DNA from: Escherichia phage EP02SG
Direction: 5' to 3' (one strand)
Length of the DNA: 64,000 bases
Sequence record: PQ301181
Part shown: positions 1 to 64,000 of the stretch, one piece after another
How positions within the stretch are numbered: position 1 is the stretch's first letter
How the letters are laid out: the number at the start of each line of letters is the position of its first letter
Notes under the pieces: model-generated
Told to the model about the DNA's origin: nothing
Databases searched by the model: none
The model's input: the letters and a program-made list of their open reading frames with translations, nothing else
Program-made: the position numbers and the translations under genes

Positions 1-5
1 TCAGT

Positions 6-21
6 GGGAGCCGAAGCTCCC
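6..21 (-). terminator. stem-loop GGGAGC-UUCG-GCUCCC (terminator / RNA-stability hairpin)
   Basis: Perfect 6-bp GC stem with tetraloop just downstream of ORF 29..394. Confidence 0.5.
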
Positions 22-28
22 AATTAAT

Positions 29-394
29 TTAGATATCAAATTCGTTAAGAACTACATCAAAGATTGCTTCGAGATGTTCAGGTTTAGCTCGGTTACTCAG
101 GATATGACGAATCCAAGTTTTAACCAGAAGTTTACGATTAACACCATTCCAGCAAGGATGAGTACCTAAATCACGCTGACGGAAATCATCATCTAATGCA
201 ATTTTAAAATTTGAACCTTCCATCGTGATTGAAACCGTGATACCATTTTCAAATCGCATATAAACGTAATTAGGAGTCATGCACTGTTCGATTTCACAAA
301 CTGTACCGTTTTCGTGTTTCCATAAGCAAATAACTTCAGAAGAACCAGCAATACCGTTAGAAACATATTTACGTTCGAAGTTGGTGTAGTTCAT
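29..394 (-). CDS. hypothetical protein (121 aa), paralog of ORF 469..837
   Basis: ORF track; shares CMTP-containing motif and size with neighbour; early-promoter-like element at 434-464 upstream, hairpin at 6-21 downstream. Confidence 0.55.
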   Translation of the reverse strand: MNYTNFERKYVSNGIAGSSEVICLWKHENGTVCEIEQCMTPNYVYMRFENGITVSITMEGSNFKIALDDDFRQRDLGTHPCWNGVNRKLLVKTWIRHILSNRAKPEHLEAIFDVVLNEFDI

Positions 395-433
395 TTTATT
401 CTCCGGATGTTTAAGTTGTTTGTTGGTACAGGT

Positions 434-464
434 CTATAATAACATAACCTGTACCAAAGTAAAC
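434..464 (-). promoter_or_regulatory. T4-type early promoter (GTTTAC -35, TATTATAG -10)
   Basis: Plus text ctataataa...N...gtaaac immediately upstream of ORF 29..394. Confidence 0.5.
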
Positions 465-468
465 TGTT

Positions 469-837
469 TTATGCAACTTTAATCCAATTGTCTAAATTTA
501 AAACACCTTTGGCTTTCATTTTTTCGATCAGGTTATCTGCTGTAATGCGTCCATTTTGATACCATGTGACATCTTCAGAGTAACCAGTTTCTTCGTCAAC
601 ATATGTTTCTGAGCGAATTTTACCAGTAATAATAGTTTTTAATTCGTATGTGTCACCAGTGAAAAAGTTTGCTAACACAATTTTCCAAGAGAAATCATCA
701 GAAGGACCTTCAGGGGTCATACAACCTACGAACTCAAATTGCTCTTTGTATAACATCCATTGGAATTCTTTAATTTCGATAGCTTTATAACCGTCGTGGT
801 CTTTACATTTGATGTATGAGTTCAGATTGATTTTCAT
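469..837 (-). CDS. hypothetical protein (122 aa), paralog of ORF 29..394
   Basis: ORF track; promoter-like element 877-907 upstream. Confidence 0.55.
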   Translation of the reverse strand: MKINLNSYIKCKDHDGYKAIEIKEFQWMLYKEQFEFVGCMTPEGPSDDFSWKIVLANFFTGDTYELKTIITGKIRSETYVDEETGYSEDVTWYQNGRITADNLIEKMKAKGVLNLDNWIKVA

Positions 838-876
838 TTTATTCTCCGATTGTTTTATTGATTAGGTGGTACAAGT

Positions 877-907
877 CTATAGTAACACATCCTACAGGAG
901 AGTAAAC
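877..907 (-). promoter_or_regulatory. T4-type early promoter
   Basis: ctatagtaa ... gtaaac upstream of ORF 469..837. Confidence 0.5.
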
Positions 908-944
908 ATCTTTTTTAAACTTTTTCTGCCCTAAACGCACAAAA

Positions 945-962
945 GGGAGACCGAAGTCTCCC
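945..962 (-). terminator. stem-loop GGGAGAC-UUCG-GUCUCCC
   Basis: Perfect 7-bp stem, UUCG loop on minus transcript, after small basic ORF. Confidence 0.55.
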
Positions 963-967
963 TAAAA

Positions 968-1147
968 TTATGCAACAACCTTTCCAAAACGAGAAGCATC
1001 ATCTCGAAGAACTGCACGTGCTCTGCGCATGATCTTCTCAACTGTTTGATTAATACGAGAGTTCGACCCACGCTTGTATCCAGCGCGTTTAGAGGTACCA
1101 TCAACTTTCTTTTCAACTGCTTTCTTTGCTTTAGCTTGTTTTGCCAT
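968..1147 (-). CDS. small basic protein (59 aa, MAKQAKAKKAVEKK...), hand-translated
   Basis: ATG at 1145-1147 (minus), stop at 968-970, strongly basic; followed immediately by hairpin 945-962; below ORF-track size cutoff; overlaps track ORF 931..1116 in another frame. Confidence 0.4.
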   Translation of the reverse strand: MAKQAKAKKAVEKKVDGTSKRAGYKRGSNSRINQTVEKIMRRARAVLRDDASRFGKVVA

Positions 1148-1415
1148 TATAAATTCTCTTTAAATGAAAATGCAGGACTTATTGACATTGCCTGCGCAAG
1201 CCCTCAAGGGGAACATAGGTTTTGGATATTTAACGACAGGATAACCATAAACCCGTCATCATACCAACCACGACTTAAACAGATAACCCTTTTCTGACGC
1301 GTGATAGTACAAAATACATTCAAGAGGTACACCGTAAAATTGACGGGGCTGTACTTCTAAAACATACCGATTCGCAAATCGATAATCAGACAATTCGACG
1401 GCTCCTCGATTTAGC

Positions 1416-1664
1416 TTACTTCAGGGTAATAATAAAATGACGTACTGCTTTACGTGCGGCAGAAGCCAGAGGCTTAGCATATTTCAATTCATCTTTCTGG
1501 ACCAGGATATCGCGAAGATCGGCTTGTGCCGGATTCAGATGTTTGAAATACTGTAAGATTTCGAGGGCTTCGGCTTCGACATCAATAGATGCACCGTAAT
1601 TTTCGTGGCCATTATTCCATGCATGGCGTTGCAGTTCAAGAGCGTGTTGTAATTGTTTAATCAT
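1416..1664 (-). CDS. rIII: rIII lysis-inhibition accessory protein
   Basis: 82 aa, near-identical to recalled T4 rIII (MIKQLQHALELQR...KAVRHF..TLK). Confidence 0.85.
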   Translation of the reverse strand: MIKQLQHALELQRHAWNNGHENYGASIDVEAEALEILQYFKHLNPAQADLRDILVQKDELKYAKPLASAARKAVRHFIITLK

Positions 1665-1788
1665 TTTAAATTCTCAATTCGAGATAATATTTAGTAGCCA
1701 CGTTCGTCTGAATTTCACCTTCTTTCGACAGGTCTCTCAGTTGTAGGCTACCGCTTAGAAGAGTGTTCTCTTCATATAGTTATTTATA

Positions 1789-2121
1789 TCACTTATAAAG
1801 ACACGGAATAGCTTTATAGTGGCATGTTACGAATTTCTGTTTAATTTCTTTAGGTTGTTTAAGTCCCAAAGCCACAAATGGATGTGGAACATTTCGAATT
1901 TGTCCAACTGGTAGTGAAGTCAAATCACCGACTTCAACAAAACCTTCAGGAACATCAGGACCTACAGAATGAACTACACATAGTTCAGGAACTTCACCTT
2001 GAACACGTTTACCAATCACAAGTCCTGATTCTGTAACTTCTTCATCACCTGCTTGAGCGGGTTCAGAAACCAGAATGACATATTCACCAACAGCACGAAT
2101 TGGGAGTTGTACTTCAGACAT
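1789..2121 (-). CDS. 31: gp31 co-chaperonin (GroES-like)
   Basis: 110 aa, near-identical to recalled T4 gp31 ([29 protein letters not shown]...). Confidence 0.9.
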
Positions 2122-2178
2122 CTTATTTCCTTGTTGTTTGACGATAGATTAATAATACCATACTATTCGTAAAGCATA

Positions 2179-2487
2179 TTACATAAGAAGCAAACGTTCC
2201 ACCGGAGTACCATCAACCGAAATTACTTTATCAAGGCGGAAAGAACGCCACTGGCCTAACTTGGTATCGAATGCTCGAACTGATTCACGAGGTTCATAAC
2301 GAACTTCTGTTGCCGGATTGTTATTTTCATATTTGACTTCAAGTTCATCGCGCGAAGCAAACATAGTGCGTACCTCGCCGTTAGCCTTTTCAAATACAAC
2401 ACAATGAACGCCTACAGACAGAATAGTTTTAATACGTTCACGAAGAACCATAGTTTCTTGTTCAGTTAAAATCATATTATTCACCAC
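2179..2487 (-). CDS. hypothetical protein (31.1-like position)
   Basis: ORF track, 102 aa, compact spacing between gene 31 and cd. Confidence 0.55.
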   Translation of the reverse strand: MVNNMILTEQETMVLRERIKTILSVGVHCVVFEKANGEVRTMFASRDELEVKYENNNPATEVRYEPRESVRAFDTKLGQWRSFRLDKVISVDGTPVERLLLM

Positions 2488-3058
2488 AAAAGTTTCGGAT
2501 TTGTTCCCAATTCAGAGAACGAAGATTATTACGAGAGTACTGAATTACTTCAATACCGGCTTGTTTTAGAATGTCTGCCCAATTTTCAGGAGATCGATCG
2601 TATAATTCTGCGTATACAACCTTTTTAATACCTGACTGCGTAATAGCTTTAGTGCAATCAGGACATGGAGAAAGCGTAGTATATAACGTAGCACCTTCAA
2701 TAGAATTACCTTTACGAGCTGCAAACAAAATTGCATTCAATTCTGCATGGATTTCATTATTAGCAGACCATGCACTATGAGCGGCCCGATGTTCTTTAGC
2801 CAAAACAAAATTATCTGCCCGTCCAAATGCTGTAGTGCCTTCTTTATGTCCAGCAACGATGACCGGGCTTGGTTTATTCTTCAACCAACCATTTTCGGAT
2901 GCATGTTCACAGCAGTTAACGCCACCTGCGGGTGAGCCATTATATCCAGTAGAGATAATGCGTCCATCTTTTTCAATGACGGCACCAACTTTCCATGAAC
3001 AACATTTTGATTCTTGAGAAATCAAATAAGCAATTTGAAGATATGTGCTAGCTTTCAT
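2477..3058 (-). CDS. cd: dCMP deaminase
   Basis: 193 aa (same as T4 Cd); cytidine/dCMP deaminase zinc motifs HAELNAI and SPCPDC. Confidence 0.9.
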   Translation of the reverse strand: MKASTYLQIAYLISQESKCCSWKVGAVIEKDGRIISTGYNGSPAGGVNCCEHASENGWLKNKPSPVIVAGHKEGTTAFGRADNFVLAKEHRAAHSAWSANNEIHAELNAILFAARKGNSIEGATLYTTLSPCPDCTKAITQSGIKKVVYAELYDRSPENWADILKQAGIEVIQYSRNNLRSLNWEQIRNFCGE

Positions 3059-4050
3059 TATTGAACCTTATTAATATAAGTTAACAGCTCTTTAGTTTGT
3101 TCCCAACTGATGCACGCATCGGTAACGGAAACGCCATAGGACATATTATCAGAAATTTTTTGATTTCCTTCATGTAGGAATGATTCTATCATAATTCCTT
3201 TGACTAAATCATTAGCTGCTAAATTTTTACCAATACCAATTTGATTGCTATAATACCCATCAGCGTTTGCATGGCTACAGTCAACCATTACATAATGATT
3301 CAGACCTAATGCACTTGCTTTGTTAGAAGCTTCTTGAATATCAGAAGAATGATAGTTCGGGCCGTTAGTCCCGCCACGCAATACGATATGCGTATTCTGA
3401 TTACCTTCAGCTTCAACAATGCCTACAGTACCATCGACGTCCATACCCATATACCGATGAGGCCAGGCGGCACTATACATCGCGTCTGTAGCTACTTTAA
3501 TAGAACCATTGGTTGCGTTCTTGAAGCCTACGCACATCGGTAGACCTGAAGCAATTTCACGATGTGTCTGACTTTCAGTCGTACGGGCGCCAATAGCAAC
3601 CCATGAGAAAATACCAGAAAGATACTTAATCGTGAATGGGTCTAATACTTCAGTTGCTAATGGAAGTCCCATACGTAGAAGTTTACGACACAATGTTCGT
3701 GCAACTATAAGACCGTGGTTCATATCAAAACTTCCGTCAAGATATGGATCATTTACAAGACCTTTCCAACCTACGGTAGTTCGAGGCTTTTCAAAATAAA
3801 CGCGCATCACTAACAGAACATTAGGAAGACGAGTTTGAAGTTCAGCCAGACGTTTGCCGTATTCAACAGCAGCAATAGGGTCATGAATTGAACAAGGACC
3901 TACAACAATAAGTTTGCGTGGGTCTTCACCGTTCATAATCGAATTAACTTGTTCGCGATGAGAAGCCACTTGTGATGCGTAAGCTTCCGACAAAGGAATA
4001 ATCTCAGCCAGTTCTTTTGGAGAAATAAGTTTTCTGATGACAGGTAACAT
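3058..4050 (-). CDS. 3-deoxy-D-arabino-heptulosonate-7-phosphate (DAHP) synthase, class I (AroG/AroF/AroH-like)
   Basis: 330 aa; long colinear matches to recalled E. coli AroG: GPCSIHDP, MRVYFEKPRTTVGWKGLVNDP, GARTTESQ, HIVLRGG, DCSHANA, ESFLHEGNQ; stop overlaps cd start. Confidence 0.85.
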   Translation of the reverse strand: MLPVIRKLISPKELAEIIPLSEAYASQVASHREQVNSIMNGEDPRKLIVVGPCSIHDPIAAVEYGKRLAELQTRLPNVLLVMRVYFEKPRTTVGWKGLVNDPYLDGSFDMNHGLIVARTLCRKLLRMGLPLATEVLDPFTIKYLSGIFSWVAIGARTTESQTHREIASGLPMCVGFKNATNGSIKVATDAMYSAAWPHRYMGMDVDGTVGIVEAEGNQNTHIVLRGGTNGPNYHSSDIQEASNKASALGLNHYVMVDCSHANADGYYSNQIGIGKNLAANDLVKGIMIESFLHEGNQKISDNMSYGVSVTDACISWEQTKELLTYINKVQ

Positions 4051-4170
4051 AACAATCCTTAGGAGATATAAACAGATTCTGATTCAACAATACCTTTAAC
4101 CGGATTAGACAGGCTAAGTTGGTAGTGCTCAGATTTATGACCATTCACGATAGTAATGAGATAGCTCTCA

Positions 4171-4407
4171 TTATAGTGTTCCATATACTCGAGTTGCTTC
4201 AACAAGACCATCACTGCCTAATTTAAGATTAGTAATTTGGTCACCATCTTTAGGATTAACGATTATGAGAAAAGAACGTGGAGATTCTTGAATAACTCGT
4301 AATGTTGCATCTTGGAAACGTTCAGACACTTTATTGATGAGTGCTTGAGCAAATTCTTTTACTTTAATCTGAAATTCGTGTACTGTAATTGGGTTTTCAC
4401 TTAGCAT
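4171..4407 (-). CDS. hypothetical protein (78 aa)
   Basis: ORF track; promoter-like element 4431-4462 upstream. Confidence 0.5.
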   Translation of the reverse strand: MLSENPITVHEFQIKVKEFAQALINKVSERFQDATLRVIQESPRSFLIIVNPKDGDQITNLKLGSDGLVEATRVYGTL

Positions 4408-4430
4408 TTCTATTTCCTCATTTGTTGGTA

Positions 4431-4462
4431 GAGTTATAGTATCACAACTCCACCATGTTGTA
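4431..4462 (-). promoter_or_regulatory. T4-type early promoter
   Basis: ttatagta ... tgtaaac upstream of ORF 4171..4407. Confidence 0.5.
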
Positions 4463-4467
4463 AACCA

Positions 4468-4743
4468 TTAAATTGCTTTGCATTCAATTTTTTGTGTACC
4501 GAAATTGATATCACATTGGATAACTAAATCGCCGTCAAGATCAAATACCACTATGACGTGTGCAGACCCAGGGAGAAGAGTAATAGCAATAGAATCTACT
4601 TGGTCTGGGAGCAAAGCATTGAGTACATGAGTTAGTTGAGCATGAACTCTGAGTTCGGCTGCATTATCAAGCACTTCAAACATATTATTAGCAATAATCT
4701 GACTGAAGACTACCTTTACAATTTCAGAATAAGTTGGGAACAT
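4468..4743 (-). CDS. hypothetical protein (91 aa)
   Basis: ORF track, compact minus-strand array. Confidence 0.5.
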   Translation of the reverse strand: MFPTYSEIVKVVFSQIIANNMFEVLDNAAELRVHAQLTHVLNALLPDQVDSIAITLLPGSAHVIVVFDLDGDLVIQCDINFGTQKIECKAI

Positions 4744-4750
4744 AATTACC

Positions 4751-4975
4751 TCAGTGTACAGTATTTACTTTAACTCGAACAACAAATCGCTCGGTTGGTT
4801 CACCTACAGGAACAAACTCTACATGATATTCACCTTTGTAACGAGTATTCAGGTCGTTACGAATTTCGGTAAGCTTGTTGATTAATGTAGAACTCATATT
4901 AAGTCCCACTAGTTTACGAAGCATTTTGTATGCTTCATCTTCGATTTCATGATGTTTATCGTACATAGTTTTCAT
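4751..4975 (-). CDS. hypothetical protein (74 aa)
   Basis: ORF track. Confidence 0.5.
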   Translation of the reverse strand: MKTMYDKHHEIEDEAYKMLRKLVGLNMSSTLINKLTEIRNDLNTRYKGEYHVEFVPVGEPTERFVVRVKVNTVH

Positions 4976-5146
4976 TTAACCATTCAATTGCCTGGTCGAC
5001 GTTATCAAATATACCGCCGTCCAACCATTCTTCATGTTCATAGTCCAGCACATCAATACCGAACCGTCCATTTACTAAAGGCCATACTACAAACAAATAT
5101 TCTTTATGCTGTTCGATGGCCTCAATCACTTCATATAATCGTTTCA

Positions 5147-5147
<1 letters not shown>
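4956..5147 (-). CDS. hypothetical protein (63 aa)
   Basis: ORF track; abuts pseT stop. Confidence 0.45.
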
Positions 5148-6233
<1,086 letters not shown>

Positions 6234-6234
<1 letters not shown>

Positions 6235-6533
6235 TATTTTATTCCTAAGAAAATTTCAAGAATACGAATGTTATGCTCGCGCCGGTCTTTATTAATTTCA
6301 GCAACGTTTTTATTAATTGACGTACTTCTAACGTTTGAAGAAATAAATTTAATCATATGACTTTTGAGTTGTTGCAAATCCAACCCTTTTTCTTTAGCAG
6401 CTTTACGAAGAGCTTTACCTGCTTCATCTAGTGCCTTTGCTGCATCTTTGTCATAATTGCCGAGTGACATTCCACGACAGATATCAATATACTCATCAGA
6501 CCGTTTGATGTAATTCTCTAGTAATGTTTTCAT
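6234..6533 (-). CDS. hypothetical protein (99 aa)
   Basis: ORF track; promoter-like element 6561-6591 upstream. Confidence 0.5.
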
Positions 6534-6560
6534 TTAGATTTCCTCAATTATCCATAGGAG

Positions 6561-6591
6561 CATTATACTCTGCTCCCGAGAGTTTGTAAAC
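6561..6591 (-). promoter_or_regulatory. T4-type early promoter
   Basis: cattatact ... tgtaaac; near-identical copy at 35634-35664. Confidence 0.5.
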
Positions 6592-6815
6592 TATTTTACT
6601 AAAGATTCAATATACTCATGAAGAGCTTTAGTAGCTACTGCCCACTTATTCTGATATTCATTTTTCAGATTAGCACGAGACTGAACTAACAAGCGGTCAT
6701 TAGTCGGAGGCAAAGATTCTAATCGTTGAATCTGTCGCCCGTAAATCATGGCCGCCATTTCAGATTCATAGATAAGCCCTTTAATGTATTCATGCTGTTC
6801 TTTAGTCATTGGCAT
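6591..6815 (-). CDS. hypothetical protein (74 aa)
   Basis: ORF track. Confidence 0.5.
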   Translation of the reverse strand: MPMTKEQHEYIKGLIYESEMAAMIYGRQIQRLESLPPTNDRLLVQSRANLKNEYQNKWAVATKALHEYIESLVK

Positions 6816-7096
6816 TTTTCCTCTTTTAAACCACTACGATAATAACATAACATAGTCTTCTGGTCATGTACATATCTTTTTACGTCGTTTAACCAGATAC
6901 GAAATTCTTGAGAGTCTTCAAACGGCATTCCAACCCATGGATTACCATCAATAACCTTTACTTGCCATTTCTGGTTATATTCAACAATAGATTCTGGCCA
7001 TGGCGGATGTAAAGTTTCTTTAGGGCTTAAGGGCACATCCTGGGCACATCCGGCTAAAATGCCAATAGATAATACAACTGCAGTTAATTTAATCAT
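6806..7096 (-). CDS. putative lipoprotein (96 aa)
   Basis: N-terminal signal peptide with lipobox-like LAGC. Confidence 0.5.
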   Translation of the reverse strand: MIKLTAVVLSIGILAGCAQDVPLSPKETLHPPWPESIVEYNQKWQVKVIDGNPWVGMPFEDSQEFRIWLNDVKRYVHDQKTMLCYYRSGLKEEKCQ

Positions 7097-7449
7097 TCTG
7101 AGAGCTTCCTGAGGTCTTCTGCAAAGGAATCAAAGGACCTGTTGATTTGTTTTTCGACCAATCCTGGCTTACTTGCCACCACGTTCTTCTTCTTCGAATC
7201 CTTACGGAGCTTTTCATTTTCAGCCTTAAGTTTGTCAACTAAAACACGGTTCTTATAAGTCATTTCTTCGATTGACTGATATTGAACCTTGAAGTCGTCT
7301 AATACTTTAGCATTGTTTTTAGCGGTCTCTTTGACAGAAGCTAATTCAGTATTCAACGAATCAACTTTGTTGTTTAAGACAACTATTGTTACCGTAGAAA
7401 CTAGAGCAAAAGCTGCTACTATAGCATAAATCGGATTTACTTTAAGCAT
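7093..7449 (-). CDS. membrane-anchored coiled-coil protein (118 aa)
   Basis: N-terminal hydrophobic helix then charged coiled-coil-like region. Confidence 0.5.
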   Translation of the reverse strand: MLKVNPIYAIVAAFALVSTVTIVVLNNKVDSLNTELASVKETAKNNAKVLDDFKVQYQSIEEMTYKNRVLVDKLKAENEKLRKDSKKKNVVASKPGLVEKQINRSFDSFAEDLRKLSE

Positions 7450-7937
7450 GTTTTAATAATCTCGATGATTTCATCTCGGGATAATCCATTGATAAGAACG
7501 GTTTTCGGACCATCACACTGGATTTTGTACGATTCAAACAATACACACAACTCTTCTGCTGTATGATACGGACTTGAGATTCCGAGACGGTTGAATTTGT
7601 CGGTAAGAGGGTCGCAAATAATGTAGAATTTTATACCTGCGATATGTACGTTTGGTTGACTAATATTAATGAACACATTAGCGTCATATTTAGTCAAATT
7701 GTTTTGAAGAAATTCTACCATGGCATTAACTGCTTCTGGCATCGCTTCACGTTTCTCTTCGGTGTAACGTGTTGAATATTCCTTTTGCTTTAACTTCTTT
7801 TTAGCATTTTTCGCTAGAGTAGTACGAAGGTCCGTAAGATAACCAACTGCACGGCCTTTCTTAAAGACCCGGATTCCATCTGTAGAATCACCAAATGCTG
7901 CCACAACCATATCGTTAGTAATCAATTGCATATTCAT
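7437..7937 (-). CDS. alc: Alc-like protein (host transcription shutoff), about 166 aa
   Basis: Position between pseT-side ORFs and rnlA as in T4; start placed at internal ATG 7935-7937 with GAGGAGAAA Shine-Dalgarno because track extension (to 8000) runs through promoter 7966-7997; size matches T4 Alc; no sequence recall, so tentative. Confidence 0.45.
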   Translation of the reverse strand: MNMQLITNDMVVAAFGDSTDGIRVFKKGRAVGYLTDLRTTLAKNAKKKLKQKEYSTRYTEEKREAMPEAVNAMVEFLQNNLTKYDANVFINISQPNVHIAGIKFYIICDPLTDKFNRLGISSPYHTAEELCVLFESYKIQCDGPKTVLINGLSRDEIIEIIKTCLK

Positions 7938-7965
7938 AATTTTCTCCTCGCGATGTTGATAAAAA

Positions 7966-7997
7966 CCATAGTAACACCTTCCTTGGTGTTTGTAAAC
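7966..7997 (-). promoter_or_regulatory. T4-type early promoter
   Basis: ccatagtaa ... tgtaaac upstream of alc-like start. Confidence 0.5.
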
Positions 7998-7999
7998 CA

Positions 8000-9133
<1,134 letters not shown>

Positions 9134-9150
9134 TCAGTTAGTTTTTTTTT

Positions 9151-9182
9151 AAATTATACCACAATCCTTGTGGCATGTAAAC
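9151..9182 (-). promoter_or_regulatory. T4-type early promoter upstream of rnlA
   Basis: aattatacc ... tgtaaac. Confidence 0.45.
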
Positions 9183-9592
9183 TACTTTTTCTTATGTTGG
9201 ATATTCCAAGGCGGGTTGAACTTTTTGATAAAAAGCGGTTCTTCAAGGTCCATTGTTGCGATGGTCATTGAACCAAGTTCGTTGGTGACTGAAAGGTCAA
9301 AACATTGGCGGGCCCAGAATTCAACCTTTTTGCCTTGCATTAAGGCATCCAAAATCATAAGTGATTTTCTTGAATCTGAAGTCTGGTCTTTTCGATTTAT
9401 GGCTGTTCGATAATAGTTAATGCGTTTCTTTAAATTCTTGGTTTTACCAATATACACAAGTTCGTCATCTATAGCAATAGCATATATGACATTTTTCTTA
9501 TTAGGGACATCAACTGTTTTAATTGTTGCATCTTCTAATAGCTCCAATTCTGTATATTTAATAAAGGAATATTCGGCGGCAATATCTTTCAT
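9182..9592 (-). CDS. denA: endonuclease II (GIY-YIG family)
   Basis: 136 aa as in T4 DenA; GIY-YIG-like YIGKTKNLKKRINYY. Confidence 0.8.
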   Translation of the reverse strand: MKDIAAEYSFIKYTELELLEDATIKTVDVPNKKNVIYAIAIDDELVYIGKTKNLKKRINYYRTAINRKDQTSDSRKSLMILDALMQGKKVEFWARQCFDLSVTNELGSMTIATMDLEEPLFIKKFNPPWNIQHKKK

Positions 9593-9600
9593 AATAAAGT

Positions 9601-9614
9601 GGGACCGAAGTCCC
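9601..9614 (-). terminator. stem-loop GGGAC-UUCG-GUCCC after nrdB
   Basis: Between nrdB stop and denA start. Confidence 0.45.
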
Positions 9615-9618
9615 GTCC

Positions 9619-10797
9619 TTAGAAATATTTTTTGTATGAATTGATTACATTTTGGTCTACATCATTATCAATTTGTGCGACAAGATAAGAACTGATTTCA
9701 ACTTCCTGAGGAGCTGCTTGAACTAAATCAGAGTTCAGATATTCACGAATCCAAGGATACGGATGCTTGGTCGGGGCATCGGTGATTGGGCATGGCAAAC
9801 CACACTGTTTCATACGAGACACAGTCAAGTAATCAACAAAAGCACACATACTCTGCGTATTGATACCTGGACATGTACCATCTTTAAAGAGGTGTGCAGC
9901 CCATTCCTTCTCTTGACTATTTACTTCCATAAAAATGTCAACTGCTTCTTGTTCACATTCTTTAGCAATTTGAACCCACTCATCACCATCAGTACCAGAT
10001 TGAAGTTGACGGATAATGTACTGAGTACCCTTGAGGTGGAGTTGTTCGTCACGAGCAATGAACTTCATAATCTTTGCATTACCTTCCATAATTTCCATAT
10101 TTTTGTGGAAGTTAAAGGTACATGCGAAAGATACGTAAAAACGAATAGCTTCCAAGGCGTTAATTACATGAAGGCAAAGATAAAGAGATTTCATTAGCTC
10201 ACGCTTCCAATATGTCTCATGCTCAATAGCATCTTCAATAACGTCTTCGTCTGCATTAATTTCTTTTTGGTATTCGATATCAGCTTTAGCGTTTTCCCAA
10301 TAACGAGTTTTAACCAGAACATCATCGTAATATTTACCTATTGATTCAGCTCGTTTCATGATTGCTTCGTCTAATACAATTTCATCAAATACCTTAGATG
10401 GATCAGTATAAAGATTTCGCATAATATGAGTATACGAACGAGAGTGAATAGTTTCACTGAATGTCCATGTTGCAACCCATGTATCTAATGAAGGGTCGGA
10501 AATCAGTGCCATAAGTACCGCAGATGGGGCCCTGCCTTGGATAGAATCTAATAATGATTGATACTTAAGATTGTTTGTAAAGATGTCCTGTTGGAACTGA
10601 GGAAGCTTATTGAACTGCGCAGAGTCCAACATCAAGTTTACCTCTTCTGGGCGCCAGAAAAATGATAATTGCTTTTCGGTCAAATCTTCAAAAACTTTAT
10701 GGCGTTGAATATCATAACGCGCAATACCAAGACCAGAACCAAAGAACATCGGTTCATTCAAAACATCGACTTGTTGTGTGTTAAAAACTGTAGACAT
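9619..10797 (-). CDS. nrdB: ribonucleotide reductase small subunit
   Basis: 392 aa continuous ORF (no intron), ferritin-like R2 fold, T4 gene order. Confidence 0.9.
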   Translation of the reverse strand: MSTVFNTQQVDVLNEPMFFGSGLGIARYDIQRHKVFEDLTEKQLSFFWRPEEVNLMLDSAQFNKLPQFQQDIFTNNLKYQSLLDSIQGRAPSAVLMALISDPSLDTWVATWTFSETIHSRSYTHIMRNLYTDPSKVFDEIVLDEAIMKRAESIGKYYDDVLVKTRYWENAKADIEYQKEINADEDVIEDAIEHETYWKRELMKSLYLCLHVINALEAIRFYVSFACTFNFHKNMEIMEGNAKIMKFIARDEQLHLKGTQYIIRQLQSGTDGDEWVQIAKECEQEAVDIFMEVNSQEKEWAAHLFKDGTCPGINTQSMCAFVDYLTVSRMKQCGLPCPITDAPTKHPYPWIREYLNSDLVQAAPQEVEISSYLVAQIDNDVDQNVINSYKKYF

Positions 10798-10832
10798 ATT
10801 ATTCTCGCTTATTATAGGTTTAAATTATTTAA

Positions 10833-11654
10833 TCACATATTATGTATAAGCACTTCAGTTTGAAATGATGCGCCCTTCTTTTGCTTCCTATACATGGTTT
10901 CAAAATATTCAATTTTAAAATTATTAGAAAGAGCCCAATCTTTTAAAATATAATTATTAATATCGTCTGATAGATTATTAGTGATAATAAATTTAGACTT
11001 TGATTGTTTAATTTTGTCTAATAATTCTAATTCATCCTTTTCTTCCCAGCCTGAATATTTAAATTTAGTAGAAAGATACGGCGGGTCAATGAATAAATTT
11101 TTGTTTTCAAAATCTAAATCTCTGAATGATTTATTACTAAATGTAAATCGGTGCTGTCTATTTTTAAATTCAGAAAATTTATCCTTCTGAGACTTATTAA
11201 AAGAAGTTCTGGAATACTTGGCTCTATTGGCGAAAGCCGCGTTATAGTTACCATTACTAGAAAATCGGATTAACGAACTGAATGAAAATAAATGTAGAAC
11301 ATAAAGATATAATCCGTTTTTGGTTTTATCGTATTCTTTTGAAAGATTATAAAAAGGTGCTGGATCTTTGTCATTCAAATTAAAGTCTTCAATAATTTGA
11401 ACTATATCATTAATTGAAGATGATTTCATCTTGTTATACATATCTATAAGAGGAGTATTAATATCATTACATATAACATCTCTCTGACAATTCATAGAAA
11501 ATCCAAGACCACCACAAAAAGCATCCAAAACAGGCTTATCGTCAAAGCGGTTTGAAAATTGTCTAATAAATGGCATATACTTATGTTTTGCACCTGGATA
11601 TGTTATGGCAGGTAGGTCTTTCATTTTATTTCTCGTTGTTAGTGACTCGTCCAT
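10833..11654 (-). CDS. dam: DNA N6-adenine methyltransferase, Dam family
   Basis: 273 aa; motifs DAFCGGLGFSMNC (AdoMet site) and LFIDPPYL (DPPY catalytic motif); resembles recalled T4 Dam; AT-rich relative to flanks. Confidence 0.8.
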   Translation of the reverse strand: MDESLTTRNKMKDLPAITYPGAKHKYMPFIRQFSNRFDDKPVLDAFCGGLGFSMNCQRDVICNDINTPLIDMYNKMKSSSINDIVQIIEDFNLNDKDPAPFYNLSKEYDKTKNGLYLYVLHLFSFSSLIRFSSNGNYNAAFANRAKYSRTSFNKSQKDKFSEFKNRQHRFTFSNKSFRDLDFENKNLFIDPPYLSTKFKYSGWEEKDELELLDKIKQSKSKFIITNNLSDDINNYILKDWALSNNFKIEYFETMYRKQKKGASFQTEVLIHNM

Positions 11655-11667
11655 GAGTCAAATTATA

Positions 11668-13923
11668 TCATAATTTACAGGATGAACAATCTTCAGCTTT
11701 AGGTGTTTCTAATTCATAGTCATCTGTACCTGACCCATCACGAGTGTTATGATAGTAGAGGTTTTTTCCGCCAAAGTACCAGAAGTAAAGCAGATCGTCA
11801 AGCATTACTGACATTGGTACTTTACCTTTCTCAAATACCGCAGGGTCATAGTAAGTATTAGCAGAAGCAGATTGGCACACCCATTTCAACATGATAGCAA
11901 CTTGGGTCAAATAAGGTTTATTACCTTTCTTAGCAAGTTTCCACGCGTAGTCGTAAAGACTCATGTTATGTTCTATATTAGGAACAACCTGACGGAAGTT
12001 GCCTTCTTTAGATTCTTTAATACTTACTGGACCGCGCGGTGGCTCAATCCCATTTGTAGAGTTCGATACTTGACTGCTTGACTCACAAGGCATGAGTGCA
12101 GACAACGTTGAGTTACGAATTCCATGTTCTTTGAGTTCAGCTCGAAGTTCTTCCCAGTCACAGACGTAGTTCGGGGCTGCGATTTGGTCAATCTTTTTAT
12201 TGTACCAGTCGATAGGTAATTCGCCTCTAGACCATTTAGTGTCTGAATAATACTCACAAGGCCCTTTTTCTTTGGCGAGCTTGATTGAAGCTTTGATAAG
12301 GCCATATTGCAATCTCTCAAACAATTCATGAGTCAAATCGTTAGCGTCTTCATATGAAGCAAAGTTAGAAGCTAACCATGCAGCATAGTTCGTAACACCA
12401 ACACCAAGATTACGACGCTTTTTAGCTTTTAAAGCTTCTGGAACCGGATAATCTTGATAGTCTAACAGGTTATCAAGTGCACGTACTTGTACTTCAGCAA
12501 GTTCATTAATTTTATCTTGGTCTTGCCAATCAAATTTATCTAATACAAAAGCAGATAATGTGCATAAACCAATTTCAGCATCAGGACCATTCACATCATT
12601 AGTCGGAATAGCGATTTCACAACATAAGTTACTCTGACGAATTGGAGCTTTTTCACGAATAAACGGAGTGTAGTTATTCGTGTTATCAACGAATTGTGGA
12701 TAAATTCGAGCAGTACCAGAACGTTCAGTCATGAACAATTCAAAGAGTTCTAGTGCTTTGATTCTTTTCTTTCTGATTGTCGGGTCTTTTTCAGCTTTCT
12801 CATAAAGCTCACGGAATTTATCTTGATCTTCAAAGAACGAGTAGTATAGTTCGCCTGACATTTCGTGAGGGCTAAATAAAGTAATATAATCATTTTTACC
12901 AAGGCGTTCCATCATAAGGTCATTAATCTGAATTCCGTAGTCCATATGTCGAATACGGTTTTCATCCACGCCTTTGTTATTTTTCAGAACTAATAGGTTC
13001 TCTACTTCTAAGTGCCACATCGGATAATACGCTGTAGCAGCACCACCACGAATACCACCTTGAGAACAAGATTTTACTGCGGTTTGGAAATGTTTCCAGA
13101 ATGGAATAACACCTGTATGTCGAACTTCACCCATACCGATCTTAGAACCTTCTGCACGAAGCATACCGACGTTGATACCGATACCAGCTCGTTTAGAAAT
13201 ATATTCAATAATTGATGCTGAAGTTTTGTTAATAGATTTTAACGAATCACCGGCTTCAATAACTACACAACTAGAGAACTGGCGAGTTGGAGTACGAGCA
13301 CCTGCCATAATTGGGGTAGGCAATGAAACTTGATGAGTAGAAACGGCATCATAAAAACGAATAATATGTTTCAAACGGTCATGAGTTTCGTCTTGATGTA
13401 AGGCCATACCAATAGCCATGATAGCAAACTGTGGAGTTTCATAAATCTTCCCAGTTGTTTTATCTTTAACTAGATATTTTTCTTTAAGCTGCATAGCACC
13501 AGCATAAGTCAGATCAAAGTCTCGTTCATGTTTAATCTGTGAATCGAGATAAATGATTTCTTCTGCTGAATATTGAGACAACAGCTCAGGGTCATATTTG
13601 CCTTCATTAACACAGTAAGAAATATGGTCGATAAAAGCAGGAGGTTCAAACTGTCCGTATACATCTTTACGAAGTGCAAACATTAGCCCTTTGGCGGCGA
13701 CATACTGATAATCAGGTTCTTCGACAGAAATCAAGTTAGCTGCAACTTTAATACAAATCTTCTGAATATCTTTGGTGCTCATCCCATCGACAAGATGGGT
13801 TTTAATTTCTTCGTACAATTCATATGGGTCAATTTGTGTTCCTTCACATTGCCAAGTTAAGACTTGAATAATTTTCTGTGCATCAAAATTTTGGGATACA
13901 CCACTACTCTTAGTTACTTGCAT
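11668..13923 (-). CDS. nrdA: ribonucleotide reductase large subunit
   Basis: 751 aa class Ia RNR R1 with ATP-cone N-terminus and C-terminal Cys pair (CSSCKL). Confidence 0.95.
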   Translation of the reverse strand: MQVTKSSGVSQNFDAQKIIQVLTWQCEGTQIDPYELYEEIKTHLVDGMSTKDIQKICIKVAANLISVEEPDYQYVAAKGLMFALRKDVYGQFEPPAFIDHISYCVNEGKYDPELLSQYSAEEIIYLDSQIKHERDFDLTYAGAMQLKEKYLVKDKTTGKIYETPQFAIMAIGMALHQDETHDRLKHIIRFYDAVSTHQVSLPTPIMAGARTPTRQFSSCVVIEAGDSLKSINKTSASIIEYISKRAGIGINVGMLRAEGSKIGMGEVRHTGVIPFWKHFQTAVKSCSQGGIRGGAATAYYPMWHLEVENLLVLKNNKGVDENRIRHMDYGIQINDLMMERLGKNDYITLFSPHEMSGELYYSFFEDQDKFRELYEKAEKDPTIRKKRIKALELFELFMTERSGTARIYPQFVDNTNNYTPFIREKAPIRQSNLCCEIAIPTNDVNGPDAEIGLCTLSAFVLDKFDWQDQDKINELAEVQVRALDNLLDYQDYPVPEALKAKKRRNLGVGVTNYAAWLASNFASYEDANDLTHELFERLQYGLIKASIKLAKEKGPCEYYSDTKWSRGELPIDWYNKKIDQIAAPNYVCDWEELRAELKEHGIRNSTLSALMPCESSSQVSNSTNGIEPPRGPVSIKESKEGNFRQVVPNIEHNMSLYDYAWKLAKKGNKPYLTQVAIMLKWVCQSASANTYYDPAVFEKGKVPMSVMLDDLLYFWYFGGKNLYYHNTRDGSGTDDYELETPKAEDCSSCKL

Positions 13924-14010
13924 ATATTCCTCAGTATAGGTTGATAGACATTACTCCAAACGGGATGGTATTTATCCCGTTAATTTATTATACACTTTTA
14001 AACTGAAGCG

Positions 14011-14265
14011 TTAATTATCCTCATCAATAATTTCTTCGTATTCTTTAGGTGTCAAGACTGTGATATCGAAATAAACCACCGGTTCTTTTTCTATACCGTA
14101 ACCACCACAAAATTCACGATATTCATAAATTCGTTCATGTGAATAGCAAATGAATCGTTCACCTTTAATTGTGATTTCACTATTCGGTGAAGGGATATCC
14201 AGTTCGGTAGGATTTTTCATTTCAAAAATTGTGGTGCCATATGAATTAATAAAACGTAAAATCAT
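14011..14265 (-). CDS. hypothetical protein (84 aa)
   Basis: ORF track; between td and nrdA. Confidence 0.5.
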   Translation of the reverse strand: MILRFINSYGTTIFEMKNPTELDIPSPNSEITIKGERFICYSHERIYEYREFCGGYGIEKEPVVYFDITVLTPKEYEEIIDEDN

Positions 14266-14266
14266 T

Positions 14267-15127
14267 TTATACCGCCATTTTAGCTTTGATAGCTGGATGT
14301 GATTCGTAATTTTTAAGAACGAAATCAGAATGTGTCATCGTTCCAGTAACCCAGTCCATTTGGATTTTTGTAGGCCAATTCTCAAAATTACTAGGCCAAT
14401 TAATTTCAAGAGAACATAACTCTTTAGGTTCACGACGAAGAACTTCTTTGCATTGTTCTACATGATTGCTGTAGATATGCGTGTTGCCGCCTGAGAACAC
14501 TAAATCACCTGGGATAAGGTTACACATCTTCGCTACAATATGCGTCAAGGCAGCGTACGAGGCAATGTTGAACGGCAGACCCAAGAAAACATCTACACTG
14601 CGTTGATACCATTGTAAATCAAGATGTCCATTACGCACGTTAAATTGATAGAACATATGACAAGGAGGAAGAGCCATTTGGTCAATTTCAGCCGGGTTCC
14701 ATGCAGAAACTATTTGACGACGATCATTAGGAAGAGCTTTAATACGGTCGATAGTTTTGACCAATTGGTCTACACCGCCGAAATCACGCCATTGCTTACC
14801 ATAAATAGGACCAAGTTCGCCGCTATGATATCCAAGGTCTTTTGCCTGATTTTCATAGTTGTCGTCCCAAATAGTTTTACCTTGAATAAGACTACCATGA
14901 GTACGAATACGCAAATCATTAACATTGGTAGAACCAGACATGAACCACAGTAACTCGGCAATACAAGCTTTCCATGCTAATTTCTTAGTTGTTACCGCAG
15001 GGAATCCTTTAGTCAGATCCCATCGCAATTTAGTTCCGAACAGGGCAATAGTGCCTGTACCTGTACGGTCGTCTGTTTCGTAGCCATTTTCTAAGATATC
15101 TTTAATCAGGTATTGGTATTGTTTCAT
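14267..15127 (-). CDS. td: thymidylate synthase
   Basis: 286 aa continuous (no intron); active-site LPPCHMFYQF. Confidence 0.95.
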   Translation of the reverse strand: MKQYQYLIKDILENGYETDDRTGTGTIALFGTKLRWDLTKGFPAVTTKKLAWKACIAELLWFMSGSTNVNDLRIRTHGSLIQGKTIWDDNYENQAKDLGYHSGELGPIYGKQWRDFGGVDQLVKTIDRIKALPNDRRQIVSAWNPAEIDQMALPPCHMFYQFNVRNGHLDLQWYQRSVDVFLGLPFNIASYAALTHIVAKMCNLIPGDLVFSGGNTHIYSNHVEQCKEVLRREPKELCSLEINWPSNFENWPTKIQMDWVTGTMTHSDFVLKNYESHPAIKAKMAV

Positions 15128-15711
15128 TTATAAACGCTCTCAGTAATTTCGGTGAGTTCATCGATTCTGTAGTAATGAGATTCTACCATAGAACGTTGAA
15201 GCATAATATCTTGGACGAAATCTTTATCAAGTTGAACATCGGAATTAACACGACATTTCTTAATGATTTTAGTCATCACGATTTCATCGGCATAAGGCAG
15301 TGCTTGTTTTAATAAGGCAGGACCGCCAATAACCGAGACATCAACATGTTCAGTAGAAAGTTTAAACGGTACGTCAGTTGCAGGGCTAAACAGGTTAATT
15401 TCACCACCTGTTACCAAGGTAATAAATTCAGATTGGGTGATATAGAACCGTGCAAGTTCGTTGGTTTTAGTCCTAGGCAGTTTTCTGGCCATATCAGTGA
15501 CAACCACATGAGTACGATCTGGTAGTAGACGAGGTAATGATGCAAAAGTCTTAGCACCCATAACCATTACAGTGTTTTTAGTGCGAGCAACAAAGTTACT
15601 CATATCTTGTTTGATATGCTTCCATGGAAGTCCATCACCTAATCCAAAAGCATATTCCAGTTTATCATCAACTGTTTTAGACGGTGCGCATGCGAATACT
15701 AATTTAAGCAT
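15124..15711 (-). CDS. frd: dihydrofolate reductase
   Basis: Matches recalled T4 Frd from MLKLVF.C.P.KTVD...; start at internal ATG 15709-15711 rather than track start 15795. Confidence 0.85.
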   Translation of the reverse strand: MLKLVFACAPSKTVDDKLEYAFGLGDGLPWKHIKQDMSNFVARTKNTVMVMGAKTFASLPRLLPDRTHVVVTDMARKLPRTKTNELARFYITQSEFITLVTGGEINLFSPATDVPFKLSTEHVDVSVIGGPALLKQALPYADEIVMTKIIKKCRVNSDVQLDKDFVQDIMLQRSMVESHYYRIDELTEITESVYK

Positions 15712-15952
15712 TTTTAAGTCCTTTAATAACTTTTTGGATTTGTGATTTAGAAGAAACCAAATCAGTCTGGATTTGACAACCATCGGTTGGGTCAAATATT
15801 ATAACACAAACGCGAGGTTTTGTTGTGTATCGCCCGGACAAATCAAATGCGTCACCAATGAATTCGGCCAAATCCGGATGGTCTAAATTAACTGAAGTAT
15901 AAACTTCATATCCGACATCAGCGCCTTGAGAGTATTCAACAACAACATTCAT
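15704..15952 (-). CDS. hypothetical protein (82 aa)
   Basis: ORF track. Confidence 0.5.
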   Translation of the reverse strand: MNVVVEYSQGADVGYEVYTSVNLDHPDLAEFIGDAFDLSGRYTTKPRVCVIIFDPTDGCQIQTDLVSSKSQIQKVIKGLKNA

Positions 15953-15954
15953 AA

Positions 15955-16203
15955 TTATTTCCTCAGATTTTTCTTAACAACTTTCCAATCAGCTTTAAAC
16001 TGATCGACGTCAGAATGATAAATCCAGAATCCTGCACTTTCACCATCTTCGTAGAGTGGACATCCATCACATTCTTCGTTCCAACCCATTTCTCGTAAAG
16101 CTTCTTCAGCTTGTTCAAGGAGTTCAGCGTCTTTACCGACGATGTTGAAGTACCATTTACCTCTAACTTCCGAATCTTTGATGCTCTGGCGTTGCAATCT
16201 CAT
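15955..16203 (-). CDS. hypothetical protein (82 aa)
   Basis: ORF track. Confidence 0.5.
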   Translation of the reverse strand: MRLQRQSIKDSEVRGKWYFNIVGKDAELLEQAEEALREMGWNEECDGCPLYEDGESAGFWIYHSDVDQFKADWKVVKKNLRK

Positions 16204-16267
16204 TTTATTCTCCGCTTCACTTTTGATTTGATAGGGCTACTATAACATAACCCTATCTGATTGTACA

Positions 16268-16672
16268 CTACTTTTTAAAAGTTTTTTGCAAAAGTTTGAT
16301 GATTTCGTCGACGTTGGTTTCATCTACGATACAATGGATTTTTGTTACACCTAAAGTTATACCTTCGTTAGTAGGTTGAGGCTTTTCTAAAGTTACCTCA
16401 GTAAAGTACTCAATAAAGTATTTGAACTCGTCAGGATAAATCTCAAAATAAGTTTCAATTTCACCACCAGCAGAACATACCGTACCATCTTCCATAGTTA
16501 CACTTACTACGTTTGACGTATCGCTATCATAATCAGGTTCCATTCCGTTTACAACAAAACTAGGCCCGTGGAGTTCAATCAATTTTAACATCTTAGCGTT
16601 ATTGTGTGGCGCTTCTTGAACAAAGTCGTCTTTAAACAAAGGGTTAATGATATAAGATTTTCCGATTTCCAT
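16268..16672 (-). CDS. hypothetical protein (134 aa)
   Basis: ORF track; promoter-like element 16700-16730 upstream. Confidence 0.55.
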   Translation of the reverse strand: MEIGKSYIINPLFKDDFVQEAPHNNAKMLKLIELHGPSFVVNGMEPDYDSDTSNVVSVTMEDGTVCSAGGEIETYFEIYPDEFKYFIEYFTEVTLEKPQPTNEGITLGVTKIHCIVDETNVDEIIKLLQKTFKK

Positions 16673-16699
16673 TTTGATTTCCTCATGTTGTTGATAGGT

Positions 16700-16730
16700 C
16701 TATACTAACACATCCAGGGAAGAAGTAAAC
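16700..16730 (-). promoter_or_regulatory. T4-type early promoter
   Basis: ctatactaa ... gtaaac upstream of ORF 16268..16672. Confidence 0.5.
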
Positions 16731-16761
16731 AACTTTTTCGGCAATTTACAGATACTCAAAA

Positions 16762-16779
16762 GGGAGACCGAAGTCTCCC
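16762..16779 (-). terminator. stem-loop GGGAGAC-UUCG-GUCUCCC after gene 32
   Basis: Identical 18-mer to 945-962. Confidence 0.55.
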
Positions 16780-16785
16780 GATTTA

Positions 16786-17688
16786 TTATAGACCGGCTAA
16801 CAGGTCATCGAGGTCACCATCATCAGAGGATGAGGTAGAGCTCATGAAGTCATCTTCAGTTTTTGCAGAACTAAAGGCTTCCATGTCTTTATCAAAATCG
16901 TCAAGGTCAGAAGCAACTTTATCTGCAACAGAAGCTGCTGCGGCTGCTGCACCACCAAGAGCGGCAGTACCAAGAACCTTAGCGAAAGATTCATTTAATT
17001 TTTCAAAGGATTTGAACTGGTCTTTAGCCGTCAAAGTAGTAAGGTCTACCATCTGGTCATATAGTTCTTTCTGGAATGCTTCGTCATTAATACGAGGAAT
17101 TTCAGATTGACCCAAGAATTTAGATTCATCATAGTTGCTAAAACCGGAAACCTGCTTAGCTTTCAGAACGAAGTTAGCACCTTCAAACGGGCAAGTAACA
17201 TCAACCGGAGTTTCACCCATTTCGGTATCAACTGCAATCATTGCATTGATTTTGTCCCAAATCTTTTTACCGAAACGATATTTAAATACTTTACCTTCAT
17301 TATCTGGAGCTTGAGGGTCTTTAACAACCAGAATATTAGCCCAATAAGAAGTTTTACGTTTCAGTTGAGAATATTCAGTTTTGTTGGTATTGTACAGGTC
17401 ATTTTTAATAATGTACTGACATACAGGACAAGAGTCATAATCACCATGTGTAGAAGAGCAATTTTCAATATACCATTTACCATTTTTCTTGAAACCGTGG
17501 TTAACAAGAATTGCAAATGGAAGTGCGTCATCTGTTTTTGCCGGCAGGAAACGAATTACCGCTTGACCATTACCGGATGCATCGAGTTTCAGCTTCCATT
17601 CACCTTTATCTTCTGAAGAGAAACCTTTGTTACCATTCAGTTTAGCCATCTGAGCTGCGAGGTCTGCGGTACTTTTACGTTTAAACAT
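16786..17688 (-). CDS. 32: single-stranded DNA-binding protein gp32
   Basis: 300 aa; zinc site [11 protein letters not shown]; acidic C-terminal tail; T4 order 32-59-33. Confidence 0.95.
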
Positions 17689-17760
17689 TTTATTTGCCTT
17701 TATTTAGATTATTAATTAAATTTTACAGTTGGTTGCTACGACACTTATACCTCGTAGCTG
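17689..17760 (-). promoter_or_regulatory. gene 32 5' leader with hairpin (candidate autoregulatory translational operator)
   Basis: AU-rich unstructured tract before ATG and inverted repeat gctacga...tcgtagc at about 17733-17756; T4 gene 32 autoregulates translation through its leader. Confidence 0.4.
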
Positions 17761-17768
17761 GTATGATT

Positions 17769-17776
17769 TATTTATA
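17769..17776 (-). promoter_or_regulatory. late promoter TATAAATA upstream of gene 32
   Basis: Exact TATAAATA on minus strand about 80 nt upstream of start. Confidence 0.4.
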
Positions 17777-17804
17777 AAGTAATTTTAACACACAAGAAAT
17801 AAAG

Positions 17805-18458
17805 CTAATACTTACATGATTTGATTGTTTCTATGAACAATTTCTTAGCAGCATTTCCATCGATTTGAAGTATTTTTCGATATGCCTTTAATTTGGTAGA
17901 ATAATTTTGCCAGACTAAATTATCGGTGAGTTCATCGTGCTTATCTATAATATTCAAAAATGAGTCCAACAATAAGAAAGTCTCAAATGAAATTATATTG
18001 CTTTGTAGCAATTTGAATATGTAGCTCGACTGAACGTTGTTATTATAATCAAATATCTCTTGAAGCGCACTAACTTCAACTTTCTTACTGAAATAGTAGA
18101 TGTTACGTACGTCTTCGGCAAACGTCTCCTTAGCTTGTTTGAGACGTCCAATATATTCCCTATAGAAAACTAATGCATCAGCGTCTGATATCTCACCAAT
18201 CCATGCATCTTGGTTAGCAACTAAGTTGCTTATGAATATCAAGGTGAGTTCCTTCAATTTATATTTCTCTGATAGTTTTTCAAAGAAATATTTATCTCGG
18301 CGTTTTTGATACGCATTATCCGAAACACGCATGCACCAGTTATATTTGATTACGTCATACCGACCATTAAAATGTTGTTTGCACATCAAGTATAGTTTGT
18401 ATACCGATTTTCCGTTAATATAACGTTCTCCATCAGGAGGCATGCGTATTTTAATCAT
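17805..18458 (-). CDS. 59: helicase loader gp59
   Basis: 217 aa as in T4 gp59, position between 32 and 33. Confidence 0.8.
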   Translation of the reverse strand: MIKIRMPPDGERYINGKSVYKLYLMCKQHFNGRYDVIKYNWCMRVSDNAYQKRRDKYFFEKLSEKYKLKELTLIFISNLVANQDAWIGEISDADALVFYREYIGRLKQAKETFAEDVRNIYYFSKKVEVSALQEIFDYNNNVQSSYIFKLLQSNIISFETFLLLDSFLNIIDKHDELTDNLVWQNYSTKLKAYRKILQIDGNAAKKLFIETIKSCKY

Positions 18459-18793
18459 AATAAGAAATCTAACGTATTAGTTTTTTCACCACGAGCAACT
18501 GATGGGCGAAGCATGTTTTCGTCAATTGCTTCGCTTGTAATTTTTTCAACAATTCCTGTAGGAATAAATTTAGCAAATTGTGTTTCTGGAATAGAATTTT
18601 CTTCTAAGAAAGCAGTTGTTGCTTCTAAATAAGACATACCAAATTGTTCAACCATGGATTCGATAATGAATCCGTTTTCTTGTCGGTCAAGCAATTTAGC
18701 GATATCATCTTTATCGTGTTTTACTGCTAATTCTTGTTCAGATAAACCGGTCTCATCAACCGGTTTAATATCACTTAGTGAAAACTGTGTCAT
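18455..18793 (-). CDS. 33: late transcription co-activator gp33
   Basis: 112 aa as in T4 gp33, position. Confidence 0.75.
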   Translation of the reverse strand: MTQFSLSDIKPVDETGLSEQELAVKHDKDDIAKLLDRQENGFIIESMVEQFGMSYLEATTAFLEENSIPETQFAKFIPTGIVEKITSEAIDENMLRPSVARGEKTNTLDFLL

Positions 18794-19058
18794 AAAGCTC
18801 GACTACCTCTTCGTTTTCAGCTTCAAATTGATCACGAGCGTCTTTATGATAAAGAGCTAACAAACGATTAAACATTTTTCCATCGACGCCAAGCTCTTCT
18901 TTAGCACGAGTACGAATGTCTTTAATCAGTTCATTATAACCAGAAATTTTAAGTTTGTTATCGGAAGCTTCCTTGACTAGTTTAGCCAGTTCTTCACCAT
19001 GCACATCTTGATTAAATTCAACTGCTTCTTTCTTAGCCATGTTTACCTCAGAATTCAT
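18771..19058 (-). CDS. dsbA: dsDNA-binding protein DsbA
   Basis: about 90 aa charged protein between 33 and rnh as in T4. Confidence 0.65.
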   Translation of the reverse strand: MNSEVNMAKKEAVEFNQDVHGEELAKLVKEASDNKLKISGYNELIKDIRTRAKEELGVDGKMFNRLLALYHKDARDQFEAENEEVVELYDTVFTK

Positions 19059-19965
19059 TAATTACACTTGTTAATTTAAAAAGACCAGATTTTACAAAGT
19101 ATGAATAAATCTTGCCTTTAGGTTGTGGTTTATATGAGTTATAATACTCTATAATGGTTGAAGCAATATTATCAGGGATATAATCAAAATCAATAAGAAC
19201 CAAATTTTCTTGATACCGTTTATATTCTTCTGCACTTAATAATACTTCAGCTTGAGAACGGTCATTGGCAATTGCTTCAATAATCGTTGTTTTCATGCTC
19301 GGAGTTCGTTCACCATCAACTCTGGTAAACCAGAAGTCGCCACGAACTCGAACAGATGCAACGCCGTCTTTACGGTCACCTTTAAGAATTTTAGTCATGC
19401 AATCAATTTCAGCAGAACCGTTCTTAATTTTAACCCATTTTTTCTGTGGTGGCGACCACTGTTTAACGTTAGGATATTTGTGTAATTGTGTAAAGTCACC
19501 ATCTGATGCAACAATACATACCTTATGACCAGCTAATGACAAATATTTAGTTAATACACCGATATGGTCATCCGCTTCATACTTGTCAATATCCATTACA
19601 ACGTACGGCATGTATTTCTTAATCTCATCAACAACTTGACGGAGTGCAGTAAAATATCCTTCCCAATCCCACTTTGAAGCTTCACGATCGGTTTTACGAT
19701 TTTTCTTGTAATAGTAAGCAAAGTCACGACGCCAATAACCTGAAGTAGCATTATCCATACACAATACAAATTTTGTATAGCCTTGCTTACGGAACATCAC
19801 TACGTTTTTACGAATTGAATTCAAGATTACATGGCGAACCATCGGAACAGTAATTTTATCGCCATCTTCAAAGTTGTTTAATGCGGCTGCCAATGCAATG
19901 TTACTAAAGTCGGCAAGTGCAATACCTTCTTTGTAATCTTCATCCAACATCATTTCTAAATCCAT
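19048..19965 (-). CDS. rnh: RNase H / 5'-3' flap exonuclease
   Basis: 305 aa as in T4 RNase H; FEN-family acidic clusters. Confidence 0.9.
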   Translation of the reverse strand: MDLEMMLDEDYKEGIALADFSNIALAAALNNFEDGDKITVPMVRHVILNSIRKNVVMFRKQGYTKFVLCMDNATSGYWRRDFAYYYKKNRKTDREASKWDWEGYFTALRQVVDEIKKYMPYVVMDIDKYEADDHIGVLTKYLSLAGHKVCIVASDGDFTQLHKYPNVKQWSPPQKKWVKIKNGSAEIDCMTKILKGDRKDGVASVRVRGDFWFTRVDGERTPSMKTTIIEAIANDRSQAEVLLSAEEYKRYQENLVLIDFDYIPDNIASTIIEYYNSYKPQPKGKIYSYFVKSGLFKLTSVINEF

Positions 19966-19995
19966 ATGAACCTCTTGTTCAGTTAGTCAACTTGT

Positions 19996-20027
19996 CTATA
20001 GTAACATACTCATTTGAAAGCGTAAAC
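19996..20027 (-). promoter_or_regulatory. T4-type early promoter upstream of rnh
   Basis: ctatagtaa ... gtaaac; divergent from gene 34 late promoter. Confidence 0.5.
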
Positions 20028-20030
20028 TGG

Positions 20031-20038
20031 TATAAATA
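20031..20038 (+). promoter_or_regulatory. late promoter TATAAATA for gene 34
   Basis: Exact TATAAATA about 30 nt upstream of gene 34 ATG. Confidence 0.6.
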
Positions 20039-20068
20039 AGTATTATTGAAACAATAAAGGAAAAACGA

Positions 20069-23000
20069 ATGGCCGACATCAAACGTAAGTTCAGAGCCGA
20101 AGACGGTCTGGACGCCGGTGGCGACAAGATTGTTAACGTAGCATTAGCCGACCGTACAGTAGGTACTGATGGCGTAAACGTTGACTTCCTGGTACAAGAA
20201 AACACCGTTCAAGTATATGATTCTACGCGTGGATATAACAAAGGATTTGTTGTTCTTTATGACAACCGTTTATATCAAGCAATAAATGATATCGTGTCTC
20301 CTTCCGGGGCATTTAACCTTTTACAATGGCGTGCAGTTCGTACCGATGCACAATGGATAACTGTCGCTTCTGGGACTTATCAACTTTCTTCAGGTGAATC
20401 GATTTCGGTTAACACTGGTGCTGGCAATGATATGGTTTTCACATTGCCAAATGCGCCGGTTGATGGTGATACTGTTGTTTTGGCTGATATTGGTGGAAGA
20501 ACCGGGACAGTTAAAGTACAGATTAACGCGTCTGTGCAGAGTATTTTAAACTTTAGAGGTGAACAAGTTCGTACAGTTTTAATGACGCGACCACGTTCAC
20601 AACTAGTGTTTGTGTTTAGTAATCGTTTGTGGCAGATGTATATCATTGATTACGGTAAAGAATCAATCACTGTTACACCTGCGACACCATACCAAGCACA
20701 AGCAAATGATTTTATCGTTCGTCGTTTTACTAGTGCAGCACCAATCAACATTACACTTCCACGTAATGCTAACAATGGTGATATAATCAGCCTAGTCGAT
20801 TTAGATAGATTAAACCCACTGTATCATACAATTGTTAAAACATTTGATGATACAACGTCTATTGGTGAAGTCGGGACTCATATTGCCGAAGGCAGAAATG
20901 ACTCTGACGCGTTTTTTGTTTTTGATGCTGCAAATAGTTTATGGCGTATATGGGAAGGCGACCAGAAATCGCGTCTTCGTATTATCCGGGCGGATTCAAA
21001 TATTCGTCCAAATGAAGAAGTTCTTATTTTTGGCACAAATAACGCTACAGCCGGAACTATTAATCTTACGCTGCCTACCGGAATTTTGAGTGGTGACACT
21101 GTTAAAATTTCAATGAACTACATGCGTAAAGGCCAAACAGTAAAAATTAAAGCTGCCGAAGGTGATACAATTGCTTCTTCTGTTGCGTTGCTTCAGTTCC
21201 CTAAACGTTCTGAATATCCACCTGATGCTCAATGGGTCTCTGTTACTGAACTAGAATTCAATGGCACTACTTCATATGTTCCTGTATTAGAATTAGCGTA
21301 TATCGAAGACACCGATTCTGACACTCATTATTGGGTTGTTCAACAGAATGTCCCTACGGTAGAACGTGTTGATGCTGGAACTGATGCTACACGAGCTCGT
21401 TTAGGTGTTATTGCTCTTGCTACTCAAGCGCAAGCAAATGTTGATTTAGAGAATACTCCGGCTAAAGAAGTTGCTATTACTCCTGAAACGTTGGCAAATC
21501 GTACAGCAACTGAAGCTCGACGTGGTATCGCTAAAATTGCTACAACAGCACAAGTTAACCAGAATTCCACAGCATCATTTGTGGACGATACTATTGTTAC
21601 GCCTAAAAAACTAAATGAGCGTACAGCAACTGAAACTCGTCGCGGTCTTGCTGAAATTGCTACTCAGACTGAAACCGATGCTGGTCTTGATGACACAACG
21701 ATTATTACGCCTAAGAAATTACAGGCACGTCAGGGTTCCGAAACACTATCGGGTATAGTTAAATATGTATCAACTACTTCTGCTACTCCTGCCGAAACTC
21801 GTGGGGCTGCAGGCACTAATGTTTATAATAAAACCGTAAATAATTTAACTATTTCTCCTAAAGCCCTTGACCAATATAAAGCAACTTACGCCCAACAAGG
21901 TGCAGTAATTTTAGCTATTGATAGTGAAGTAATTGCTGGACAATCCCAAGCAGGTTATTCTCACGCTGTAGTAACTCCTGAAACACTACATAAGAAAACT
22001 TCTACTGATGGACGTATTGGTTTAATTGAAATTGCTACGCAAGCAGAAACTAATGCTGGGACTGATTATACACGTGCAGTAACGCCTAAGACGTTAAATG
22101 ATAGGAGAGCGACGGAAGGATTATCCGGCATAGCTGAAATTGCTACGCAAGTTGAATTTGATACTGGAACTGATGATACTCGTATCTCGACTCCACTGAA
22201 AATTAAAACTCATTTTGATTCTTCTGACCGTACCAGTGTTAATTCTGATTCCGGACTTATTGAAGAAGGAACCTTGTGGAACCATTATACTCTTGATATT
22301 TCTAAAGCAAATGAAACACAACGTGGTACACTTCGCGTAGCGACCCAGGCAGAATCTAATGCAGGAACTTTAGATGATGTTCTTATTACTCCTAAAAAGC
22401 TTTTAGGGACTAAGTCCACTGAAACGTCTGAAGGTGTAATCAAGGTTGCATCCCAGTCTGAAACTGTGGCTGGAACGTCAGCGAACACTGCTGTATCTCC
22501 AAAAAATTTAAAATGGATTGTGCAGAGTGAACCGACATGGGCTGCTACTACAACAATTCGTGGATTTGTTAAAACTTCATCTGGTTCAATTACATTCGTT
22601 GGTAATGATACAGTCGGTTCTACACAAAACTTAGAGCTATATGAGAAAAATAGCTATGCAGTATCACCATATGAATTAAACCGTGTATTGGCAAATTACT
22701 TGCCATTAAAAGCAAAAGCTGCTGACGCAAATTTATTAGATGGCCTAGATTCATCTCAGTTCATTCGTAGGGACATTGCACAGACGGTTAATGGTTCACT
22801 AACCTTAACCCAACAAACGAATCTGAGTGCCCCTCTTGTATCATCTAGTACGGCTACGTTTGGTGGTTCGGTATCTGCTAATAGTACATTAACTATTTCT
22901 AATACAGGTGCTTCAACTCGCTTAATATTTGAAAAAGGTCCACAAACTGGAAACAACCCTGCTCAGGCGATGAATATCCGTGTATGGGGTAACCAATTCG

Positions 23001-23944
23001 CCGGCGGTTCTGATACATCTCGTGCTACGATATTTGAAGTTGGTGATGAAACATCTAACCACTTTTATTCACAACGGGATAACCTTGGTAATATTACTTT
23101 CAGCATCAACGGTACAGTTCGGCCGATTAATGTTAATGCATCCGGAACATTGAATGCTAATGGTGCGGCAACATTTGGACGTTCGGTGACAGCACAGGGT
23201 GAATTTATAACCTATAGTGCAAACGCATTCAGAGCAATAAGTGGTGATTACGGATTCTTTATTCGTAATGATGCTGCTAACACCTATTTTATGCTTACCG
23301 CATCAGGTGATCAGACTGGCGGATTTAATGGATTACGTCCTTTGGCTATTAATAATGCATCCGGCCAAGTAACTATTGGTGAAAGCTTAATCATTGCTAA
23401 AGGTGCAACTATTAACTCAGGTGGTTTAACGGTTAACTCGAGAATTCGTTCTCAGGGCACTAAAACCGCTGACCTATACACCCGTGCGCCAACATCTGAT
23501 ACTGTAGGATTCTGGTCAATCGATATTAATGATTCAGCCACTTATAACCAGTTCCCAGGTTATTTTAAAATGGTTGAAAAAACTAATGAGGTGACTGGAC
23601 TTCCATACTTAGAACGTGGTGAAGAAGTTAAATCTCCTGGTACATTGACTCAGTTTGGTAATACACTTGATTCGCTTTACCAAGATTGGATTACTTATCC
23701 AACAACTCCAGAAGCACGTACAACCCGTTGGACACGTACATGGCAGAAAACTAAAAATTCTTGGTCGAGTTTTGTTCAGGTATTTGATGGAGGTAACCCT
23801 CCTCAACCTTCTGATATCGGTGCTTTACCTTCTGATAATGCAACAATCGGAAACTTGACAATAAGGGATTTCTTAAGGATTGGCAATGTCCGCATTATTC
23901 CAGACCCTGTGAATAAAACTGTTAAATTTGAGTGGATTGAATAA
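20069..23944 (+). CDS. 34: long tail fiber proximal subunit gp34
   Basis: 1291 aa (T4 1289); N-terminus MA.IKRKFRAEDGLDAGGDKIVNVALADRT; late promoter upstream. Confidence 0.95.
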   Translation: MADIKRKFRAEDGLDAGGDKIVNVALADRTVGTDGVNVDFLVQENTVQVYDSTRGYNKGFVVLYDNRLYQAINDIVSPSGAFNLLQWRAVRTDAQWITVASGTYQLSSGESISVNTGAGNDMVFTLPNAPVDGDTVVLADIGGRTGTVKVQINASVQSILNFRGEQVRTVLMTRPRSQLVFVFSNRLWQMYIIDYGKESITVTPATPYQAQANDFIVRRFTSAAPINITLPRNANNGDIISLVDLDRLNPLYHTIVKTFDDTTSIGEVGTHIAEGRNDSDAFFVFDAANSLWRIWEGDQKSRLRIIRADSNIRPNEEVLIFGTNNATAGTINLTLPTGILSGDTVKISMNYMRKGQTVKIKAAEGDTIASSVALLQFPKRSEYPPDAQWVSVTELEFNGTTSYVPVLELAYIEDTDSDTHYWVVQQNVPTVERVDAGTDATRARLGVIALATQAQANVDLENTPAKEVAITPETLANRTATEARRGIAKIATTAQVNQNSTASFVDDTIVTPKKLNERTATETRRGLAEIATQTETDAGLDDTTIITPKKLQARQGSETLSGIVKYVSTTSATPAETRGAAGTNVYNKTVNNLTISPKALDQYKATYAQQGAVILAIDSEVIAGQSQAGYSHAVVTPETLHKKTSTDGRIGLIEIATQAETNAGTDYTRAVTPKTLNDRRATEGLSGIAEIATQVEFDTGTDDTRISTPLKIKTHFDSSDRTSVNSDSGLIEEGTLWNHYTLDISKANETQRGTLRVATQAESNAGTLDDVLITPKKLLGTKSTETSEGVIKVASQSETVAGTSANTAVSPKNLKWIVQSEPTWAATTTIRGFVKTSSGSITFVGNDTVGSTQNLELYEKNSYAVSPYELNRVLANYLPLKAKAADANLLDGLDSSQFIRRDIAQTVNGSLTLTQQTNLSAPLVSSSTATFGGSVSANSTLTISNTGASTRLIFEKGPQTGNNPAQAMNIRVWGNQFAGGSDTSRATIFEVGDETSNHFYSQRDNLGNITFSINGTVRPINVNASGTLNANGAATFGRSVTAQGEFITYSANAFRAISGDYGFFIRNDAANTYFMLTASGDQTGGFNGLRPLAINNASGQVTIGESLIIAKGATINSGGLTVNSRIRSQGTKTADLYTRAPTSDTVGFWSIDINDSATYNQFPGYFKMVEKTNEVTGLPYLERGEEVKSPGTLTQFGNTLDSLYQDWITYPTTPEARTTRWTRTWQKTKNSWSSFVQVFDGGNPPQPSDIGALPSDNATIGNLTIRDFLRIGNVRIIPDPVNKTVKFEWIE

Positions 23945-23952
23945 GAGGTATT

Positions 23953-25080
23953 ATGGAAAAATTTATGGCTAAGTTTGGACAAGGATACGTCCAAACGCCA
24001 TTTTTATCGGAAAGCAATTCAGTACGATTTAAATTAAGCATAGCGGGTTCTTGCCCGCTATCAACATCTCCTGCTTATATTAAGTTCCAAGATAATCCAC
24101 TTGGGTCCCAGGTTTTTTCCGTTGGATTAAACGTTCGTGTAATAAATCCTACAACAGGTGCAGTAGTTGAATCTAAGTCATATAATTTCTCTACTGAAAA
24201 CGACGCCACGTCGAGCGCATTCGTTACTTACATGGACACATACGCTTCTAATTTTATATTTGCTCTTGTTACTAACGCTAAAACAAACTTTCCTCCTGAA
24301 GTTCTCGCATGGTTTACTAAAGCTGGAAGTTCTGTTATTCCATTAGCTCAACAAGTTTTAAATATAGTGGACATTTCTTATTCTGCATTTTATATTTCTG
24401 GTAAGAATGCTATAGCACTAGAACATATTAAGTATAGTAATAAGAAAACTTCAACCGACTATAGTACACCACTTGATGTTGTGTACGACACGATCAATGA
24501 TATTGGTGCTACCGGCTTCCCTAGTCGTACGTACGAATCATCAGGCACATTTTTATCTGCTGTTGGAGGTACTAATAATGAAATTAAAAGGATGCCTACA
24601 ACGTCCCTTATTACACCTCTCGCTGGGTATAAATTGAAGCCTGGAGATTTCCTTTATATGAAATTCCAACTAATGGCTGATGCTGATTTGTTAGCACAAG
24701 GGACGACACGACTTTCTATTCGTTTCTTTAAATCTCCTTCTACTTCACCTATTTCATTTAAGGATATAAACTTTGATGGGAGCGCAGGTGAATGGAAGAT
24801 ATATGAAGACTATATAGAAATTCCTGCTGGTGCTGACGGATTCACGATTTATTGTTATCGTACAGCTCCAGCCGGGCAAGGTGGATTAAGAAACGTTATA
24901 TTCACTGAAGTATCATGTAATGGAAGCGTTTCAAAACCTGCTGAGTTCGGTATAAATGGTATTCGTGTAAATTATGTTTCAGAATCTTTAAGTGCCCCAG
25001 ACATAATGACATTACCTACTCAATCTTCAACTGATACTGGTAAGGTATTTGGACAAGAATTTAAAGAAGCATCAGAATAA
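23953..25080 (+). CDS. 35: long tail fiber hinge connector gp35
   Basis: 375 aa (T4 372), T4 order. Confidence 0.85.
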   Translation: MEKFMAKFGQGYVQTPFLSESNSVRFKLSIAGSCPLSTSPAYIKFQDNPLGSQVFSVGLNVRVINPTTGAVVESKSYNFSTENDATSSAFVTYMDTYASNFIFALVTNAKTNFPPEVLAWFTKAGSSVIPLAQQVLNIVDISYSAFYISGKNAIALEHIKYSNKKTSTDYSTPLDVVYDTINDIGATGFPSRTYESSGTFLSAVGGTNNEIKRMPTTSLITPLAGYKLKPGDFLYMKFQLMADADLLAQGTTRLSIRFFKSPSTSPISFKDINFDGSAGEWKIYEDYIEIPAGADGFTIYCYRTAPAGQGGLRNVIFTEVSCNGSVSKPAEFGINGIRVNYVSESLSAPDIMTLPTQSSTDTGKVFGQEFKEASE

Positions 25081-25085
25081 ATTTA

Positions 25086-25109
25086 GGGAGACTTCGGTCT
25101 CCCATTTTT
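25086..25109 (+). terminator. rho-independent terminator after gene 35
   Basis: gggagacttcggtctccc followed by T-run. Confidence 0.65.
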
Positions 25110-25110
25110 G

Positions 25111-25118
25111 TATAAATA
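25111..25118 (+). promoter_or_regulatory. late promoter TATAAATA for gene 36
   Basis: Exact TATAAATA followed by AAGGAGA SD and ATG at 25143. Confidence 0.6.
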
Positions 25119-25142
25119 TGGTATACATATAAGGAGACAACT

Positions 25143-25808
25143 ATGGCCGATTTAAAAGCTGGTAGTACAACTGGTGGTGCCGTTATATGGCACCAAGGTA
25201 ATTTCCCTTTAATGCCAGCAGGTGATGACGTCCTGTATAAAACGTTTAAACTCTATTCAGAATATAATAAACCACAAGCGGCTGATAACGATTTCGTTTC
25301 TAAAGCTAATGGTGGTACTTACGCTTCAAAGGTAACATTTAACAGTGGCGTGCAAATACCATATGCTATAAACAATACAAACCAAAGCGGTATTTTTCCT
25401 GGTAACGGTGATGCAGCTACTTTTGTTACAGCAAATATTGATATTGTTTCATGGTACGGTATTGGTTTTAAATCATCACAAGGAACAGCTGGTAGAACTG
25501 TAGTAATCAATACACGTAATGGTGATATTAATACAAAAGGCGTTGTGTCGGCAGCTGGTCAAGTAAGAAGCGATATGACTGCTCCGGTTGCAGCAAATGA
25601 TCTCACAAGAAAAGATTATGTTGATGGAAGAATAAATATTGTTACGGATAACGCAAATTCCCGTGTATTGCGTAAAGGCGATACCATGACTGGTACTTTA
25701 ACAGCACCAAACTTTTTCTCACAGAATCCGGCGTCTGAGGCTAATCATGTTCCTCGTTTCGACCAGATTGTAATTAAAGATTCTGTTCAAGATTTCGGCT
25801 ATTATTAA
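25143..25808 (+). CDS. 36: long tail fiber distal connector gp36
   Basis: 221 aa (T4 221), late promoter and SD upstream. Confidence 0.85.
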
Positions 25809-25816
25809 GAGGACTT

Positions 25817-28800
25817 ATGGCTACATTAAAACAGATACAATTTAAAAGAAGCAAAGTAGCAGGAGTTAATCCTACTGCAGCACAATTAGCCGAAGGCGAA
25901 TTAGCGATAAACTTAAAAGATCGAACTCTTTTTACTAAAGATGACCTCGGTAATATTATTAGCCTAGGCTTTGCTAAGGGTGGGGATATTAATGGTAATG
26001 TAACTCAAAATGGTGATTATTTACAAAACGGCACATATAATCTTAATGGAAATCAGTTTGTTTATGCAGGAAAGTATATTGAATTCTTGCCAAAAACTGC
26101 TGGAAATGGCGCTTGGGCAAATCAACATCTGAATAAAGCCCCTATCTTTACAGATTTAAGTTCAACTACTTCTGTTTCAGAATATCATCCGCTGATTAAA
26201 CAACGCTATAAAGATGGAACTTTTTCTGTTGGTACGTTAGTAAACGAAGGAAGTTTTAAAATTCATTTTATGAATGAATCTGGTGATTCGAAATATTGGA
26301 CGTTTCGACGCGACGGTGGATTTACTGTTGACGGTGGAGGTTTAGCAGTATCAGGAGGTAGTATAACTACATCTGGAAATATTGCAGCTCTCGGAAATAT
26401 TACTTCACCTCAGATTAATACTAAAAATATTATTTTAGATACAAAGGCATTCGGACAATATGATTCACAATCACTAGTTAACTATACTTACCCTGGAACA
26501 GGCGAAGAAAATGGTATAAACTATCTTCGTAAAGTTCGCGCTAAGTCTGGTGGTACAATGTATCATGAAATTTGTACATCCCAAACAGGTCAGGCTGATG
26601 AAGTTTCTTGGTGGACCGGTAATACACCATTATTTAAACTATATGGTATTCGTAATGACGGCCGAATGATCGTCCGCAATAGCGTAGCCATCGGGACCGT
26701 GACTGCAGGATACCCGTCAAGCGACTACGGTAACGGTGCCGCTTTAGGATTTGGTGTTTATTTAGCTTTAGGCGATAACGGGACGGGGCTGTCATACAAA
26801 AAAACCGGTGTTTATGATTTAGTTGGTTCAGGGAATTCTGTTGCTTCTATTACTCCTGATAGTTTCCGTAGTACTCGTAAAGGTATATTTGGTCGTTCAG
26901 AAGACCAAGGCACCACATGGATTATGCCTGGCACTAATGCCGCTTTCTTGTCTGTTCAAACACAAGCTGATACGAACGCTGCAGGCGATGGTCAAACTCA
27001 TATTGGATACAATGCTGGCGGTAAAATGAGTCATTATTTCCGCGGTAAAGGCAAAACTAATATTAATACTCAGGAAGGTGTAGACGTTAACCCTGGTATA
27101 TTGAAGTTAACCACCGGCGGTGAAAGTATTAGCTTTAATGCCGCAACTGGAAGTATTAATTCTACATTAGCTTTTCGTCTTAATAAAGGCATAATTATTG
27201 ATGGACCTGATAATCAGGGATTCCAGTTTAACGCCCCGACGGCTGCAGATGGTACTAGAAGTATATACTGGAATAGTGGTACTCTCGCAGGCCAAAACAA
27301 AAACCCTGTTACAGTTAAAGTGTGGGGTAATTCATTTAACGCATCTGGTGATCGTAATCGTGAAACCGTTTTTGAAGTAGCTGATGGGCAAGGTTATTAT
27401 TTTTACGCTCAACGTACTAATCCTGCATCAGGTCAAACAGTAGGTCCGGTTAACTTTAAATTTAACGGAACTGTCGAAACAGGCCATATCGTAGGCCTTG
27501 GTAATATAAGTGCCTCCGGTACAGGTTCTTTTGGTGGTAATGTTACCATGACTAATGGCCTGTTTGTCCAAGGTGGTTCTTCTATTACCGGACAAGTTAA
27601 AATCGGCGGAACAGCCGATGCATTAAGAATTTGGAATGCCGAATATGGTGCTATTTTCCGCCGTTCAGAAGCATCTTTGTATATTATCCCTACTCCTAAA
27701 GATGCTGGAGAATCGGGCGGTATAAGTAATCTTAGACCATTGATAATAGAACTGAACACTGGTACAGTTAAAATGTCGCATGATGTTCATTTAGGAGATT
27801 CTGGATCTGGTACAGGATTATTACAAGTAAGTAATAGTCTTAAAACTATTAAAATGATATGTCCAGTAACTATTAATGAACGTAATGCAGCGCTTACTCT
27901 AGATTCTCCTTCATCTTCTTCTGCTAATTATTTACAGGGTTCTAAAGCTGGAATTAAATCGTGGTATGTTGGTCTTGGTGGCGCTGGAAGTGATTTATCG
28001 CTTTATAGTCAATCTTATGGACATGGTCTTGTTATAAGCGATAATTTCGTGTCAATCAGTAAACCTCTTAAAGTTGGAGATGCACAACTAGGAACTGATG
28101 GTAATATTACTGGCGGTTCTGGCAATTTTGCTAACTTGAATACCACAATAAATAACCTTAAGACGGATATTGTCTCAAGTTATCCAATTGGTGCTCCGAT
28201 TCCTTGGCCTACTGATACACCTCCTGAAGGTTATGCCATAATGGAAGGTCAAACATTTGATGCTGGCTTGTATCCTAAGTTAGCTGCTGTGTATCCTTCC
28301 GGCTCTCTGCCTGATATGCGTGGTCAAACTATCAAGGGTAAACCATCCGGGCGTGCTGTATTAAGTACAGAAGCAGACGGTGTTAAGTCACATAGCCATA
28401 GTGCAAGTGCATCAAACACAGATTTGGGTACTAAGACCACTTCTAGTTTTGATTACGGCAGCAAAACGACTTCAAGCTTTGATTATGGTACTAAGACCAG
28501 TAATACCACTGGCAACCATAACCATACAGTGAGTGGTAATACTGGTTCCGCTGGTGCTCACCAACATGCGCGTTCAGGCCCTCAGATGCAAGGCGGCATA
28601 CCCACTAGCATATTCTATGATGGATACAATAGTGCTGGTCCAAATGGCAACGCTAAAATCACTGCAACCGTGAGCGGTGCTACTGCATCGTCGAATATGG
28701 CCAAAACTTCTTCAGACGGTGCCCACACCCATAGTTGGTCAGGAACTACTAGCTCTACGGGTAACCATGCTCATACTGTGGGTATTGGTGCTCATACCCA

Positions 28801-28936
28801 TTCGGTAGGTATTGGTGCTCATTCTCATACTGTTGCAATTGGTTCCCATGGACATACAATAACTGTAAATGCCACAGGAAATACAGAAAACACAGTTAAA
28901 AACGTTGCTTTTAACTATATCGTTCGTTTAGCATAA
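25817..28936 (+). CDS. 37: long tail fiber distal subunit gp37 (receptor-binding tip)
   Basis: 1039 aa; C-terminal His-X-His repeat region typical of T4-type gp37 needle. Confidence 0.95.
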
Positions 28937-28941
28937 GGAGA

Positions 28942-28961
28942 AGGGACTTCTGTCCCTTTTT
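28942..28961 (+). terminator. rho-independent terminator after gene 37
   Basis: agggacttctgtccct followed by ttttt. Confidence 0.6.
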
Positions 28962-28966
28962 ATAAT

Positions 28967-29518
28967 ATGAAACTCTATCACTATTATTTTGACACTAAAG
29001 AATTTTACAAAGAAGAAAATTATAAACCATTAAAAGGCGTAGGATTTCCAGCTCATTCGACACCAAAAAAACCTTTAGACCCTAAAGAAGGCTATGCTGT
29101 TATATTTGACGAACGCGAACAAGAATGGGTTTATGTTGAAGACCATCGTGGAAAAACAGTATGGACATATGATAAGCAAAAAATTGTTATTGACACTCCA
29201 GGTGCTCTTCAAAATGTTACTACAGAAGAACCTGGTGAATTTGACATTTGGACCGGCGCCGGATGGAAGGAAGATGAAGCATATAAACGCGTAGTTCAAC
29301 GTGATAAGAAAATTCATGAACTCTATAAATTATTCAGTGTTTTAAGTTCTCTTATTGACGCAGAGGTTGCTAATAGAGAAGAAAAACGAAAATTTAAAGA
29401 GCTCAAAAAATTCTTTGCCCTTTTAGAAAAACATGAACATCTTGGCGGCGAATTCCCTAAATTCCCTGACCTTGAAAACAAATCTATTTTCAAAGCGATT
29501 ATAAATATCTTTAAGTAA
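28967..29518 (+). CDS. 38: tail fiber assembly chaperone gp38 (T4-type)
   Basis: 183 aa, same as T4 gp38; position between 37 and t. Confidence 0.8.
   Translation: MKLYHYYFDTKEFYKEENYKPLKGVGFPAHSTPKKPLDPKEGYAVIFDEREQEWVYVEDHRGKTVWTYDKQKIVIDTPGALQNVTTEEPGEFDIWTGAGWKEDEAYKRVVQRDKKIHELYKLFSVLSSLIDAEVANREEKRKFKELKKFFALLEKHEHLGGEFPKFPDLENKSIFKAIINIFK
29500..29507 (+). promoter_or_regulatory. late promoter TATAAATA for holin t
   Basis: Exact TATAAATA inside 3' end of gene 38, 20 nt upstream of t start. Confidence 0.55.
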
Positions 29519-29527
29519 GGAGGTATT

Positions 29528-30187
29528 ATGGCAACACCAAAAGTATCATTTTCGCCTAGTGATATTCTATTTGGGCTGCTAGATCGTATTTTCAAAGATA
29601 ACGCTACTGGAAAGGTTTTAATGTCCCGAGTAGCGGTAATTATTCTTTTGTTCCTAATGGCACTAATATGGTACAAAGGAAGTATTTTGCTGGATTATTA
29701 TGTAAGAGCTAAGTATGATACTTATACCGAAATAATCCAAAAAGAACGAGCTTTACGTTTTGAATCTGCGGCTCTAGAACAACTGCAAATAGTTCATATC
29801 TCATCTGGTGCAGATTTTAGTGCTGTGTATTCTTTCAGACCTAAAAACTTAAATTATTTCGTCGACCTTATAGCTTATGAAGGCAAACTACCTAGCACAA
29901 TTTCTGAAAAGTCCCTTGGCGGATTCCCAGTGGATAAAACGGCCAATGAATATATAATTCATTTAAGTGGCCGTCATTTCTCATCTAAATCAGAATTTGC
30001 ATTTTTGCCTACAAAATCTAAGACTGCCGAACTTTCTTATATGTATAGTTGTCCATACTTTAATTTGGATAACATCTATGCTGGAACTGTGACGATGTAT
30101 TGGTATAAGGGGAATAATATACTTGAGGAGGATCGCTTAGCGGCTATATGCAACCAAGCGGTCCGAATACTAGGAAGGGCTAAATAA
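29528..30187 (+). CDS. t: holin T
   Basis: 219 aa; near-identical to recalled T4 T holin (M..P..SFSPSDILFG.LDR.FKDNATGKVL); late promoter 29500-29507. Confidence 0.95.
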   Translation: MATPKVSFSPSDILFGLLDRIFKDNATGKVLMSRVAVIILLFLMALIWYKGSILLDYYVRAKYDTYTEIIQKERALRFESAALEQLQIVHISSGADFSAVYSFRPKNLNYFVDLIAYEGKLPSTISEKSLGGFPVDKTANEYIIHLSGRHFSSKSEFAFLPTKSKTAELSYMYSCPYFNLDNIYAGTVTMYWYKGNNILEEDRLAAICNQAVRILGRAK

Positions 30188-30460
30188 TTAGTTGTTAGAA
30201 TACATCGCTAAATGACGATAAATATTTTCAAAACCTTCATTGAATTCACTAATCAGTGTTTTCTTTTCTTCGGCAGTTAAATTTGTAATTAGTTTTCTGA
30301 ACGAATTCTGATTTAGCTGCCGACCATCTTTTTTAATTCCAATCTCATTCAAGAAACCGATGAAACTTGCTCGGTCTTCAACAATATCTTCCCTAGAGAA
30401 TTTAATCAAAATAGAAGCAATAGTAATAATTTCACGTACGATTTCAATGTCTTTATTCAT
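30188..30460 (-). CDS. asiA: anti-sigma70 factor AsiA
   Basis: 90 aa, near-identical to recalled T4 AsiA. Confidence 0.95.
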   Translation of the reverse strand: MNKDIEIVREIITIASILIKFSREDIVEDRASFIGFLNEIGIKKDGRQLNQNSFRKLITNLTAEEKKTLISEFNEGFENIYRHLAMYSNN

Positions 30461-30506
30461 AACGTTTTATTCATTCCACTTAATTGATAAGAGTATAGTA
30501 CCATTA

Positions 30507-30668
30507 TCAGTGTTGATTGTAAACGGCTTTTTCTACGCTTTTAACGTAATTGGTATAGTCTTCCTGTTCGTACGAGTGTAAGGCCAAGAACGGAACTAAT
30601 AGTTCATTATAGACTAAAGCCTCACGCTCACGTTCGGCCTCTACTACGTTCTGAAGATTATGACTCAT
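30507..30668 (-). CDS. hypothetical small protein (53 aa from internal ATG)
   Basis: Track ORF 30507..30722; start moved to ATG 30666-30668 preceded by AAGGAA. Confidence 0.4.
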   Translation of the reverse strand: MSHNLQNVVEAEREREALVYNELLVPFLALHSYEQEDYTNYVKSVEKAVYNQH

Positions 30669-30957
30669 ATCGTTCCTTATAACTATCAATATAGTCCTGT
30701 ATGTCGAAGAACGACATTTCATATTCTAGGACATTAAGAGCCCGTTCTTCAGTATAGTCAGAACCAAAGACGATAGTGATTTCACCAGGCTTCATGTGAT
30801 TGAAATCAACACTAAAAGGAATACGAGAACATACTTCGTCTGCCATATCTGCAACAACACTACGATACACTTCTCGGTTAACCTGATAAAGCTCTTCAAG
30901 TTCTTCGCATCGAATAACAAGTTCAGTGGCAGGATTTTCTTTGATTTTAGTAAGCAT
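30658..30957 (-). CDS. acidic small protein, possible Arn-like anti-restriction protein
   Basis: Track ORF 30658..31044 trimmed to internal ATG; about 99 aa, acidic; lies where T4 has arn (between asiA and motA). Confidence 0.35.
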   Translation of the reverse strand: MLTKIKENPATELVIRCEELEELYQVNREVYRSVVADMADEVCSRIPFSVDFNHMKPGEITIVFGSDYTEERALNVLEYEMSFFDIQDYIDSYKERYES

Positions 30958-31040
30958 AGTCTTTACCCTTATGTTTTTGTTTACGTTTAGATTGAAGTTC
31001 TGATTTCTTCTTGTCCTTATGGACGGAAGCCTTATTGAAA

Positions 31041-31259
31041 TCATGTTTTGCTACAAAATTGTTCATAATGCTTTATAACCTCGTTTAAACATTTGTCTGT
31101 GAAAGAAAACTTTTTAGCCACAGAACATTCGATAATGTGCTCTTTCAAATCTTTAGAGTCAGTATAACCCATCTCAGTAATAAAGTGGCGAATTAAAGCT
31201 TTATTCTTATCATTAACAGAATTAAAATAATCTGCTTTAGAATCAATTATTCTCATCAT
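31041..31259 (-). CDS. hypothetical protein (72 aa)
   Basis: ORF track. Confidence 0.5.
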   Translation of the reverse strand: MMRIIDSKADYFNSVNDKNKALIRHFITEMGYTDSKDLKEHIIECSVAKKFSFTDKCLNEVIKHYEQFCSKT

Positions 31260-31524
31260 CTAATTTCCTTAATTGATATTGCAACGAGCCAATAATTTCT
31301 TCGTTCATTTTAATATACATGTCGCGCAAGAAAGGTTTTAACCCATCACGAATAATTGCTAATGTATCACCTTTACATAAATTAACCAAATAAGGATGGT
31401 CTAAAGCATCCCAACCAGGCTGATTAGCATACATACCATAATTTTCTTCCATCATAACATTCAGGCGTTTGATATGATTAATGTTGGCTTCAATAGCATC
31501 AATCTGGAGTTGTTTAAGATTCAT
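31243..31524 (-). CDS. hypothetical protein (93 aa)
   Basis: ORF track. Confidence 0.5.
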   Translation of the reverse strand: MNLKQLQIDAIEANINHIKRLNVMMEENYGMYANQPGWDALDHPYLVNLCKGDTLAIIRDGLKPFLRDMYIKMNEEIIGSLQYQLRKLDDENN

Positions 31525-31985
31525 TAGTAAAGGTCCTCAGAGTAAAGTTCTTTTTCATTACCACCACGTTCAATACGTACTTGTCCAGCGTAAGTTGCAA
31601 TAATCATTGCTTCTTCACGTGTCCAATAATTACTATATTGGTCAATAAACCCTTGGTCATCATCACAAACTTGTTGAGTAACTAATTGAGGTTTAACTAC
31701 ATCTAAAACTTCTGCCATATCTTTAGAATAATGACGAGCACCTGGAATAATAAGAGTTCGTCCATCTTTTAATTTAAAACGGTTGGCTGCGCAGACAATT
31801 CGTCGTTGATACTTTTGGTTTTCATCCCAATACAGAGTCTGCCAACAGATTTCAGGAACTTCATCTAAAACATTTTGTTCTGTATATTCACCGCCGTAAG
31901 AAGCTAATTTAGCAGCCAGACTTTCCGGAGTCTCACGCGACAAAGCTTTATCTAACAGAGCTAAACGTTCTTTAAAAGTTTTCAT
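31524..31985 (-). CDS. hypothetical protein (153 aa)
   Basis: ORF track. Confidence 0.5.
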
Positions 31986-32326
31986 TTAAACCATCCTTTA
32001 ATACGTTGCCAAATAGATTTTTGTGCTTGTTTATTAACACCAATTGAACGAATAACCGGTTGTGACTGCTGATATTCTTTATAATCTTCTTTATAGATTT
32101 CGTAAGCTGCATCAACAAATGAACTGATCGCTGCCATAAAGTTTTTACGTATACCACCAGGAGCTACTCCATTAGGGAATTCGGAATTTTCTCGAATAAT
32201 TAAATATAACCCAGCTCTAACTTTAACGATAGTTCCAAGATAAGCCCCGTGGTACCAAATATCCCATCCTTCCTGAGTAGGTTCTGCGCATTTACGAAGT
32301 TCGTTAATAATATTCAGCTTATTCAT
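31982..32326 (-). CDS. hypothetical protein (114 aa)
   Basis: ORF track. Confidence 0.5.
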
Positions 32327-32336
32327 TATGTATTCC

Positions 32337-32969
32337 TCACAGTACGTTAGTTACAAGGGTAATGATTTCTTTGGACACATTAGGGAAGTCAATGTAAGTA
32401 TATTTACCACCGATCTTAATCTTAACATCATTTTCAAGAGAAGTAAACAGCTTTGATTCAGTTTCTGACATGTTGTATGCAAATATTCTAAGACAACCAT
32501 CTCGACGAATTTCGATCTGACGAATACCTAGAACTCGTTTTGCAAATCGAACTTCCAAGTTACTACGGTTTTCACCGATTTCTTTAACTTCAACTTTATC
32601 TTTAATATTTTCAAAAACAAAGTTTGCTAATTCATGCATTTCAGGAGTAACTCCACGTGCTTTTCTAGTGTTACGTTTCTGAAGAAGTTCTGGAGCATTT
32701 TCTTGGGCAAAGAGGTCTGCAGCTTTTTGGATAATATCCATTGCTTCGCCTGTTGCTATAAGTCCATCACCAGATTTTTCGACTAAACCTTTCTTAATCA
32801 ATACACCAATGTTAGAGTTAACAACCGATGCATTGTATTCCGCTTCCAGAGCTTCACGGACATTGGCAGCAGTGGTGAAGTTGTTCTTAATGATGTAAAC
32901 CATTATTGCAGCAGTTTTTTCATTAAGAGCGTTTTCGGAAGCTTTGATGATGTAAGCAATTTTAGACAT
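32337..32969 (-). CDS. motA: middle-transcription activator MotA
   Basis: Matches recalled T4 MotA from MSK..YIIKAS...LNEKTA; 211 aa from ATG 32967-32969; track N-terminal extension is promoter read-through. Confidence 0.9.
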   Translation of the reverse strand: MSKIAYIIKASENALNEKTAAIMVYIIKNNFTTAANVREALEAEYNASVVNSNIGVLIKKGLVEKSGDGLIATGEAMDIIQKAADLFAQENAPELLQKRNTRKARGVTPEMHELANFVFENIKDKVEVKEIGENRSNLEVRFAKRVLGIRQIEIRRDGCLRIFAYNMSETESKLFTSLENDVKIKIGGKYTYIDFPNVSKEIITLVTNVL

Positions 32970-33027
32970 TTTATTTCTCCAATTTGGTTGTTTTGTTTTG
33001 ATAGGTCTATAATAACATGTTTGAAGC
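32960..33027 (-). repeat. direct repeat copy 1 (promoter + 5'UTR + ATG-TCT-AAA start) of motA
   Basis: About 68 bp near-identical to 33281-33348. Confidence 0.8.
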
Positions 33028-33038
33028 AAAAGTAAACT
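33007..33038 (-). promoter_or_regulatory. T4-type early promoter of motA
   Basis: ctataataa ... gtaaac; part of duplicated cassette. Confidence 0.5.
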
Positions 33039-33074
33039 TTATTTTGGGCTCTTTTTCAAAAGCCCTGGTAAAAT

Positions 33075-33290
33075 TTACAAACTCATTTCTTTAATAAGGC
33101 TAATAAGTTTTGCCTTTTTAGAACGAAGCTTTTCTAAATGATGTCCATTTGAACCGCGAACCACTAAAGAATTGATTTCAACTTCTAAGAAATTTAATTC
33201 TTCAACAAGTGCTTTACGTGGAGCATTCATACCAGGTTTAACTTTACCGAAACGAGTAGTTGTGTTTTGGGTTAATTTCATTTTAGACAT
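33075..33290 (-). CDS. hypothetical basic protein (71 aa)
   Basis: ORF track; shares duplicated promoter/5'UTR/MSK start cassette with motA. Confidence 0.55.
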   Translation of the reverse strand: MSKMKLTQNTTTRFGKVKPGMNAPRKALVEELNFLEVEINSLVVRGSNGHHLEKLRSKKAKLISLIKEMSL

Positions 33291-33348
33291 TTTATTTCTC
33301 CAATTTGGTTGTTTTGTTTTGATAGGTCTATAATATCATGTTTGAAGC
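33281..33348 (-). repeat. direct repeat copy 2 (promoter + 5'UTR + start) of ORF 33075..33290
   Basis: About 68 bp near-identical to 32960-33027 with one mismatch in the -10 region. Confidence 0.8.
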
Positions 33349-33359
33349 ATATGTAAACT
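33327..33359 (-). promoter_or_regulatory. T4-type early promoter of ORF 33075..33290
   Basis: ctataatat ... tgtaaac; part of duplicated cassette. Confidence 0.5.
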
Positions 33360-33383
33360 GTTTTGTGAGAAAAATGCACAAAA

Positions 33384-33399
33384 GGGAGCCGAAGCTCCC
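33384..33399 (-). terminator. stem-loop GGGAGC-UUCG-GCUCCC after gene 52
   Basis: Same element as 6-21. Confidence 0.5.
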
Positions 33400-33475
33400 T
33401 AATCATGTTTGTCCAACCAATACAGCCAAATCACTAGTGCAGCTATTGCACCGAGAAATCCTAAGGCTAGGGCAC

Positions 33476-34801
33476 TCAAAGTGCCTCCAAGTCTTTAGTG
33501 TACTCTGTCACAACATCAGTAGACTTCCAATACTCATTTTCTTCTTTCTTAGCTTTAGCTTCTTCTGCCAGTTTACGCGCTTCGTCGGAAGTGATATGGA
33601 AGATGTTAAGACCTACAAGTTTATCGACATGTTCTTTATACATTTCGATTTGTGCCAGCTCTTCAGTCAAAGCTTTACGAGTCTTGCCCTGAATCACAAT
33701 TTCACCTGTAATAACTTTTTTGATGAAGTGTGCCTTAGCAAAAGCCAGTTTAAATGCTTTTTCAGATTCAAGGATTTTGTTGTCAATACGTTTCTGAACG
33801 TAAGTCTTACGGACTTCAACAAAATCTTTGATTAAGTCCACTACGTTATCGTAGACAGCTAATTTACCCTTTTCATTAATCACTGTGATGTTTTGTGAAC
33901 GACGTTCGATGAGACTAAAATCTTTCATGATTTTTTCATGACGTAGCTCTTCATCATCAGGAAGCGAGTACTCTTTACGGAACTTCACCTTAAACCCAAA
34001 GCCGTGTTCACCGCAATCATCTTCCCATGAGATTAGACCTTTGTCTTCCAACGGGTCAAGAACCTTACTCACATACGTTTCACGGTCGAATTTATATGGG
34101 ATTTCAGTTATCTGCATTTGAGTGCGAGATGTGAACTTATATGTTCCGTGAATCTCATAACGCCCATCAACTTCATGTACTTCACCACGGAATTCCGGGA
34201 ATTCAACTTTTGGCTTAGTGACATTTTTACCTTGAAGAGCTTGTAATACAGCTTTTTTGACTGATTTAAAACTATGAGGCAGAATATTTGTTGCGTAACC
34301 GGTTGCAATACCAGAGACGCCATTCAAAAGAACTGTCGGAATAATAGGAAGATAGAATTTTGGCGGAATGTGTTCTTTATCTTCATGAGCTGGAGCATAT
34401 TCAGTATCTTTATATACGTTATAGAAATTTTTACTTACACGAGCAAAAATATAACGAGATGCTGCAGCTTTTTGGACTGTTCGAGAACCAAAGTTGCCTT
34501 GGCCATCTAACAGTGGATAGTTGTTGTTCCATGTGTTAGCCATCAATGCACCTGCATCTTGTGCAGAAGATTCACCATGGTGATAACCTAAATCTGCAAC
34601 ACCACCTGCAATTGACGCAAGTTTATGAAATTTTTCTTTATTGCCACGAGCCAAATCTAACGCACGATGAACCACAAAACGTTGAACCGGCTTAAATCCA
34701 TCAATCATGTTTGGGATTGCACGGTTTTCAACGGTGTACATCGCGTATGCTAAGGCTTCGTTATCAATAATACTTTTTAGATTACGAGAATTCAATTGCA
34801 T
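33476..34801 (-). CDS. 52: DNA topoisomerase II medium subunit gp52 (GyrA-like)
   Basis: 441 aa (T4 442); GyrA/ParC N-terminal domain; T4 order motA-52. Confidence 0.95.
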   Translation of the reverse strand: MQLNSRNLKSIIDNEALAYAMYTVENRAIPNMIDGFKPVQRFVVHRALDLARGNKEKFHKLASIAGGVADLGYHHGESSAQDAGALMANTWNNNYPLLDGQGNFGSRTVQKAAASRYIFARVSKNFYNVYKDTEYAPAHEDKEHIPPKFYLPIIPTVLLNGVSGIATGYATNILPHSFKSVKKAVLQALQGKNVTKPKVEFPEFRGEVHEVDGRYEIHGTYKFTSRTQMQITEIPYKFDRETYVSKVLDPLEDKGLISWEDDCGEHGFGFKVKFRKEYSLPDDEELRHEKIMKDFSLIERRSQNITVINEKGKLAVYDNVVDLIKDFVEVRKTYVQKRIDNKILESEKAFKLAFAKAHFIKKVITGEIVIQGKTRKALTEELAQIEMYKEHVDKLVGLNIFHITSDEARKLAEEAKAKKEENEYWKSTDVVTEYTKDLEAL

Positions 34802-34805
34802 ATTT

Positions 34806-34946
34806 TCACCATATTAATGAACAAATAGCCATTATAACATCTGAAATGAAAAGCACTACTTGGATTAGCCCAAACATCACACCATAGTACAGAACCGTAA
34901 GCAACAACAAGAGCCCGAAGGCTCCTGCTAAGATTTTCTTAATCAT
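34806..34946 (-). CDS. small hydrophobic membrane protein (46 aa), hand-translated
   Basis: MIKKILAGAFGLLLLLTVLYYGV...; start overlaps stop of next small ORF; T4 has ac/stp here. Confidence 0.4.
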   Translation of the reverse strand: MIKKILAGAFGLLLLLTVLYYGVMFGLIQVVLFISDVIMAICSLIW

Positions 34947-35092
34947 TACTCGCCTTTTAATACGTTAAAAAGAGCTAAGACCGCTAAGGTACCTTGTGAC
35001 ACCGCCTGTTGAAATACTGATGTTTCGCCTGTAACTAAAGTGTTAATGAATAAAAACGACCAACACAACAATGCAATAATCCATGTTACCAT
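34946..35092 (-). CDS. small hydrophobic membrane protein (48 aa), hand-translated
   Basis: MVTWIIALLCWSFLFINTLV...; stop overlaps start of downstream small ORF. Confidence 0.4.
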   Translation of the reverse strand: MVTWIIALLCWSFLFINTLVTGETSVFQQAVSQGTLAVLALFNVLKGE

Positions 35093-35144
35093 TTTAATTA
35101 CCTCAAAAATAAATTAAAGGCTTATTAAGCTAGGCCTGTATAAA

Positions 35145-35591
35145 TTAGTAACTCTGCAGAATGAATTTGAAATTATCAGCCAGAAGACGGTTCATTTCAG
35201 TGAGTGTTTGATATTCTGATGTATGATTGCGAGTGAATGCCAGAGCCAATTGACCTTTACCATAACCAGTAGTCAGGGGTTTCATGTTCTTAGCTGCAAC
35301 AAAAATTACATCATATTCAATATTGTTAGTGCCCATAGTACGGGCTAGTTGCGAACGGCCTTGACGAATGTGAGAAAGAATTGCATCCAACCCTTGTTTA
35401 GAACGTTGACGTCCTACAAAGAATCGTGCTGCTACTTGTCGCCAATCAGATGAACCTTTAACAAAGAAGTAAAAACCTTCACGAGAACGAAACTCTTTAG
35501 AAACTTCAGAACCGTATTCGCCATTACGAACTACTGCAACAACTTCACCACCAACTGCCAGAAGGTCTTTACGAGTTAAATATTTGGACAT
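35145..35591 (-). CDS. ndd: nucleoid disruption protein Ndd
   Basis: 148 aa; strong match to recalled T4 Ndd C-terminal half (RSKQG..A.LSHIRQ.RSQLART...[41 protein letters not shown]). Confidence 0.9.
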
Positions 35592-35633
35592 GCTAATTTC
35601 CTCAATTGATTAATGTTTTGTAATCCATGAGAG

Positions 35634-35664
35634 CATTATACTCTGCTCTCAAGAGTTTGTACAA
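35634..35664 (-). promoter_or_regulatory. T4-type early promoter of ndd
   Basis: cattatact ... tgtacaa. Confidence 0.5.
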
Positions 35665-35666
35665 TT

Positions 35667-35867
35667 TTATTCGGCTATATCAGAACGTTCAAAAAGCTCT
35701 TCAACAGTTAAACATTCAGTGTCATCCTCAATAAAGAATCGGGTCCAATATGTTGGGGCGATGCAGTTATGAGTTTGTCCGGCTATAGAAGCTACACGAA
35801 TAAGCTGCTGACCATTATTCAGAACAAATTTTTCACCAATTTCAACATCTTTAAAAAGCTTAGCCAT
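35667..35867 (-). CDS. hypothetical protein (66 aa)
   Basis: ORF track; promoter-like element upstream. Confidence 0.5.
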   Translation of the reverse strand: MAKLFKDVEIGEKFVLNNGQQLIRVASIAGQTHNCIAPTYWTRFFIEDDTECLTVEELFERSDIAE

Positions 35868-36117
35868 TTTGTATTCCTCATGTTTTGATAGGACTACTAT
35901 ACCATAATCCTACCTTGATGTAAACAATTAAATTACATTAAAATATGTTAAAGCCAACCATGTTCCGGTGAACGAACATGCGATGTAAAAACCTGTATCG
36001 CAAATTGTTCTTAGTACAATAATAAGTGCATTTTTCATAAGTACCTCAATGCAATTGAAAATATTATACAAATCATAGGGATACTAAGCAACCATATTCC
36101 GATCCACGTTTTAGAGC

Positions 36118-36381
36118 TCATATCTCAACTTCCGCGAGTTCCATATATCCTTTGTTGATAACCTCTTTAAGGTCTTTAGAAAGAATAACACTAAAATGGT
36201 CGTTCATGTGTCCATTAACCAGACGAGTTATTTCGGCTTCAGATGACATATAAGGCACGTCTGAGTCCCAATGAGATAGACCCAAATGGGTATAAATCAT
36301 CCCTTCGTCATCTGCAGTGTTGTACATTGAAACAAATTCGCCTGTTACTTTATGTTTTGCGTAGAAAAATTTAAATTTCAT
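36118..36381 (-). CDS. hypothetical protein (87 aa)
   Basis: ORF track; promoter-like element upstream. Confidence 0.5.
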   Translation of the reverse strand: MKFKFFYAKHKVTGEFVSMYNTADDEGMIYTHLGLSHWDSDVPYMSSEAEITRLVNGHMNDHFSVILSKDLKEVINKGYMELAEVEI

Positions 36382-36449
36382 GATGTTATCCTCTTTTAGA
36401 TAGGACTACTATATCATAGTCCTACTTAGTTGTAAACACTTTTATGAAA

Positions 36450-37007
36450 TTAAAGTTGAAGATACCACCCGTTGTAGTTGCTCTTGCGGACGATTTTCTT
36501 TAGGTCTTCATGGTCTCCCACGAACTTTATAGAATAAGAGAAGACGTCAGGTGAGGTTTCTTTGACATCTAATATAATAATGCAATCTGCGACTCGATGG
36601 TTCAAGAAGGGCCCTATATTGATTCCATTACCACCCGGATAATCACCACTGTATCCTGTGGTAACAGAAATCCATTTAGAATCTATCTGGTGTGTCTTGA
36701 CTTCTACACGAATTCCACAATACTTGGGATGGGCTAACACGTCCCATGCATACGTGTACGGGTCTTCTACGTCTTCAATACCTTTATTAACATACCCGTC
36801 TAGCCAATTTGCTACTACATACTCTGCAAAGACCGCAACCTTACAACGTCGAACTACATCTTCTTTGTTTTGGCCAGGATTTTGGCTCAGGGAATACCGA
36901 GCAGTGTCAGCAATCTTCACCTTCATTTCACTAGTCAAAAACTCATTCGACAGGATAAATGTCGGAAGATTCTTCAGTCTCAACAGTCCCAAGTTCGTCT
37001 TTACCAT
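36450..37007 (-). CDS. hypothetical protein at denB position (possible endonuclease IV)
   Basis: Track ORF 36450..37058; internal start MVKT gives 185 aa, the T4 DenB size; no motif recalled, positional only. Confidence 0.35.
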   Translation of the reverse strand: MVKTNLGLLRLKNLPTFILSNEFLTSEMKVKIADTARYSLSQNPGQNKEDVVRRCKVAVFAEYVVANWLDGYVNKGIEDVEDPYTYAWDVLAHPKYCGIRVEVKTHQIDSKWISVTTGYSGDYPGGNGINIGPFLNHRVADCIIILDVKETSPDVFSYSIKFVGDHEDLKKIVRKSNYNGWYLQL

Positions 37008-37230
37008 AGATACCTCTGATGTGTAGTTCGCCAAAATAAATGCGGTCACCTTCTTCAAGATATTCTGCGTCTACCGGTGGGATTTCAATAACAACTTCGT
37101 CGCATTCTAACCAGCCGTAGTGTGCATCACCAGGATGTTTTACCAATTTAGCGCAATAAACTGATTTACACTTATGATGACCACGAAGATTAGCAATTTT
37201 GGATTCTGATACGTCAAATGGATGAATCAT
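36943..37230 (-). CDS. hypothetical protein (about 95 aa)
   Basis: Track ORF 36943..37284 trimmed to internal ATG 37228-37230. Confidence 0.4.
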   Translation of the reverse strand: MIHPFDVSESKIANLRGHHKCKSVYCAKLVKHPGDAHYGWLECDEVVIEIPPVDAEYLEEGDRIYFGELHIRGIYGKDELGTVETEESSDIYPVE

Positions 37231-37252
37231 AATTACCCCTAAAGAAAAAAAA

Positions 37253-37268
37253 GGGGACCAAAGTCCCC
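37253..37268 (-). terminator. stem-loop GGGGAC-UUUG-GUCCCC after rIIB
   Basis: GC stem just downstream of rIIB stop. Confidence 0.45.
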
Positions 37269-37273
37269 AATTA

Positions 37274-38221
37274 TTATTCTGCAAATAATTCAGTAACGTC
37301 TGAAATTACTTCATAACGACAAGTACGCATCTTAGCATCACCATAGTCAACTGGGATGGACACAACATCACGTGGATGAACTTTAACCTTAACAACTTTA
37401 TCTGAGCTAGAACCAAAGTAACGAATATATGATTTAGCACAAACATGTAGACCACGGGAACAAGTTTGAGTATCATCATCGTTAACACGAGTACGAGGCA
37501 TTGAAACAACTTTACCAGGCGAGTTATCAAATGTGCCGCTATAGCAATCTAAATAGTCCTTACGAACTACTTTCCATGCGTAGAAATGCCCATCTTCAGT
37601 GATTTCAATATCGTTTGCAACCAAGAAGTCGAATAAACGTTGTACAGCTTTTTCACTTGGGTTTTCTAACAGGTTTTCAAGGAATGGCAGATAGAATTTA
37701 AAGTCTTCGCCTTTTTCCATGGAATCAATAATACGATTAACCAGTCCTGAACGAATTTCTATACCTTGATAAAATAAACTACCACCTTCAATAGTAACAT
37801 TACCGTCAACAAACTTACTAATAGCTTTCTTGATGTTAATAAGTTCGACAGCTTTACTAAGGTTTCCTGCGACCAAATTAGCTTTAATTTCTTCAAAATT
37901 TGCATGACTTGATGGGGTCGCATTGTATGCTACGCGTCCTTCAATAATTGAAATAAATTTAGATGACGCGTTCCATACGATTTCTGGACGATGACCGCCG
38001 ATAATAGGTTCATCATTTTCTGGAACTTCTTCGATTACATAAGAGGCATCGTTTGCTTCAGGGACAACGCCTTCTGCTTTAAAATTCTTAACAATCTTAC
38101 GAAGAGTATCTGTTGAAATGTCGAAGTAATCGGCAATTTCTTTACGAGTCCATTTGCCTGATTCAACCAGGCCATAAGCTTCTAACTGTTCTTCTTGGGA
38201 CAAGCATTTAATATTGTACAT
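37274..38221 (-). CDS. rIIB: rIIB protein
   Basis: 315 aa (T4 312); N-terminus MYNIKCL...; adjacent to rIIA. Confidence 0.9.
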   Translation of the reverse strand: MYNIKCLSQEEQLEAYGLVESGKWTRKEIADYFDISTDTLRKIVKNFKAEGVVPEANDASYVIEEVPENDEPIIGGHRPEIVWNASSKFISIIEGRVAYNATPSSHANFEEIKANLVAGNLSKAVELINIKKAISKFVDGNVTIEGGSLFYQGIEIRSGLVNRIIDSMEKGEDFKFYLPFLENLLENPSEKAVQRLFDFLVANDIEITEDGHFYAWKVVRKDYLDCYSGTFDNSPGKVVSMPRTRVNDDDTQTCSRGLHVCAKSYIRYFGSSSDKVVKVKVHPRDVVSIPVDYGDAKMRTCRYEVISDVTELFAE

Positions 38222-38230
38222 AATGTTTCC

Positions 38231-40444
38231 TTATTTGGCCGCTTCCACGGCCTTCATGAATTTAACGATTTGAGCGACTTGTTCTTTAGAAAGAGTACCA
38301 CGTCGTCCCATGTAGTCTGACACAATATGATAATTGGTTTCGAATTCAATAACCATTTTATCATCATTATCGTAAGCATTATCTTTAAGCTTATCGAAAA
38401 TTTTAGCACACAATTCTAACTTCTTATTCAGTTCTGTATTAGTAGCACCTGCGAATCGATTCCATCCCCAACGATTATTTACTGTTGAGAGTTTTGCAAA
38501 ATCTTTACTGATTTCTTTGTTTTTAGAGCTAAAATACTTACTAAGGAAGTTAAGCTCTTCATTACGAGTAATATGATTCAAATAAGGCTGTGCTCTACGA
38601 CTTGGTGATACATACTCATCATAATCCACTTTATCGATTAGCGTAATATAGTCATTAATTGATTTTTCGAACAAGCATTCTACTTCACCAAGTTTACGAA
38701 CTTTCTTAGCAATCTGTGGACGAACTACAGTGAACTCTTTAATACCTGACAAATCAGCAATACGGGTCAAGAAATTGGAGTCATAGTTCAACCAACCTTT
38801 ATCTGCGTCAAGACATTCAGCATTAGAACGATTACGAATTACAACATAACCTTGAATCTCATCAGCTTTACCGGCCGGAATAAAGAGATCTTCTGATACC
38901 CAAACATCGTTTTCATTCTTAAAGAACCGATGAGCACTTGGGGATTTAGGACGAGGCTGTGATGAACGTTCTTTAACTTCAATCCACGGTTTAACTAATG
39001 CAAGAATTTCAGATGTCTTATAAAATTTAAGGCTATCACCAGCGAAAATAACCTTTAATCGTTCCAGAAGTTTCATTGCAACTTCATCTTCCGGGTTAAC
39101 GAATAATACGCTACTACCCCATCCGGAAGGAACCTTATCAACGAGTGTTGATGCATCGGTGGAAGTCAAAGCATCGTTCAGAGCACGCATCATTGGTACG
39201 CGGCCTTTCACATCGTCAATAACAATATCAATATGCTTACGACTAATACCTAACAGGCTATTAATTGAAATAGTTGAAGACGAGCTTCCGCTTTCACGAA
39301 TACGACGAAGTCGTGGGTCTGAAACTATATCGTATACGACGCCGAGATTACACCATTCAGGTCCCATTTTAAAACGTTTGTACAACTCAGAATAGGTTAG
39401 TTGTTCTTTAGAATATTTCAGTGATTCAATATTAGAACCGGCTTTTTCCATGTATTTACGAGCAGAGTAACCAAGAGAATCGATTTCACGGAATACATGA
39501 CGTGGATATTCACAATCAATCCATTTCTTAGAATCTTCAGCGAACAATTTAGCATCGATTTCTGCAACGCGTTTATGGATATTTGCTACAGTACGTTTAT
39601 CAAATGACAATGCTTCACGAGACGGGGCTACATCTAGTTCACCCATAGGGAATTTAATATAAGCTGTAGTGCATCGCGTCATCATCCATGTTTGTTCTTT
39701 AATAACACTTCCAATTGGATATACAATACCACCATAAACAGCCATGATATTACCACGTTCACCCCATGGAGCTTCCTTGGCTAAATAAACATCATCGAAT
39801 TCCGGGAAGTATTTGATATCTTTAACACCACGAACTTCTGCAATATCACCTAGAGGACGCATAACATATGCAATTTCGGATGCGAACTTTTCAAAATCTT
39901 CCGGGTTAACCGGTACAACTACTTCTACACCCGTACGGTCATCAGGACCCATCTTATCTACAAAGGTCGGCTTAATTTGTGGACCTGTGTCATCTTGGTA
40001 GATTACGTAACCACGAACTTCACCGTTGTGATAAGACGTAAGGTTAAATGTATCGGTATATGCTAGCGGAGCTTTAGAGCCGAGTCCGAATCCACCAATG
40101 AAATCGTTACTCGATGTTTTAGTTGAAGCAAAATATGAGTTATAGATTCCTGGCTCTTCGTCATTACCTCTAATGGTGAAATCACTCATACCAGGACCAA
40201 AGTCTCGAACTACAAAACGTGGGTCTAAACGACCTGGAGCCTGAACAATAAACTTATCAGTGCAACCATTAAGAATTTGTCCATCAATACAGTTTGTGAT
40301 TAATTCACGTACACAAGCCAATTCTTTGTTTGTATAAAGGTCATTAGACAAAATCTTATAAACTTTGCTATTGCCTTGAATAGTGAATGCTGTGCTCTTA
40401 CCGCCTGAACCAATAATCGTTTCTTTAGCCGTTTCAATAATCAT
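38231..40444 (-). CDS. rIIA: rIIA protein
   Basis: 737 aa (T4 725); N-terminus MII.T.KETI.G.G.KS.AF.I...K..KILSSDLYTNK. Confidence 0.9.
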   Translation of the reverse strand: MIIETAKETIIGSGGKSTAFTIQGNSKVYKILSNDLYTNKELACVRELITNCIDGQILNGCTDKFIVQAPGRLDPRFVVRDFGPGMSDFTIRGNDEEPGIYNSYFASTKTSSNDFIGGFGLGSKAPLAYTDTFNLTSYHNGEVRGYVIYQDDTGPQIKPTFVDKMGPDDRTGVEVVVPVNPEDFEKFASEIAYVMRPLGDIAEVRGVKDIKYFPEFDDVYLAKEAPWGERGNIMAVYGGIVYPIGSVIKEQTWMMTRCTTAYIKFPMGELDVAPSREALSFDKRTVANIHKRVAEIDAKLFAEDSKKWIDCEYPRHVFREIDSLGYSARKYMEKAGSNIESLKYSKEQLTYSELYKRFKMGPEWCNLGVVYDIVSDPRLRRIRESGSSSSTISINSLLGISRKHIDIVIDDVKGRVPMMRALNDALTSTDASTLVDKVPSGWGSSVLFVNPEDEVAMKLLERLKVIFAGDSLKFYKTSEILALVKPWIEVKERSSQPRPKSPSAHRFFKNENDVWVSEDLFIPAGKADEIQGYVVIRNRSNAECLDADKGWLNYDSNFLTRIADLSGIKEFTVVRPQIAKKVRKLGEVECLFEKSINDYITLIDKVDYDEYVSPSRRAQPYLNHITRNEELNFLSKYFSSKNKEISKDFAKLSTVNNRWGWNRFAGATNTELNKKLELCAKIFDKLKDNAYDNDDKMVIEFETNYHIVSDYMGRRGTLSKEQVAQIVKFMKAVEAAK

Positions 40445-40456
40445 ATTTTTCTCTCA

Positions 40457-40657
40457 TCACAAGTTACGTTTAAAAATTTCTGCTACTTCAAGAAGTTCTT
40501 CTTTAGTAGCTGTATCGGTTTGTATTTTATATCGAATTTCTTTAAAGCGTTCTTTAAAGGACTCTGCTGACTCGATATCAAAAAATCTTTGGATAAGCCG
40601 GAATTCCCGGAGCACTGCTTTATCAAAAAGTTCCAAGTCCACGTTATATGTTCTCAT
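40457..40657 (-). CDS. hypothetical protein (66 aa; rIIA.1 position)
   Basis: ORF track. Confidence 0.55.
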   Translation of the reverse strand: MRTYNVDLELFDKAVLREFRLIQRFFDIESAESFKERFKEIRYKIQTDTATKEELLEVAEIFKRNL

Positions 40658-40749
40658 AATATTCTCTTCAGTAGATTCCTAGGGCACTATTACTAAAGAC
40701 CATATAATCTATCATCTTATGTGTAATAGTGCCTCAGGCGATTCAGGAT

Positions 40750-41850
40750 TTACGCTGTGAAGATTTTATCCCACATCGCAACAACCGCATCTCGGTTATA
40801 CTTCTTCCATACTGCTTCAGCACGTTTAACTCGAGCTTCGTATGTGTCAGTGAATTCTAATACCGCTTTTGTGTAAAGCGCAACTACTTCTTTCTTAGGA
40901 GTAGAGGAATCAATTTCTACACGCACAGTATCCGGGTCATATTCGAATGTCGCGTGCGGATAATCCTTAAAAACTAACTGAATCACAGGGACACCTTTAG
41001 AGATGGCTTCAATAGAACTATTCTCTACCGTACCCGTGTCAGGACACGTATTGATAAGTGCTTTAGCTGTTTTAAGACGTTCCATGATTTCACTGTGTGG
41101 AGCATCAATAATAACAGGATACTTAGCCGGTGGTGCCCATTTACTAGGACAGTATCCTACACCATTTTCGCCTAGTGCTTTAATCGCTTCAAGAGCAACA
41201 TCAGTACGACGCATTTTAGTGTCATAACGTTGTGCACTAATAATCAGATCAGTCGCCGGAAGAACTTCAGGTTTCTCATTCAAACAAATAACCGGATAAT
41301 CTTCGGCTTCAAACAACGGATTTGCTCGCCAATAATCGTAATCAATTTTGTCAGTCAGACCTGAAGTCATATAACAATATTTGCGTTCAAATTCACGGAA
41401 GGCTTTAGTAGGAGCATAACTCTTACCACCATTCTTATGAATTTGAATAGTCTGGTCCCAAATTTGAACAATGCCACGAGATACCGGTTCAAATGGTGTT
41501 GCCATAAAATTCTTATGAACTTTAGAGAGACCTGCGTCTTTAATTGCCTGAACGGTTAGTTTAGTCGGTTCCATAGTAACAACAAAATCGTATTCATGGA
41601 TGCCGGCTAGTTCAACAATCTTACGAGCCATAGTATAACTCATACCTAGACTGAATTTAGTCAGATGACCAACAGGATGGTGTGTAACTTTCCAGTCACC
41701 AAACGTGTCATTATCAAAGCCGATATAATCAATATCAGCACCGATGGACACAAGATATTTCAACACATTTAAATGTACTGCTTCAAGGCCACCTTGTACG
41801 CGGTCAGGATTAAATGGGACTGCACGAGATGGGATAAACATAACTTTCAT
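40750..41850 (-). CDS. putative glycosyltransferase (GT-B fold), candidate DNA sugar transferase
   Basis: 366 aa; N-terminal MKVMFIPSR...GGLE and C-terminal GT-B-like segment (ISAQRYD..RRTDVALEAIKAL; GTVENSSIEAISKGVPVI); between rIIA.1 and gene 39. Confidence 0.55.
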   Translation of the reverse strand: MKVMFIPSRAVPFNPDRVQGGLEAVHLNVLKYLVSIGADIDYIGFDNDTFGDWKVTHHPVGHLTKFSLGMSYTMARKIVELAGIHEYDFVVTMEPTKLTVQAIKDAGLSKVHKNFMATPFEPVSRGIVQIWDQTIQIHKNGGKSYAPTKAFREFERKYCYMTSGLTDKIDYDYWRANPLFEAEDYPVICLNEKPEVLPATDLIISAQRYDTKMRRTDVALEAIKALGENGVGYCPSKWAPPAKYPVIIDAPHSEIMERLKTAKALINTCPDTGTVENSSIEAISKGVPVIQLVFKDYPHATFEYDPDTVRVEIDSSTPKKEVVALYTKAVLEFTDTYEARVKRAEAVWKKYNRDAVVAMWDKIFTA

Positions 41851-41876
41851 AATTAAGCCTTATTAAAATTAAAATG

Positions 41877-41892
41877 AAGCTCCAGAAGGAGC
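41877..41892 (-). terminator. stem-loop after gene 39
   Basis: agctcc agaa ggagct inverted repeat abutting gene 39 stop. Confidence 0.4.
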
Positions 41893-43710
41893 TTAGGACA
41901 TCCATTCTTTACGAAGTTCTGAATCATCACCCAACAACATTTCAAAGAGTTCTTTCCAATTTTCAGGAAGTTTAACTACGTCGTACACAGGGTTCTGAAT
42001 CATTTCACGATATTCTGACTTTTCAAGGGAGCCTAATCCCTTGATGTATCGAATACTATGCTTAGGCAGTGTATCTTTAGCTTCTTCATACTCAGCTACA
42101 GTATAAAACCATTTTTGAGTTTTGCCAATTTGTGCAATAATTACAGGCGTTTTAACAAAGCGAATACGTCCTTGTTCAAACAATTCAGGCCAATTACTAA
42201 AGAAAGCAAGCAAAGCCGGATAAATACTTCCAAGACCGTCATGATCGGCATCGGTCATAATTGCAATATTACGATAGTTCGTATTCTCTGCCTTTTCACC
42301 AAGAATAAGACCTGTGATAGCACAGATATCAAAGAGCTCTTTGTTCTTCATCATATCAGCATATGACATACCCCAGCTATTCATCACCTTACCGCGTAAT
42401 GGGAATCCACCGTGTAGTTCACGGTCACGAACATCGATGAGATAACCAATTGCCGAATCACCTTCTGTTAAGAACAACGTCGTATCTGCATCTTTACCAC
42501 ATTGGTTAGCTTTAATATGCTTATGAACCTTAGCTTTAGTTGCCTTTTTAGCTGCTTTAGTTTCTGCAGCCTTTTCTGCCGCCAATTTACGAGCTAATGC
42601 TGCTTCGACAATAGGCATAATCAAGGCTTCGTTTTTAAGAAGTGCCTGAGCAATTTTCTTAGCATCTAATTGGATATGATTACGAATATCACCATACGTT
42701 GACGTTAAACGTTCTTTAGTCTGAGAATCAAAACGCATGTTGCTCATGTCTCTAATAAACATCAACATTGTGAGACATTCTTTAACACGAGCTTTAGTGA
42801 CTTCAATACCTTTATATTTCTTTTTAATACCGGGCAAAAGATGTTCGCAGATATCATCCATTACACATTCAACATGATGACCACCATTTTTAGTATGGAT
42901 GTTATTCACATAAGTTAAATGACGGAAGCCATCTGGCGATGTTGTGAATGCTATAGAGACTTTATCATTTTCTTGAATGATGTTATCTTCGCCAAATTGT
43001 TTAGCAAATCGTTTAAAATTACCGTCAACCTTTTTACCATTAAATGTGAACTTGATATCAGGATAAACGACTGCCAACGTTTGAAGTCGGTCTAAAGTAA
43101 TATCTAAATAAATTTGAGATAAATTATGCTCTTCAAATGAAGAGAAATCAGGAGTGAAGATTACTTTAGTGCCTTTACCTTTAGATTTCTTAGAAGACCA
43201 TGATTTGTTTTCCATTCCGTTTGAACAGTTAACAGTGATTTCATTTTCGCCATCTGACGTTATGCCTGTAAACAACGTAGAGAAGATATTAGTTAAACTA
43301 CTCCCGACGCCGTTCATACCACCGGTCTTACGTTCAGAGTCATCGCCAAAGTTACCGCCAGCCTTTGGAATAGTCCAGGCTGCTACAGGCCCAGGAATTT
43401 GTTCACCTGTTTGGTCGGTAACTAAACCTTGAGGAATACCACGTCCGTTATCTTCCACCGAAACTTGATTATTTTTAATTTGAACATCAATTTTATTTGC
43501 AAACTTAAATGATGTACGAATAGCTTCATCAACCGAGTTGTCAATAATCTCATCGATTAATTTAACCAGACCAGGAACATATTCAACTTGTTGATATTTA
43601 CCAAACAAAAAACGCTCATGTGCTTCTTTGGCCGAAGAACCAATATACATACCACTACGTTTCTTAATATGTTCTACATCTGACAATACCTTAATTTCAT
43701 TTTTAATCAT
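41893..43710 (-). CDS. 39: DNA topoisomerase II large subunit gp39 (GyrB-like), continuous 605-aa form
   Basis: GHKL ATPase N-terminus and Toprim; 605 aa matches fused 39+60 form of T2/T6-type phages rather than split T4 39/60. Confidence 0.95.
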   Translation of the reverse strand: MIKNEIKVLSDVEHIKKRSGMYIGSSAKEAHERFLFGKYQQVEYVPGLVKLIDEIIDNSVDEAIRTSFKFANKIDVQIKNNQVSVEDNGRGIPQGLVTDQTGEQIPGPVAAWTIPKAGGNFGDDSERKTGGMNGVGSSLTNIFSTLFTGITSDGENEITVNCSNGMENKSWSSKKSKGKGTKVIFTPDFSSFEEHNLSQIYLDITLDRLQTLAVVYPDIKFTFNGKKVDGNFKRFAKQFGEDNIIQENDKVSIAFTTSPDGFRHLTYVNNIHTKNGGHHVECVMDDICEHLLPGIKKKYKGIEVTKARVKECLTMLMFIRDMSNMRFDSQTKERLTSTYGDIRNHIQLDAKKIAQALLKNEALIMPIVEAALARKLAAEKAAETKAAKKATKAKVHKHIKANQCGKDADTTLFLTEGDSAIGYLIDVRDRELHGGFPLRGKVMNSWGMSYADMMKNKELFDICAITGLILGEKAENTNYRNIAIMTDADHDGLGSIYPALLAFFSNWPELFEQGRIRFVKTPVIIAQIGKTQKWFYTVAEYEEAKDTLPKHSIRYIKGLGSLEKSEYREMIQNPVYDVVKLPENWKELFEMLLGDDSELRKEWMS

Positions 43711-43761
43711 GTTGTCTCCTCGTTATGAAGGTATTCTATCATCCGAAATCTAAAGCAAAAA

Positions 43762-43773
43762 GGGCCGAAGCCC
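43762..43773 (-). terminator. stem-loop GGGC-UUCG-GCCC
   Basis: Short GC hairpin between ORF 43774..44199 and gene 39. Confidence 0.4.
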
Positions 43774-44199
43774 TTATTTAAATTTAATTTTCTGAAGTGC
43801 ATCAATTGCAGCCAAACGCCCTTGTTCACTTTTAACTGTAATGACCACATCGCCTGATACGATCACCGAACCATCAACAAATTCTATAGAGCCTTTTTTG
43901 AAATCGACAGCTGTATCTGATTCCGGAACTTCTTCAAAGAATTTAAATTCTGCACCATAAAGCAGAATATCACCTTGCATACTATGAATAGTTCGGCCAT
44001 AATCGCCTACGGCTTCTACAGCAATAACCGAAACGCCGTAACCAATCATCTCTTCCACAATAAAATCTTTAGACAATAAAGTAGTATGCAGATTAGTATT
44101 AAGACGTTTACCAGTCGTATTAAGAATTCTCAAGAAATTATCTTCCTGTCCTTTGATAATACGATATTTCTTACCAACTTCAAAACCTTTAAAAGCCAT
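43774..44199 (-). CDS. hypothetical protein (141 aa)
   Basis: ORF track; hairpin 43762-43773 downstream. Confidence 0.5.
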   Translation of the reverse strand: MAFKGFEVGKKYRIIKGQEDNFLRILNTTGKRLNTNLHTTLLSKDFIVEEMIGYGVSVIAVEAVGDYGRTIHSMQGDILLYGAEFKFFEEVPESDTAVDFKKGSIEFVDGSVIVSGDVVITVKSEQGRLAAIDALQKIKFK

Positions 44200-44201
44200 A
44201 A

Positions 44202-44381
44202 TTAACCCTTCTTAAGTAAGTCGTAAAAACCACCGTTCACATGTTTAGGAGCAGAAACCCGACGAGTAGACAGACGATGACATTCAGGGCAAACATCGTT
44301 TTCTCGTTCAGAAATCCTTTTAATTTTTTCATATTCATGACCACAATCTTCAGATTGACATTTATAGTCGTATAACGGCAT
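44202..44381 (-). CDS. FmdB-family zinc-ribbon protein (59 aa), hand-translated
   Basis: MPLYDYKCQSEDCGHEYE...CPECH: MP.Y.Y.C..CG..FE-type CxxC...CxxC ribbon; stop 3 nt from next gene start. Confidence 0.5.
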   Translation of the reverse strand: MPLYDYKCQSEDCGHEYEKIKRISERENDVCPECHRLSTRRVSAPKHVNGGFYDLLKKG

Positions 44382-44383
44382 TA

Positions 44384-44812
44384 TTATTCCTTAAAATGTG
44401 CTTTCAACATTTGATACAAAGACCATGCCTGGTCATTATTTTCGATAGTAATCGTCATCACAGGAAATTCAGACAATTCTTCAAGTTCACCAGAATCTTG
44501 CTCTTCGGACGCTTGATATGGATTTTCAACTTCGTCAAAGAACTCTGCTTCATTCGTGGAGAGCCAGATAAAGTTTTCATCAAGGATATCACCGCCTGTT
44601 GCGTATCCAACCGTGCCAGTAGATGTCACAATTTTAGTAGGACGACCAAGATGGTCAACATCTAATACTTTAAATGGTTCCATGCCAAGACGTCGTGCAT
44701 AAATCCCATTATCAGTGTGGTCTTTAATAAACTCTTCTTGGGCACGTTTATCTATAAATTGGTACCATGAGTTAACGCGGAATTTATTAGCCATTAGTAA
44801 GTTTCCTTCCAA
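44384..44812 (-). CDS. hypothetical protein (142 aa)
   Basis: ORF track. Confidence 0.5.
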
Positions 44813-45021
44813 TAAGTTGTACCGTTTTCAGTGATTTCACGGAAGATGCCATAGATAGGCATTTCGTCACCGGGTTTTTCGTAAACGTAAACCACTTCGG
44901 TGTAGCATAAAAATTCAGTCCAATTTTTCTGTACAACAACTAAATCAGGATTAAACAGAACATCTTCAAACTCATCGATGTTTGAATCAGTAGTTACGTT
45001 TTTAATGATTTGACGTTTCAT
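44794..45021 (-). CDS. hypothetical protein (about 75 aa)
   Basis: Track ORF 44794..45066 trimmed to ATG 45019-45021 with GAGGAGA SD; track extension crosses promoter. Confidence 0.45.
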
Positions 45022-45078
45022 AATATTCTCCTCTTGTTTTGATAGGTCTATAGTATCATAGGCCATAGTTGTTGTACA

Positions 45079-45603
45079 TCATTTTAGCAAAATAAAATCA
45101 ACTTGTTCTGCCAATGAACGTCTAAACATTAATTGACAACTTCCGAGGATGAAATCAGGTGCTTCATAGACCGCGATGTAGTATCCTTTAGCTTTCAAGA
45201 GTTCAACATCCACCTGGTCATCAAACCATGCATAAACCGCGTCAACACTTTCAAATCCAAAATAGAACCCTTGGGCCCAATCTTCACTCAATTCAAATGT
45301 GTGCTCAATTCTATAGTATCTTAAGATATTTTGTTCAAGGAGTTTATCTTCATTTACTGTAGGACGATTAGGAACATTATAGTTGTCGCCGTGATGGTAG
45401 AAGTTACCTGAGATTATTCCATGTTTATCAAGGAACTCCCATGTTTCTTCAGAGTTGTCGGTGCCCGACCATCCGTATGGCGAACGAGGTTCTTTATTCC
45501 AAGAGGTTTCCCAAATTCTGACGGCTTTACCATCTTCGATAGCAATTCCTGGTAATGATTCACGTTGAGTACAAAAACTACGTTCTACGCGGTAAACTAA
45601 CAT
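45079..45603 (-). CDS. hypothetical protein (174 aa)
   Basis: ORF track; GAGGAGA SD and promoter-like element upstream. Confidence 0.55.
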   Translation of the reverse strand: MLVYRVERSFCTQRESLPGIAIEDGKAVRIWETSWNKEPRSPYGWSGTDNSEETWEFLDKHGIISGNFYHHGDNYNVPNRPTVNEDKLLEQNILRYYRIEHTFELSEDWAQGFYFGFESVDAVYAWFDDQVDVELLKAKGYYIAVYEAPDFILGSCQLMFRRSLAEQVDFILLK

Positions 45604-45662
45604 ATTATTCTCCTCTAGTTGATATGGTTATAATATCAAAACCAGAGGAGAAGTAAACAACT

Positions 45663-46082
45663 TTATGCGAAAGCAGCTTGGATATATTTTTTAATTTGGA
45701 ATTCAGGAACTACCATGAACTGACCAGCGAAAACGATGTTATAAAGCTTAACACCGTCTTCAACCCATTGGTCACTAATGAAGCCGGCGATTTGCTTAGT
45801 TTTCCACGGCGTTCCATCAGTTGCCGAAGCAATAGTGAATTCATGGTCTTTTTCAACAGAAACTGATCTGCATAGTCCCCATTTGAACGCTTTTTCTTCT
45901 GGTTCAATGAATTGGCTTGAGACGTAGCCAATATTACCATTAGCATCACGAACTTTAACTTGGTTACGACCAAAAACCGGATCACTCACAGAAAGAACTT
46001 CAACCAACTTCCCGGCAACTTTAGAGCGAGAAGCAACAGATACATATACGTAATCACCTGTAGAGAGATTTACAATATTCAT
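45663..46082 (-). CDS. hypothetical protein, tandem paralog family member A (139 aa)
   Basis: Shares N-terminal SASRSK.AG.LVEV and C-terminal FISDQWVEDG.KLYNIVF.G.F.VV motifs with ORF 46092..46547. Confidence 0.6.
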   Translation of the reverse strand: MNIVNLSTGDYVYVSVASRSKVAGKLVEVLSVSDPVFGRNQVKVRDANGNIGYVSSQFIEPEEKAFKWGLCRSVSVEKDHEFTIASATDGTPWKTKQIAGFISDQWVEDGVKLYNIVFAGQFMVVPEFQIKKYIQAAFA

Positions 46083-46091
46083 AATAATTCC

Positions 46092-46547
46092 TTAAGCTTT
46101 ACGAGGAGACACATAGCGAGTGATTTCAGATTCTTTAACAACTCGGAAGTCACCTAAGAATACGATATTGTATAACTTTTCACCATCTTCAACCCATTGG
46201 TCACTGATGAAGCCGCACATAATATCAGTTTTGTTTGGATAACCATATTCGTCGATGAAATCAAATTCTTTATCAGTCCGGAATTCAACGCCTTTGCAAA
46301 GGGCCCATTTGAACTGTACATTAGGTTCAGTAGAAGCAAAATGAGCGCTCACATGAGTTTCCAAGAATTTAGGACTTACGTAAGCGTACTGAGTTTCAGT
46401 TTTTCCAGAACTAGGAATGATTCGAACTTTAACTTCTTTAACACGTCCAGTACCATTAGTACGAAGTCCTACCACTTCAACTAGACGACCTGCAGCTTTA
46501 GAACGAGATGCAGACGATACACGCTTAATTTCACCAATAGTAATCAT
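46092..46547 (-). CDS. hypothetical protein, tandem paralog family member B (151 aa)
   Basis: See paralog A; own promoter-like element 46579-46609. Confidence 0.6.
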   Translation of the reverse strand: MITIGEIKRVSSASRSKAAGRLVEVVGLRTNGTGRVKEVKVRIIPSSGKTETQYAYVSPKFLETHVSAHFASTEPNVQFKWALCKGVEFRTDKEFDFIDEYGYPNKTDIMCGFISDQWVEDGEKLYNIVFLGDFRVVKESEITRYVSPRKA

Positions 46548-46611
46548 AATTTCTCTCTCTCTTTGTTTAAATTGAATTCATTATACTCCATCCATCCTTG
46601 GATGTACAACA

Positions 46612-47106
46612 TTAATTAAGGATATTAACCACAGCACTACGTGGAACTACACTAAAATCACCTGCATGAACAACGTTCAGAAGTTCAACACCGTCTTCAA
46701 TCCACTGATCAGTTACCCATCCATTTACTGGACCTGCGAACGGACGTCGAATTGAAACATATTTACACAACAAATCAGTAGGCTCAATAGGCTTAATCAG
46801 AGTACCGTACATACAAGCGATATCCATATCAATACAGATATCTTTAACGGGTTCTACTTCTTTAATCAACAGTTCAAAGTCGGTGCTTGGAAGGGCGGTA
46901 GTAGAAATTGTACCATATGAATTTTTAATTTCTAAGAATAACCAAGGGCCTTCAACTTGTTTGATGAAGTTAACAATAGTGAAACTATTACCTTGAGTGG
47001 CACCTAAAATTTCACAAAACTTTTCATAAGCTCGCACTGAAGCACCATACCAGTTGATTTGTTTTTCATCTTTCAGGATGTAAGTAGCCGTTGTATTGAT
47101 ATTCAT
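46612..47106 (-). CDS. hypothetical protein, tandem paralog family member C (about 164 aa)
   Basis: C-terminal W.TDQWIEDGVELLNVVHAGDFSVV matches paralogs A/B; start trimmed to ATG 47104-47106. Confidence 0.55.
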   Translation of the reverse strand: MNINTTATYILKDEKQINWYGASVRAYEKFCEILGATQGNSFTIVNFIKQVEGPWLFLEIKNSYGTISTTALPSTDFELLIKEVEPVKDICIDMDIACMYGTLIKPIEPTDLLCKYVSIRRPFAGPVNGWVTDQWIEDGVELLNVVHAGDFSVVPRSAVVNILN

Positions 47107-47171
47107 AATGTTTTCCTGTTTGGTTAAGATAGAAAGATTATACTCCAACCATCCTTGGTTGTAAACTGGTT

Positions 47172-47849
47172 TTATCGCTGTTTTACACTTAACGGGTCAG
47201 GATTCTCAGGGACATCTTCAAGGCCAAGCGCATAACGCTGAGCATATTTTAACATCAAAATATCTTTAGCACAATCGTGAATACTATCATGGGCAACGAA
47301 TCCTTTTAGCGTACCCATCGGTAATGGACACATACTTAATCCTCGTGTCAACGAGTAAGCTTCGATTGCTGTACGAATATCACGTTGAGCCCAGAATTTA
47401 ACCGGTTCTAATTTATCAGTATCAATATCTGGTTCAAGAACACCTTCATCACGATAGAGATCACGAATCAAATCTACCAAGATCGGGAAGTCAAAGCTCA
47501 TACCACGGCACCACATCTGTGATTTCCATTGGTCAACTTTATTAGCTCGGCAATAGTCTAAAAAGATTTTAATGCCTTCAAGCGTAGTGACATCGTCTTC
47601 AGACGGAGCCAAGTTTTTACGTGCTTCAGCTGATTGTTCTTTCCACCATTTCATAGTGGTTTTAGCGAAAACTCGCTTCCCTTTCTGAGAAGCTAAATTA
47701 AATTTAATTCGTTTACCTCGTTGAACAAGTTCTTCAAATGATTCAACAACTTCAGGGTCGGAATTATATGCAATAACCGCAAGGTCAATAACAGCCGCTT
47801 TTGATGTATTGCCGAATGTTTCAAAATCTATAATAACATCAGTGCTCAT
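47172..47849 (-). CDS. dexA: exonuclease A (DnaQ-like 3'-5' exonuclease)
   Basis: 225 aa (T4 227); Exo motifs DFETFG and HDSIHD. Confidence 0.85.
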   Translation of the reverse strand: MSTDVIIDFETFGNTSKAAVIDLAVIAYNSDPEVVESFEELVQRGKRIKFNLASQKGKRVFAKTTMKWWKEQSAEARKNLAPSEDDVTTLEGIKIFLDYCRANKVDQWKSQMWCRGMSFDFPILVDLIRDLYRDEGVLEPDIDTDKLEPVKFWAQRDIRTAIEAYSLTRGLSMCPLPMGTLKGFVAHDSIHDCAKDILMLKYAQRYALGLEDVPENPDPLSVKQR

Positions 47850-47858
47850 AATTTTCTC

Positions 47859-49172
47859 TCAAATAAAATGGACGTCAAACCGACCACGAGTTGTGCCGAC
47901 ATACAATAACTGTTTAGCTAATTCTGAATCAGCATAATGGATACACGGTGTATAAACAAAGGCCGTGTCAACAGACATACCCTGGGCCTTATGGAAGGTT
48001 GATACTGGTAGTGCCTTCACCTTAGTGAACATACGTTTAGCATCCCAGAATTCGCTCCATGGAGCTTTACCACCTTTATTCCAAAATTTGTATGTTTCTG
48101 CGGTCTTAGCCAAAAACAAATTGAATTTATAAAGCTCTTCTTCAGAAGAAATAACCTTTATATCTTCGCGGATATATTCTTCATCATCCCCATATGTTTC
48201 TACTGTAAGATTCCAGTATCGTATCATATATTCGCCTGAAACACCACGTGCTTTAACGAATGTAGACGTTTCTACAGCATCTCGAATACGAACGAATTGA
48301 CCGTTATTGAAAAGCATTTCGGTCATATTTTTACCATCTAGCTTATATGTCTTAGTAAACGGCTCTTGTAGAACAATGACTTCGTCTTTAATAAATGGTT
48401 TTTCTGTTTCAAGAAGTTTTCGTCGAATAATTGAATTTAACTTGTCCACCGACTTATTTGTGAATGCCATCATTCGATTTTCGAAAAGGTCTTCAGGAGT
48501 TTTAACGACGTTAAAATAGTTCATCATATATGATTTAAGGTCTGTATATCCATGAACACCATGTCCATCAACTACTTTATCATAAATCCATTTGCCATTA
48601 CGAATATCAGTCGCAACATCAATAATTGGTGCGTTGCTACGTTTAACTTCTGTAAGGTTGCATTGCACGAAGTCTTTGTGAGTGAAGAAAGGACTTAGAT
48701 ACGCAGTTGATTCGCCTGGGTCTACCGGACGAATCTGACATCGGTCGCCGATTCCAATTACTGTACACCATTTAGGGATACTAGCTAACATTATTTTAAA
48801 CAGAGAACGGTCGCACATTGACGCTTCATCAAATAACAGTACACGGCACAAGGCTAAGTCTGGAACCTTTTTCTGTTCAAACAATACGTTTTCTTCGTAT
48901 GTAGTTGGGTTGATTTTAAGAATGCTATGAATAGTCGATGCTTCTTGACCAGCGAGTTTGCTTAGAACCTTTTTAGCAGCATGTGTAGGGGCTGCTAAAA
49001 TAATACCTGATTCTCCAGAAGAAATAAGGGCTTCAACGATGAATCTAGTAAGGGTTGTTTTACCTGTACCAGCGGGCCCATTAATAGTTACGTGATGTTT
49101 CTTTTCTTTAATAGCGTTCATAACAACGTTGAAGGCGTTTTTCTGGCCTTCAGTCAAATCATCAAATGTCAT
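47859..49172 (-). CDS. dda: Dda DNA helicase (SF1B)
   Basis: 437 aa (T4 439); Walker A GPAGTGKTT. Confidence 0.9.
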   Translation of the reverse strand: MTFDDLTEGQKNAFNVVMNAIKEKKHHVTINGPAGTGKTTLTRFIVEALISSGESGIILAAPTHAAKKVLSKLAGQEASTIHSILKINPTTYEENVLFEQKKVPDLALCRVLLFDEASMCDRSLFKIMLASIPKWCTVIGIGDRCQIRPVDPGESTAYLSPFFTHKDFVQCNLTEVKRSNAPIIDVATDIRNGKWIYDKVVDGHGVHGYTDLKSYMMNYFNVVKTPEDLFENRMMAFTNKSVDKLNSIIRRKLLETEKPFIKDEVIVLQEPFTKTYKLDGKNMTEMLFNNGQFVRIRDAVETSTFVKARGVSGEYMIRYWNLTVETYGDDEEYIREDIKVISSEEELYKFNLFLAKTAETYKFWNKGGKAPWSEFWDAKRMFTKVKALPVSTFHKAQGMSVDTAFVYTPCIHYADSELAKQLLYVGTTRGRFDVHFI

Positions 49173-49480
49173 CGTAAAGTCCCTGCAATTGGAATACTAA
49201 CAATACGGCCTGTGTCCAGGATTCGCTGATACAATTTTTGCGTCTCCGCATCTAGTTTAACGTGTTTCATTTCAAGCTTATTAAACCAGAACTTACGCGG
49301 AGTTTCGACCATTCTTAGAACTCCCATTTTTAAATCTGTTTTATACTGTGTTTTCAAAGTATCGAAAACTTTATCTGCAATATCCTTTCTAAAAAATACT
49401 GCAGGACGATGCTCATCAAGTGGAACCGGGACAGTAAATCCTTCCATATCTCGATAAACTATTGCATATACATAAACCAT
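49169..49480 (-). CDS. hypothetical protein (103 aa; dda.1 position)
   Basis: ORF track. Confidence 0.5.
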   Translation of the reverse strand: MVYVYAIVYRDMEGFTVPVPLDEHRPAVFFRKDIADKVFDTLKTQYKTDLKMGVLRMVETPRKFWFNKLEMKHVKLDAETQKLYQRILDTGRIVSIPIAGTLR

Positions 49481-49482
49481 AA

Positions 49483-50229
49483 TTAACCTTTAATCAGTTG
49501 GAATAATGATGCGCTAAGTGGTAAGCCACGTTTCAATTTTAATTTGCCAATGAAACCAATCTTTTCAAAACGTTGCAGACCTTGGATAACTTTATCATAT
49601 GTATCGAAAAGCGATTCAGCGTCAGTTAATTTAGTTTTAGTTTTCCAGTCAGAGCCTTTAAGAAGAACGTTGAGTTTAGTAAGTTCATGGCCTTCTGCTT
49701 GATGTGAGCCATTAATGCGTGCTTTCAAAGCAACAATTCTAAGTTTAGATTCGTTAGATAAAGGTTGATTTTTCATCATGTTCGCCATATGCTTAACACG
49801 ATTTTCACGTTTTGCTCGGATTTTTAAAATAGTACCATAAACCTTTTTAATTTGGGCCCATTTCTTCTCGTCGAGATTAAGTTTCTCTACTTTACGGGCA
49901 GAAGGATTAGCGATACGTCTTGCAATGGCATCACGTTTTTCAATAAGTTCTTCTAATGTTAAATCAGAACGAGCCGTGTTATATTTTTTCTTAACCGGGA
50001 TAACATTACCTTTAATGTAGCCGATATCGTTATTAAAACGTTCTAAGGATAATTTCTCACCTTCAACAGAGTTATTGAAAGATTCACCTGAGTAAGCGCA
50101 GACCTTTTGATCAAGAATGTTTTTAAGGTAATTAAAGTCTAAGTTAAAATCCTTAGAGCGTCTCTTCGCAGAAGCTCTGGTGTGGTCAAGACGACGATTG
50201 ATTTTGTTAATTTTATTATTTGATAACAT
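49483..50229 (-). CDS. hypothetical basic protein (248 aa), Srd-like by position
   Basis: Lys/Arg-rich; position and size similar to T4 srd; no sequence recall. Confidence 0.4.
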   Translation of the reverse strand: MLSNNKINKINRRLDHTRASAKRRSKDFNLDFNYLKNILDQKVCAYSGESFNNSVEGEKLSLERFNNDIGYIKGNVIPVKKKYNTARSDLTLEELIEKRDAIARRIANPSARKVEKLNLDEKKWAQIKKVYGTILKIRAKRENRVKHMANMMKNQPLSNESKLRIVALKARINGSHQAEGHELTKLNVLLKGSDWKTKTKLTDAESLFDTYDKVIQGLQRFEKIGFIGKLKLKRGLPLSASLFQLIKG

Positions 50230-50380
50230 AATATTTTCCTCTGTCTTACGGACGTTAGGTCATTTATCTGATAGGTCTATAATATCATGCCCTCAGGTAG
50301 TGTACACTCTTTTTCATAAAATGCTTTAATTTTTTATGTGTTATAATGGTTCTGAGTTCCATCCGGTTATTCCAATCCAG

Positions 50381-50989
50381 TCAGTAACCAACAATAGACA
50401 GATTCCAGATTGTATAACGTCCATCTTGAATAATAGAATCTACACGCAGTGTAGTCCCTATAGGGAGCATAAATTCACATTCGTCAGATATAAGTCTAGC
50501 ATTAGACCGTCTTGTCGCTTCAGGGAAAGCTCCATTGAACTCGCAAGATGGTGCAGCCAGAATCATATTAAGCATATGTTCACGGAAGTTGAAAGCAAAT
50601 GGTGCATCTTTGATGCAGAACATATTAAATGTTCCATAAAAATTATATGAAGCGAAGTTACGTGCTACACCAAACACCGGACTGAAGCTCATTACTCTGT
50701 CAAATTTAATAATACTACCAATGCCTTTATCATCAAGTGTGGCCATAGTTTTCTTAGAGATTCCACGATACATTGTCTCAGGAACAGAAGACGACCAATT
50801 TCTACGAACAATTGCACTTAAATCTTGTTGGATGCTGTCTGGCTTGTTTTCCATACATTGCCACAGTACACTTTGTTCAATGTCGCTGAATTGACTATCA
50901 ATTTCGTACTGCAATACATCTTGATATTCGGGGTTTTGAGCACGACGAACCATTTCTTCAATTTCACACTCGTTATACGGCATAAACAT
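50381..50989 (-). CDS. modA: putative mono-ADP-ribosyltransferase (ModA/ModB-like)
   Basis: 202 aa (T4 ModA 200); candidate R-S-ExE elements (YRG, SFS, ECE); position after dda/srd. Confidence 0.55.
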   Translation of the reverse strand: MFMPYNECEIEEMVRRAQNPEYQDVLQYEIDSQFSDIEQSVLWQCMENKPDSIQQDLSAIVRRNWSSSVPETMYRGISKKTMATLDDKGIGSIIKFDRVMSFSPVFGVARNFASYNFYGTFNMFCIKDAPFAFNFREHMLNMILAAPSCEFNGAFPEATRRSNARLISDECEFMLPIGTTLRVDSIIQDGRYTIWNLSIVGY

Positions 50990-51336
50990 TTAGGTTTCTC
51001 CTGTGGTTGATAAAAGTATAGTATCATCGTCAGTAGAGTTTGTACACTAAAAATTCAACATTTTCAAATGAATGATTTTGTTAGGTATTCGCGTTCTTGA
51101 AGTTCAGATTGACATGTCATGATAGACCTCCATTTAAAGATAAGCCTATCATAACACGAGAGGAGGGAATGTAAACTACTTTTTAAGCTTTCCTACTAAA
51201 GGTCCATCAGGTCCAGGTTGTTCTAACATGAATAATGATGCTTTAAAAAGCAATGCCAACCCTTTCACCATTCGATACCATGTCTCAAAGTCTTTTTCCT
51301 TGATTTCTAGTAAGAATTTCTCTTTCAATTTCTCTT

Positions 51337-51525
51337 TCATTTCCAAGGACTCCATGGTGGAGGGTCGTCATAATAAGATGCAAGGTCTTTCAGGGCTTCA
51401 ACAGGTAAACTAAAGCCGTGTCGTTGTATAATACTATCTAGTTCATCAATAAGTTCACTACGATGCACTTTAGGAGCCTCAACTTCAGGCTCGTCAAACA
51501 TACTCATAAGGTCCATATTATTCAC
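51337..51525 (-). CDS. hypothetical acidic protein (62 aa)
   Basis: ORF track. Confidence 0.4.
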   Translation of the reverse strand: MNNMDLMSMFDEPEVEAPKVHRSELIDELDSIIQRHGFSLPVEALKDLASYYDDPPPWSPWK

Positions 51526-51982
51526 CTAGATAAAAACTAGCAGGTTCAGAGAATGTTTCTAGCGCTACACCTTTTGTCTTAAAAAATTTCCAAATAGCTC
51601 GTTGCAAATGGACTAAATCTGCTAATGATGTAATAAAGTATTTTTTGGCAAAATACTTATGGTCTCGCTTTTCAAACAAGTCTAAACGCTTTTCAGGATT
51701 CACATAAACTGCATTTTCCGTAGATTCATAACCTAAGTCCTTTATGCCTTCTTCAAGACTAAACGGAGAATTTTTAGAACGAGTAATAGCTCCAACTCGC
51801 TCTACACGAATTTTGTAACCTTTAGGAATCTGCAATTTGCAGAATTCTTCTACGATATATTGCGGATTATTTAGACTTTTGTTAATTAGAATAGCTATTT
51901 CTAGTGGAGTCTTATCTTCCACTGGTATATGTTTAAATGACTTGGCTTCAAGCAAATACATTTTAAATAGCATAGCATCCAT
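51518..51982 (-). CDS. hypothetical protein (154 aa)
   Basis: ORF track. Confidence 0.5.
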   Translation of the reverse strand: MDAMLFKMYLLEAKSFKHIPVEDKTPLEIAILINKSLNNPQYIVEEFCKLQIPKGYKIRVERVGAITRSKNSPFSLEEGIKDLGYESTENAVYVNPEKRLDLFEKRDHKYFAKKYFITSLADLVHLQRAIWKFFKTKGVALETFSEPASFYLGE

Positions 51983-52016
51983 TATAATTTCCTCGATGGT
52001 TCACCCATATAAAGTT

Positions 52017-52277
52017 TTACAATACGTATGAATGATTATAATCGGAAGAGCTTGAAGCATTAACCTGTTTTGTTTTTGGATGAACAACTTCTTCCATCAT
52101 TCCGTCGCCGATATATTCCCAACTTTTTTCGTGTGTATCAGGAATAGGCACCATACCTTCGCCTGGTTTAACAGCAAACAACTTCTTCAGCATCGTAAGC
52201 ATTAATTGTTCCTCGAACAAAACGAACACCACCGTCATCCCAGCGGATTTCAGCATTAAATTTGACGTCTTCACCAT
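52017..52277 (-). CDS. hypothetical protein (86 aa)
   Basis: ORF track; overlaps next ORF in different frame, so one of the two may be spurious. Confidence 0.35.
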   Translation of the reverse strand: MVKTSNLMLKSAGMTVVFVLFEEQLMLTMLKKLFAVKPGEGMVPIPDTHEKSWEYIGDGMMEEVVHPKTKQVNASSSSDYNHSYVL

Positions 52278-52395
52278 CCATCATGAATGAGTGTACGACT
52301 ACATCATCATAATATCCAAGGCCGTATTTCAACGAAACTTCTTGAGCAATCAAAGCACCTAATGTGTTATTAGGTTTAATCCAACGATTTAACAT
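52168..52395 (-). CDS. hypothetical protein (about 75 aa)
   Basis: Track ORF 52168..52464 trimmed to ATG 52393-52395 with GAGGAGAA SD. Confidence 0.4.
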   Translation of the reverse strand: MLNRWIKPNNTLGALIAQEVSLKYGLGYYDDVVVHSFMMDGEDVKFNAEIRWDDGGVRFVRGTINAYDAEEVVCC

Positions 52396-52468
52396 ATTGT
52401 TCTCCTCTTGAGTAAGTAAGAATATCTTAACACAGTTTTTAGTGGTTGTAAACTGTAGAAACAAAAAA

Positions 52469-52488
52469 AGGAATCCCGAAGGATTCCT
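52469..52488 (-). terminator. stem-loop after soc
   Basis: aggaatcc cgaa ggattcct inverted repeat just after soc stop. Confidence 0.55.
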
Positions 52489-52496
52489 TAAATTAT

Positions 52497-52733
52497 TTAA
52501 CCGCTTACTGGTGTAGGGGTAAACATTGCAGCGTTCTTAGTTTTCCAATCAGCTGCATCAGAAACTACAGTAGAATATGCTGCCTTTTCTGACGGAAAGA
52601 TTTGATAATGAGAATCAGCAATCCGATGTTCGTTTGAATAAATCTCAAACGGCACAGAAACTTCCATACCTTTAACTTCTTTACCTTCACCAGCAGGATG
52701 CGTAAAGGTTTTGATGTTTACATAACCACCCAT
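52497..52733 (-). CDS. soc: small outer capsid protein Soc
   Basis: 78 aa; matches recalled T4 Soc (GYVNIKTF...YQ.FPSEKAAYSTV); late promoter TATAAATA at 52764-52771; hairpin downstream. Confidence 0.9.
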   Translation of the reverse strand: MGGYVNIKTFTHPAGEGKEVKGMEVSVPFEIYSNEHRIADSHYQIFPSEKAAYSTVVSDAADWKTKNAAMFTPTPVSG

Positions 52734-52735
52734 AA

Positions 52736-53056
52736 TTAACTCCTTTGTTGTTTAATTACAGGTGTATTTATAATGAATTTCTTCGGGACAATAAAATATC
52801 CGAATTTAGCTAATATAACAACATCACCGTTAATTATTACCGGAGAATAATCATCTGGAGTATTAAATTTCCAGTGGAGTCTAGTATTATATCCATCAGA
52901 GCCGAATGCTTTATTAGCCGGTCTCCCGGCTTTTTGCCATGCATAAAAATCAAGTTTCATTTGCAACCCAATCAACCATATGTAGATGGTCTGATAATTG
53001 ACTAACATGCTGAAGCTGATTAGATAGGAGCTTACAAATAAGCTCACTGTTATCAT
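52736..53056 (-). CDS. hypothetical protein (up to 106 aa; start uncertain)
   Basis: ORF track; hydrophobic N-terminal extension may not be translated. Confidence 0.4.
   Translation of the reverse strand: MITVSLFVSSYLISFSMLVNYQTIYIWLIGLQMKLDFYAWQKAGRPANKAFGSDGYNTRLHWKFNTPDDYSPVIINGDVVILAKFGYFIVPKKFIINTPVIKQQRS
52764..52771 (-). promoter_or_regulatory. late promoter TATAAATA for soc
   Basis: Exact TATAAATA on minus strand about 30 nt upstream of soc ATG. Confidence 0.55.
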
Positions 53057-53122
53057 TTTTAAATAGCTGGTCGATACGTTTCTTGTGGGCTTTCTTAAGC
53101 TGTCGTTTATTTAAACGAGCCA

Positions 53123-53644
53123 TTAGTAACCTCGGTCTTGGCGGGAGAAGTTTTCAGCATTCTTCAAGTAATACAGTTTAAAGATTTCTTCAGCGGAAAG
53201 TCCCAGACCTTGGAACATATTCAGAACAAAGTGGAGGATATCAATCATCTCGAATTTAATTTCAAGCTGGTCTTCAGGAGACAGTTCATCGATACGACGA
53301 TTTCGATATTCAGCATGTTGTGCTTTCCATGGCTTCCATACAGAGCTAGCGGCTTTTTCACCATTGCTCATACCACCAAGTGAAGTCAGCAGTTCACGGA
53401 ATTCATCATCAATATAATCTTTCTGATTACGCAGCCAATCAACAACATCGCCAGCAGTGGCTAATTCATCAGGATGTTTGTTATGTTCAGGCTTGTCATT
53501 TGCCAGACGAACCTGTAAAGATTTCTGCATATCAAGCATTACCTGCAGAGGGTCTTTATCTTCGTGAATCAGGGCATTAAAATAAGCTTCTTCTGCTTTA
53601 TCAACACCAGAAATAAGTTGTGAACATTCGTTAAAGTGCGCCAT
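53123..53644 (-). CDS. 56: dCTPase-dUTPase gp56
   Basis: Strong match to recalled T4 gp56 from MAHFNEC...; start at internal ATG rather than track start 53659. Confidence 0.9.
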   Translation of the reverse strand: MAHFNECSQLISGVDKAEEAYFNALIHEDKDPLQVMLDMQKSLQVRLANDKPEHNKHPDELATAGDVVDWLRNQKDYIDDEFRELLTSLGGMSNGEKAASSVWKPWKAQHAEYRNRRIDELSPEDQLEIKFEMIDILHFVLNMFQGLGLSAEEIFKLYYLKNAENFSRQDRGY

Positions 53645-53734
53645 TATTTTTCCTTTCAATTCAGTATAAGAGAAGTTAATTCTAACATTAATTTTATAAA
53701 GCGTAATAAATAATAAGGTAACTAAGGAGATATT

Positions 53735-53932
53735 ATGTTTAAACTTCCATCGTTAATCAACGCTATTAAAGGCAATAAAAAGAAAACTGCTATCGCTGCA
53801 ATAGTTGTAGGTGGCATTATTTCATGGAACTTCGGGATTGCACCATTGTTAGTTGCCCATGGTATTATAGTTCCTTCTGTTCCATTGGATACTGTAGTTG
53901 ACCTAGCCTTTGCTATTATAGGGCTTGTTTAA
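53735..53932 (+). CDS. small two-helix membrane protein (65 aa)
   Basis: Lone plus-strand ORF in a minus-strand block; AAGGAGA SD 7 nt upstream of ATG; two hydrophobic segments; convergent with gene 61 stop. Confidence 0.45.
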   Translation: MFKLPSLINAIKGNKKKTAIAAIVVGGIISWNFGIAPLLVAHGIIVPSVPLDTVVDLAFAIIGLV

Positions 53933-54951
53933 ATCTTCGAATAACGAGATAATCTCATTTTAGCATGCAACCCACTTGAAATATTCTGTTTCATATATTC
54001 TAAAATTTCTTGTGGTGTTGCATTTTCTTTCATTACCATATCATTCACATCCTTTGATCTCCATGGAGCTCGGTCCCAGAACATGACACGTTCGCCTGCA
54101 TCAACTAATCGCTTCATGCGAGCTATAGTATCCGGATGCCTAGGTTCATTATCCATTACCCATACCCGACGTTCTTTAAATGGTACCACATCTAAATCTA
54201 TTGAGCCGCCTGTAATAGCGATTGCATTGGGTATGAATAAACTATCAATAGGGCCTTCCATTACCCAGACGTCCCCTTCCTTAACACGTTCAACACCATA
54301 AATTTTTGTTGCAGACTCAAACGCTTTAATAGTGATATATTTCTGAGGAGCATCTTTACGAAGTGCACGTCCTTGGAATGACTCGGCCTTACCATCTTTA
54401 TTAAAAATAGGAATCACTAAACGTGGTTCGGGAATCTCTTTCTTATACGTACCAGGTTGAATCTTGTTGACCAATTTGGGCCATTCTAATGTGAACCATA
54501 ATCTGTTCCATGATTCTTTAGGAATACACCGAGACTTAACATATTTCACAATAGGATGCTCTTCAGGCAACTTGTCTAGACGAGAACAAGACGGCAAAGA
54601 ATTTATAGTCTTTTTCTCTGGCTCAGGCTTAGCTTCAGGAACCTTTTCAATCTTTGGTTCCATTCTAGCTTTTTCTTTACGAACTTCCATTAGATATTCG
54701 CGATAAAGCTCTTCATCATACTCTTTTAAGTATCCGGAAATTGTATTGTGGTATTGACAATTATAGCAATGTACATTACCAGGAGTACCGCCATAATACC
54801 ATCCACGAGCTTTCATTGCATCTGTCTGGGAGTCGCCACATACTGGACATCGAAATGTTAATTTAAATGTGCTTGAATTATTGATTTGTCTAAAACGAGG
54901 TAGGTGAGAAAACGCACGATAAGCAAATTCATTATCTATCCATTCAGCCAT
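53929..54951 (-). CDS. 61: DNA primase gp61
   Basis: 340 aa (T4 342); zinc ribbon CPVCGDS...CYNC then Toprim-like region. Confidence 0.9.
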   Translation of the reverse strand: MAEWIDNEFAYRAFSHLPRFRQINNSSTFKLTFRCPVCGDSQTDAMKARGWYYGGTPGNVHCYNCQYHNTISGYLKEYDEELYREYLMEVRKEKARMEPKIEKVPEAKPEPEKKTINSLPSCSRLDKLPEEHPIVKYVKSRCIPKESWNRLWFTLEWPKLVNKIQPGTYKKEIPEPRLVIPIFNKDGKAESFQGRALRKDAPQKYITIKAFESATKIYGVERVKEGDVWVMEGPIDSLFIPNAIAITGGSIDLDVVPFKERRVWVMDNEPRHPDTIARMKRLVDAGERVMFWDRAPWRSKDVNDMVMKENATPQEILEYMKQNISSGLHAKMRLSRYSKI

Positions 54952-54990
54952 AGTATTCTCCAGAGGCCTTAAATTAATAAGGCCATCATA

Positions 54991-55485
54991 TCACAACTTA
55001 TTAATATTTACTTTAATTCGCTTTCTTTTCTTGGAAGGAATTTGTTCTGGACCTTTATTTACGACTGCACCTGTAGTTGTTCCTGATGCAATAGCTTGAG
55101 GGCTGCCACCTGAATCACCAGCAACCATATCCTCAAATAAAGGGAGTTCTTTAAATATTTCTTTCTGTTGTTCTTCTGTAATGTTATAGCGGGATGCTAC
55201 AGCACTCCAGGCAGACATCATTGAGGCCATTCCATTAAGACCTGGAACAGTGCTCATCATTCGCTTCATTGAACGAACTGAAGCATGAAAAGGTGTATAA
55301 GCCGCTTTCTCTTCAGGAGTGGAAGGGCGTTTAAGAACACTTCCACGTTCATCGATGATTTTGGCTTCATACGCTTTCCATTCGGTAAAAGGTTTTTGCA
55401 TTAGTCGGATAAACTTATATGCGTAAACAGAATCTATTGCAGTGTTAATAATACCCATAGGTACCTCCTGAGTATATTTAATCAA
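54991..55485 (-). CDS. hypothetical protein (164 aa)
   Basis: ORF track; 61.x accessory region. Confidence 0.5.
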   Translation of the reverse strand: MIKYTQEVPMGIINTAIDSVYAYKFIRLMQKPFTEWKAYEAKIIDERGSVLKRPSTPEEKAAYTPFHASVRSMKRMMSTVPGLNGMASMMSAWSAVASRYNITEEQQKEIFKELPLFEDMVAGDSGGSPQAIASGTTTGAVVNKGPEQIPSKKRKRIKVNINKL

Positions 55486-55675
55486 TTACAAAGATTGCTT
55501 TGTCACCATTTATATCCGTGACTTCATATGTAGTGCCTTCATACTGTGGAATATTCCAAATTACACCATCATTAGCTTTTACGCTAATACGGCATTGGTG
55601 TTTTGAAACAACTTCATAATCTTCAAAACTTGTAAAAACACTAATTTTAGAACCAGTGCAAATTGCAGTAGTCAT
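55478..55675 (-). CDS. hypothetical protein (65 aa)
   Basis: ORF track. Confidence 0.45.
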   Translation of the reverse strand: MTTAICTGSKISVFTSFEDYEVVSKHQCRISVKANDGVIWNIPQYEGTTYEVTDINGDKAIFVID

Positions 55676-55676
55676 T

Positions 55677-56336
55677 TTAACCTCGATTCATAAATGCATT
55701 AAATATTTGGTCATCAACAGAAATTTCTAATTTGACTTCAATTGCTTCAGCCTTTTCTTCAGGTGGTAATTCGTATCCACACACTACAATTTTTTCATCG
55801 ATATCAAAATATACAGAAGCAATATGATTAATGTTATTTTCAGTTAAGTCTAAATCAACATCAACATCTTTTTGACCTACACTTAAAGGATAACTAATAC
55901 GGGTTATTTTATTATCTTTAACAAAGAGTCCACCGACATACTCTGTACTACGTTTGAAGTTTACACGTTTCCGAAATGAAAGATATGATGCATCTTTACC
56001 GTGAGCTCGGCTCATAGGACATAATGAATAGCTAGAATAAGAGATGTCAAATCCTACACCTTCAATATGAGCCAACGCGTCGTGATTAAACCAATTATAA
56101 TCATATGCCAAATCCATTATATTGTAATATGTGAAAGGCACCGGATTAACATCATACGTTGTACCTTTAAAATCTGCCCAGGCAACGATTTCGTTATCTT
56201 TAACAATTACAAAAATTACACCAATATGGTATCCGTTATTATTTTCATTCGGCGTTATATTATAACATTGTGCATTAGGAAATTTACCATATTTAAATGG
56301 CGCATTTTTGTGCATATAATAAATCATATTATTCAC
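55677..56336 (-). CDS. hypothetical protein (219 aa)
   Basis: ORF track; 61.x accessory region. Confidence 0.55.
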   Translation of the reverse strand: MNNMIYYMHKNAPFKYGKFPNAQCYNITPNENNNGYHIGVIFVIVKDNEIVAWADFKGTTYDVNPVPFTYYNIMDLAYDYNWFNHDALAHIEGVGFDISYSSYSLCPMSRAHGKDASYLSFRKRVNFKRSTEYVGGLFVKDNKITRISYPLSVGQKDVDVDLDLTENNINHIASVYFDIDEKIVVCGYELPPEEKAEAIEVKLEISVDDQIFNAFMNRG

Positions 56337-56622
56337 CTGTGATTTCGGTTACGATATCTTTGTTATCGAAATTAGGGTCACAATACAAAACATAATTGTA
56401 CTGCATGATACCACCGGACTTAAGTTGTTCAACAACTTTATTAACCATATTAGGACGGTCTCGTTTAGTGATGTTCATGATATCAGAGAAGATTTGTTGT
56501 TCAACATCTTCTTGATTTGCAGTCATTGACCACTCACAGAGGTCTTTATCATAACCTGCCGTAACTGGAGCTGGTGCACATGATACTGCGAGTAAGATTG
56601 CTGCCAATGATAACTTTTTCAT
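56329..56622 (-). CDS. sp: Spackle periplasmic protein (superinfection exclusion / lysozyme inhibitor)
   Basis: 97 aa with signal peptide; matches recalled T4 Sp (AGYDKDLCEWSMTA...GG.MQYNYVLYCD.NF.NK). Confidence 0.85.
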   Translation of the reverse strand: MKKLSLAAILLAVSCAPAPVTAGYDKDLCEWSMTANQEDVEQQIFSDIMNITKRDRPNMVNKVVEQLKSGGIMQYNYVLYCDPNFDNKDIVTEITGE

Positions 56623-56685
56623 TTTAACTCCTTAGTTGATTTGATAGGACTACTATACTATAGTCCATCTATAATGTAAACAAGT

Positions 56686-56934
56686 TTATTCTTTTTCGCG
56701 AATAATAATTACTTGTTGAGGCTGCTGAGCAGATTTCTTTTCGGCAACGATAGACCAAATTAAAGTTCCAATCCAACCAATCATCGTCCAGTTAAAGAGT
56801 AAAGATACAAAGAAGATTGCTGTTGTGCTTTTTGTGCCACGAATAAGTGCGATTACCCAAGGCAACATGTAAATGATGATTGAACCAATACCTGCGATTA
56901 AAACTGCTACTGAACTAGCTACGAATAATTCCAT
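56686..56934 (-). CDS. small integral membrane protein (82 aa)
   Basis: Two to three hydrophobic helices; promoter-like element 56961-56993. Confidence 0.5.
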   Translation of the reverse strand: MELFVASSVAVLIAGIGSIIIYMLPWVIALIRGTKSTTAIFFVSLLFNWTMIGWIGTLIWSIVAEKKSAQQPQQVIIIREKE

Positions 56935-56960
56935 GTTAATTTCCTCTTGATTTGTTATGT

Positions 56961-56993
56961 TTATAGTATCTTATTTTTAACTTTGGCGTAAAC
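56961..56993 (-). promoter_or_regulatory. T4-type early promoter
   Basis: ttatagtat ... gcgtaaacc upstream of ORF 56686..56934. Confidence 0.45.
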
Positions 56994-56996
56994 CAA

Positions 56997-57365
56997 TTAG
57001 TTAAATTTGTTTAAACGTTCAATACACTGGACGTAGTTATTTGCGATTTGTTTCTGGGTAGGCTCTTTACCAGTTGTTTCAACATAGCGAATGAATGCGA
57101 TTTCAGTAGCCTGTAAGCAATGTTCTTTAACGCGCTGTTCTTTTGACACAGCTACGGTATCAGAATCACGATAACGTTGAGCATGAGCATCAGCTTGAAT
57201 CATTCGATTACCTACAGTAACCGGGTCTTCCACTTCAACTTTAGGTTGGTCATACTGTTTAACATTCGGATTGTAAATCAGTTGGCCAACGTTATTAGGG
57301 ATAAAGCCATGGGCACCACATCCGGTTAATCCAAATACCATTGCTAAAGCGATTAATTTTTTCAT
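56997..57365 (-). CDS. putative lipoprotein (122 aa)
   Basis: Signal peptide with lipobox LTGC; promoter-like element 57393-57424. Confidence 0.55.
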   Translation of the reverse strand: MKKLIALAMVFGLTGCGAHGFIPNNVGQLIYNPNVKQYDQPKVEVEDPVTVGNRMIQADAHAQRYRDSDTVAVSKEQRVKEHCLQATEIAFIRYVETTGKEPTQKQIANNYVQCIERLNKFN

Positions 57366-57392
57366 TTCAATTTCCTCTGTAGTTGATAGAAA

Positions 57393-57424
57393 GATAGTAA
57401 CACAGTATGTGGTGCTTGTAAACA
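57393..57424 (-). promoter_or_regulatory. T4-type early promoter
   Basis: gatagtaac ... ttgtaaac upstream of lipoprotein ORF. Confidence 0.45.
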
Positions 57425-57435
57425 GTTATTTAAAA

Positions 57436-57645
57436 TTATTGAAAATCTGCTTCGAAAACTTTCTCGTCATTAACAAATGCTTTAACTAATGCGTTGTTCA
57501 CTTCAGCAAGTTGTACCGTAACCCACTCGATTTCTTCGCGATCACCTGATAACATGATATCTTTAGTGAACATCTCACCGCTTTTAAACCAACCGATAAA
57601 AGTAACTTTAGTTAATTTGTTCATATTTCCTCGCAAAATGCCCAT
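57436..57645 (-). CDS. hypothetical protein (69 aa)
   Basis: ORF track. Confidence 0.45.
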   Translation of the reverse strand: MGILRGNMNKLTKVTFIGWFKSGEMFTKDIMLSGDREEIEWVTVQLAEVNNALVKAFVNDEKVFEADFQ

Positions 57646-57938
57646 TCAGCGTGATAAACTGTAGCACCTTTAGTATTATTCATTTGAACTACGTCTACCG
57701 GAGAAATTACTCGATAGAGACGTGGTTCACCTCCATAAGAGCGTGCTGCTCGTCCTGCATAAATCTTTGCTAAACCGATATCTTCAGTAAAGAATACACG
57801 ATCCAAGTTTTTCTTACGTCCTGTTTCAGACAGAACTCCTGTTTCTTCAGGAGGACAAAGCATGTTTTCGATGTTAGCTGAACTACTTGAACCGTGATAA
57901 AAAATCTTAAATTCTGCTTTACAATCGATGGTTTTCAT
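57621..57938 (-). CDS. hypothetical protein (105 aa)
   Basis: ORF track; promoter-like element upstream. Confidence 0.5.
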   Translation of the reverse strand: MKTIDCKAEFKIFYHGSSSSANIENMLCPPEETGVLSETGRKKNLDRVFFTEDIGLAKIYAGRAARSYGGEPRLYRVISPVDVVQMNNTKGATVYHAEWAFCEEI

Positions 57939-58004
57939 TTTGTTCTCCTCTTGGTTGGTGTAAGTACATCATATCATGCCTAGAGGAAGATGTAAACCCC
58001 GAAA

Positions 58005-58020
58005 GGAGACCGAAGTCTCC
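58005..58020 (-). terminator. stem-loop GGAGAC-UUCG-GUCUCC after gene 41
   Basis: Shares core with 945-962 and 16762-16779. Confidence 0.5.
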
Positions 58021-58026
58021 TTTTTA

Positions 58027-59469
58027 TTAAAATTTTAACTCATTGGCTAAGCTATCTAGGTCAGCACGTGTTGCTTTGGCTTTACCTACGCGTTCCGTAC
58101 GATTCACCTCTGCCTGACGCATCTGAGCACCTGCGTTTTCATTTACTGTGTTAGGTGTGTTCATGCCTTCTTGCTCAATCTCAATCCATTTCTGGTTGCC
58201 TTTACGTACACCCATCAGGAATTTATTCCACTTATTCTTATCACCGTATCGTGATTTGATTTGTTTGATAAGTTGTTGTTCAGCTTGTGCAAGTTCTTCG
58301 GTTTCAATTACGGCCAACATGAAATCTGCCGTTGCTGGTAAACCTGCTGATTCTGCAATATCGCTCATGTTCATGTCCGAAGCATCCCATGCTGCGCGTC
58401 CTACTTGAGCGGCAGTCCATAGAACTGTTTCAGATTCTACTGCTAATGCACGAAGTTCTTCTGCGATAGCTTTAACTAATGTGTAGCTATTTTCAGTGTA
58501 AACTCTGATACGACAAGACCCACAAATACCTAAGTAATCAACCATGATTACAGATGGCACAAAGTTCTTCTTGAGTTTCAATTCATTAAGCAATGCACGG
58601 AATGTATTAGCATTAGCTCCACCAGTAGGATACTGTTTAACTACTAAACGTCCTAATGTGGATTTTGAACGCCATTTTTCCATCTTGGCTTTATATTCAG
58701 CATAAGATACGTTACCATCATCGATATCATCAAGTGATACGTCAAGCATGTTTGCATCTATACGCTTAGCACAAACTTCTTCAGCCATTTCCATAGAAAT
58801 ATAAAGAACATTATGGCCCGTTTGAAGATAATCTGCAGCAAGTGAACAAAGGCCTAAAGATTTACCAACGTTAACACCAGCCATTAAAACATTCAGTGTA
58901 CCGGTTTCTGCACCACCTTTAGTAATTTTATTTAGAATGTTTAATTTGAACGGGACCTTACGTGCTTTGTTCAGATAAGAAAGCCAGCGTGCTTCGTAGT
59001 CTTCCATCCAGTCATGTCCAACATAACTATCAAACGAAATTGAAAGTGCTTGACGCATAATATCAGGAATAGCTCCTACGTCAGGCATTTTCTTGTTACG
59101 TTGTTCTGGAGGTAGTTCAGCATTAGACTGAATCTCAATGATTTTGGATGTAGCATTATACATCGCTTTTTGCTGGACATATTTCTCAGTTTCTTTAACC
59201 AACCATTCATGGTCTTCAGGAGTATCAGCCAATTTTTCAATTAGGTCTGAAGTTCCTTTATATTCGGCTTCAGTTAAAGAACTGTTATCTAAAGCCACCT
59301 TTAATGCATTGATAGATGGCATTGCATTATATTCGTTAACGTGGCTCTTTATAATTTTAAAGACGTTTTTTGCCGGTCCACGCTCAAAATACTCAGAATC
59401 CATATAAGGCCAGACCTTAGAAAAATAAGCCTGGTCGTATACTAGATGAGACAAAATAATTTCTACCAC
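58027..59469 (-). CDS. 41: replicative DNA helicase gp41 (DnaB family)
   Basis: 480 aa (T4 475); Walker A GVNVGKS, RecA-like core; order 61...41-40-uvsX. Confidence 0.95.
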   Translation of the reverse strand: MVEIILSHLVYDQAYFSKVWPYMDSEYFERGPAKNVFKIIKSHVNEYNAMPSINALKVALDNSSLTEAEYKGTSDLIEKLADTPEDHEWLVKETEKYVQQKAMYNATSKIIEIQSNAELPPEQRNKKMPDVGAIPDIMRQALSISFDSYVGHDWMEDYEARWLSYLNKARKVPFKLNILNKITKGGAETGTLNVLMAGVNVGKSLGLCSLAADYLQTGHNVLYISMEMAEEVCAKRIDANMLDVSLDDIDDGNVSYAEYKAKMEKWRSKSTLGRLVVKQYPTGGANANTFRALLNELKLKKNFVPSVIMVDYLGICGSCRIRVYTENSYTLVKAIAEELRALAVESETVLWTAAQVGRAAWDASDMNMSDIAESAGLPATADFMLAVIETEELAQAEQQLIKQIKSRYGDKNKWNKFLMGVRKGNQKWIEIEQEGMNTPNTVNENAGAQMRQAEVNRTERVGKAKATRADLDSLANELKF

Positions 59470-59478
59470 GATAACTCC

Positions 59479-59841
59479 TTAAAAGAATTTAAATTTTTTC
59501 TTGGTCCGTTCATTAAAAGCTTGTTGTACTTGCATTGTAACACATTTTTCAACATGTGGTGCAAGTTCTGCTTTTCTGTCCTGGTCAAGAACTGCAAAGT
59601 CCATTACGATTTTACCATCAACCCAGTCTAGTTTTGTAATATAGACTATATGATGAGAACCATCTTCAAGTGTAATCAGAATCTCTTGAATGACATTTTC
59701 CATTGCTGAACGGATAATTTTAAGAGATTCATTAAACACTCGTTCTTTGCGAATGTCTTCCCCTTCCGAAGAAGGGGATTCATCAACGATTTCTAGATTT
59801 AAATCATCGAGATTATTCATCGAAATCTTCCATTTCGTCAA
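59479..59841 (-). CDS. 40: hypothetical protein at gene 40 position
   Basis: 120 aa (T4 gp40 114); positional call only. Confidence 0.45.
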   Translation of the reverse strand: MTKWKISMNNLDDLNLEIVDESPSSEGEDIRKERVFNESLKIIRSAMENVIQEILITLEDGSHHIVYITKLDWVDGKIVMDFAVLDQDRKAELAPHVEKCVTMQVQQAFNERTKKKFKFF

Positions 59842-60985
59842 GGTCGTTTTCTATATCTGCTGCAGACGGAGCATCAGAAGTTTTAACCGGAACTTTAGTT
59901 GTTGCTTTGCAATTAATAAGGTCGTTAACAGCGTCATCAACTTCTTTAATAGAAGAGATAGCACCTAGTTTATATTTAGTTTCAATTGCATCTCGGAAAG
60001 GTTTGTGTTTAAACAAAGGTCCCCAGAATTCTACACAATCAGTAGCTTTAGCACGCCACGATTTCTCTTCACGAATCATTTCGCCTGTTTCTTCGTCAAG
60101 GAATTCACGAGCATACCAACCGGCTTTAGGCTTAACCACAAAACCGATTTCAGTTGCCATTTCTAACAAGCCACTGAATGGGTCAATACCACCATCGAAA
60201 TTAACCGTGATTGGGAAAGTAGATTTCTCTTTAACTGTACGAGATTTTTCTGCTTTCAACGTGAAGTCATAACCGGTCAATTCTGTACCTTCTTTAACCT
60301 GACGTTTAGAGATAAAAAATACCGTGTTGGCAGAATAAAGAATACCTGTACCACCGCCCATAATCTCTTTAGGATACAATCCACCAATTTCCATTGCGGT
60401 ATGGTTAATTGCAACACACGGAATATCTTTAATAGTCAGATAAGGAGTCACAATACGGAAAAGAGATTTAAGTGCCTTAGCACGAGACATATCACCTACA
60501 ACTTTCTCGTTCAACGCATCTTCGGTTTCTTTCTTAGATGCAGTATTACCGATTGAATCGATAAAGATAATAACTTTATCACCGCGTTCAATCGCGTCAA
60601 GCTGATTAGTCATATCAACTTTAAGTTGTTCGACGGACTGAATTGGCGTATGAACTACACGGTCTAAATCAACACCCATTGAACGAAAATAAGATTCTGA
60701 AGCACCGAATTCTGAGTCATAAAACAAACAGATTGCATCTTTATATTTCTTCATATATGCTGCAACCATAGTTAGTCCAAACAACGTTTTAAAGTGTTTA
60801 GAAGGAGCAGCAAAAATAGTTAAGCCTGATTGCAACCCTGCATTCAGTGCACCACCTAATGCAATATTCAACATCGGAATACGAGTAGGGACTTCATCAC
60901 GATTATTAAACAGCTTAGACTTAGTCAAGTCTGCAGTCATTTTAGAAGTAGAAGCTTTAATCAGACGAGATTTTAAATCAGACAT
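59813..60985 (-). CDS. uvsX: UvsX recombinase (RecA/Rad51 family)
   Basis: 390 aa; N-terminus MSDLKSRLIKASTSK identical to recalled T4 UvsX; Walker A region. Confidence 0.95.
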   Translation of the reverse strand: MSDLKSRLIKASTSKMTADLTKSKLFNNRDEVPTRIPMLNIALGGALNAGLQSGLTIFAAPSKHFKTLFGLTMVAAYMKKYKDAICLFYDSEFGASESYFRSMGVDLDRVVHTPIQSVEQLKVDMTNQLDAIERGDKVIIFIDSIGNTASKKETEDALNEKVVGDMSRAKALKSLFRIVTPYLTIKDIPCVAINHTAMEIGGLYPKEIMGGGTGILYSANTVFFISKRQVKEGTELTGYDFTLKAEKSRTVKEKSTFPITVNFDGGIDPFSGLLEMATEIGFVVKPKAGWYAREFLDEETGEMIREEKSWRAKATDCVEFWGPLFKHKPFRDAIETKYKLGAISSIKEVDDAVNDLINCKATTKVPVKTSDAPSAADIENDLDEMEDFDE

Positions 60986-61085
60986 TGTATTTTTCCATAG
61001 GCATCATTATATTTTACTCATGTTTAAAAGATAAGACGATTATATACTAAGGGTTATACAGCATTTAAAAACTTTAAACAGGCTC

Positions 61086-61634
61086 TTAACGAGCCCATTT
61101 GATAATTTCTGTAATCAAATAATTACGTTCGCTTGCATTAAATCCTATAACTTTGTTAGCACCGTCATGATTAAGTAATTGATACGTTTGGATTTTGTTA
61201 TGAATTGCAAACTCTTCAAAATATGAAATGACTGTATTAAAACCGAATGAAGACAAAGTAATAAGGTCGTCTTCAAAACTTTCAGTCATTTCGTTACGTG
61301 TTAAAATAATTGTGAACACATCATGGTTTTGGCAAAGACGAACATAATCCTGTTCATAAACATCAAGAACCGAGTCCGCATCTTGTCGAATACGTCCATA
61401 AACCCAGTTACTAATATATCCACGGTCTAACAGATAAATCTTAGTAGGGTCTAAATAATTCAACATCGTTTCGAAACAACCAACTTCATTTCGAGACTTA
61501 ACATCGAAACGTCCATCAACTGTTCGTTTAGGGAAATCAATCTTTACATATCTTTCACTAATTTCCATTATGTCATTAATGAAAGTTGTTTTACCAGCAT
61601 TATCCGGGCCATCTACTAAAATAATTTTAGCCAT
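61086..61634 (-). CDS. P-loop kinase-like protein (182 aa)
   Basis: N-terminal Walker A ILVDGPDNAGKTTF resembling the kinase domain of this phage's own Pnk ([15 protein letters not shown]); lies in the T4 beta-gt slot. Confidence 0.55.
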   Translation of the reverse strand: MAKIILVDGPDNAGKTTFINDIMEISERYVKIDFPKRTVDGRFDVKSRNEVGCFETMLNYLDPTKIYLLDRGYISNWVYGRIRQDADSVLDVYEQDYVRLCQNHDVFTIILTRNEMTESFEDDLITLSSFGFNTVISYFEEFAIHNKIQTYQLLNHDGANKVIGFNASERNYLITEIIKWAR

Positions 61635-61635
61635 T

Positions 61636-62535
61636 TTATTCCTCGATTACGACATCTTCATATTTAGGTATATTATACGGCGAAGAAATTAAAGCATTAA
61701 AGTAGATGAACTCGCCAAGACCTGGATGGAATACTTCTTCAGGATTTTCGAAATATTGAATCTTCGGACGTCCTTTAAGAATTTGATAGTACTCAGTTTT
61801 AGTTGGATTAAAAATTCGAATCAGCGCTTCTTCAGGATACTTATTTCTGTCGAAACTATTATTTGGATCAGTTATATAAAGCGGTTGACCTAATTGAATT
61901 GCGCATTCAACCACTTGTTCAAAACGATAGCATGGGTCACTAATTCGAAATGGATGAAAAATACCATCTAGATGAATAGGAGCCAAATCACCTACAAGAC
62001 GCTGCATGACGGAAGGACGTATAACTTTCTGTGTTACGATAATCTTATTACCATCTGCACCTGCGTTAACCAGCACTTCTTTTTGACGTTCATTCAACAC
62101 AGTAGTTTGAAGTGAACGATTAACAGACAACATGTCGGTTTTTAAGAATTCATCAATATAAAAACGTGGTTTATTAGGGTCTGCAGTGATATTGAAATTG
62201 AATTCTACGTCAAAAGCGCCATCATATCCAGTGATATCTGTGATTAGAAAATCACAATCATAATAAGCAATTAATGAATCAACCACAAATTCATTTTCAG
62301 ACCAGAAATATTTACGAGTGTTATACGCGTTATCTTTATACCATAATGGAACAAACTTAAATTCCGGAAAAAGACGTTCGCATTCTTTAATATCAGATGC
62401 ATTACGTGGATATGTAATCACATCACCTGGATTAGCACGGTGCAAATGAAGTTGGAAGTTGCCATCCTTAAGGATAGCATACTGACCAGTTTCATAAGAC
62501 CGCATACTCAAGATAGGTACACGGAAAATAGCCAT
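61636..62535 (-). CDS. hypothetical protein (299 aa), unassigned, in beta-gt slot
   Basis: ORF track; abuts kinase-like ORF and gp42-like ORF; no recognisable glycosyltransferase motifs. Confidence 0.5.
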   Translation of the reverse strand: MAIFRVPILSMRSYETGQYAILKDGNFQLHLHRANPGDVITYPRNASDIKECERLFPEFKFVPLWYKDNAYNTRKYFWSENEFVVDSLIAYYDCDFLITDITGYDGAFDVEFNFNITADPNKPRFYIDEFLKTDMLSVNRSLQTTVLNERQKEVLVNAGADGNKIIVTQKVIRPSVMQRLVGDLAPIHLDGIFHPFRISDPCYRFEQVVECAIQLGQPLYITDPNNSFDRNKYPEEALIRIFNPTKTEYYQILKGRPKIQYFENPEEVFHPGLGEFIYFNALISSPYNIPKYEDVVIEE

Positions 62536-63251
62536 TAGTCAAGGAATCCTTTAACATAATCAAAATCACGTTCAAACACATGGGCACTTACCATGGTATG
62601 AGTATAATCACCAACTTCTACACCACATTCATTAGCGATATAATGAAGTAATTTTCCTTGGAGATAAAAATCCAACTGCATAACAACAGCACAGTTCTGA
62701 GAACGCATATGACAGTGGGTATAAAGCTTACCATCACGAATATAATAAGTCACTGAGTCAGTACATGGATATTCAAGTGTTTCGTCCGAATCAAGCAAAG
62801 CCTGATCTGAACTTTCTAGAATTTGGAACACAACTCTTCGGGAGTTAGGCTTCTCTTTAAGTTCTTTTAGAAGAGCTGGTAATTGGGCCGCAATGCGAGG
62901 ACCATAGAAAGTGTTGAAGTTCGCCGGCAAAACATCTGATTTTGGTTTAGAAATAAATTTAGCGACATTAGGATATGCCTTAAACGCTTCTTCTGCGTTG
63001 GTACCACCAGAAATCATAAACTTCCAGAAGTCTTCGGCATATTCATAAGAGATGCGGTTAATACGTGGGTCGGTCATTTTGAATGATGATGGAGTGTCAA
63101 CAACTACTGTCATAGACCCAATTTCATTACAACGTCCAATACGAGAATCAGTTACGAATTCCGGGTTTTCTAAAATTTCACGATTGACTGCTTTAAATGC
63201 GGTTTGAAAATCTGCGGCTTTAATATATTTCATTGTGTTATGTTTTCCCAT
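62535..63251 (-). CDS. 42: thymidylate-synthase-fold pyrimidine hydroxymethylase (gp42/dCMP hydroxymethylase-like, divergent)
   Basis: 238 aa; catalytic core PCTDSVTYYIRDGK and SRR loop align with recalled T4 gp42 (MCTNTVQYLIRDKK; SRRG); rest of protein diverges; same position as T4 gene 42. Confidence 0.65.
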   Translation of the reverse strand: MGKHNTMKYIKAADFQTAFKAVNREILENPEFVTDSRIGRCNEIGSMTVVVDTPSSFKMTDPRINRISYEYAEDFWKFMISGGTNAEEAFKAYPNVAKFISKPKSDVLPANFNTFYGPRIAAQLPALLKELKEKPNSRRVVFQILESSDQALLDSDETLEYPCTDSVTYYIRDGKLYTHCHMRSQNCAVVMQLDFYLQGKLLHYIANECGVEVGDYTHTMVSAHVFERDFDYVKGFLD

Positions 63252-63371
63252 GTTTACCTCAATACAGTTATTATATACTCAATTCATAAAGCTTATTTGA
63301 ATTTCTTAGCGATGTTGATATAACGTAAAGCTTCAGCATCGATATTTCCAAGAACACTATGAAGAAATGCA

Positions 63372-63533
63372 TCAGCGTAGTATTCTAGTTGAACAGGTTT
63401 CTTTAATCACTTTAGCCGCTTTAGTTTCAAACAGGCCCATAAGGGCCTTTTTAAGAATTTGTTCGTTGCTGTTAATTTTAATAGTCAAAATCTCTTCGTT
63501 AAGTTGGTGGTTAAAAGTTTTTCTAGAAATCAT
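63372..63533 (-). CDS. small protein (53 aa), hand-translated
   Basis: Start ATG overlaps stop of upstream partial ORF in an ATGA arrangement; internal AGGCCC-ATAA-GGGCCT hairpin. Confidence 0.4.
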   Translation of the reverse strand: MISRKTFNHQLNEEILTIKINSNEQILKKALMGLFETKAAKVIKETCSTRILR

Positions 63534-64000
63534 TCTGGGTACCTCAAAGCGTCATCAGAGTTAGTTATATCAATAATAGATATAGAGTTTTCTGATAACC
63601 CATTTTTAGATAACTGACGTTTATAATATCTTTCACAATATGTACACGTCGTCCCACAGATTTCATTAGCACAATCGAAATCTGGATGTTTGAACCACCT
63701 TTTTTCTAAAAAGCCGTCTAACAAAGAGGTTTCAATATTTACCGTATGTGAAAACTCAGTCTCATTTTCAAGAGTGAAAATGGTCTCTAAAGGCTTCCAC
63801 AATTCCAACAAATTACCTTCAAACTTTTCAGAAGCGTAAGCTTCAAGAACTTTTAAAATGTAGTCGGTGCTACCTGTACGTCCTGAAACTTTAAATTGAG
63901 TGATACCAATATCATTATAAAGTTTCAAATCTTGAGGACGAACAAAACGAGTTCTCAACCAGTTAAATGGATCTGTATCACGAGCTTTAATACAGTGTTG
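63530..64000 (-). CDS. partial CDS (C-terminal at least 156 aa), Cys-cluster protein; 5' end beyond window
   Basis: Frame open to window edge; track 'start' is TTG; C-terminal C-x4-C-x3-C-x2-C cluster (DCANEICGTTCTYC). Confidence 0.55.
   Translation of the reverse strand, partial: QHCIKARDTDPFNWLRTRFVRPQDLKLYNDIGITQFKVSGRTGSTDYILKVLEAYASEKFEGNLLELWKPLETIFTLENETEFSHTVNIETSLLDGFLEKRWFKHPDFDCANEICGTTCTYCERYYKRQLSKNGLSENSISIIDITNSDDALRYPE

Follow-up and report, generated by a model that had tools for sequence, protein, structure and literature searches.

Three adjacent genes beside uvsX in Escherichia phage EP02SG very probably form the core module of the arabinosyl-5-hydroxycytosine DNA modification pathway of RB69-like coliphages. 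The DNA analysed, here called the window, is a 64,000-nucleotide stretch of sequence record PQ301181, and all of the chemistry ascribed to EP02SG is carried over from orthologues that are 98-99% identical. The pathway has been described before (Thomas 2018, Mahler 2025, Lee 2026, He 2026). A first-pass annotation of the window had suggested that it might be undescribed, which the work published from 2018 to 2026 contradicts, but its proposal of a non-glucose, arabinosyl-type hypermodification of cytosine matches the RB69 and HY126 orthologues. A sequence-only reading can, in this instance, pick out a cytosine-modification module that is not of the T4 type.

Gene order and source of the locus

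The first-pass annotation had placed minus-strand ORFs of 182, 299 and 238 aa at this locus, and all three were recovered with the same lengths and positions (Table 1). They lie directly upstream of uvsX. The stop codon of the 238-aa ORF overlaps the start codon of the 299-aa ORF (TAATG), and a single base lies between the 299-aa stop and the start of the 182-aa ORF. In tblastn searches, matching phage records numbered 343 for the kinase, 348 for the 299-aa protein and 476 for the thymidylate synthase (TS)-like protein, the last count taking in distant thymidylate-synthase relatives. Because this conservation extends over more than 340 phage genomes, the ORFs are judged to be genuine genes and not chance ORFs.

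Table 1. Features of the window considered here, in order of position
Feature	Position	Strand	Remarks
AroFGH-type DAHP synthase	3058-4050		
Predicted second GT-B glycosyltransferase, 366 aa, RB69 gp3 orthologue	40750-41850	minus	Between rIIA and topoisomerase gene
gp56-type dCTPase/dUTPase	53123-53659	minus	Pfam PF08761 dUTPase_2, 1.7e-6; adjoins gene 61 primase
uvsX	59813-60985		
Intrinsic-terminator-like hairpin	61076-61100	minus	10-pair stem then T-run; overlaps kinase stop codon
Thymidylate-kinase-like gene, 182 aa	61086-61634	minus	Contains ILVDGPDNAGKTTF
Predicted GT-B glycosyltransferase gene, 299 aa	61636-62535	minus	
Middle-promoter-like motif GCTT-N14-TATAAT	61672-61695	minus	Inside 3' end of GT gene, before kinase gene; consensus match only
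Putative 5hodCMP synthase gene, 238 aa	62535-63251	minus	Contains EYPCTDSV
T4 middle-promoter-like motif GCTT-N13-TATAAT	63270-63292	minus	Before 238-aa gene; consensus match only
Small ORF, 53 aa	63372-63533	minus	In gap between U32 gene and synthase gene
U32-family protein, RB69 gp50 orthologue	63530-64000	minus	C-terminal 156 codons of a 386-aa protein, cut by window end

Sequence comparison assigns the EP02SG stretch to an RB69-like coliphage of the genus Mosigvirus. A megablast search gave 98.5% DNA identity over 3.1 kb to Mosigvirus JS09, and in 151 records the matches spanned 80% or more of the query. The three proteins share 98-99% identity with RB69 ORF045c-048c (gp45, gp46:47 and gp48) and with their HY126 counterparts, and the gene order at both loci is collinear with the window. 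The contiguity of the three genes is also kept across genera, in JS98, Thanatos-2 and PWKp16. At the same place T4 carries uvsX-segA-b-gt-42-imm, and the earlier comparison of this interval with the T4 β-glucosyltransferase slot was a fair one. The context genes cd, alc, td and a gp56-type dCTPase, to which the first-pass annotation had pointed, are present in the window.

Phage SA79RD is annotated with middle promoters at the sites corresponding to both promoter-like motifs in Table 1, and with a terminator at the place matching the hairpin. A scan for sigma-70 promoters was uninformative, returning 12 sites where 12.2 were expected. The 53-aa ORF is a truncated counterpart of RB69 ORF049c and SA79RD_044 (79 aa), cut short by a +1 frameshift from an additional A.

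The 238-aa protein as a 5-hydroxy-dCMP synthase

By homology, the 238-aa protein is a flavin- and O2-dependent 5-hydroxy-dCMP (5hodCMP) synthase and the orthologue of RB69 gp48, because it carries the D169N signature and is 99.2% and 97.9% identical to the RB69 (ORF048c) and HY126 enzymes, respectively. It matched Pfam PF00303 with 56.9 bits (cut-off 24.3; E 2.3e-15) and, in a PDB sequence search, the solved HY126 structure (9iqc/9ir2/9iqu, E 8e-161). The catalytic Cys (E. coli Cys146) is kept, as had been stated originally, with EYPCTD in the window aligned to LAPCH in E. coli. The substitutions L143E, D169N and N177D (E. coli numbering) are all present; around positions 169 and 177 the alignment reads RSQN...LD in the window, RSCD...FN in E. 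coli and RSND...ND in T4 gp42. Asp169 is retained in T4 gp42 and in the window's own td. D169N, which occurs together with N177D and L143D/E, is diagnostic of 5hodCMP synthases (PMC13326640). Both RB69 gp48 and the HY126 enzyme are reported to form 5hodCMP with O2 and flavin, and for RB69 gp48 5hodC was found in vivo, 18O was incorporated from O2 and FMN was bound (PMC13326640).

The first-pass annotation had taken 5-hydroxymethylcytosine (hmC) as the precursor base. In such a T4-like system, a divergent gp42 would make hmdCMP and an unknown transferase would add a non-glucose group. The TS fold, the catalytic Cys, N177D and an acidic residue at 143 are indeed common to the window enzyme and T4 gp42, and RB69 was originally reported as arabinosyl-hmC (PMC6024577). 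We nevertheless regard an hmC system as extremely improbable. The equivalent of Asp169 is Asn, the published 5hodCMP-synthase marker, where T4 gp42 keeps Asp; the nearly identical RB69 gp48 is a 5hodC maker with oxygen from O2; and the hmC assignment of RB69 is now called erroneous (PMC13390438). Identity to T4 gp42 is only 25% on alignment, bearing out the strong divergence remarked on earlier, and a dCMP hydroxymethylase of the T4 gp42 type was rejected for the 238-aa enzyme on this figure and on the Asn for Asp169. The precursor base is instead taken to be 5-hydroxycytosine.

The 299-aa protein as a GT-B glycosyltransferase

The structure predicted for the 299-aa protein has a GT-B fold with two Rossmann-like domains, and on this model the protein is a compact GT-B (GT4-like) glycosyltransferase (GT), the orthologue of RB69 gp46:47. 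There were no matches in Pfam, NCBIfam or PDB sequence searches, the GT-B fold being visible from the predicted structure only. The earlier statements that this interval holds no GT-B-like ORF, and that the 299-aa ORF is without recognisable motifs, are overturned by the model. The absence of a T4-type β-glucosyltransferase from the slot was correctly noted, as BLASTP of the 299-aa protein found no similarity to T4 β-GT (E 3.6) or to the window's second GT. The gene is intact here and split into ORF046c and ORF047c in the RB69 record, with identities of 97.8% and 99.1% to the two fragments. It adjoins the synthase gene in RB69, HY126, JS98, Thanatos-2 and PWKp16. The protein is predicted to be the first (base-proximal, α) arabinofuranosyltransferase acting on 5-hydroxycytosine.

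TH1_063, the Thanatos homologue of the 299-aa protein (~48% identical and also beside the synthase), is reported to form UDP-xylose in vitro when given UTP and xylose-1-P (PMC12838424). The 299-aa protein could by analogy be a UDP-pentose pyrophosphorylase making the sugar donor, with another enzyme performing the first transfer to the base. This appears quite unlikely, as the fold is GT-B and not that of a nucleotidyltransferase, and the acceptors tried by Brandt et al. were without a 5-hydroxyl group (PMC12838424). The gene cluster also contains a dedicated NTP-transferase/kinase fusion (Pfam NTP_transferase), which is the reported UDP-Araf synthase in HY126 (PMC13326640). In addition, the 299-aa family is found beside 5hodCMP synthases in hexose-using Rhizobium phages, which fits base recognition and not sugar activation. 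A glycosyltransferase acting on 5-hydroxycytosine is therefore the preferred assignment.

The 182-aa protein as a nucleotide kinase

The 182-aa protein is a P-loop nucleotide kinase of the thymidylate-kinase fold and the orthologue of RB69 gp45 (98.4% identical to ORF045c), matching phrog_761 'thymidylate kinase' at 6e-45. Across 24 kinase homologues, G9, D11, N12, G14-K15-T16, F34-P35-K36 and D70-R71 are invariant, and G72 and Y73 are near-invariant (DRGY), so that the P-loop GxDNxGKT is followed by FPK and DR motifs. The motif in human TMPK is FPER, and we take the FPK and DR motifs of the 182-aa family to correspond to the FPx(R) and DR(Y/H) motifs of the human and yeast TMPKs. When the AlphaFold2 model (pLDDT 88) was searched against the PDB with Foldseek, thymidylate kinases came top and TMPK and dCK/dNK chains were dominant (best E 1e-6, TM 0.5-0.63), while a PDB sequence search returned P-loop noise only (RecA, thioredoxin). 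Nothing in these family and fold matches supports a DNA kinase like 5-HMUDK. The first-pass observation that the 182-aa protein resembles the phage's own Pnk held for the Walker A segment, but the likeness is that of a generic P-loop only (9/23 identities, E 0.009).

The presence of a P-loop kinase beside a transferase and a TS-fold enzyme had invited an architectural analogy with 5-hmdU DNA kinases, in which the kinase would phosphorylate the modified base in DNA and the transferase would displace the phosphate. This is hardly plausible for EP02SG. Mononucleotide kinases are the closest matches by family (phrog_761) and by fold (thymidylate kinases in Foldseek), and the FPK and DR motifs are present. 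In the product, the oxygen that bridges base and sugar is the O2-derived one of the 5-OH group, which fits direct glycosyl transfer and not phosphate displacement; phosphate activation is disfavoured because the ether oxygen has this origin.

Most likely, the substrate of the 182-aa kinase is a C5-substituted pyrimidine dNMP, either 5hodCMP or its arabinosylated form. The RB69 gp45-type protein is labelled 'nucleotide kinase' and nothing narrower in PMC13326640. Because RB69 gp159 already phosphorylates 5hodCMP (PMC13326640), the 182-aa kinase is dispensable in the published scheme.

An alternative version of the main model would place the first arabinose on the mononucleotide (dCMP to 5hodCMP to Ara-5hodCMP to Ara-5hodCDP), and the 182-aa kinase would be needed since the gp1-type kinase cannot take the bulky substrate. 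In several families the synthase, GT and kinase genes adjoin one another and show translational coupling, and kinase and GT co-occur almost one to one (343 and 348 records, with the same genus profile). Single GTs supplied with UDP-Ara and 5hoC-DNA were inactive, and the authors left undecided whether it is the nucleotide or the DNA that receives the first sugar (PMC13326640). The 299-aa family is also acidic (median pI 5.1), which is weak evidence; T4 β-GT has a pI of 9.05, but that of the DNA-acting T4 α-GT is 6.1, and pI was rejected as a non-discriminating proxy for DNA-acting versus small-molecule GTs. Against the variant, T-even glycosylation is post-replicative, incorporation would demand a polymerase that takes a glycosylated dNTP, and the DLP3 GTs act on DNA for the third sugar (PMC13326640). 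We consider transfer at the nucleotide level rather unlikely.

Proposed pathway

In the proposed scheme, the phage dCTPase would first supply dCMP. The role of gp56-type dCTPases in removing dCTP and supplying dCMP is established T-even biology and is listed in Table 1 of PMC13326640. The 238-aa TS-fold enzyme would then hydroxylate C5 of dCMP to give 5hodCMP using flavin and O2, not methylene-folate, as shown for near-identical orthologues. Conversion of 5hodCMP to the triphosphate would fall to the host NDP kinase and to a gp1-type dNMP kinase whose gene lies outside the window, and the phage polymerase would put the product in place of C; this stage has been shown in part for RB69. The 299-aa GT-B protein is predicted to use UDP-Araf as donor and to place the first arabinofuranose on the 5-hydroxyl, which would give an ether-linked glycoside. 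UDP-Araf would be made by an arabinose-5-P isomerase, a bifunctional kinase/uridylyltransferase and a HAD phosphatase, the genes for which should lie just past the window end, judging from collinear genomes. The 182-aa kinase would contribute by phosphorylating a C5-substituted pyrimidine dNMP.

A second arabinose, β-linked, is predicted to be attached by the 366-aa GT, a role put forward in PMC13326640. This protein matched the 'phage HY126 glycosyltransferase' in the PDB (9iqz/9ir0, E 4.7e-251) and phrog_8302 (1e-222). Both mono- and di-arabinosyl-5-hydroxy-dC are present in the virion DNA of the Mosigvirus phage NP (PMC13390438). To these phages, arabinosyl-5-hydroxycytosine gives protection against restriction enzymes, against the Brig1 glycosylase and against certain CRISPR systems, and it leaves them open to attack by type IV enzymes, BrxU among them.

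The neighbouring U32-family gene

The U32-family gene at the window end is part of the same cluster as the three modification genes. Its fragment matched phrog_5757 (2e-89, profile positions 246-387) and is 99.4% identical to the C-terminus of the SA79RD protein, and the full-length orthologue matched Pfam PF01136 (Peptidase_U32) with 42.2 bits (cut-off 22.4). The canonical four-Cys Fe-S motif CX6CX15CX3/4C is absent from the phage U32 protein, in which only the third Cys (C192) aligns and the loop with the first two is missing. Other Cys clusters are formed by C203, C209 and C233 and by CX4CX3CX2C at residues 339-351.

In sister genera, a chorismate mutase gene directly follows the U32 gene, between it and the 5hodCMP synthase gene. 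In the window this slot holds an unrelated, frameshifted ORF, and Pfam, BLASTP and hhalign (probability 0.03) gave no support for the RB69 ORF049c-type small ORF as a diverged chorismate mutase. Phage DAHP synthase and U32 co-occur with nearly the same genus profile, and a DAHP synthase gene is present in the window. The Acinetobacter phage records, that of DLP3 among them, gave no U32 match.

The U32 family includes the O2-independent hydroxylases RlhA, TrhP and UbiU/UbiV. In E. coli, RlhA is required for the very base change at issue, cytidine to 5-hydroxycytidine, in 23S rRNA, and parallels are provided by TrhO/TrhP for ho5U in tRNA and by UbiIHF/UbiUV for ubiquinone. We tentatively suggest, as a possible but doubtful reading, that U32 and DAHP synthase, with chorismate mutase in sister genera, could constitute a prephenate-dependent, O2-independent route by which cytosine is hydroxylated at C5. 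Such a branch would serve as a backup to the flavin/O2 enzyme during anaerobic growth of the host in the gut. No discussion of it was found in the accessible literature on the pathway. If a prephenate-dependent hydroxylase underlies the association of U32 with DAHP synthase and chorismate mutase, this would account for the replication of obligately cytosine-free phages in the absence of O2, and it would offer a small, tractable substrate for the poorly understood U32 hydroxylases.

Comparison with known systems

RB69 gp45/gp46:47/gp48 and the HY126 'Afh' genes share genus, gene order, active-site signature and folds with the window at the protein identity given above. There is essentially no difference, except that the GT gene of the window is unsplit and its ORF049c-type gene is frameshifted. 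The same RB69/HY126-type pathway is reportedly also treated by He et al. in Nat Chem Biol in 2026 and by Mahler et al. in 2025. It is the arabinosyl-5-hydroxycytosine pathway of Lee et al. NAR 2026 (PMC13326640).

T4 resembles the window in the uvsX-side neighbourhood, in a TS-fold enzyme that modifies dCMP before replication and shares Cys146, N177D and the acidic residue at 143, in a dCTPase that removes dCTP, and in GT-B enzymes that decorate the hydroxyl. However, T4 gene 42 performs folate-dependent hydroxymethylation with Asp169, whereas the window type performs O2/flavin hydroxylation with Asn169. The sugar also differs, as T4 has glucosyltransferases and the window type adds arabinofuranose in an ether directly at C5-O.

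The same three-gene module is found in DLP3 (gp78-gp80; Acinetobacter) and Thanatos (TH1_062-064; Shewanella), with identities to the window proteins of 40-46% for the kinase, 46-48% for the GT and 67-69% for the synthase. DLP3 has extra GTs leading to tri-arabinosyl-5hoC (PMC13326640). Thanatos DNA is mono-glycosylated, and U32 and chorismate mutase are located downstream of the kinase.

More distantly, the Rhizobium phages RL38J1 (gp214-216) and P9VFCI (P9VFCI_114-116), which contain hexosyl-5-hydroxycytosine, keep an analogous trio in the order synthase, GT-like ORF, small ORF. Their GT-like protein and the 299-aa protein have the N-terminal motifs SMRSYETG..Y.I..DGN and PFR..D..Y.FEQ.V in common (E 5e-8), but the first sugar is galactose, the synthase is ~32% identical and the third ORF resembles the window kinase at the P-loop only (E 0.004). 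RL38J1 gp214, which corresponds to this small ORF, is called a nucleotide kinase by Lee et al. (PMC13326640).

The 5-HMUDK systems of thymidine-hypermodifying phages likewise encode a TS-fold enzyme, a P-loop kinase and a transferase together. In the window, by contrast, the kinase matches mononucleotide (thymidylate) kinases in both fold and motifs, and activation and displacement of a phosphate would be unneeded because the hydroxyl oxygen stays in the product.

Organization of the locus

The three ORFs are tightly packed on the minus strand (table). The 238-aa and 299-aa genes overlap by their stop and start codons (TAATG), and between the 299-aa stop and the 182-aa start there is a single base. 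A middle-promoter-like motif that matches the consensus (GCTT-N13-TATAAT) was found ahead of the 238-aa gene, a second is located in the 3'-terminal part of the GT gene, and after the kinase gene there is a hairpin with a run of T. The same promoter-like motifs and hairpin elements are present in the annotation of phage SA79RD. The motifs cited in the first-pass annotation, ILVDGPDNAGKTTF and PCTDSV, were found in the ORFs, and its comparison of this slot with the uvsX-42 interval of T4 is apt, as the corresponding T4 interval is uvsX-segA-b-gt-42-imm. When bases 60900-64000 were examined by Megablast, identity with Escherichia phage JS09 was 98.5%, and query coverage of at least 80% was found in 151 phage records, all belonging to the RB69 group (genus Mosigvirus).

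Features of the modification locus and associated genes, in the window and in comparison loci (L-handles)
Feature	Coordinates	Strand	Remarks
AroFGH-type DAHP synthase	3058-4050	-	NCBIfam TIGR00034, 6e-128
Second GT-B glycosyltransferase	40750-41850	-	between rIIA and topoisomerase gene; E 4.7e-251 to PDB 9iqz/9ir0 "phage HY126 glycosyltransferase"
gp56-type dCTPase	53123-53659		in window
uvsX	59813-60985		directly downstream of the three-ORF cluster
182-aa ORF (kinase)	61086-61634	-	
299-aa ORF (GT)	61636-62535	-	
238-aa ORF (synthase)	62535-63251	-	
Small ORF between U32 and synthase	63372-63533	-	compare L001:8395-8634, L013:5503-5742, L003:8718-8840
U32-family protein, RB69 gp50 ortholog	63530-64000, continues past window end	-	C-terminal 156 codons of 386 aa
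U32 gene, full length	L001:8631-9791	-	
Chorismate mutase in sister genera	L008:5658-5903, L014:151-390, L016:34-378, L017:25-369, L006:7595-7852 and others		

The 238-aa protein is a predicted dCMP C5-hydroxylase

A Pfam search placed a thymidylate-synthase domain in the 238-aa protein (2.3e-15), yet identity to T4 gp42 is only 25%. The protein shares 99.2% identity with RB69 ORF048c and 97.9% with the HY126 protein, whose solved structures (PDB 9iqc, 9ir2 and 9iqu) it matches with an E value of 8e-161. In an alignment with E. coli ThyA and T4 gp42 the catalytic cysteine is kept, and positions 143, 169 and 177 are Glu, Asn and Asp, respectively. Asp169 is retained in T4 gp42, in E. coli ThyA and in the td product of the window itself (14267-15127), and D169N is diagnostic for "5hodCMP synthases" (PMC13326640). 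When RB69 gp48 was co-expressed with a phage dNMP kinase, 5-hydroxy-dC entered E. coli DNA; the protein carries FMN and the hydroxyl oxygen derives from 18O2 (Lee et al. NAR 2026, PMC13326640). The same paper credits the HY126 crystal structure with flavin to He et al. (Nat Chem Biol 2026).

The Asn169 signature and the data on the RB69 ortholog identify the 238-aa enzyme, as judged from its sequence, as a dCMP C5-hydroxylase and not a hydroxymethylase. The hmC precursor proposed in the first-pass annotation was not borne out, and the arabinosyl-hmC assignment made for RB69 by Thomas et al. 2018 was mistaken (PMC13326640, PMC13390438). Mosigvirus DNA contains mono- and di-arabinosyl-5-hydroxy-dC (PMC13390438). 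The alternative of an arabinosyl-type, non-glucose modification was correct.

The 299-aa protein is a predicted arabinosyltransferase

Searches of Pfam, NCBIfam and PDB sequences with the 299-aa protein produced no match, and phrog_3891 (function unknown) was the only sequence-library match. Neither T4 beta-GT nor the second GT of the window resembles it in sequence. However, an AlphaFold2 model built from an alignment of 57 sequences, drawn from 138 homologs, had a pLDDT of 95.2 and reproduced the 6kih match found in the list of Lee et al. for RB69 gp46:47, which they named "arabinosyltransferase 1" (PMC13326640). The claim that the slot holds no GT-B-like ORF was therefore wrong, and an arabinosyltransferase function is predicted. 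In a tblastn search the RB69 record matched the protein as two pieces (98.7%), the split first GT being ORF047c/046c (L013:6501-7401, the RB69 locus); the window and other Mosigviruses have a single 299-aa ORF. Lee et al. put the split down to sequencing error (PMC13326640), a view that the intact reading frame here supports.

Single GTs were inactive on 5hoC-DNA, and Lee et al. were unable to tell whether a nucleotide or DNA is the acceptor of the first arabinose (PMC13326640). By contrast, TH1_063 of Thanatos (compare L006:4995-5897 in Thanatos-2), a homolog at the same position with approximately 48% identity, was reported to convert UTP and xylose-1-P to UDP-xylose (Brandt et al., PMC12838424). 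The literature on this family is in conflict, with UDP-xylose pyrophosphorylase (Brandt et al.) set against first arabinosyltransferase (Lee et al.).

The 182-aa kinase and the rest of the pathway

The 182-aa protein matches phrog_761 "thymidylate kinase" (6e-45), and thymidylate kinases ranked first when its model (pLDDT 88) was searched with Foldseek (E 1e-6, TM 0.5-0.63). Among 24 homologs the P-loop, FPK and DR are invariant, and the G and Y that follow DR nearly so (DRGY). These family and fold matches lend no support to the analogy drawn earlier with 5-HMUDK, and the likeness to the Pnk of this phage extends no further than the Walker A segment. RB69 gp45 is described just as a "nucleotide kinase" by Lee et al. 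and has no step in their pathway scheme (PMC13326640), since 5hodCMP is already phosphorylated by gp159, a gp1-type kinase. Co-occurrence of the kinase and the GT is near perfect (343 and 348 phage records, respectively, with matching genus profiles).

The second GT is essentially identical to the protein in PDB 9iqz/9ir0 and its ORF is intact, hence di-arabinosylation is expected. It is probably the counterpart of 'Aat', the gene that Mahler et al. deleted in Bas46. Collinear genomes place the UDP-arabinose genes, encoding a HAD phosphatase, an NTP-transferase/kinase fusion and a SIS-domain isomerase, just past the window end and therefore outside the reach of a reading of the window alone.

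Elsewhere in the window, a minus-strand gene (55677-56336) strongly matches the Pfam family of the phage counter-defence protein AdfA, anti-DarT factor A (2e-121). On the same strand, two paralogs of the MotB family (modifier of transcription) lie side by side at 46092-46547 and 46612-47148; the match is strong for one of them (4e-38) and partial for the other (7e-9).

The U32 gene and the chorismate mutase of sister genera

The gene directly upstream of the 5hodCMP synthase encodes a U32-family protein labelled "sugar or heterocycle reductase" by Lee et al., in whose text "prephenate" and "chorismate" are absent (PMC13326640). Hydroxylation that depends on prephenate but not on O2 is the chemistry linked with characterised U32 proteins: 5-hydroxycytidine in 23S rRNA requires RlhA, ho5U in tRNA requires TrhP, and ubiquinone requires UbiU/UbiV (PMC5727448, PMC6599085, PMC10990095). 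The phage protein may be tied to the same chemistry, a possibility that we raise tentatively and regard as somewhat doubtful.

Phage U32 was found in 221 phage records with at least 82% identity, even in Shewanella phage Thanatos-2, and its conservation is far above that of neighbouring genes. None of these 221 records was from an Acinetobacter phage, and Acinetobacter is a strictly aerobic genus. DAHP synthase, with which the shikimate/prephenate pathway begins, is also encoded in the window, the 3' end of its gene overlapping the start of the dCMP deaminase gene (2477-3058) by one base. It was found in 212 phage records, with a genus profile nearly that of U32. Among the genomes examined, those of Marfavirus, Kanagawavirus, Winklervirus, Kagamiyamavirus and Thanatos have a type II chorismate mutase of roughly 80-115 aa directly after U32. 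In these five as well as Tegunavirus, Gualtarvirus and phage 92A1 the mutase directly precedes the 5hodCMP synthase, its stop codon overlapping the synthase start. U32 is directly before the mutase in most sister-genus loci, and the mutase, translationally coupled to the synthase, is also coupled to U32 in PWKp16, PEi20, X20 and EcS1. The mutase scored 39.5 bits against Pfam CM_2 (cut-off 27) and has invariant residues R10, R27, K38, E51, S73 and Q77, which we take to correspond to the catalytic set of E. coli CM.

Together with the O2 requirement of the flavin 5hodCMP synthase (PMC13326640), the conservation and distribution of U32, the adjoining mutase and the co-occurring DAHP synthase would connect phage U32 to prephenate-dependent hydroxylation. 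Against this, phage U32 keeps just one of the four Fe-S cysteines of the canonical motif, though other Cys clusters, including a C-terminal CX4CX3CX2C, are present. In Mosigvirus an unrelated small ORF, frameshifted here, takes the place of the mutase, and U32 is missing from the single Dhakavirus cluster examined, that of the E. coli phage JS98.

The small ORF was considered as a chorismate mutase and rejected (hhalign probability 0.03). Its length is 79 aa in both SA79RD and RB69 (ORF049c) and 53 aa in the window, where one extra A (AAAGAAACC versus AAAG-AACC) causes a frameshift; the HY126 version has two insertions. The frameshift may mark a genuine pseudogene, or it may reflect a run prone to slippage or an error in sequencing.

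Comparison with other phages

The synthase, GT and kinase genes are contiguous in JS98 (in the order kinase-synthase-GT), Thanatos-2 and PWKp16. The JS98 module (L012:7995-10116) consists of HAD phosphatase, kinase, synthase and GT genes with 4-nt overlaps throughout, and includes neither U32 nor a chorismate mutase. Identity is only 38% for its kinase and 77% for its synthase, making the kinase the fastest-evolving member. An analogous trio was found in Rhizobium phage P9VFCI, in which the relationship of the GT-like protein can still be recognised (E 5e-8) and the third ORF resembles the 182-aa kinase at the P-loop only. The locus in the window is collinear with the HY126 and RB69 loci, and the arabinosyl-5-hydroxycytosine system predicted here is already described in the literature.

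Follow-up and report, generated by a model that had tools for sequence, protein, structure and literature searches.

The U32 gene and its neighbours

The window analysed here, a stretch of 64,000 nucleotides from Escherichia phage EP02SG, ends inside a gene. An open reading frame on the minus strand comes in at the window edge (position 64000); 156 residues later it reaches its stop, a TGA at 63532-63530. This 3′ end (63530..64000) corresponds to residues 236-391 of a 391-aa protein, that is, to its C-terminal 40%, and the 5′ part of the gene falls outside this stretch. The full-length gene was recovered from phage 308Ecol101PP (L001 7331-8506), whose DNA is 99.8% identical and whose C-terminus has the same translation as the window ORF. 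Judged by sequence, the cut-off ORF is an orthologue of RB69 ORF050c, a Pfam Peptidase_U32 protein. In the Pfam search PF01136 scored 42.4 bits against the full-length orthologue (gathering cut-off 22.4) and 44.5 bits against the LC53 orthologue, while the window fragment alone stayed under the cut-off with 16.4 bits; the gene product also matches the PHROG profile phrog_5757. The sole NCBIfam match was UbiU, far below threshold (19 bits versus a cut-off of 440), and a sequence search of the PDB returned nothing at E up to 1. The fold was more informative. When an orthologue with 87% identity was modelled with AF2 (pLDDT 93.1, pTM 0.92) and compared with the PDB by Foldseek, the top match was the U32 protein 5D88 (E 3.6e-7, TM 0.65 on target), the other matches being generic TIM barrels. 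5D88 is Mk0906 of Methanopyrus kandleri, the only solved U32 structure recovered; it differs from the phage protein in its length of 247 aa, in an identity of only 12% and in comprising the barrel core without the C-terminal cysteine region described below. The pN/pS ratio over the 3′ end of the U32 gene is about 0.05. The original prediction, that the ORF is neither Imm nor DNA polymerase, holds: once completed, the ORF belongs to the U32 family rather than being gp43 or a different zinc-ribbon protein of the T4 core, gp43 is found five genes on in the closest complete genome, and imm is annotated near dmd.

The U32 gene is part of the cluster for arabinosyl-5-hydroxycytosine DNA modification in a Mosigvirus, which agrees with the earlier suggestion that it may share a module with the uvsX-42 genes. 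Downstream on the same strand lies a thymidylate-synthase homologue (62535..63251), the orthologue of RB69 gp48, near-identical or identical in Mosigviruses. It had been taken for a gp42-like gene, a reading that has to be abandoned since the protein is not a hydroxymethylase; the gp48-type enzyme is a 5-hydroxy-dCMP synthase that depends on O2 and FMN and takes its oxygen from O2, as established by 18O2 labelling (PMC13326640). It is followed by a glycosyltransferase (61636..62535, minus strand; RB69 gp46:47 orthologue), the putative first DNA arabinosyltransferase, and by the P-loop nucleotide kinase of the modification module (61086..61634, minus strand; RB69 gp45 orthologue), both assigned after Table 1 of PMC13326640. 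Gp48 and the kinase suffice for 5hoC in E. coli DNA aerobically (PMC13326640), hence U32 would be at most conditionally needed. A chorismate mutase gene was not found elsewhere in the 64-kb window. FNR-type anaerobic regulation was also considered and discarded, as TTGAT-N4-ATCAA was matched only with two mismatches, always inside genes.

The U32 stop codon overlaps the start of a small ORF in an ATGA (63530..63533, minus strand), the arrangement expected for translational coupling and the one noticed at the outset. The junction, TACCCAGAATGA, is conserved across phage genera, and in other genera the gene that overlaps U32 by the same four bases is either a chorismate mutase gene or a 79-aa gene. 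The 53-aa ORF itself (63372..63533, minus strand) is a frameshift-truncated allele of that 79-aa gene, phrog_8601, which fills the slot between RB69 ORF050c and gp48. It consists of the first 45 codons of the 79-aa gene followed by eight out-of-frame codons. DNA alignment with six other Mosigviruses placed a +1 insertion in a homopolymer run at 63398..63400, read as TTT on the plus strand and as TT in the sampled Mosigviruses with an intact 79-aa ORF, so that a single extra base accounts for the truncation. The old reading frame still runs to the ancestral stop at 63293-63295, reading PVQLEYYADAFLHSVLGNIDAEALRYINIAKKFK in frame 1, and this out-of-frame 3′ remainder (63293..63397, minus strand) resembles an intergenic spacer. 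The phrog_8601 profile, of 79 positions, matches the window ORF over positions 1-50 only (97.8 bits) and the intact Bas46 allele over positions 1-79 (168.9 bits), which identifies the window copy as a truncated member. On this comparison of alleles the 53-aa ORF is not a native product. Of the proposal that a 53-aa ORF occupies the place of T4 imm, the ORF and its coupling stand, but a frameshifted 79-aa allele is no substitute for Imm. A degenerate chorismate mutase was considered for the small ORF because of the same slot, the ATGA coupling and the similar size when intact, and was rejected. Neither the 53-aa nor the 79-aa form has a Pfam match at E up to 10, CM_2 included; hhalign of the small ORF against phage chorismate mutases gave a probability of 0.1%; and Yersinia phages and Pectobacterium PM2 each have a mutase gene as well as the 79-aa gene, one beside the other. 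Weak matches of mutases to the spacer in tblastn (E 0.06-0.3) were judged to be chance.

Cysteines of the U32 protein

The feature that first drew attention to the ORF is a C-terminal C-x4-C-x3-C-x2-C cluster, and the translation bears it out. The stretch DCANEICGTTCTYC, encoded at 63676-63635 (63635..63676, minus strand), carries the cysteines C345, C350, C354 and C357 of the full-length protein in the arrangement D-C345-ANEI-C350-GTT-C354-TY-C357. Across 121 homologues, with identities as low as about 46%, none of the four positions varies, against a mean column identity of 49%; such a difference indicates that the cluster is not there by chance. They are likewise 100% conserved in a set of 75 selected sequences. 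The pattern C-x4-C-G-x2-C-x-[YFWH]-C is present in all 14 homologues from bacterial and archaeal genome bins, and a relaxed four-cysteine C-terminal cluster in 111 of 130 full-length distant representatives; among distant relatives the first two intervals drift in spacing. The region is covered by no Pfam domain in the Pfam search.

Six further cysteines lie upstream of the cluster, C163, C182, C197, C208, C214 and C238, to make ten conserved cysteines in total, nine of them invariant and one, C182, conserved at 98%. The canonical [4Fe-4S] cysteines of the family are spaced C-x6-C-x15/16-C-x3/4-C, or with 38 residues in the last interval. In UbiU the ligands are C169, C176, C193 and C232 (PMC6747719). 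A profile alignment to E. coli UbiU, RlhA and TrhP places the phage C208-x5-C214 pair and C238 on UbiU C169, C176 and C232. C193 of UbiU has no counterpart between phage C214 and C238, which leaves the alignment with only three of the four canonical ligands; C163, C182 or C197 could stand in for the missing one. C238, within the invariant motif YPMQHC (codon at 63992..63994, minus strand; YPTLC in UbiU, with the proven ligand C232), is the only canonical-type U32 cysteine within the window. The same alignment identifies F271-K-V-S-G275-R276-T277-G278 (63872..63895, minus strand), with invariant residues, as the counterpart of the U32 'KIEGR' strand motif, read as 'LKIEGRTKS' in TrhP, 'FKIEGRYKD' in RlhA and 'VKIEGRQRS' in UbiU.

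The notion that the C-terminal cysteines are a metal-site signature gains from the completed protein, which falls in a family whose characterised members bind [4Fe-4S] (PMC6747719). As an Fe-S site the cluster was only partly anticipated: the signature is there, but the canonical U32 Fe-S cysteines are upstream of it, and for this reason the C-terminal cluster would be an additional, subfamily-specific site. It is probably a second metal site, and the putative metal is most likely a [4Fe-4S].

Phage distribution and gene neighbourhoods

A tblastn search recovered U32 in 221 phage records, all from phages of Enterobacterales or Shewanella. All 221 are records of 5hoC-cluster phages, and U32 is absent from hydroxymethylcytosine T4-likes. 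The ThyA-type synthase has a wider distribution, 373 records, among them 57 from Acinetobacter and 20 from Rhizobium phages, and none of these has U32. Acinetobacter phage Konradin, for example, contains the same cluster with an HAD gene abutting ThyA and without U32 or mutase. Phages of strictly aerobic hosts (Acinetobacter, Rhizobium) have the ThyA-type enzyme and lack U32; this contrast between aerobes and anaerobes is confounded by phage phylogeny, given the few lineages involved. U32 matches in genome bins come mostly from strict-anaerobe gut taxa, and in many uncultured phage contigs, some of them binned with anaerobe genomes, U32 is accompanied by glycosyltransferase and sugar-nucleotide genes with the ThyA-type gene absent nearby. 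Dhakaviruses infect E. coli and yet have no U32.

U32 and a chorismate mutase gene form a coupled pair in almost every other phage lineage that encodes U32. In Winklervirus, Kanagawavirus, Klebsiella phages and Shewanella phage Thanatos-2 the next gene after U32 codes for a Pfam CM_2 chorismate mutase, the overlap with the U32 stop being four bases where checked, and in Thanatos-2 the pair is kept even though the cluster is rearranged. Relatives of the U32-linked mutase are present in 13 of 15 T4-like IMG/VR loci, and 56 phage records contain them. The Mosigvirus studied here has lost the chorismate mutase, and Marfavirus is without both small genes. The product of chorismate mutase, prephenate, is the oxygen donor of the U32 hydroxylases RlhA, TrhP and UbiU/V (PMC5727448, PMC6599085, PMC10990095).

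A divergent viral set of 22 dereplicated loci, with U32 proteins 39-54% identical, was analysed with 6-kb flanks. Mutase, DAHP synthase or a fusion of the two is found beside U32 in 8 of these loci, and in uncultured phages U32 adjoins DAHP synthase-chorismate mutase fusions. Homologues of the arabinosyl glycosyltransferase, of the A5P isomerase/nucleotidyltransferase-kinase genes or of prephenate-supply genes lie within 6 kb in 19 of the 22, and in many divergent viral contigs glycosyltransferase homologues directly adjoin U32. A single locus (1/22) gave a ThyA-type match, a weak one, within the 6-kb flanks, beyond which the enzyme could sit. In other loci U32 is next to dCMP deaminase, thymidylate kinase, dNK or NT5C, and some jumbo contigs have upstream of U32 an 82-aa ORF without a Pfam match.

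A candidate oxygen-independent route to 5-hydroxycytosine

Every characterised U32 protein is linked to the O2-independent hydroxylation of an aromatic carbon, with prephenate required (PMC5727448, PMC6599085, PMC10990095), and two of these enzymes act at pyrimidine C5, RlhA to yield ho5C and TrhP to yield ho5U (PMC5727448, PMC6599085); in vitro, hydroxylation by a U32 protein has still to be demonstrated (PMC10990095). We propose, with a probability of about 0.55, that the phage U32 protein is a prephenate-dependent, O2-independent cytosine C5 hydroxylase. The enzyme would hydroxylate the cytosine ring at C5, with dCMP the likeliest substrate, supplying 5-hydroxy-deoxycytidylate for arabinosyl-5-hydroxycytosine DNA when O2 is absent and acting as the anaerobic partner of the adjacent flavin- and O2-dependent ThyA-like 5-hydroxy-dCMP synthase. 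Prephenate would be provided in this mutase-less Mosigvirus by host PheA/TyrA. The chemistry may follow that put forward for UbiU/V, namely a two-electron oxidation of the ring via the Fe-S clusters and then provision of hydroxide by prephenate decarboxylation, leaving phenylpyruvate. In such a scheme the C-terminal C-x4-C-x3-C-x2-C would serve as a second [4Fe-4S] electron relay in cis, taking the part played in cellular U32 enzymes by a partner subunit or a ferredoxin. The two-enzyme logic, with one catalyst for the presence and another for the absence of O2, is like that of TrhP/TrhO, of UbiUV/UbiIHF and of the two ribonucleotide reductases of T4. At slightly less than even odds, the protein may represent two firsts, a U32 hydroxylase encoded by a virus and a U32 enzyme that acts on a DNA precursor: a self-contained, two-cluster, prephenate-dependent enzyme producing 5-hydroxycytosine without O2, and in many uncultured phages, several binned with anaerobe genomes, the sole base hydroxylase, alongside a phage chorismate mutase or DAHP synthase and a DNA glycosyltransferase. 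The literature consulted, which did not extend to the reports of He et al. (Nat Chem Biol, 2026) and of Mahler et al. (Cell Host Microbe, 2025), contains no paper that brings a U32 protein together with arabinosylation in phages, or chorismate mutase together with the DNA modification of bacteriophages; those two reports may already assign or exclude a role.

The 5-hydroxycytosine pathway known from 2025-2026 requires O2, yet these phages replace all their cytosine and infect enterobacteria in the anoxic gut. A second, O2-independent route, if true, would explain replication in that environment and would predict which therapeutic phages are active anaerobically, Mosigvirus yes and Dhakavirus perhaps not. 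It would also imply that DNA with glycosylated 5-hydroxypyrimidines is common across anoxic viromes, and would turn some 1,700 family representatives now labelled 'peptidase' into markers of hypermodified DNA. Moreover, the operon would become a tractable system, with a small soluble substrate and phage genetics, for what would be the first in vitro reconstitution of a U32 protein and of its prephenate chemistry; an enzyme that acts on a mononucleotide and comes with a chorismate mutase of the phage's own would be an attractive model of the chemistry in which prephenate is the oxygen donor.

Evidence on the cytosine hydroxylase itself points both ways. In its favour are the U32 family match and fold, the constraint on the gene, gut facultative anaerobes as hosts of a phage whose gp48-type synthase requires O2, the recurrent pairing of U32 with chorismate mutase or DAHP synthase genes in T4-like and unrelated phages, the divergent loci that keep other pathway genes with a single weak ThyA-type match, and the absence of U32 from the phages of strict aerobes. 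Against it count the U32-less Dhakaviruses on E. coli, the loss of the mutase in this Mosigvirus, the lack of both small genes in Marfavirus, the incomplete alignment of the canonical Fe-S cysteines, and the use of RNA polymers, not mononucleotides, by both pyrimidine-directed U32 enzymes. This last point would suit a prephenate-dependent hydroxylase with another target, whether phage or host RNA (ho5U/ho5C), cytosine in polymerised DNA, or a second position or base, such as dUMP converted to 5-hydroxy-dUMP in uncultured phages. The tRNA genes that T4-like phages carry would fit an RNA target, and the dCMP deaminase directly upstream of U32 in several uncultured contigs would fit dUMP. We consider such a target unlikely, as hydroxymethylcytosine T4-likes do without U32 and every examined locus is a DNA-modification module, beside a DNA glycosyltransferase homologue or nucleotide-metabolism genes; the phage protein also has no second Pfam domain, unlike RlhA and TrhP with their additional C-terminal domains. 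It also weighs against the hydroxylase that U32 tracks sugar-activation genes as tightly as the base pathway. The protein might accordingly belong to the sugar branch, as a reductase or tailoring enzyme working on arabinose-5-phosphate, UDP-arabinose or the attached glycan and not on the base. Its location between the HAD phosphatase and the base-modifying genes, and its contiguity in divergent contigs with SIS isomerase and nucleotidyltransferase-kinase homologues, agree with that assignment, as do the guess of the authors of PMC13326640 ('sugar or heterocycle reductase') and the label of a BASEL phage record ('putative enzyme involved in UDP-arabinose biosynthesis'). We give it a slightly smaller chance still than another hydroxylation target: Acinetobacter phages lacking U32 make arabinosylated 5hoC with the same cluster, AfhE and AfhF alone are credited with forming UDP-arabinofuranose from Araf5P, sugars are not among the known substrates of U32 proteins, and the assignment would leave unexplained why U32 is coupled time and again to chorismate mutase or DAHP synthase.

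The C-terminal cysteines admit a different reading, in which C-x3-C-x-Tyr-C holds a site-differentiated [4Fe-4S] of the radical-SAM type for chemistry with a SAM-derived radical or, in a milder variant, only a structural zinc. C350-GTT-C354-T-Y-C357 does fit C-x3-C-x-aromatic-C, with Y, F, W or H at the aromatic position across homologues; the AF2 model puts the last three cysteines in a loop leading into a helix, and Radical_SAM/SPASM genes adjoin U32 in some contigs. However, the protein has no PF04055 match at E up to 1, in a kind of search where a true Radical_SAM/SPASM neighbour scores 85.7 bits, and the motif lies in the C-terminal tail, 35-47 residues from the C-terminus, instead of after the first barrel strand. 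A fourth invariant cysteine five residues upstream would occupy the open iron site, and the drifting first two intervals in distant relatives are unusual for such sites. We regard this reading, the zinc variant included, as improbable. Least credible, and very unlikely, is a collagenase-like U32 peptidase, e.g. a processing protease, as the database label says. The historic family name and the annotation of many phage records favour it, but U32 proteins are now viewed as Fe-S hydroxylases (PMC6747719, PMC10990095), the context is one of nucleotide and sugar metabolism in every lineage, and no protease motif or substrate is apparent.

The cytosine hydroxylase proposed here has its closest known analogues among the U32 enzymes of E. 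coli. RlhA (YdcP), the 5-hydroxycytidine-2501 synthase of 23S rRNA, combines a U32 domain with cytosine C5 hydroxylation, the latter only proposed for the phage protein, and depends on prephenate and Fe-S with no need for O2 (PMC5727448). The second cysteine of its C-x6-C pair and its KIEGR motif align with the phage protein. RlhA differs in its 653 aa with extra C-terminal domains, in its target, one rRNA nucleotide, and in having the canonical C-x6-C-x15-C-x3-C without the C-terminal C-x4-C-x3-C-x2-C; against the phage profile it scores a marginal 9.5 bits. TrhP (YegQ), the tRNA ho5U34 hydroxylase, is also a U32 enzyme acting at pyrimidine C5 with prephenate, and is paired with the non-homologous, O2-dependent TrhO for the same product (PMC6599085), which is the dual-pathway logic proposed for the phage. 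It is the best-scoring E. coli U32 protein against the phage profile (15 bits), and differs in its tRNA substrate, in being a stand-alone cellular gene uncoupled from a mutase and in lacking the C-terminal cysteine cluster. UbiU-UbiV, the anaerobic ubiquinone hydroxylases, are U32 Fe-S proteins for which prephenate has been shown to be the oxygen donor, the chorismate-mutase domain of PheA sufficing as supply. They share with the phage protein the three aligned cysteines (UbiU C169/C176/C232, phage C208/C214/C238) and differ in forming a heterodimer with one cluster per subunit, in acting on a lipid benzenoid ring and in using the accessory UbiT, whereas the phage U32 protein has its ten conserved cysteines, and possibly two clusters, in one chain.

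Two phage systems resemble the proposed one in other ways. The synthase of RB69 gp48, HY126 and DLP3 gp80 would share product and pathway with U32 and is encoded next door; it has an unrelated fold, is flavin-dependent, draws its oxygen from O2 and is found in U32-less phages of strict aerobes. In the CmoA/CmoX carboxymethylcytosine pathway of phage S-B43 a prephenate-consuming RNA-modification enzyme has been borrowed for DNA hypermodification (PMC12783734); there prephenate is turned into carboxy-SAM, with no U32 protein or hydroxylation involved.

Identity and setting of the gene at the window edge

The open reading frame (ORF) with a cysteine cluster at the edge of the window runs on the minus strand from 64000 to a TGA at 63532-63530, spans 156 residues, carries DCANEICGTTCTYC (encoded at 63676-63635, minus strand) and overlaps with its stop the ATG of a 53-aa ORF (63533-63372) in an ATGA. 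This confirmed the observation behind the original prediction, whose interpretation was right only in part. At DNA level, this region shares 99.8% identity with Escherichia phage 308Ecol101PP and 90-99% with some 150 further Mosigvirus (RB69-like) genomes. The whole gene, as seen in the complete genome, encodes 391 aa and is labelled 'peptidase U32'; the full protein scores 42.4 bits against the Pfam U32 family (threshold 22.4) and is assigned to phrog_5757, and the predicted model of an 87%-identical orthologue (pLDDT 93) has the U32 protein 5D88 as its best solved-structure match. Once completed, the gene is thus U32, and neither polymerase gp43 nor a T4 core protein.

The gene order in the complete genome is gp43 polymerase, arabinose-5-phosphate isomerase, nucleotidyltransferase-kinase, HAD phosphatase, U32, the small ORF, thymidylate-synthase homologue, glycosyltransferase, P-loop kinase and uvsX, an arrangement known from RB69, DLP3 and HY126 as the arabinosyl-5-hydroxycytosine cluster. 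U32 corresponds to RB69p050, for which only a table entry, 'sugar or heterocycle reductase', is given (PMC13326640); a role in the sugar branch appears unlikely. The small ORF had been placed where T4 has imm. In T4, imm lies between genes 42 and 43, whereas in 308Ecol101PP five modification genes fill that interval and the annotated imm gene lies at the distal end of the locus (1-100), beyond dmd and helicase gene 41 on the uvsX side. In some lineages a homing-endonuclease-like gene (labelled putative endonuclease or segB) separates the HAD phosphatase gene from U32, as in Serratia phages LC53 (L005, 4854-5492) and X20/CHI14 and Yersinia phage phiR1-RT.

Cysteines of the U32 protein

Across 121 homologues (identity about 46-100%), nine cysteine positions never vary and a tenth is conserved at 98%: C163, C182 (the 98% one), C197, C208, C214, C238 and the C-terminal C345, C350, C354 and C357. 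In a profile alignment with E. coli U32 proteins, C208/C214 match their C-x6-C pair, the phage 'YPMQHC238' matches 'YPTLC232' of UbiU, and 'FKVSGRTGS' is the counterpart of 'KIEGR'. The proven [4Fe-4S] ligands of UbiU are C169, C176, C193 and C232 (PMC6747719). Since the canonical-type cysteines align upstream of the C-terminal cluster, with only C238 inside the window, this cluster constitutes an extra, subfamily-specific site. Its motif occurs in 14 of 14 homologues from genome bins and, with looser spacing, in 111 of 130 distant representatives. The last three cysteines also match C-x3-C-x-aromatic-C; the Pfam search gave no Radical_SAM match in the protein, and the position of the motif is atypical. 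We favour a second [4Fe-4S] cluster, which would act as an electron relay.

Prephenate supply and proposed function

In Serratia phage LC53, the gene 3′ of U32 overlaps the U32 stop and matches Pfam CM_2 (44.6 bits; cut-off 27). The U32-chorismate mutase pair is also found in Klebsiella and Enterobacter phages, and in Shewanella phage Thanatos-2 both genes remain adjacent despite rearrangement of the cluster. The junction of U32 with its downstream gene (TACCCAGAATGA) is conserved. Mutases related to that of LC53 turn up in 56 phage records and at 13 of 15 T4-like IMG/VR loci; the exceptions are Mosigvirus and Marfavirus. Prephenate is the product of chorismate mutase.

RlhA (ho5C in rRNA), TrhP (ho5U in tRNA) and UbiU/V need prephenate (PMC5727448, PMC6599085, PMC10990095); in the case of UbiU/V it was demonstrated to donate the oxygen, and activity is restored by the mutase domain of PheA alone (PMC10990095). 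The thymidylate-synthase-like (ThyA-type) 5-hydroxy-dCMP synthase of the RB69 gp48 type takes its oxygen from O2, as shown by 18O2 labelling, and binds FMN (PMC13326640). A phage that replaces all its cytosine therefore meets a block where oxygen is lacking. Taking into account: (i) O2-free hydroxylation of pyrimidine C5 by relatives; (ii) the coupling to prephenate-supply genes; (iii) the absence of U32 from phages of obligate aerobes, and (iv) its occurrence instead of the ThyA-type enzyme in uncultured phage contigs, U32 is most simply read as a putative anaerobic 5-hydroxycytosine-forming enzyme, which would act on dCMP, on a polymer or on RNA and is encoded next door to the O2-dependent one (62535-63251, minus strand). 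The gene is known and annotated; its likely function would be a variant, unreported in the accessible literature, of a known kind of enzyme. The discussion in PMC13326640 mentions tRNA hydroxylation pathways and does not note the phage homologue of one such enzyme.

U32 is present in 221 phage records, with hosts all Enterobacterales or Shewanella, and the ThyA-type synthase in 373; the latter include 57 records from Acinetobacter phages and 20 from Rhizobium phages, all of them without U32. This host correlation involves few independent lineages. In Acinetobacter phage Konradin, which carries this cluster too, the HAD and ThyA genes abut, and both U32 and mutase are absent; E. coli Dhakavirus Bp7 also lacks U32.

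The subfamily profile matched 1,703 representatives in a search of 1.84 billion protein clusters, and this subfamily is therefore a small, distinct branch. Genome-bin matches belong mainly to strict-anaerobe gut taxa (Oscillospiraceae, Lachnospiraceae, Romboutsia, Phocaeicola, Tannerella). Viral loci outside the T4-like group numbered 22 after dereplication (on contigs of at most 294 kb; U32 39-54% identical). Chorismate mutase, DAHP synthase or a fusion of both lies beside U32 in eight, a gene homologous to the RB69 gp46:47 glycosyltransferase, frequently directly 5′ of U32, in 11, and isomerase plus nucleotidyltransferase-kinase genes in 11; 19 have at least one of these three sets. A ThyA-type match, weak, appeared in just one of the 22 within 6 kb, the flanks being short. 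In other contigs U32 adjoins dCMP deaminase, thymidylate kinase, UDG, dNK or NT5C.

The DAHP synthase with C-terminal chorismate mutase adjoins U32 in uncultured large phage contigs: L058 (7076-8191; DAHP_synth_1 112 bits, CM_2 38.7 bits), L049 (4411-5433), L051 (4324-5379), L052 (4338-5393) and L073 (4928-5956). L040 and L014 have a stand-alone DAHP synthase 3′ of U32. A phage-encoded entry to the shikimate pathway appears unusual.

Other neighbours were also observed. About 3-4 kb 3′ of the main U32 gene, L003 (12160-14360) and L075 (10142-12351) carry a radical SAM/SPASM gene and then a further U32-like gene, a very divergent paralogue that scores 21.7 bits (slightly below the Pfam cut-off) and is devoid of the C-terminal Cys motif, amid NT5C, dNK, NMN-transporter and nucleoside deoxyribosyltransferase genes. 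In a Phocaeicola faecalis isolate scaffold (L083, 2987-5992), a GP88-family protein, a guanylate-kinase/methyltransferase fusion and an unannotated 267-aa ORF precede the U32 homologue; this trio, also 5′ of U32 in L003 and L004, forms a different, unexplained module. Directly 3′ of U32, L044 (7083-7973) has a weak match to a TET-associated glycosyltransferase (22.6 bits, below cut-off) and L043 (7093-8160) one to a GT47 exostosin-like glycosyltransferase, further hints that a hydroxylated base is glycosylated in these phages.

The small ORF beside U32

Mosigviruses SHSML-52-1, mar007P3, APCEc01 and Bas46 have a 79-aa ORF at this position. In the window, one extra base in a homopolymer run (63398-63400, plus strand) leaves 45 native codons followed by eight out-of-frame ones, the ancestral frame being still readable to the old stop at 63293-63295. 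Lesions differ among isolates: G2285 has a nonsense codon, AV117 a deletion of 39 nt and HY126 a 40-aa form, and several others give two-piece tblastn matches. The pN/pS of intact alleles is 0.22, against 0.05-0.06 for flanking genes; judged by these sequences, the 79-aa gene is genuine, though under weak constraint. Small ORF plus spacer (63230-63560) vary markedly more between Mosigviruses than do the genes on either side: identity is 90-95% for 101 of 153 records there, and 95-99% for 112 of 154 over an 801-base region including flanks.

The small gene belongs to phrog_8601, the window copy covering profile positions 1-50 of 79; it does not match chorismate mutase, and that identity was ruled out. 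Yersinia phages and Pectobacterium PM2 carry, in succession, U32, the phrog_8601 gene, chorismate mutase and the ThyA homologue. The LC53 mutase (L005, 6660-7004; 114 aa) has a 40-residue N-terminal extension, and its opening residues (MRRINHTMNELV) are similar to those of the 79-aa phrog_8601 protein (MKINHKLNEELV in Yersinia phages). This likeness suggests that the extension arose by a deletion fusing the two neighbouring genes.
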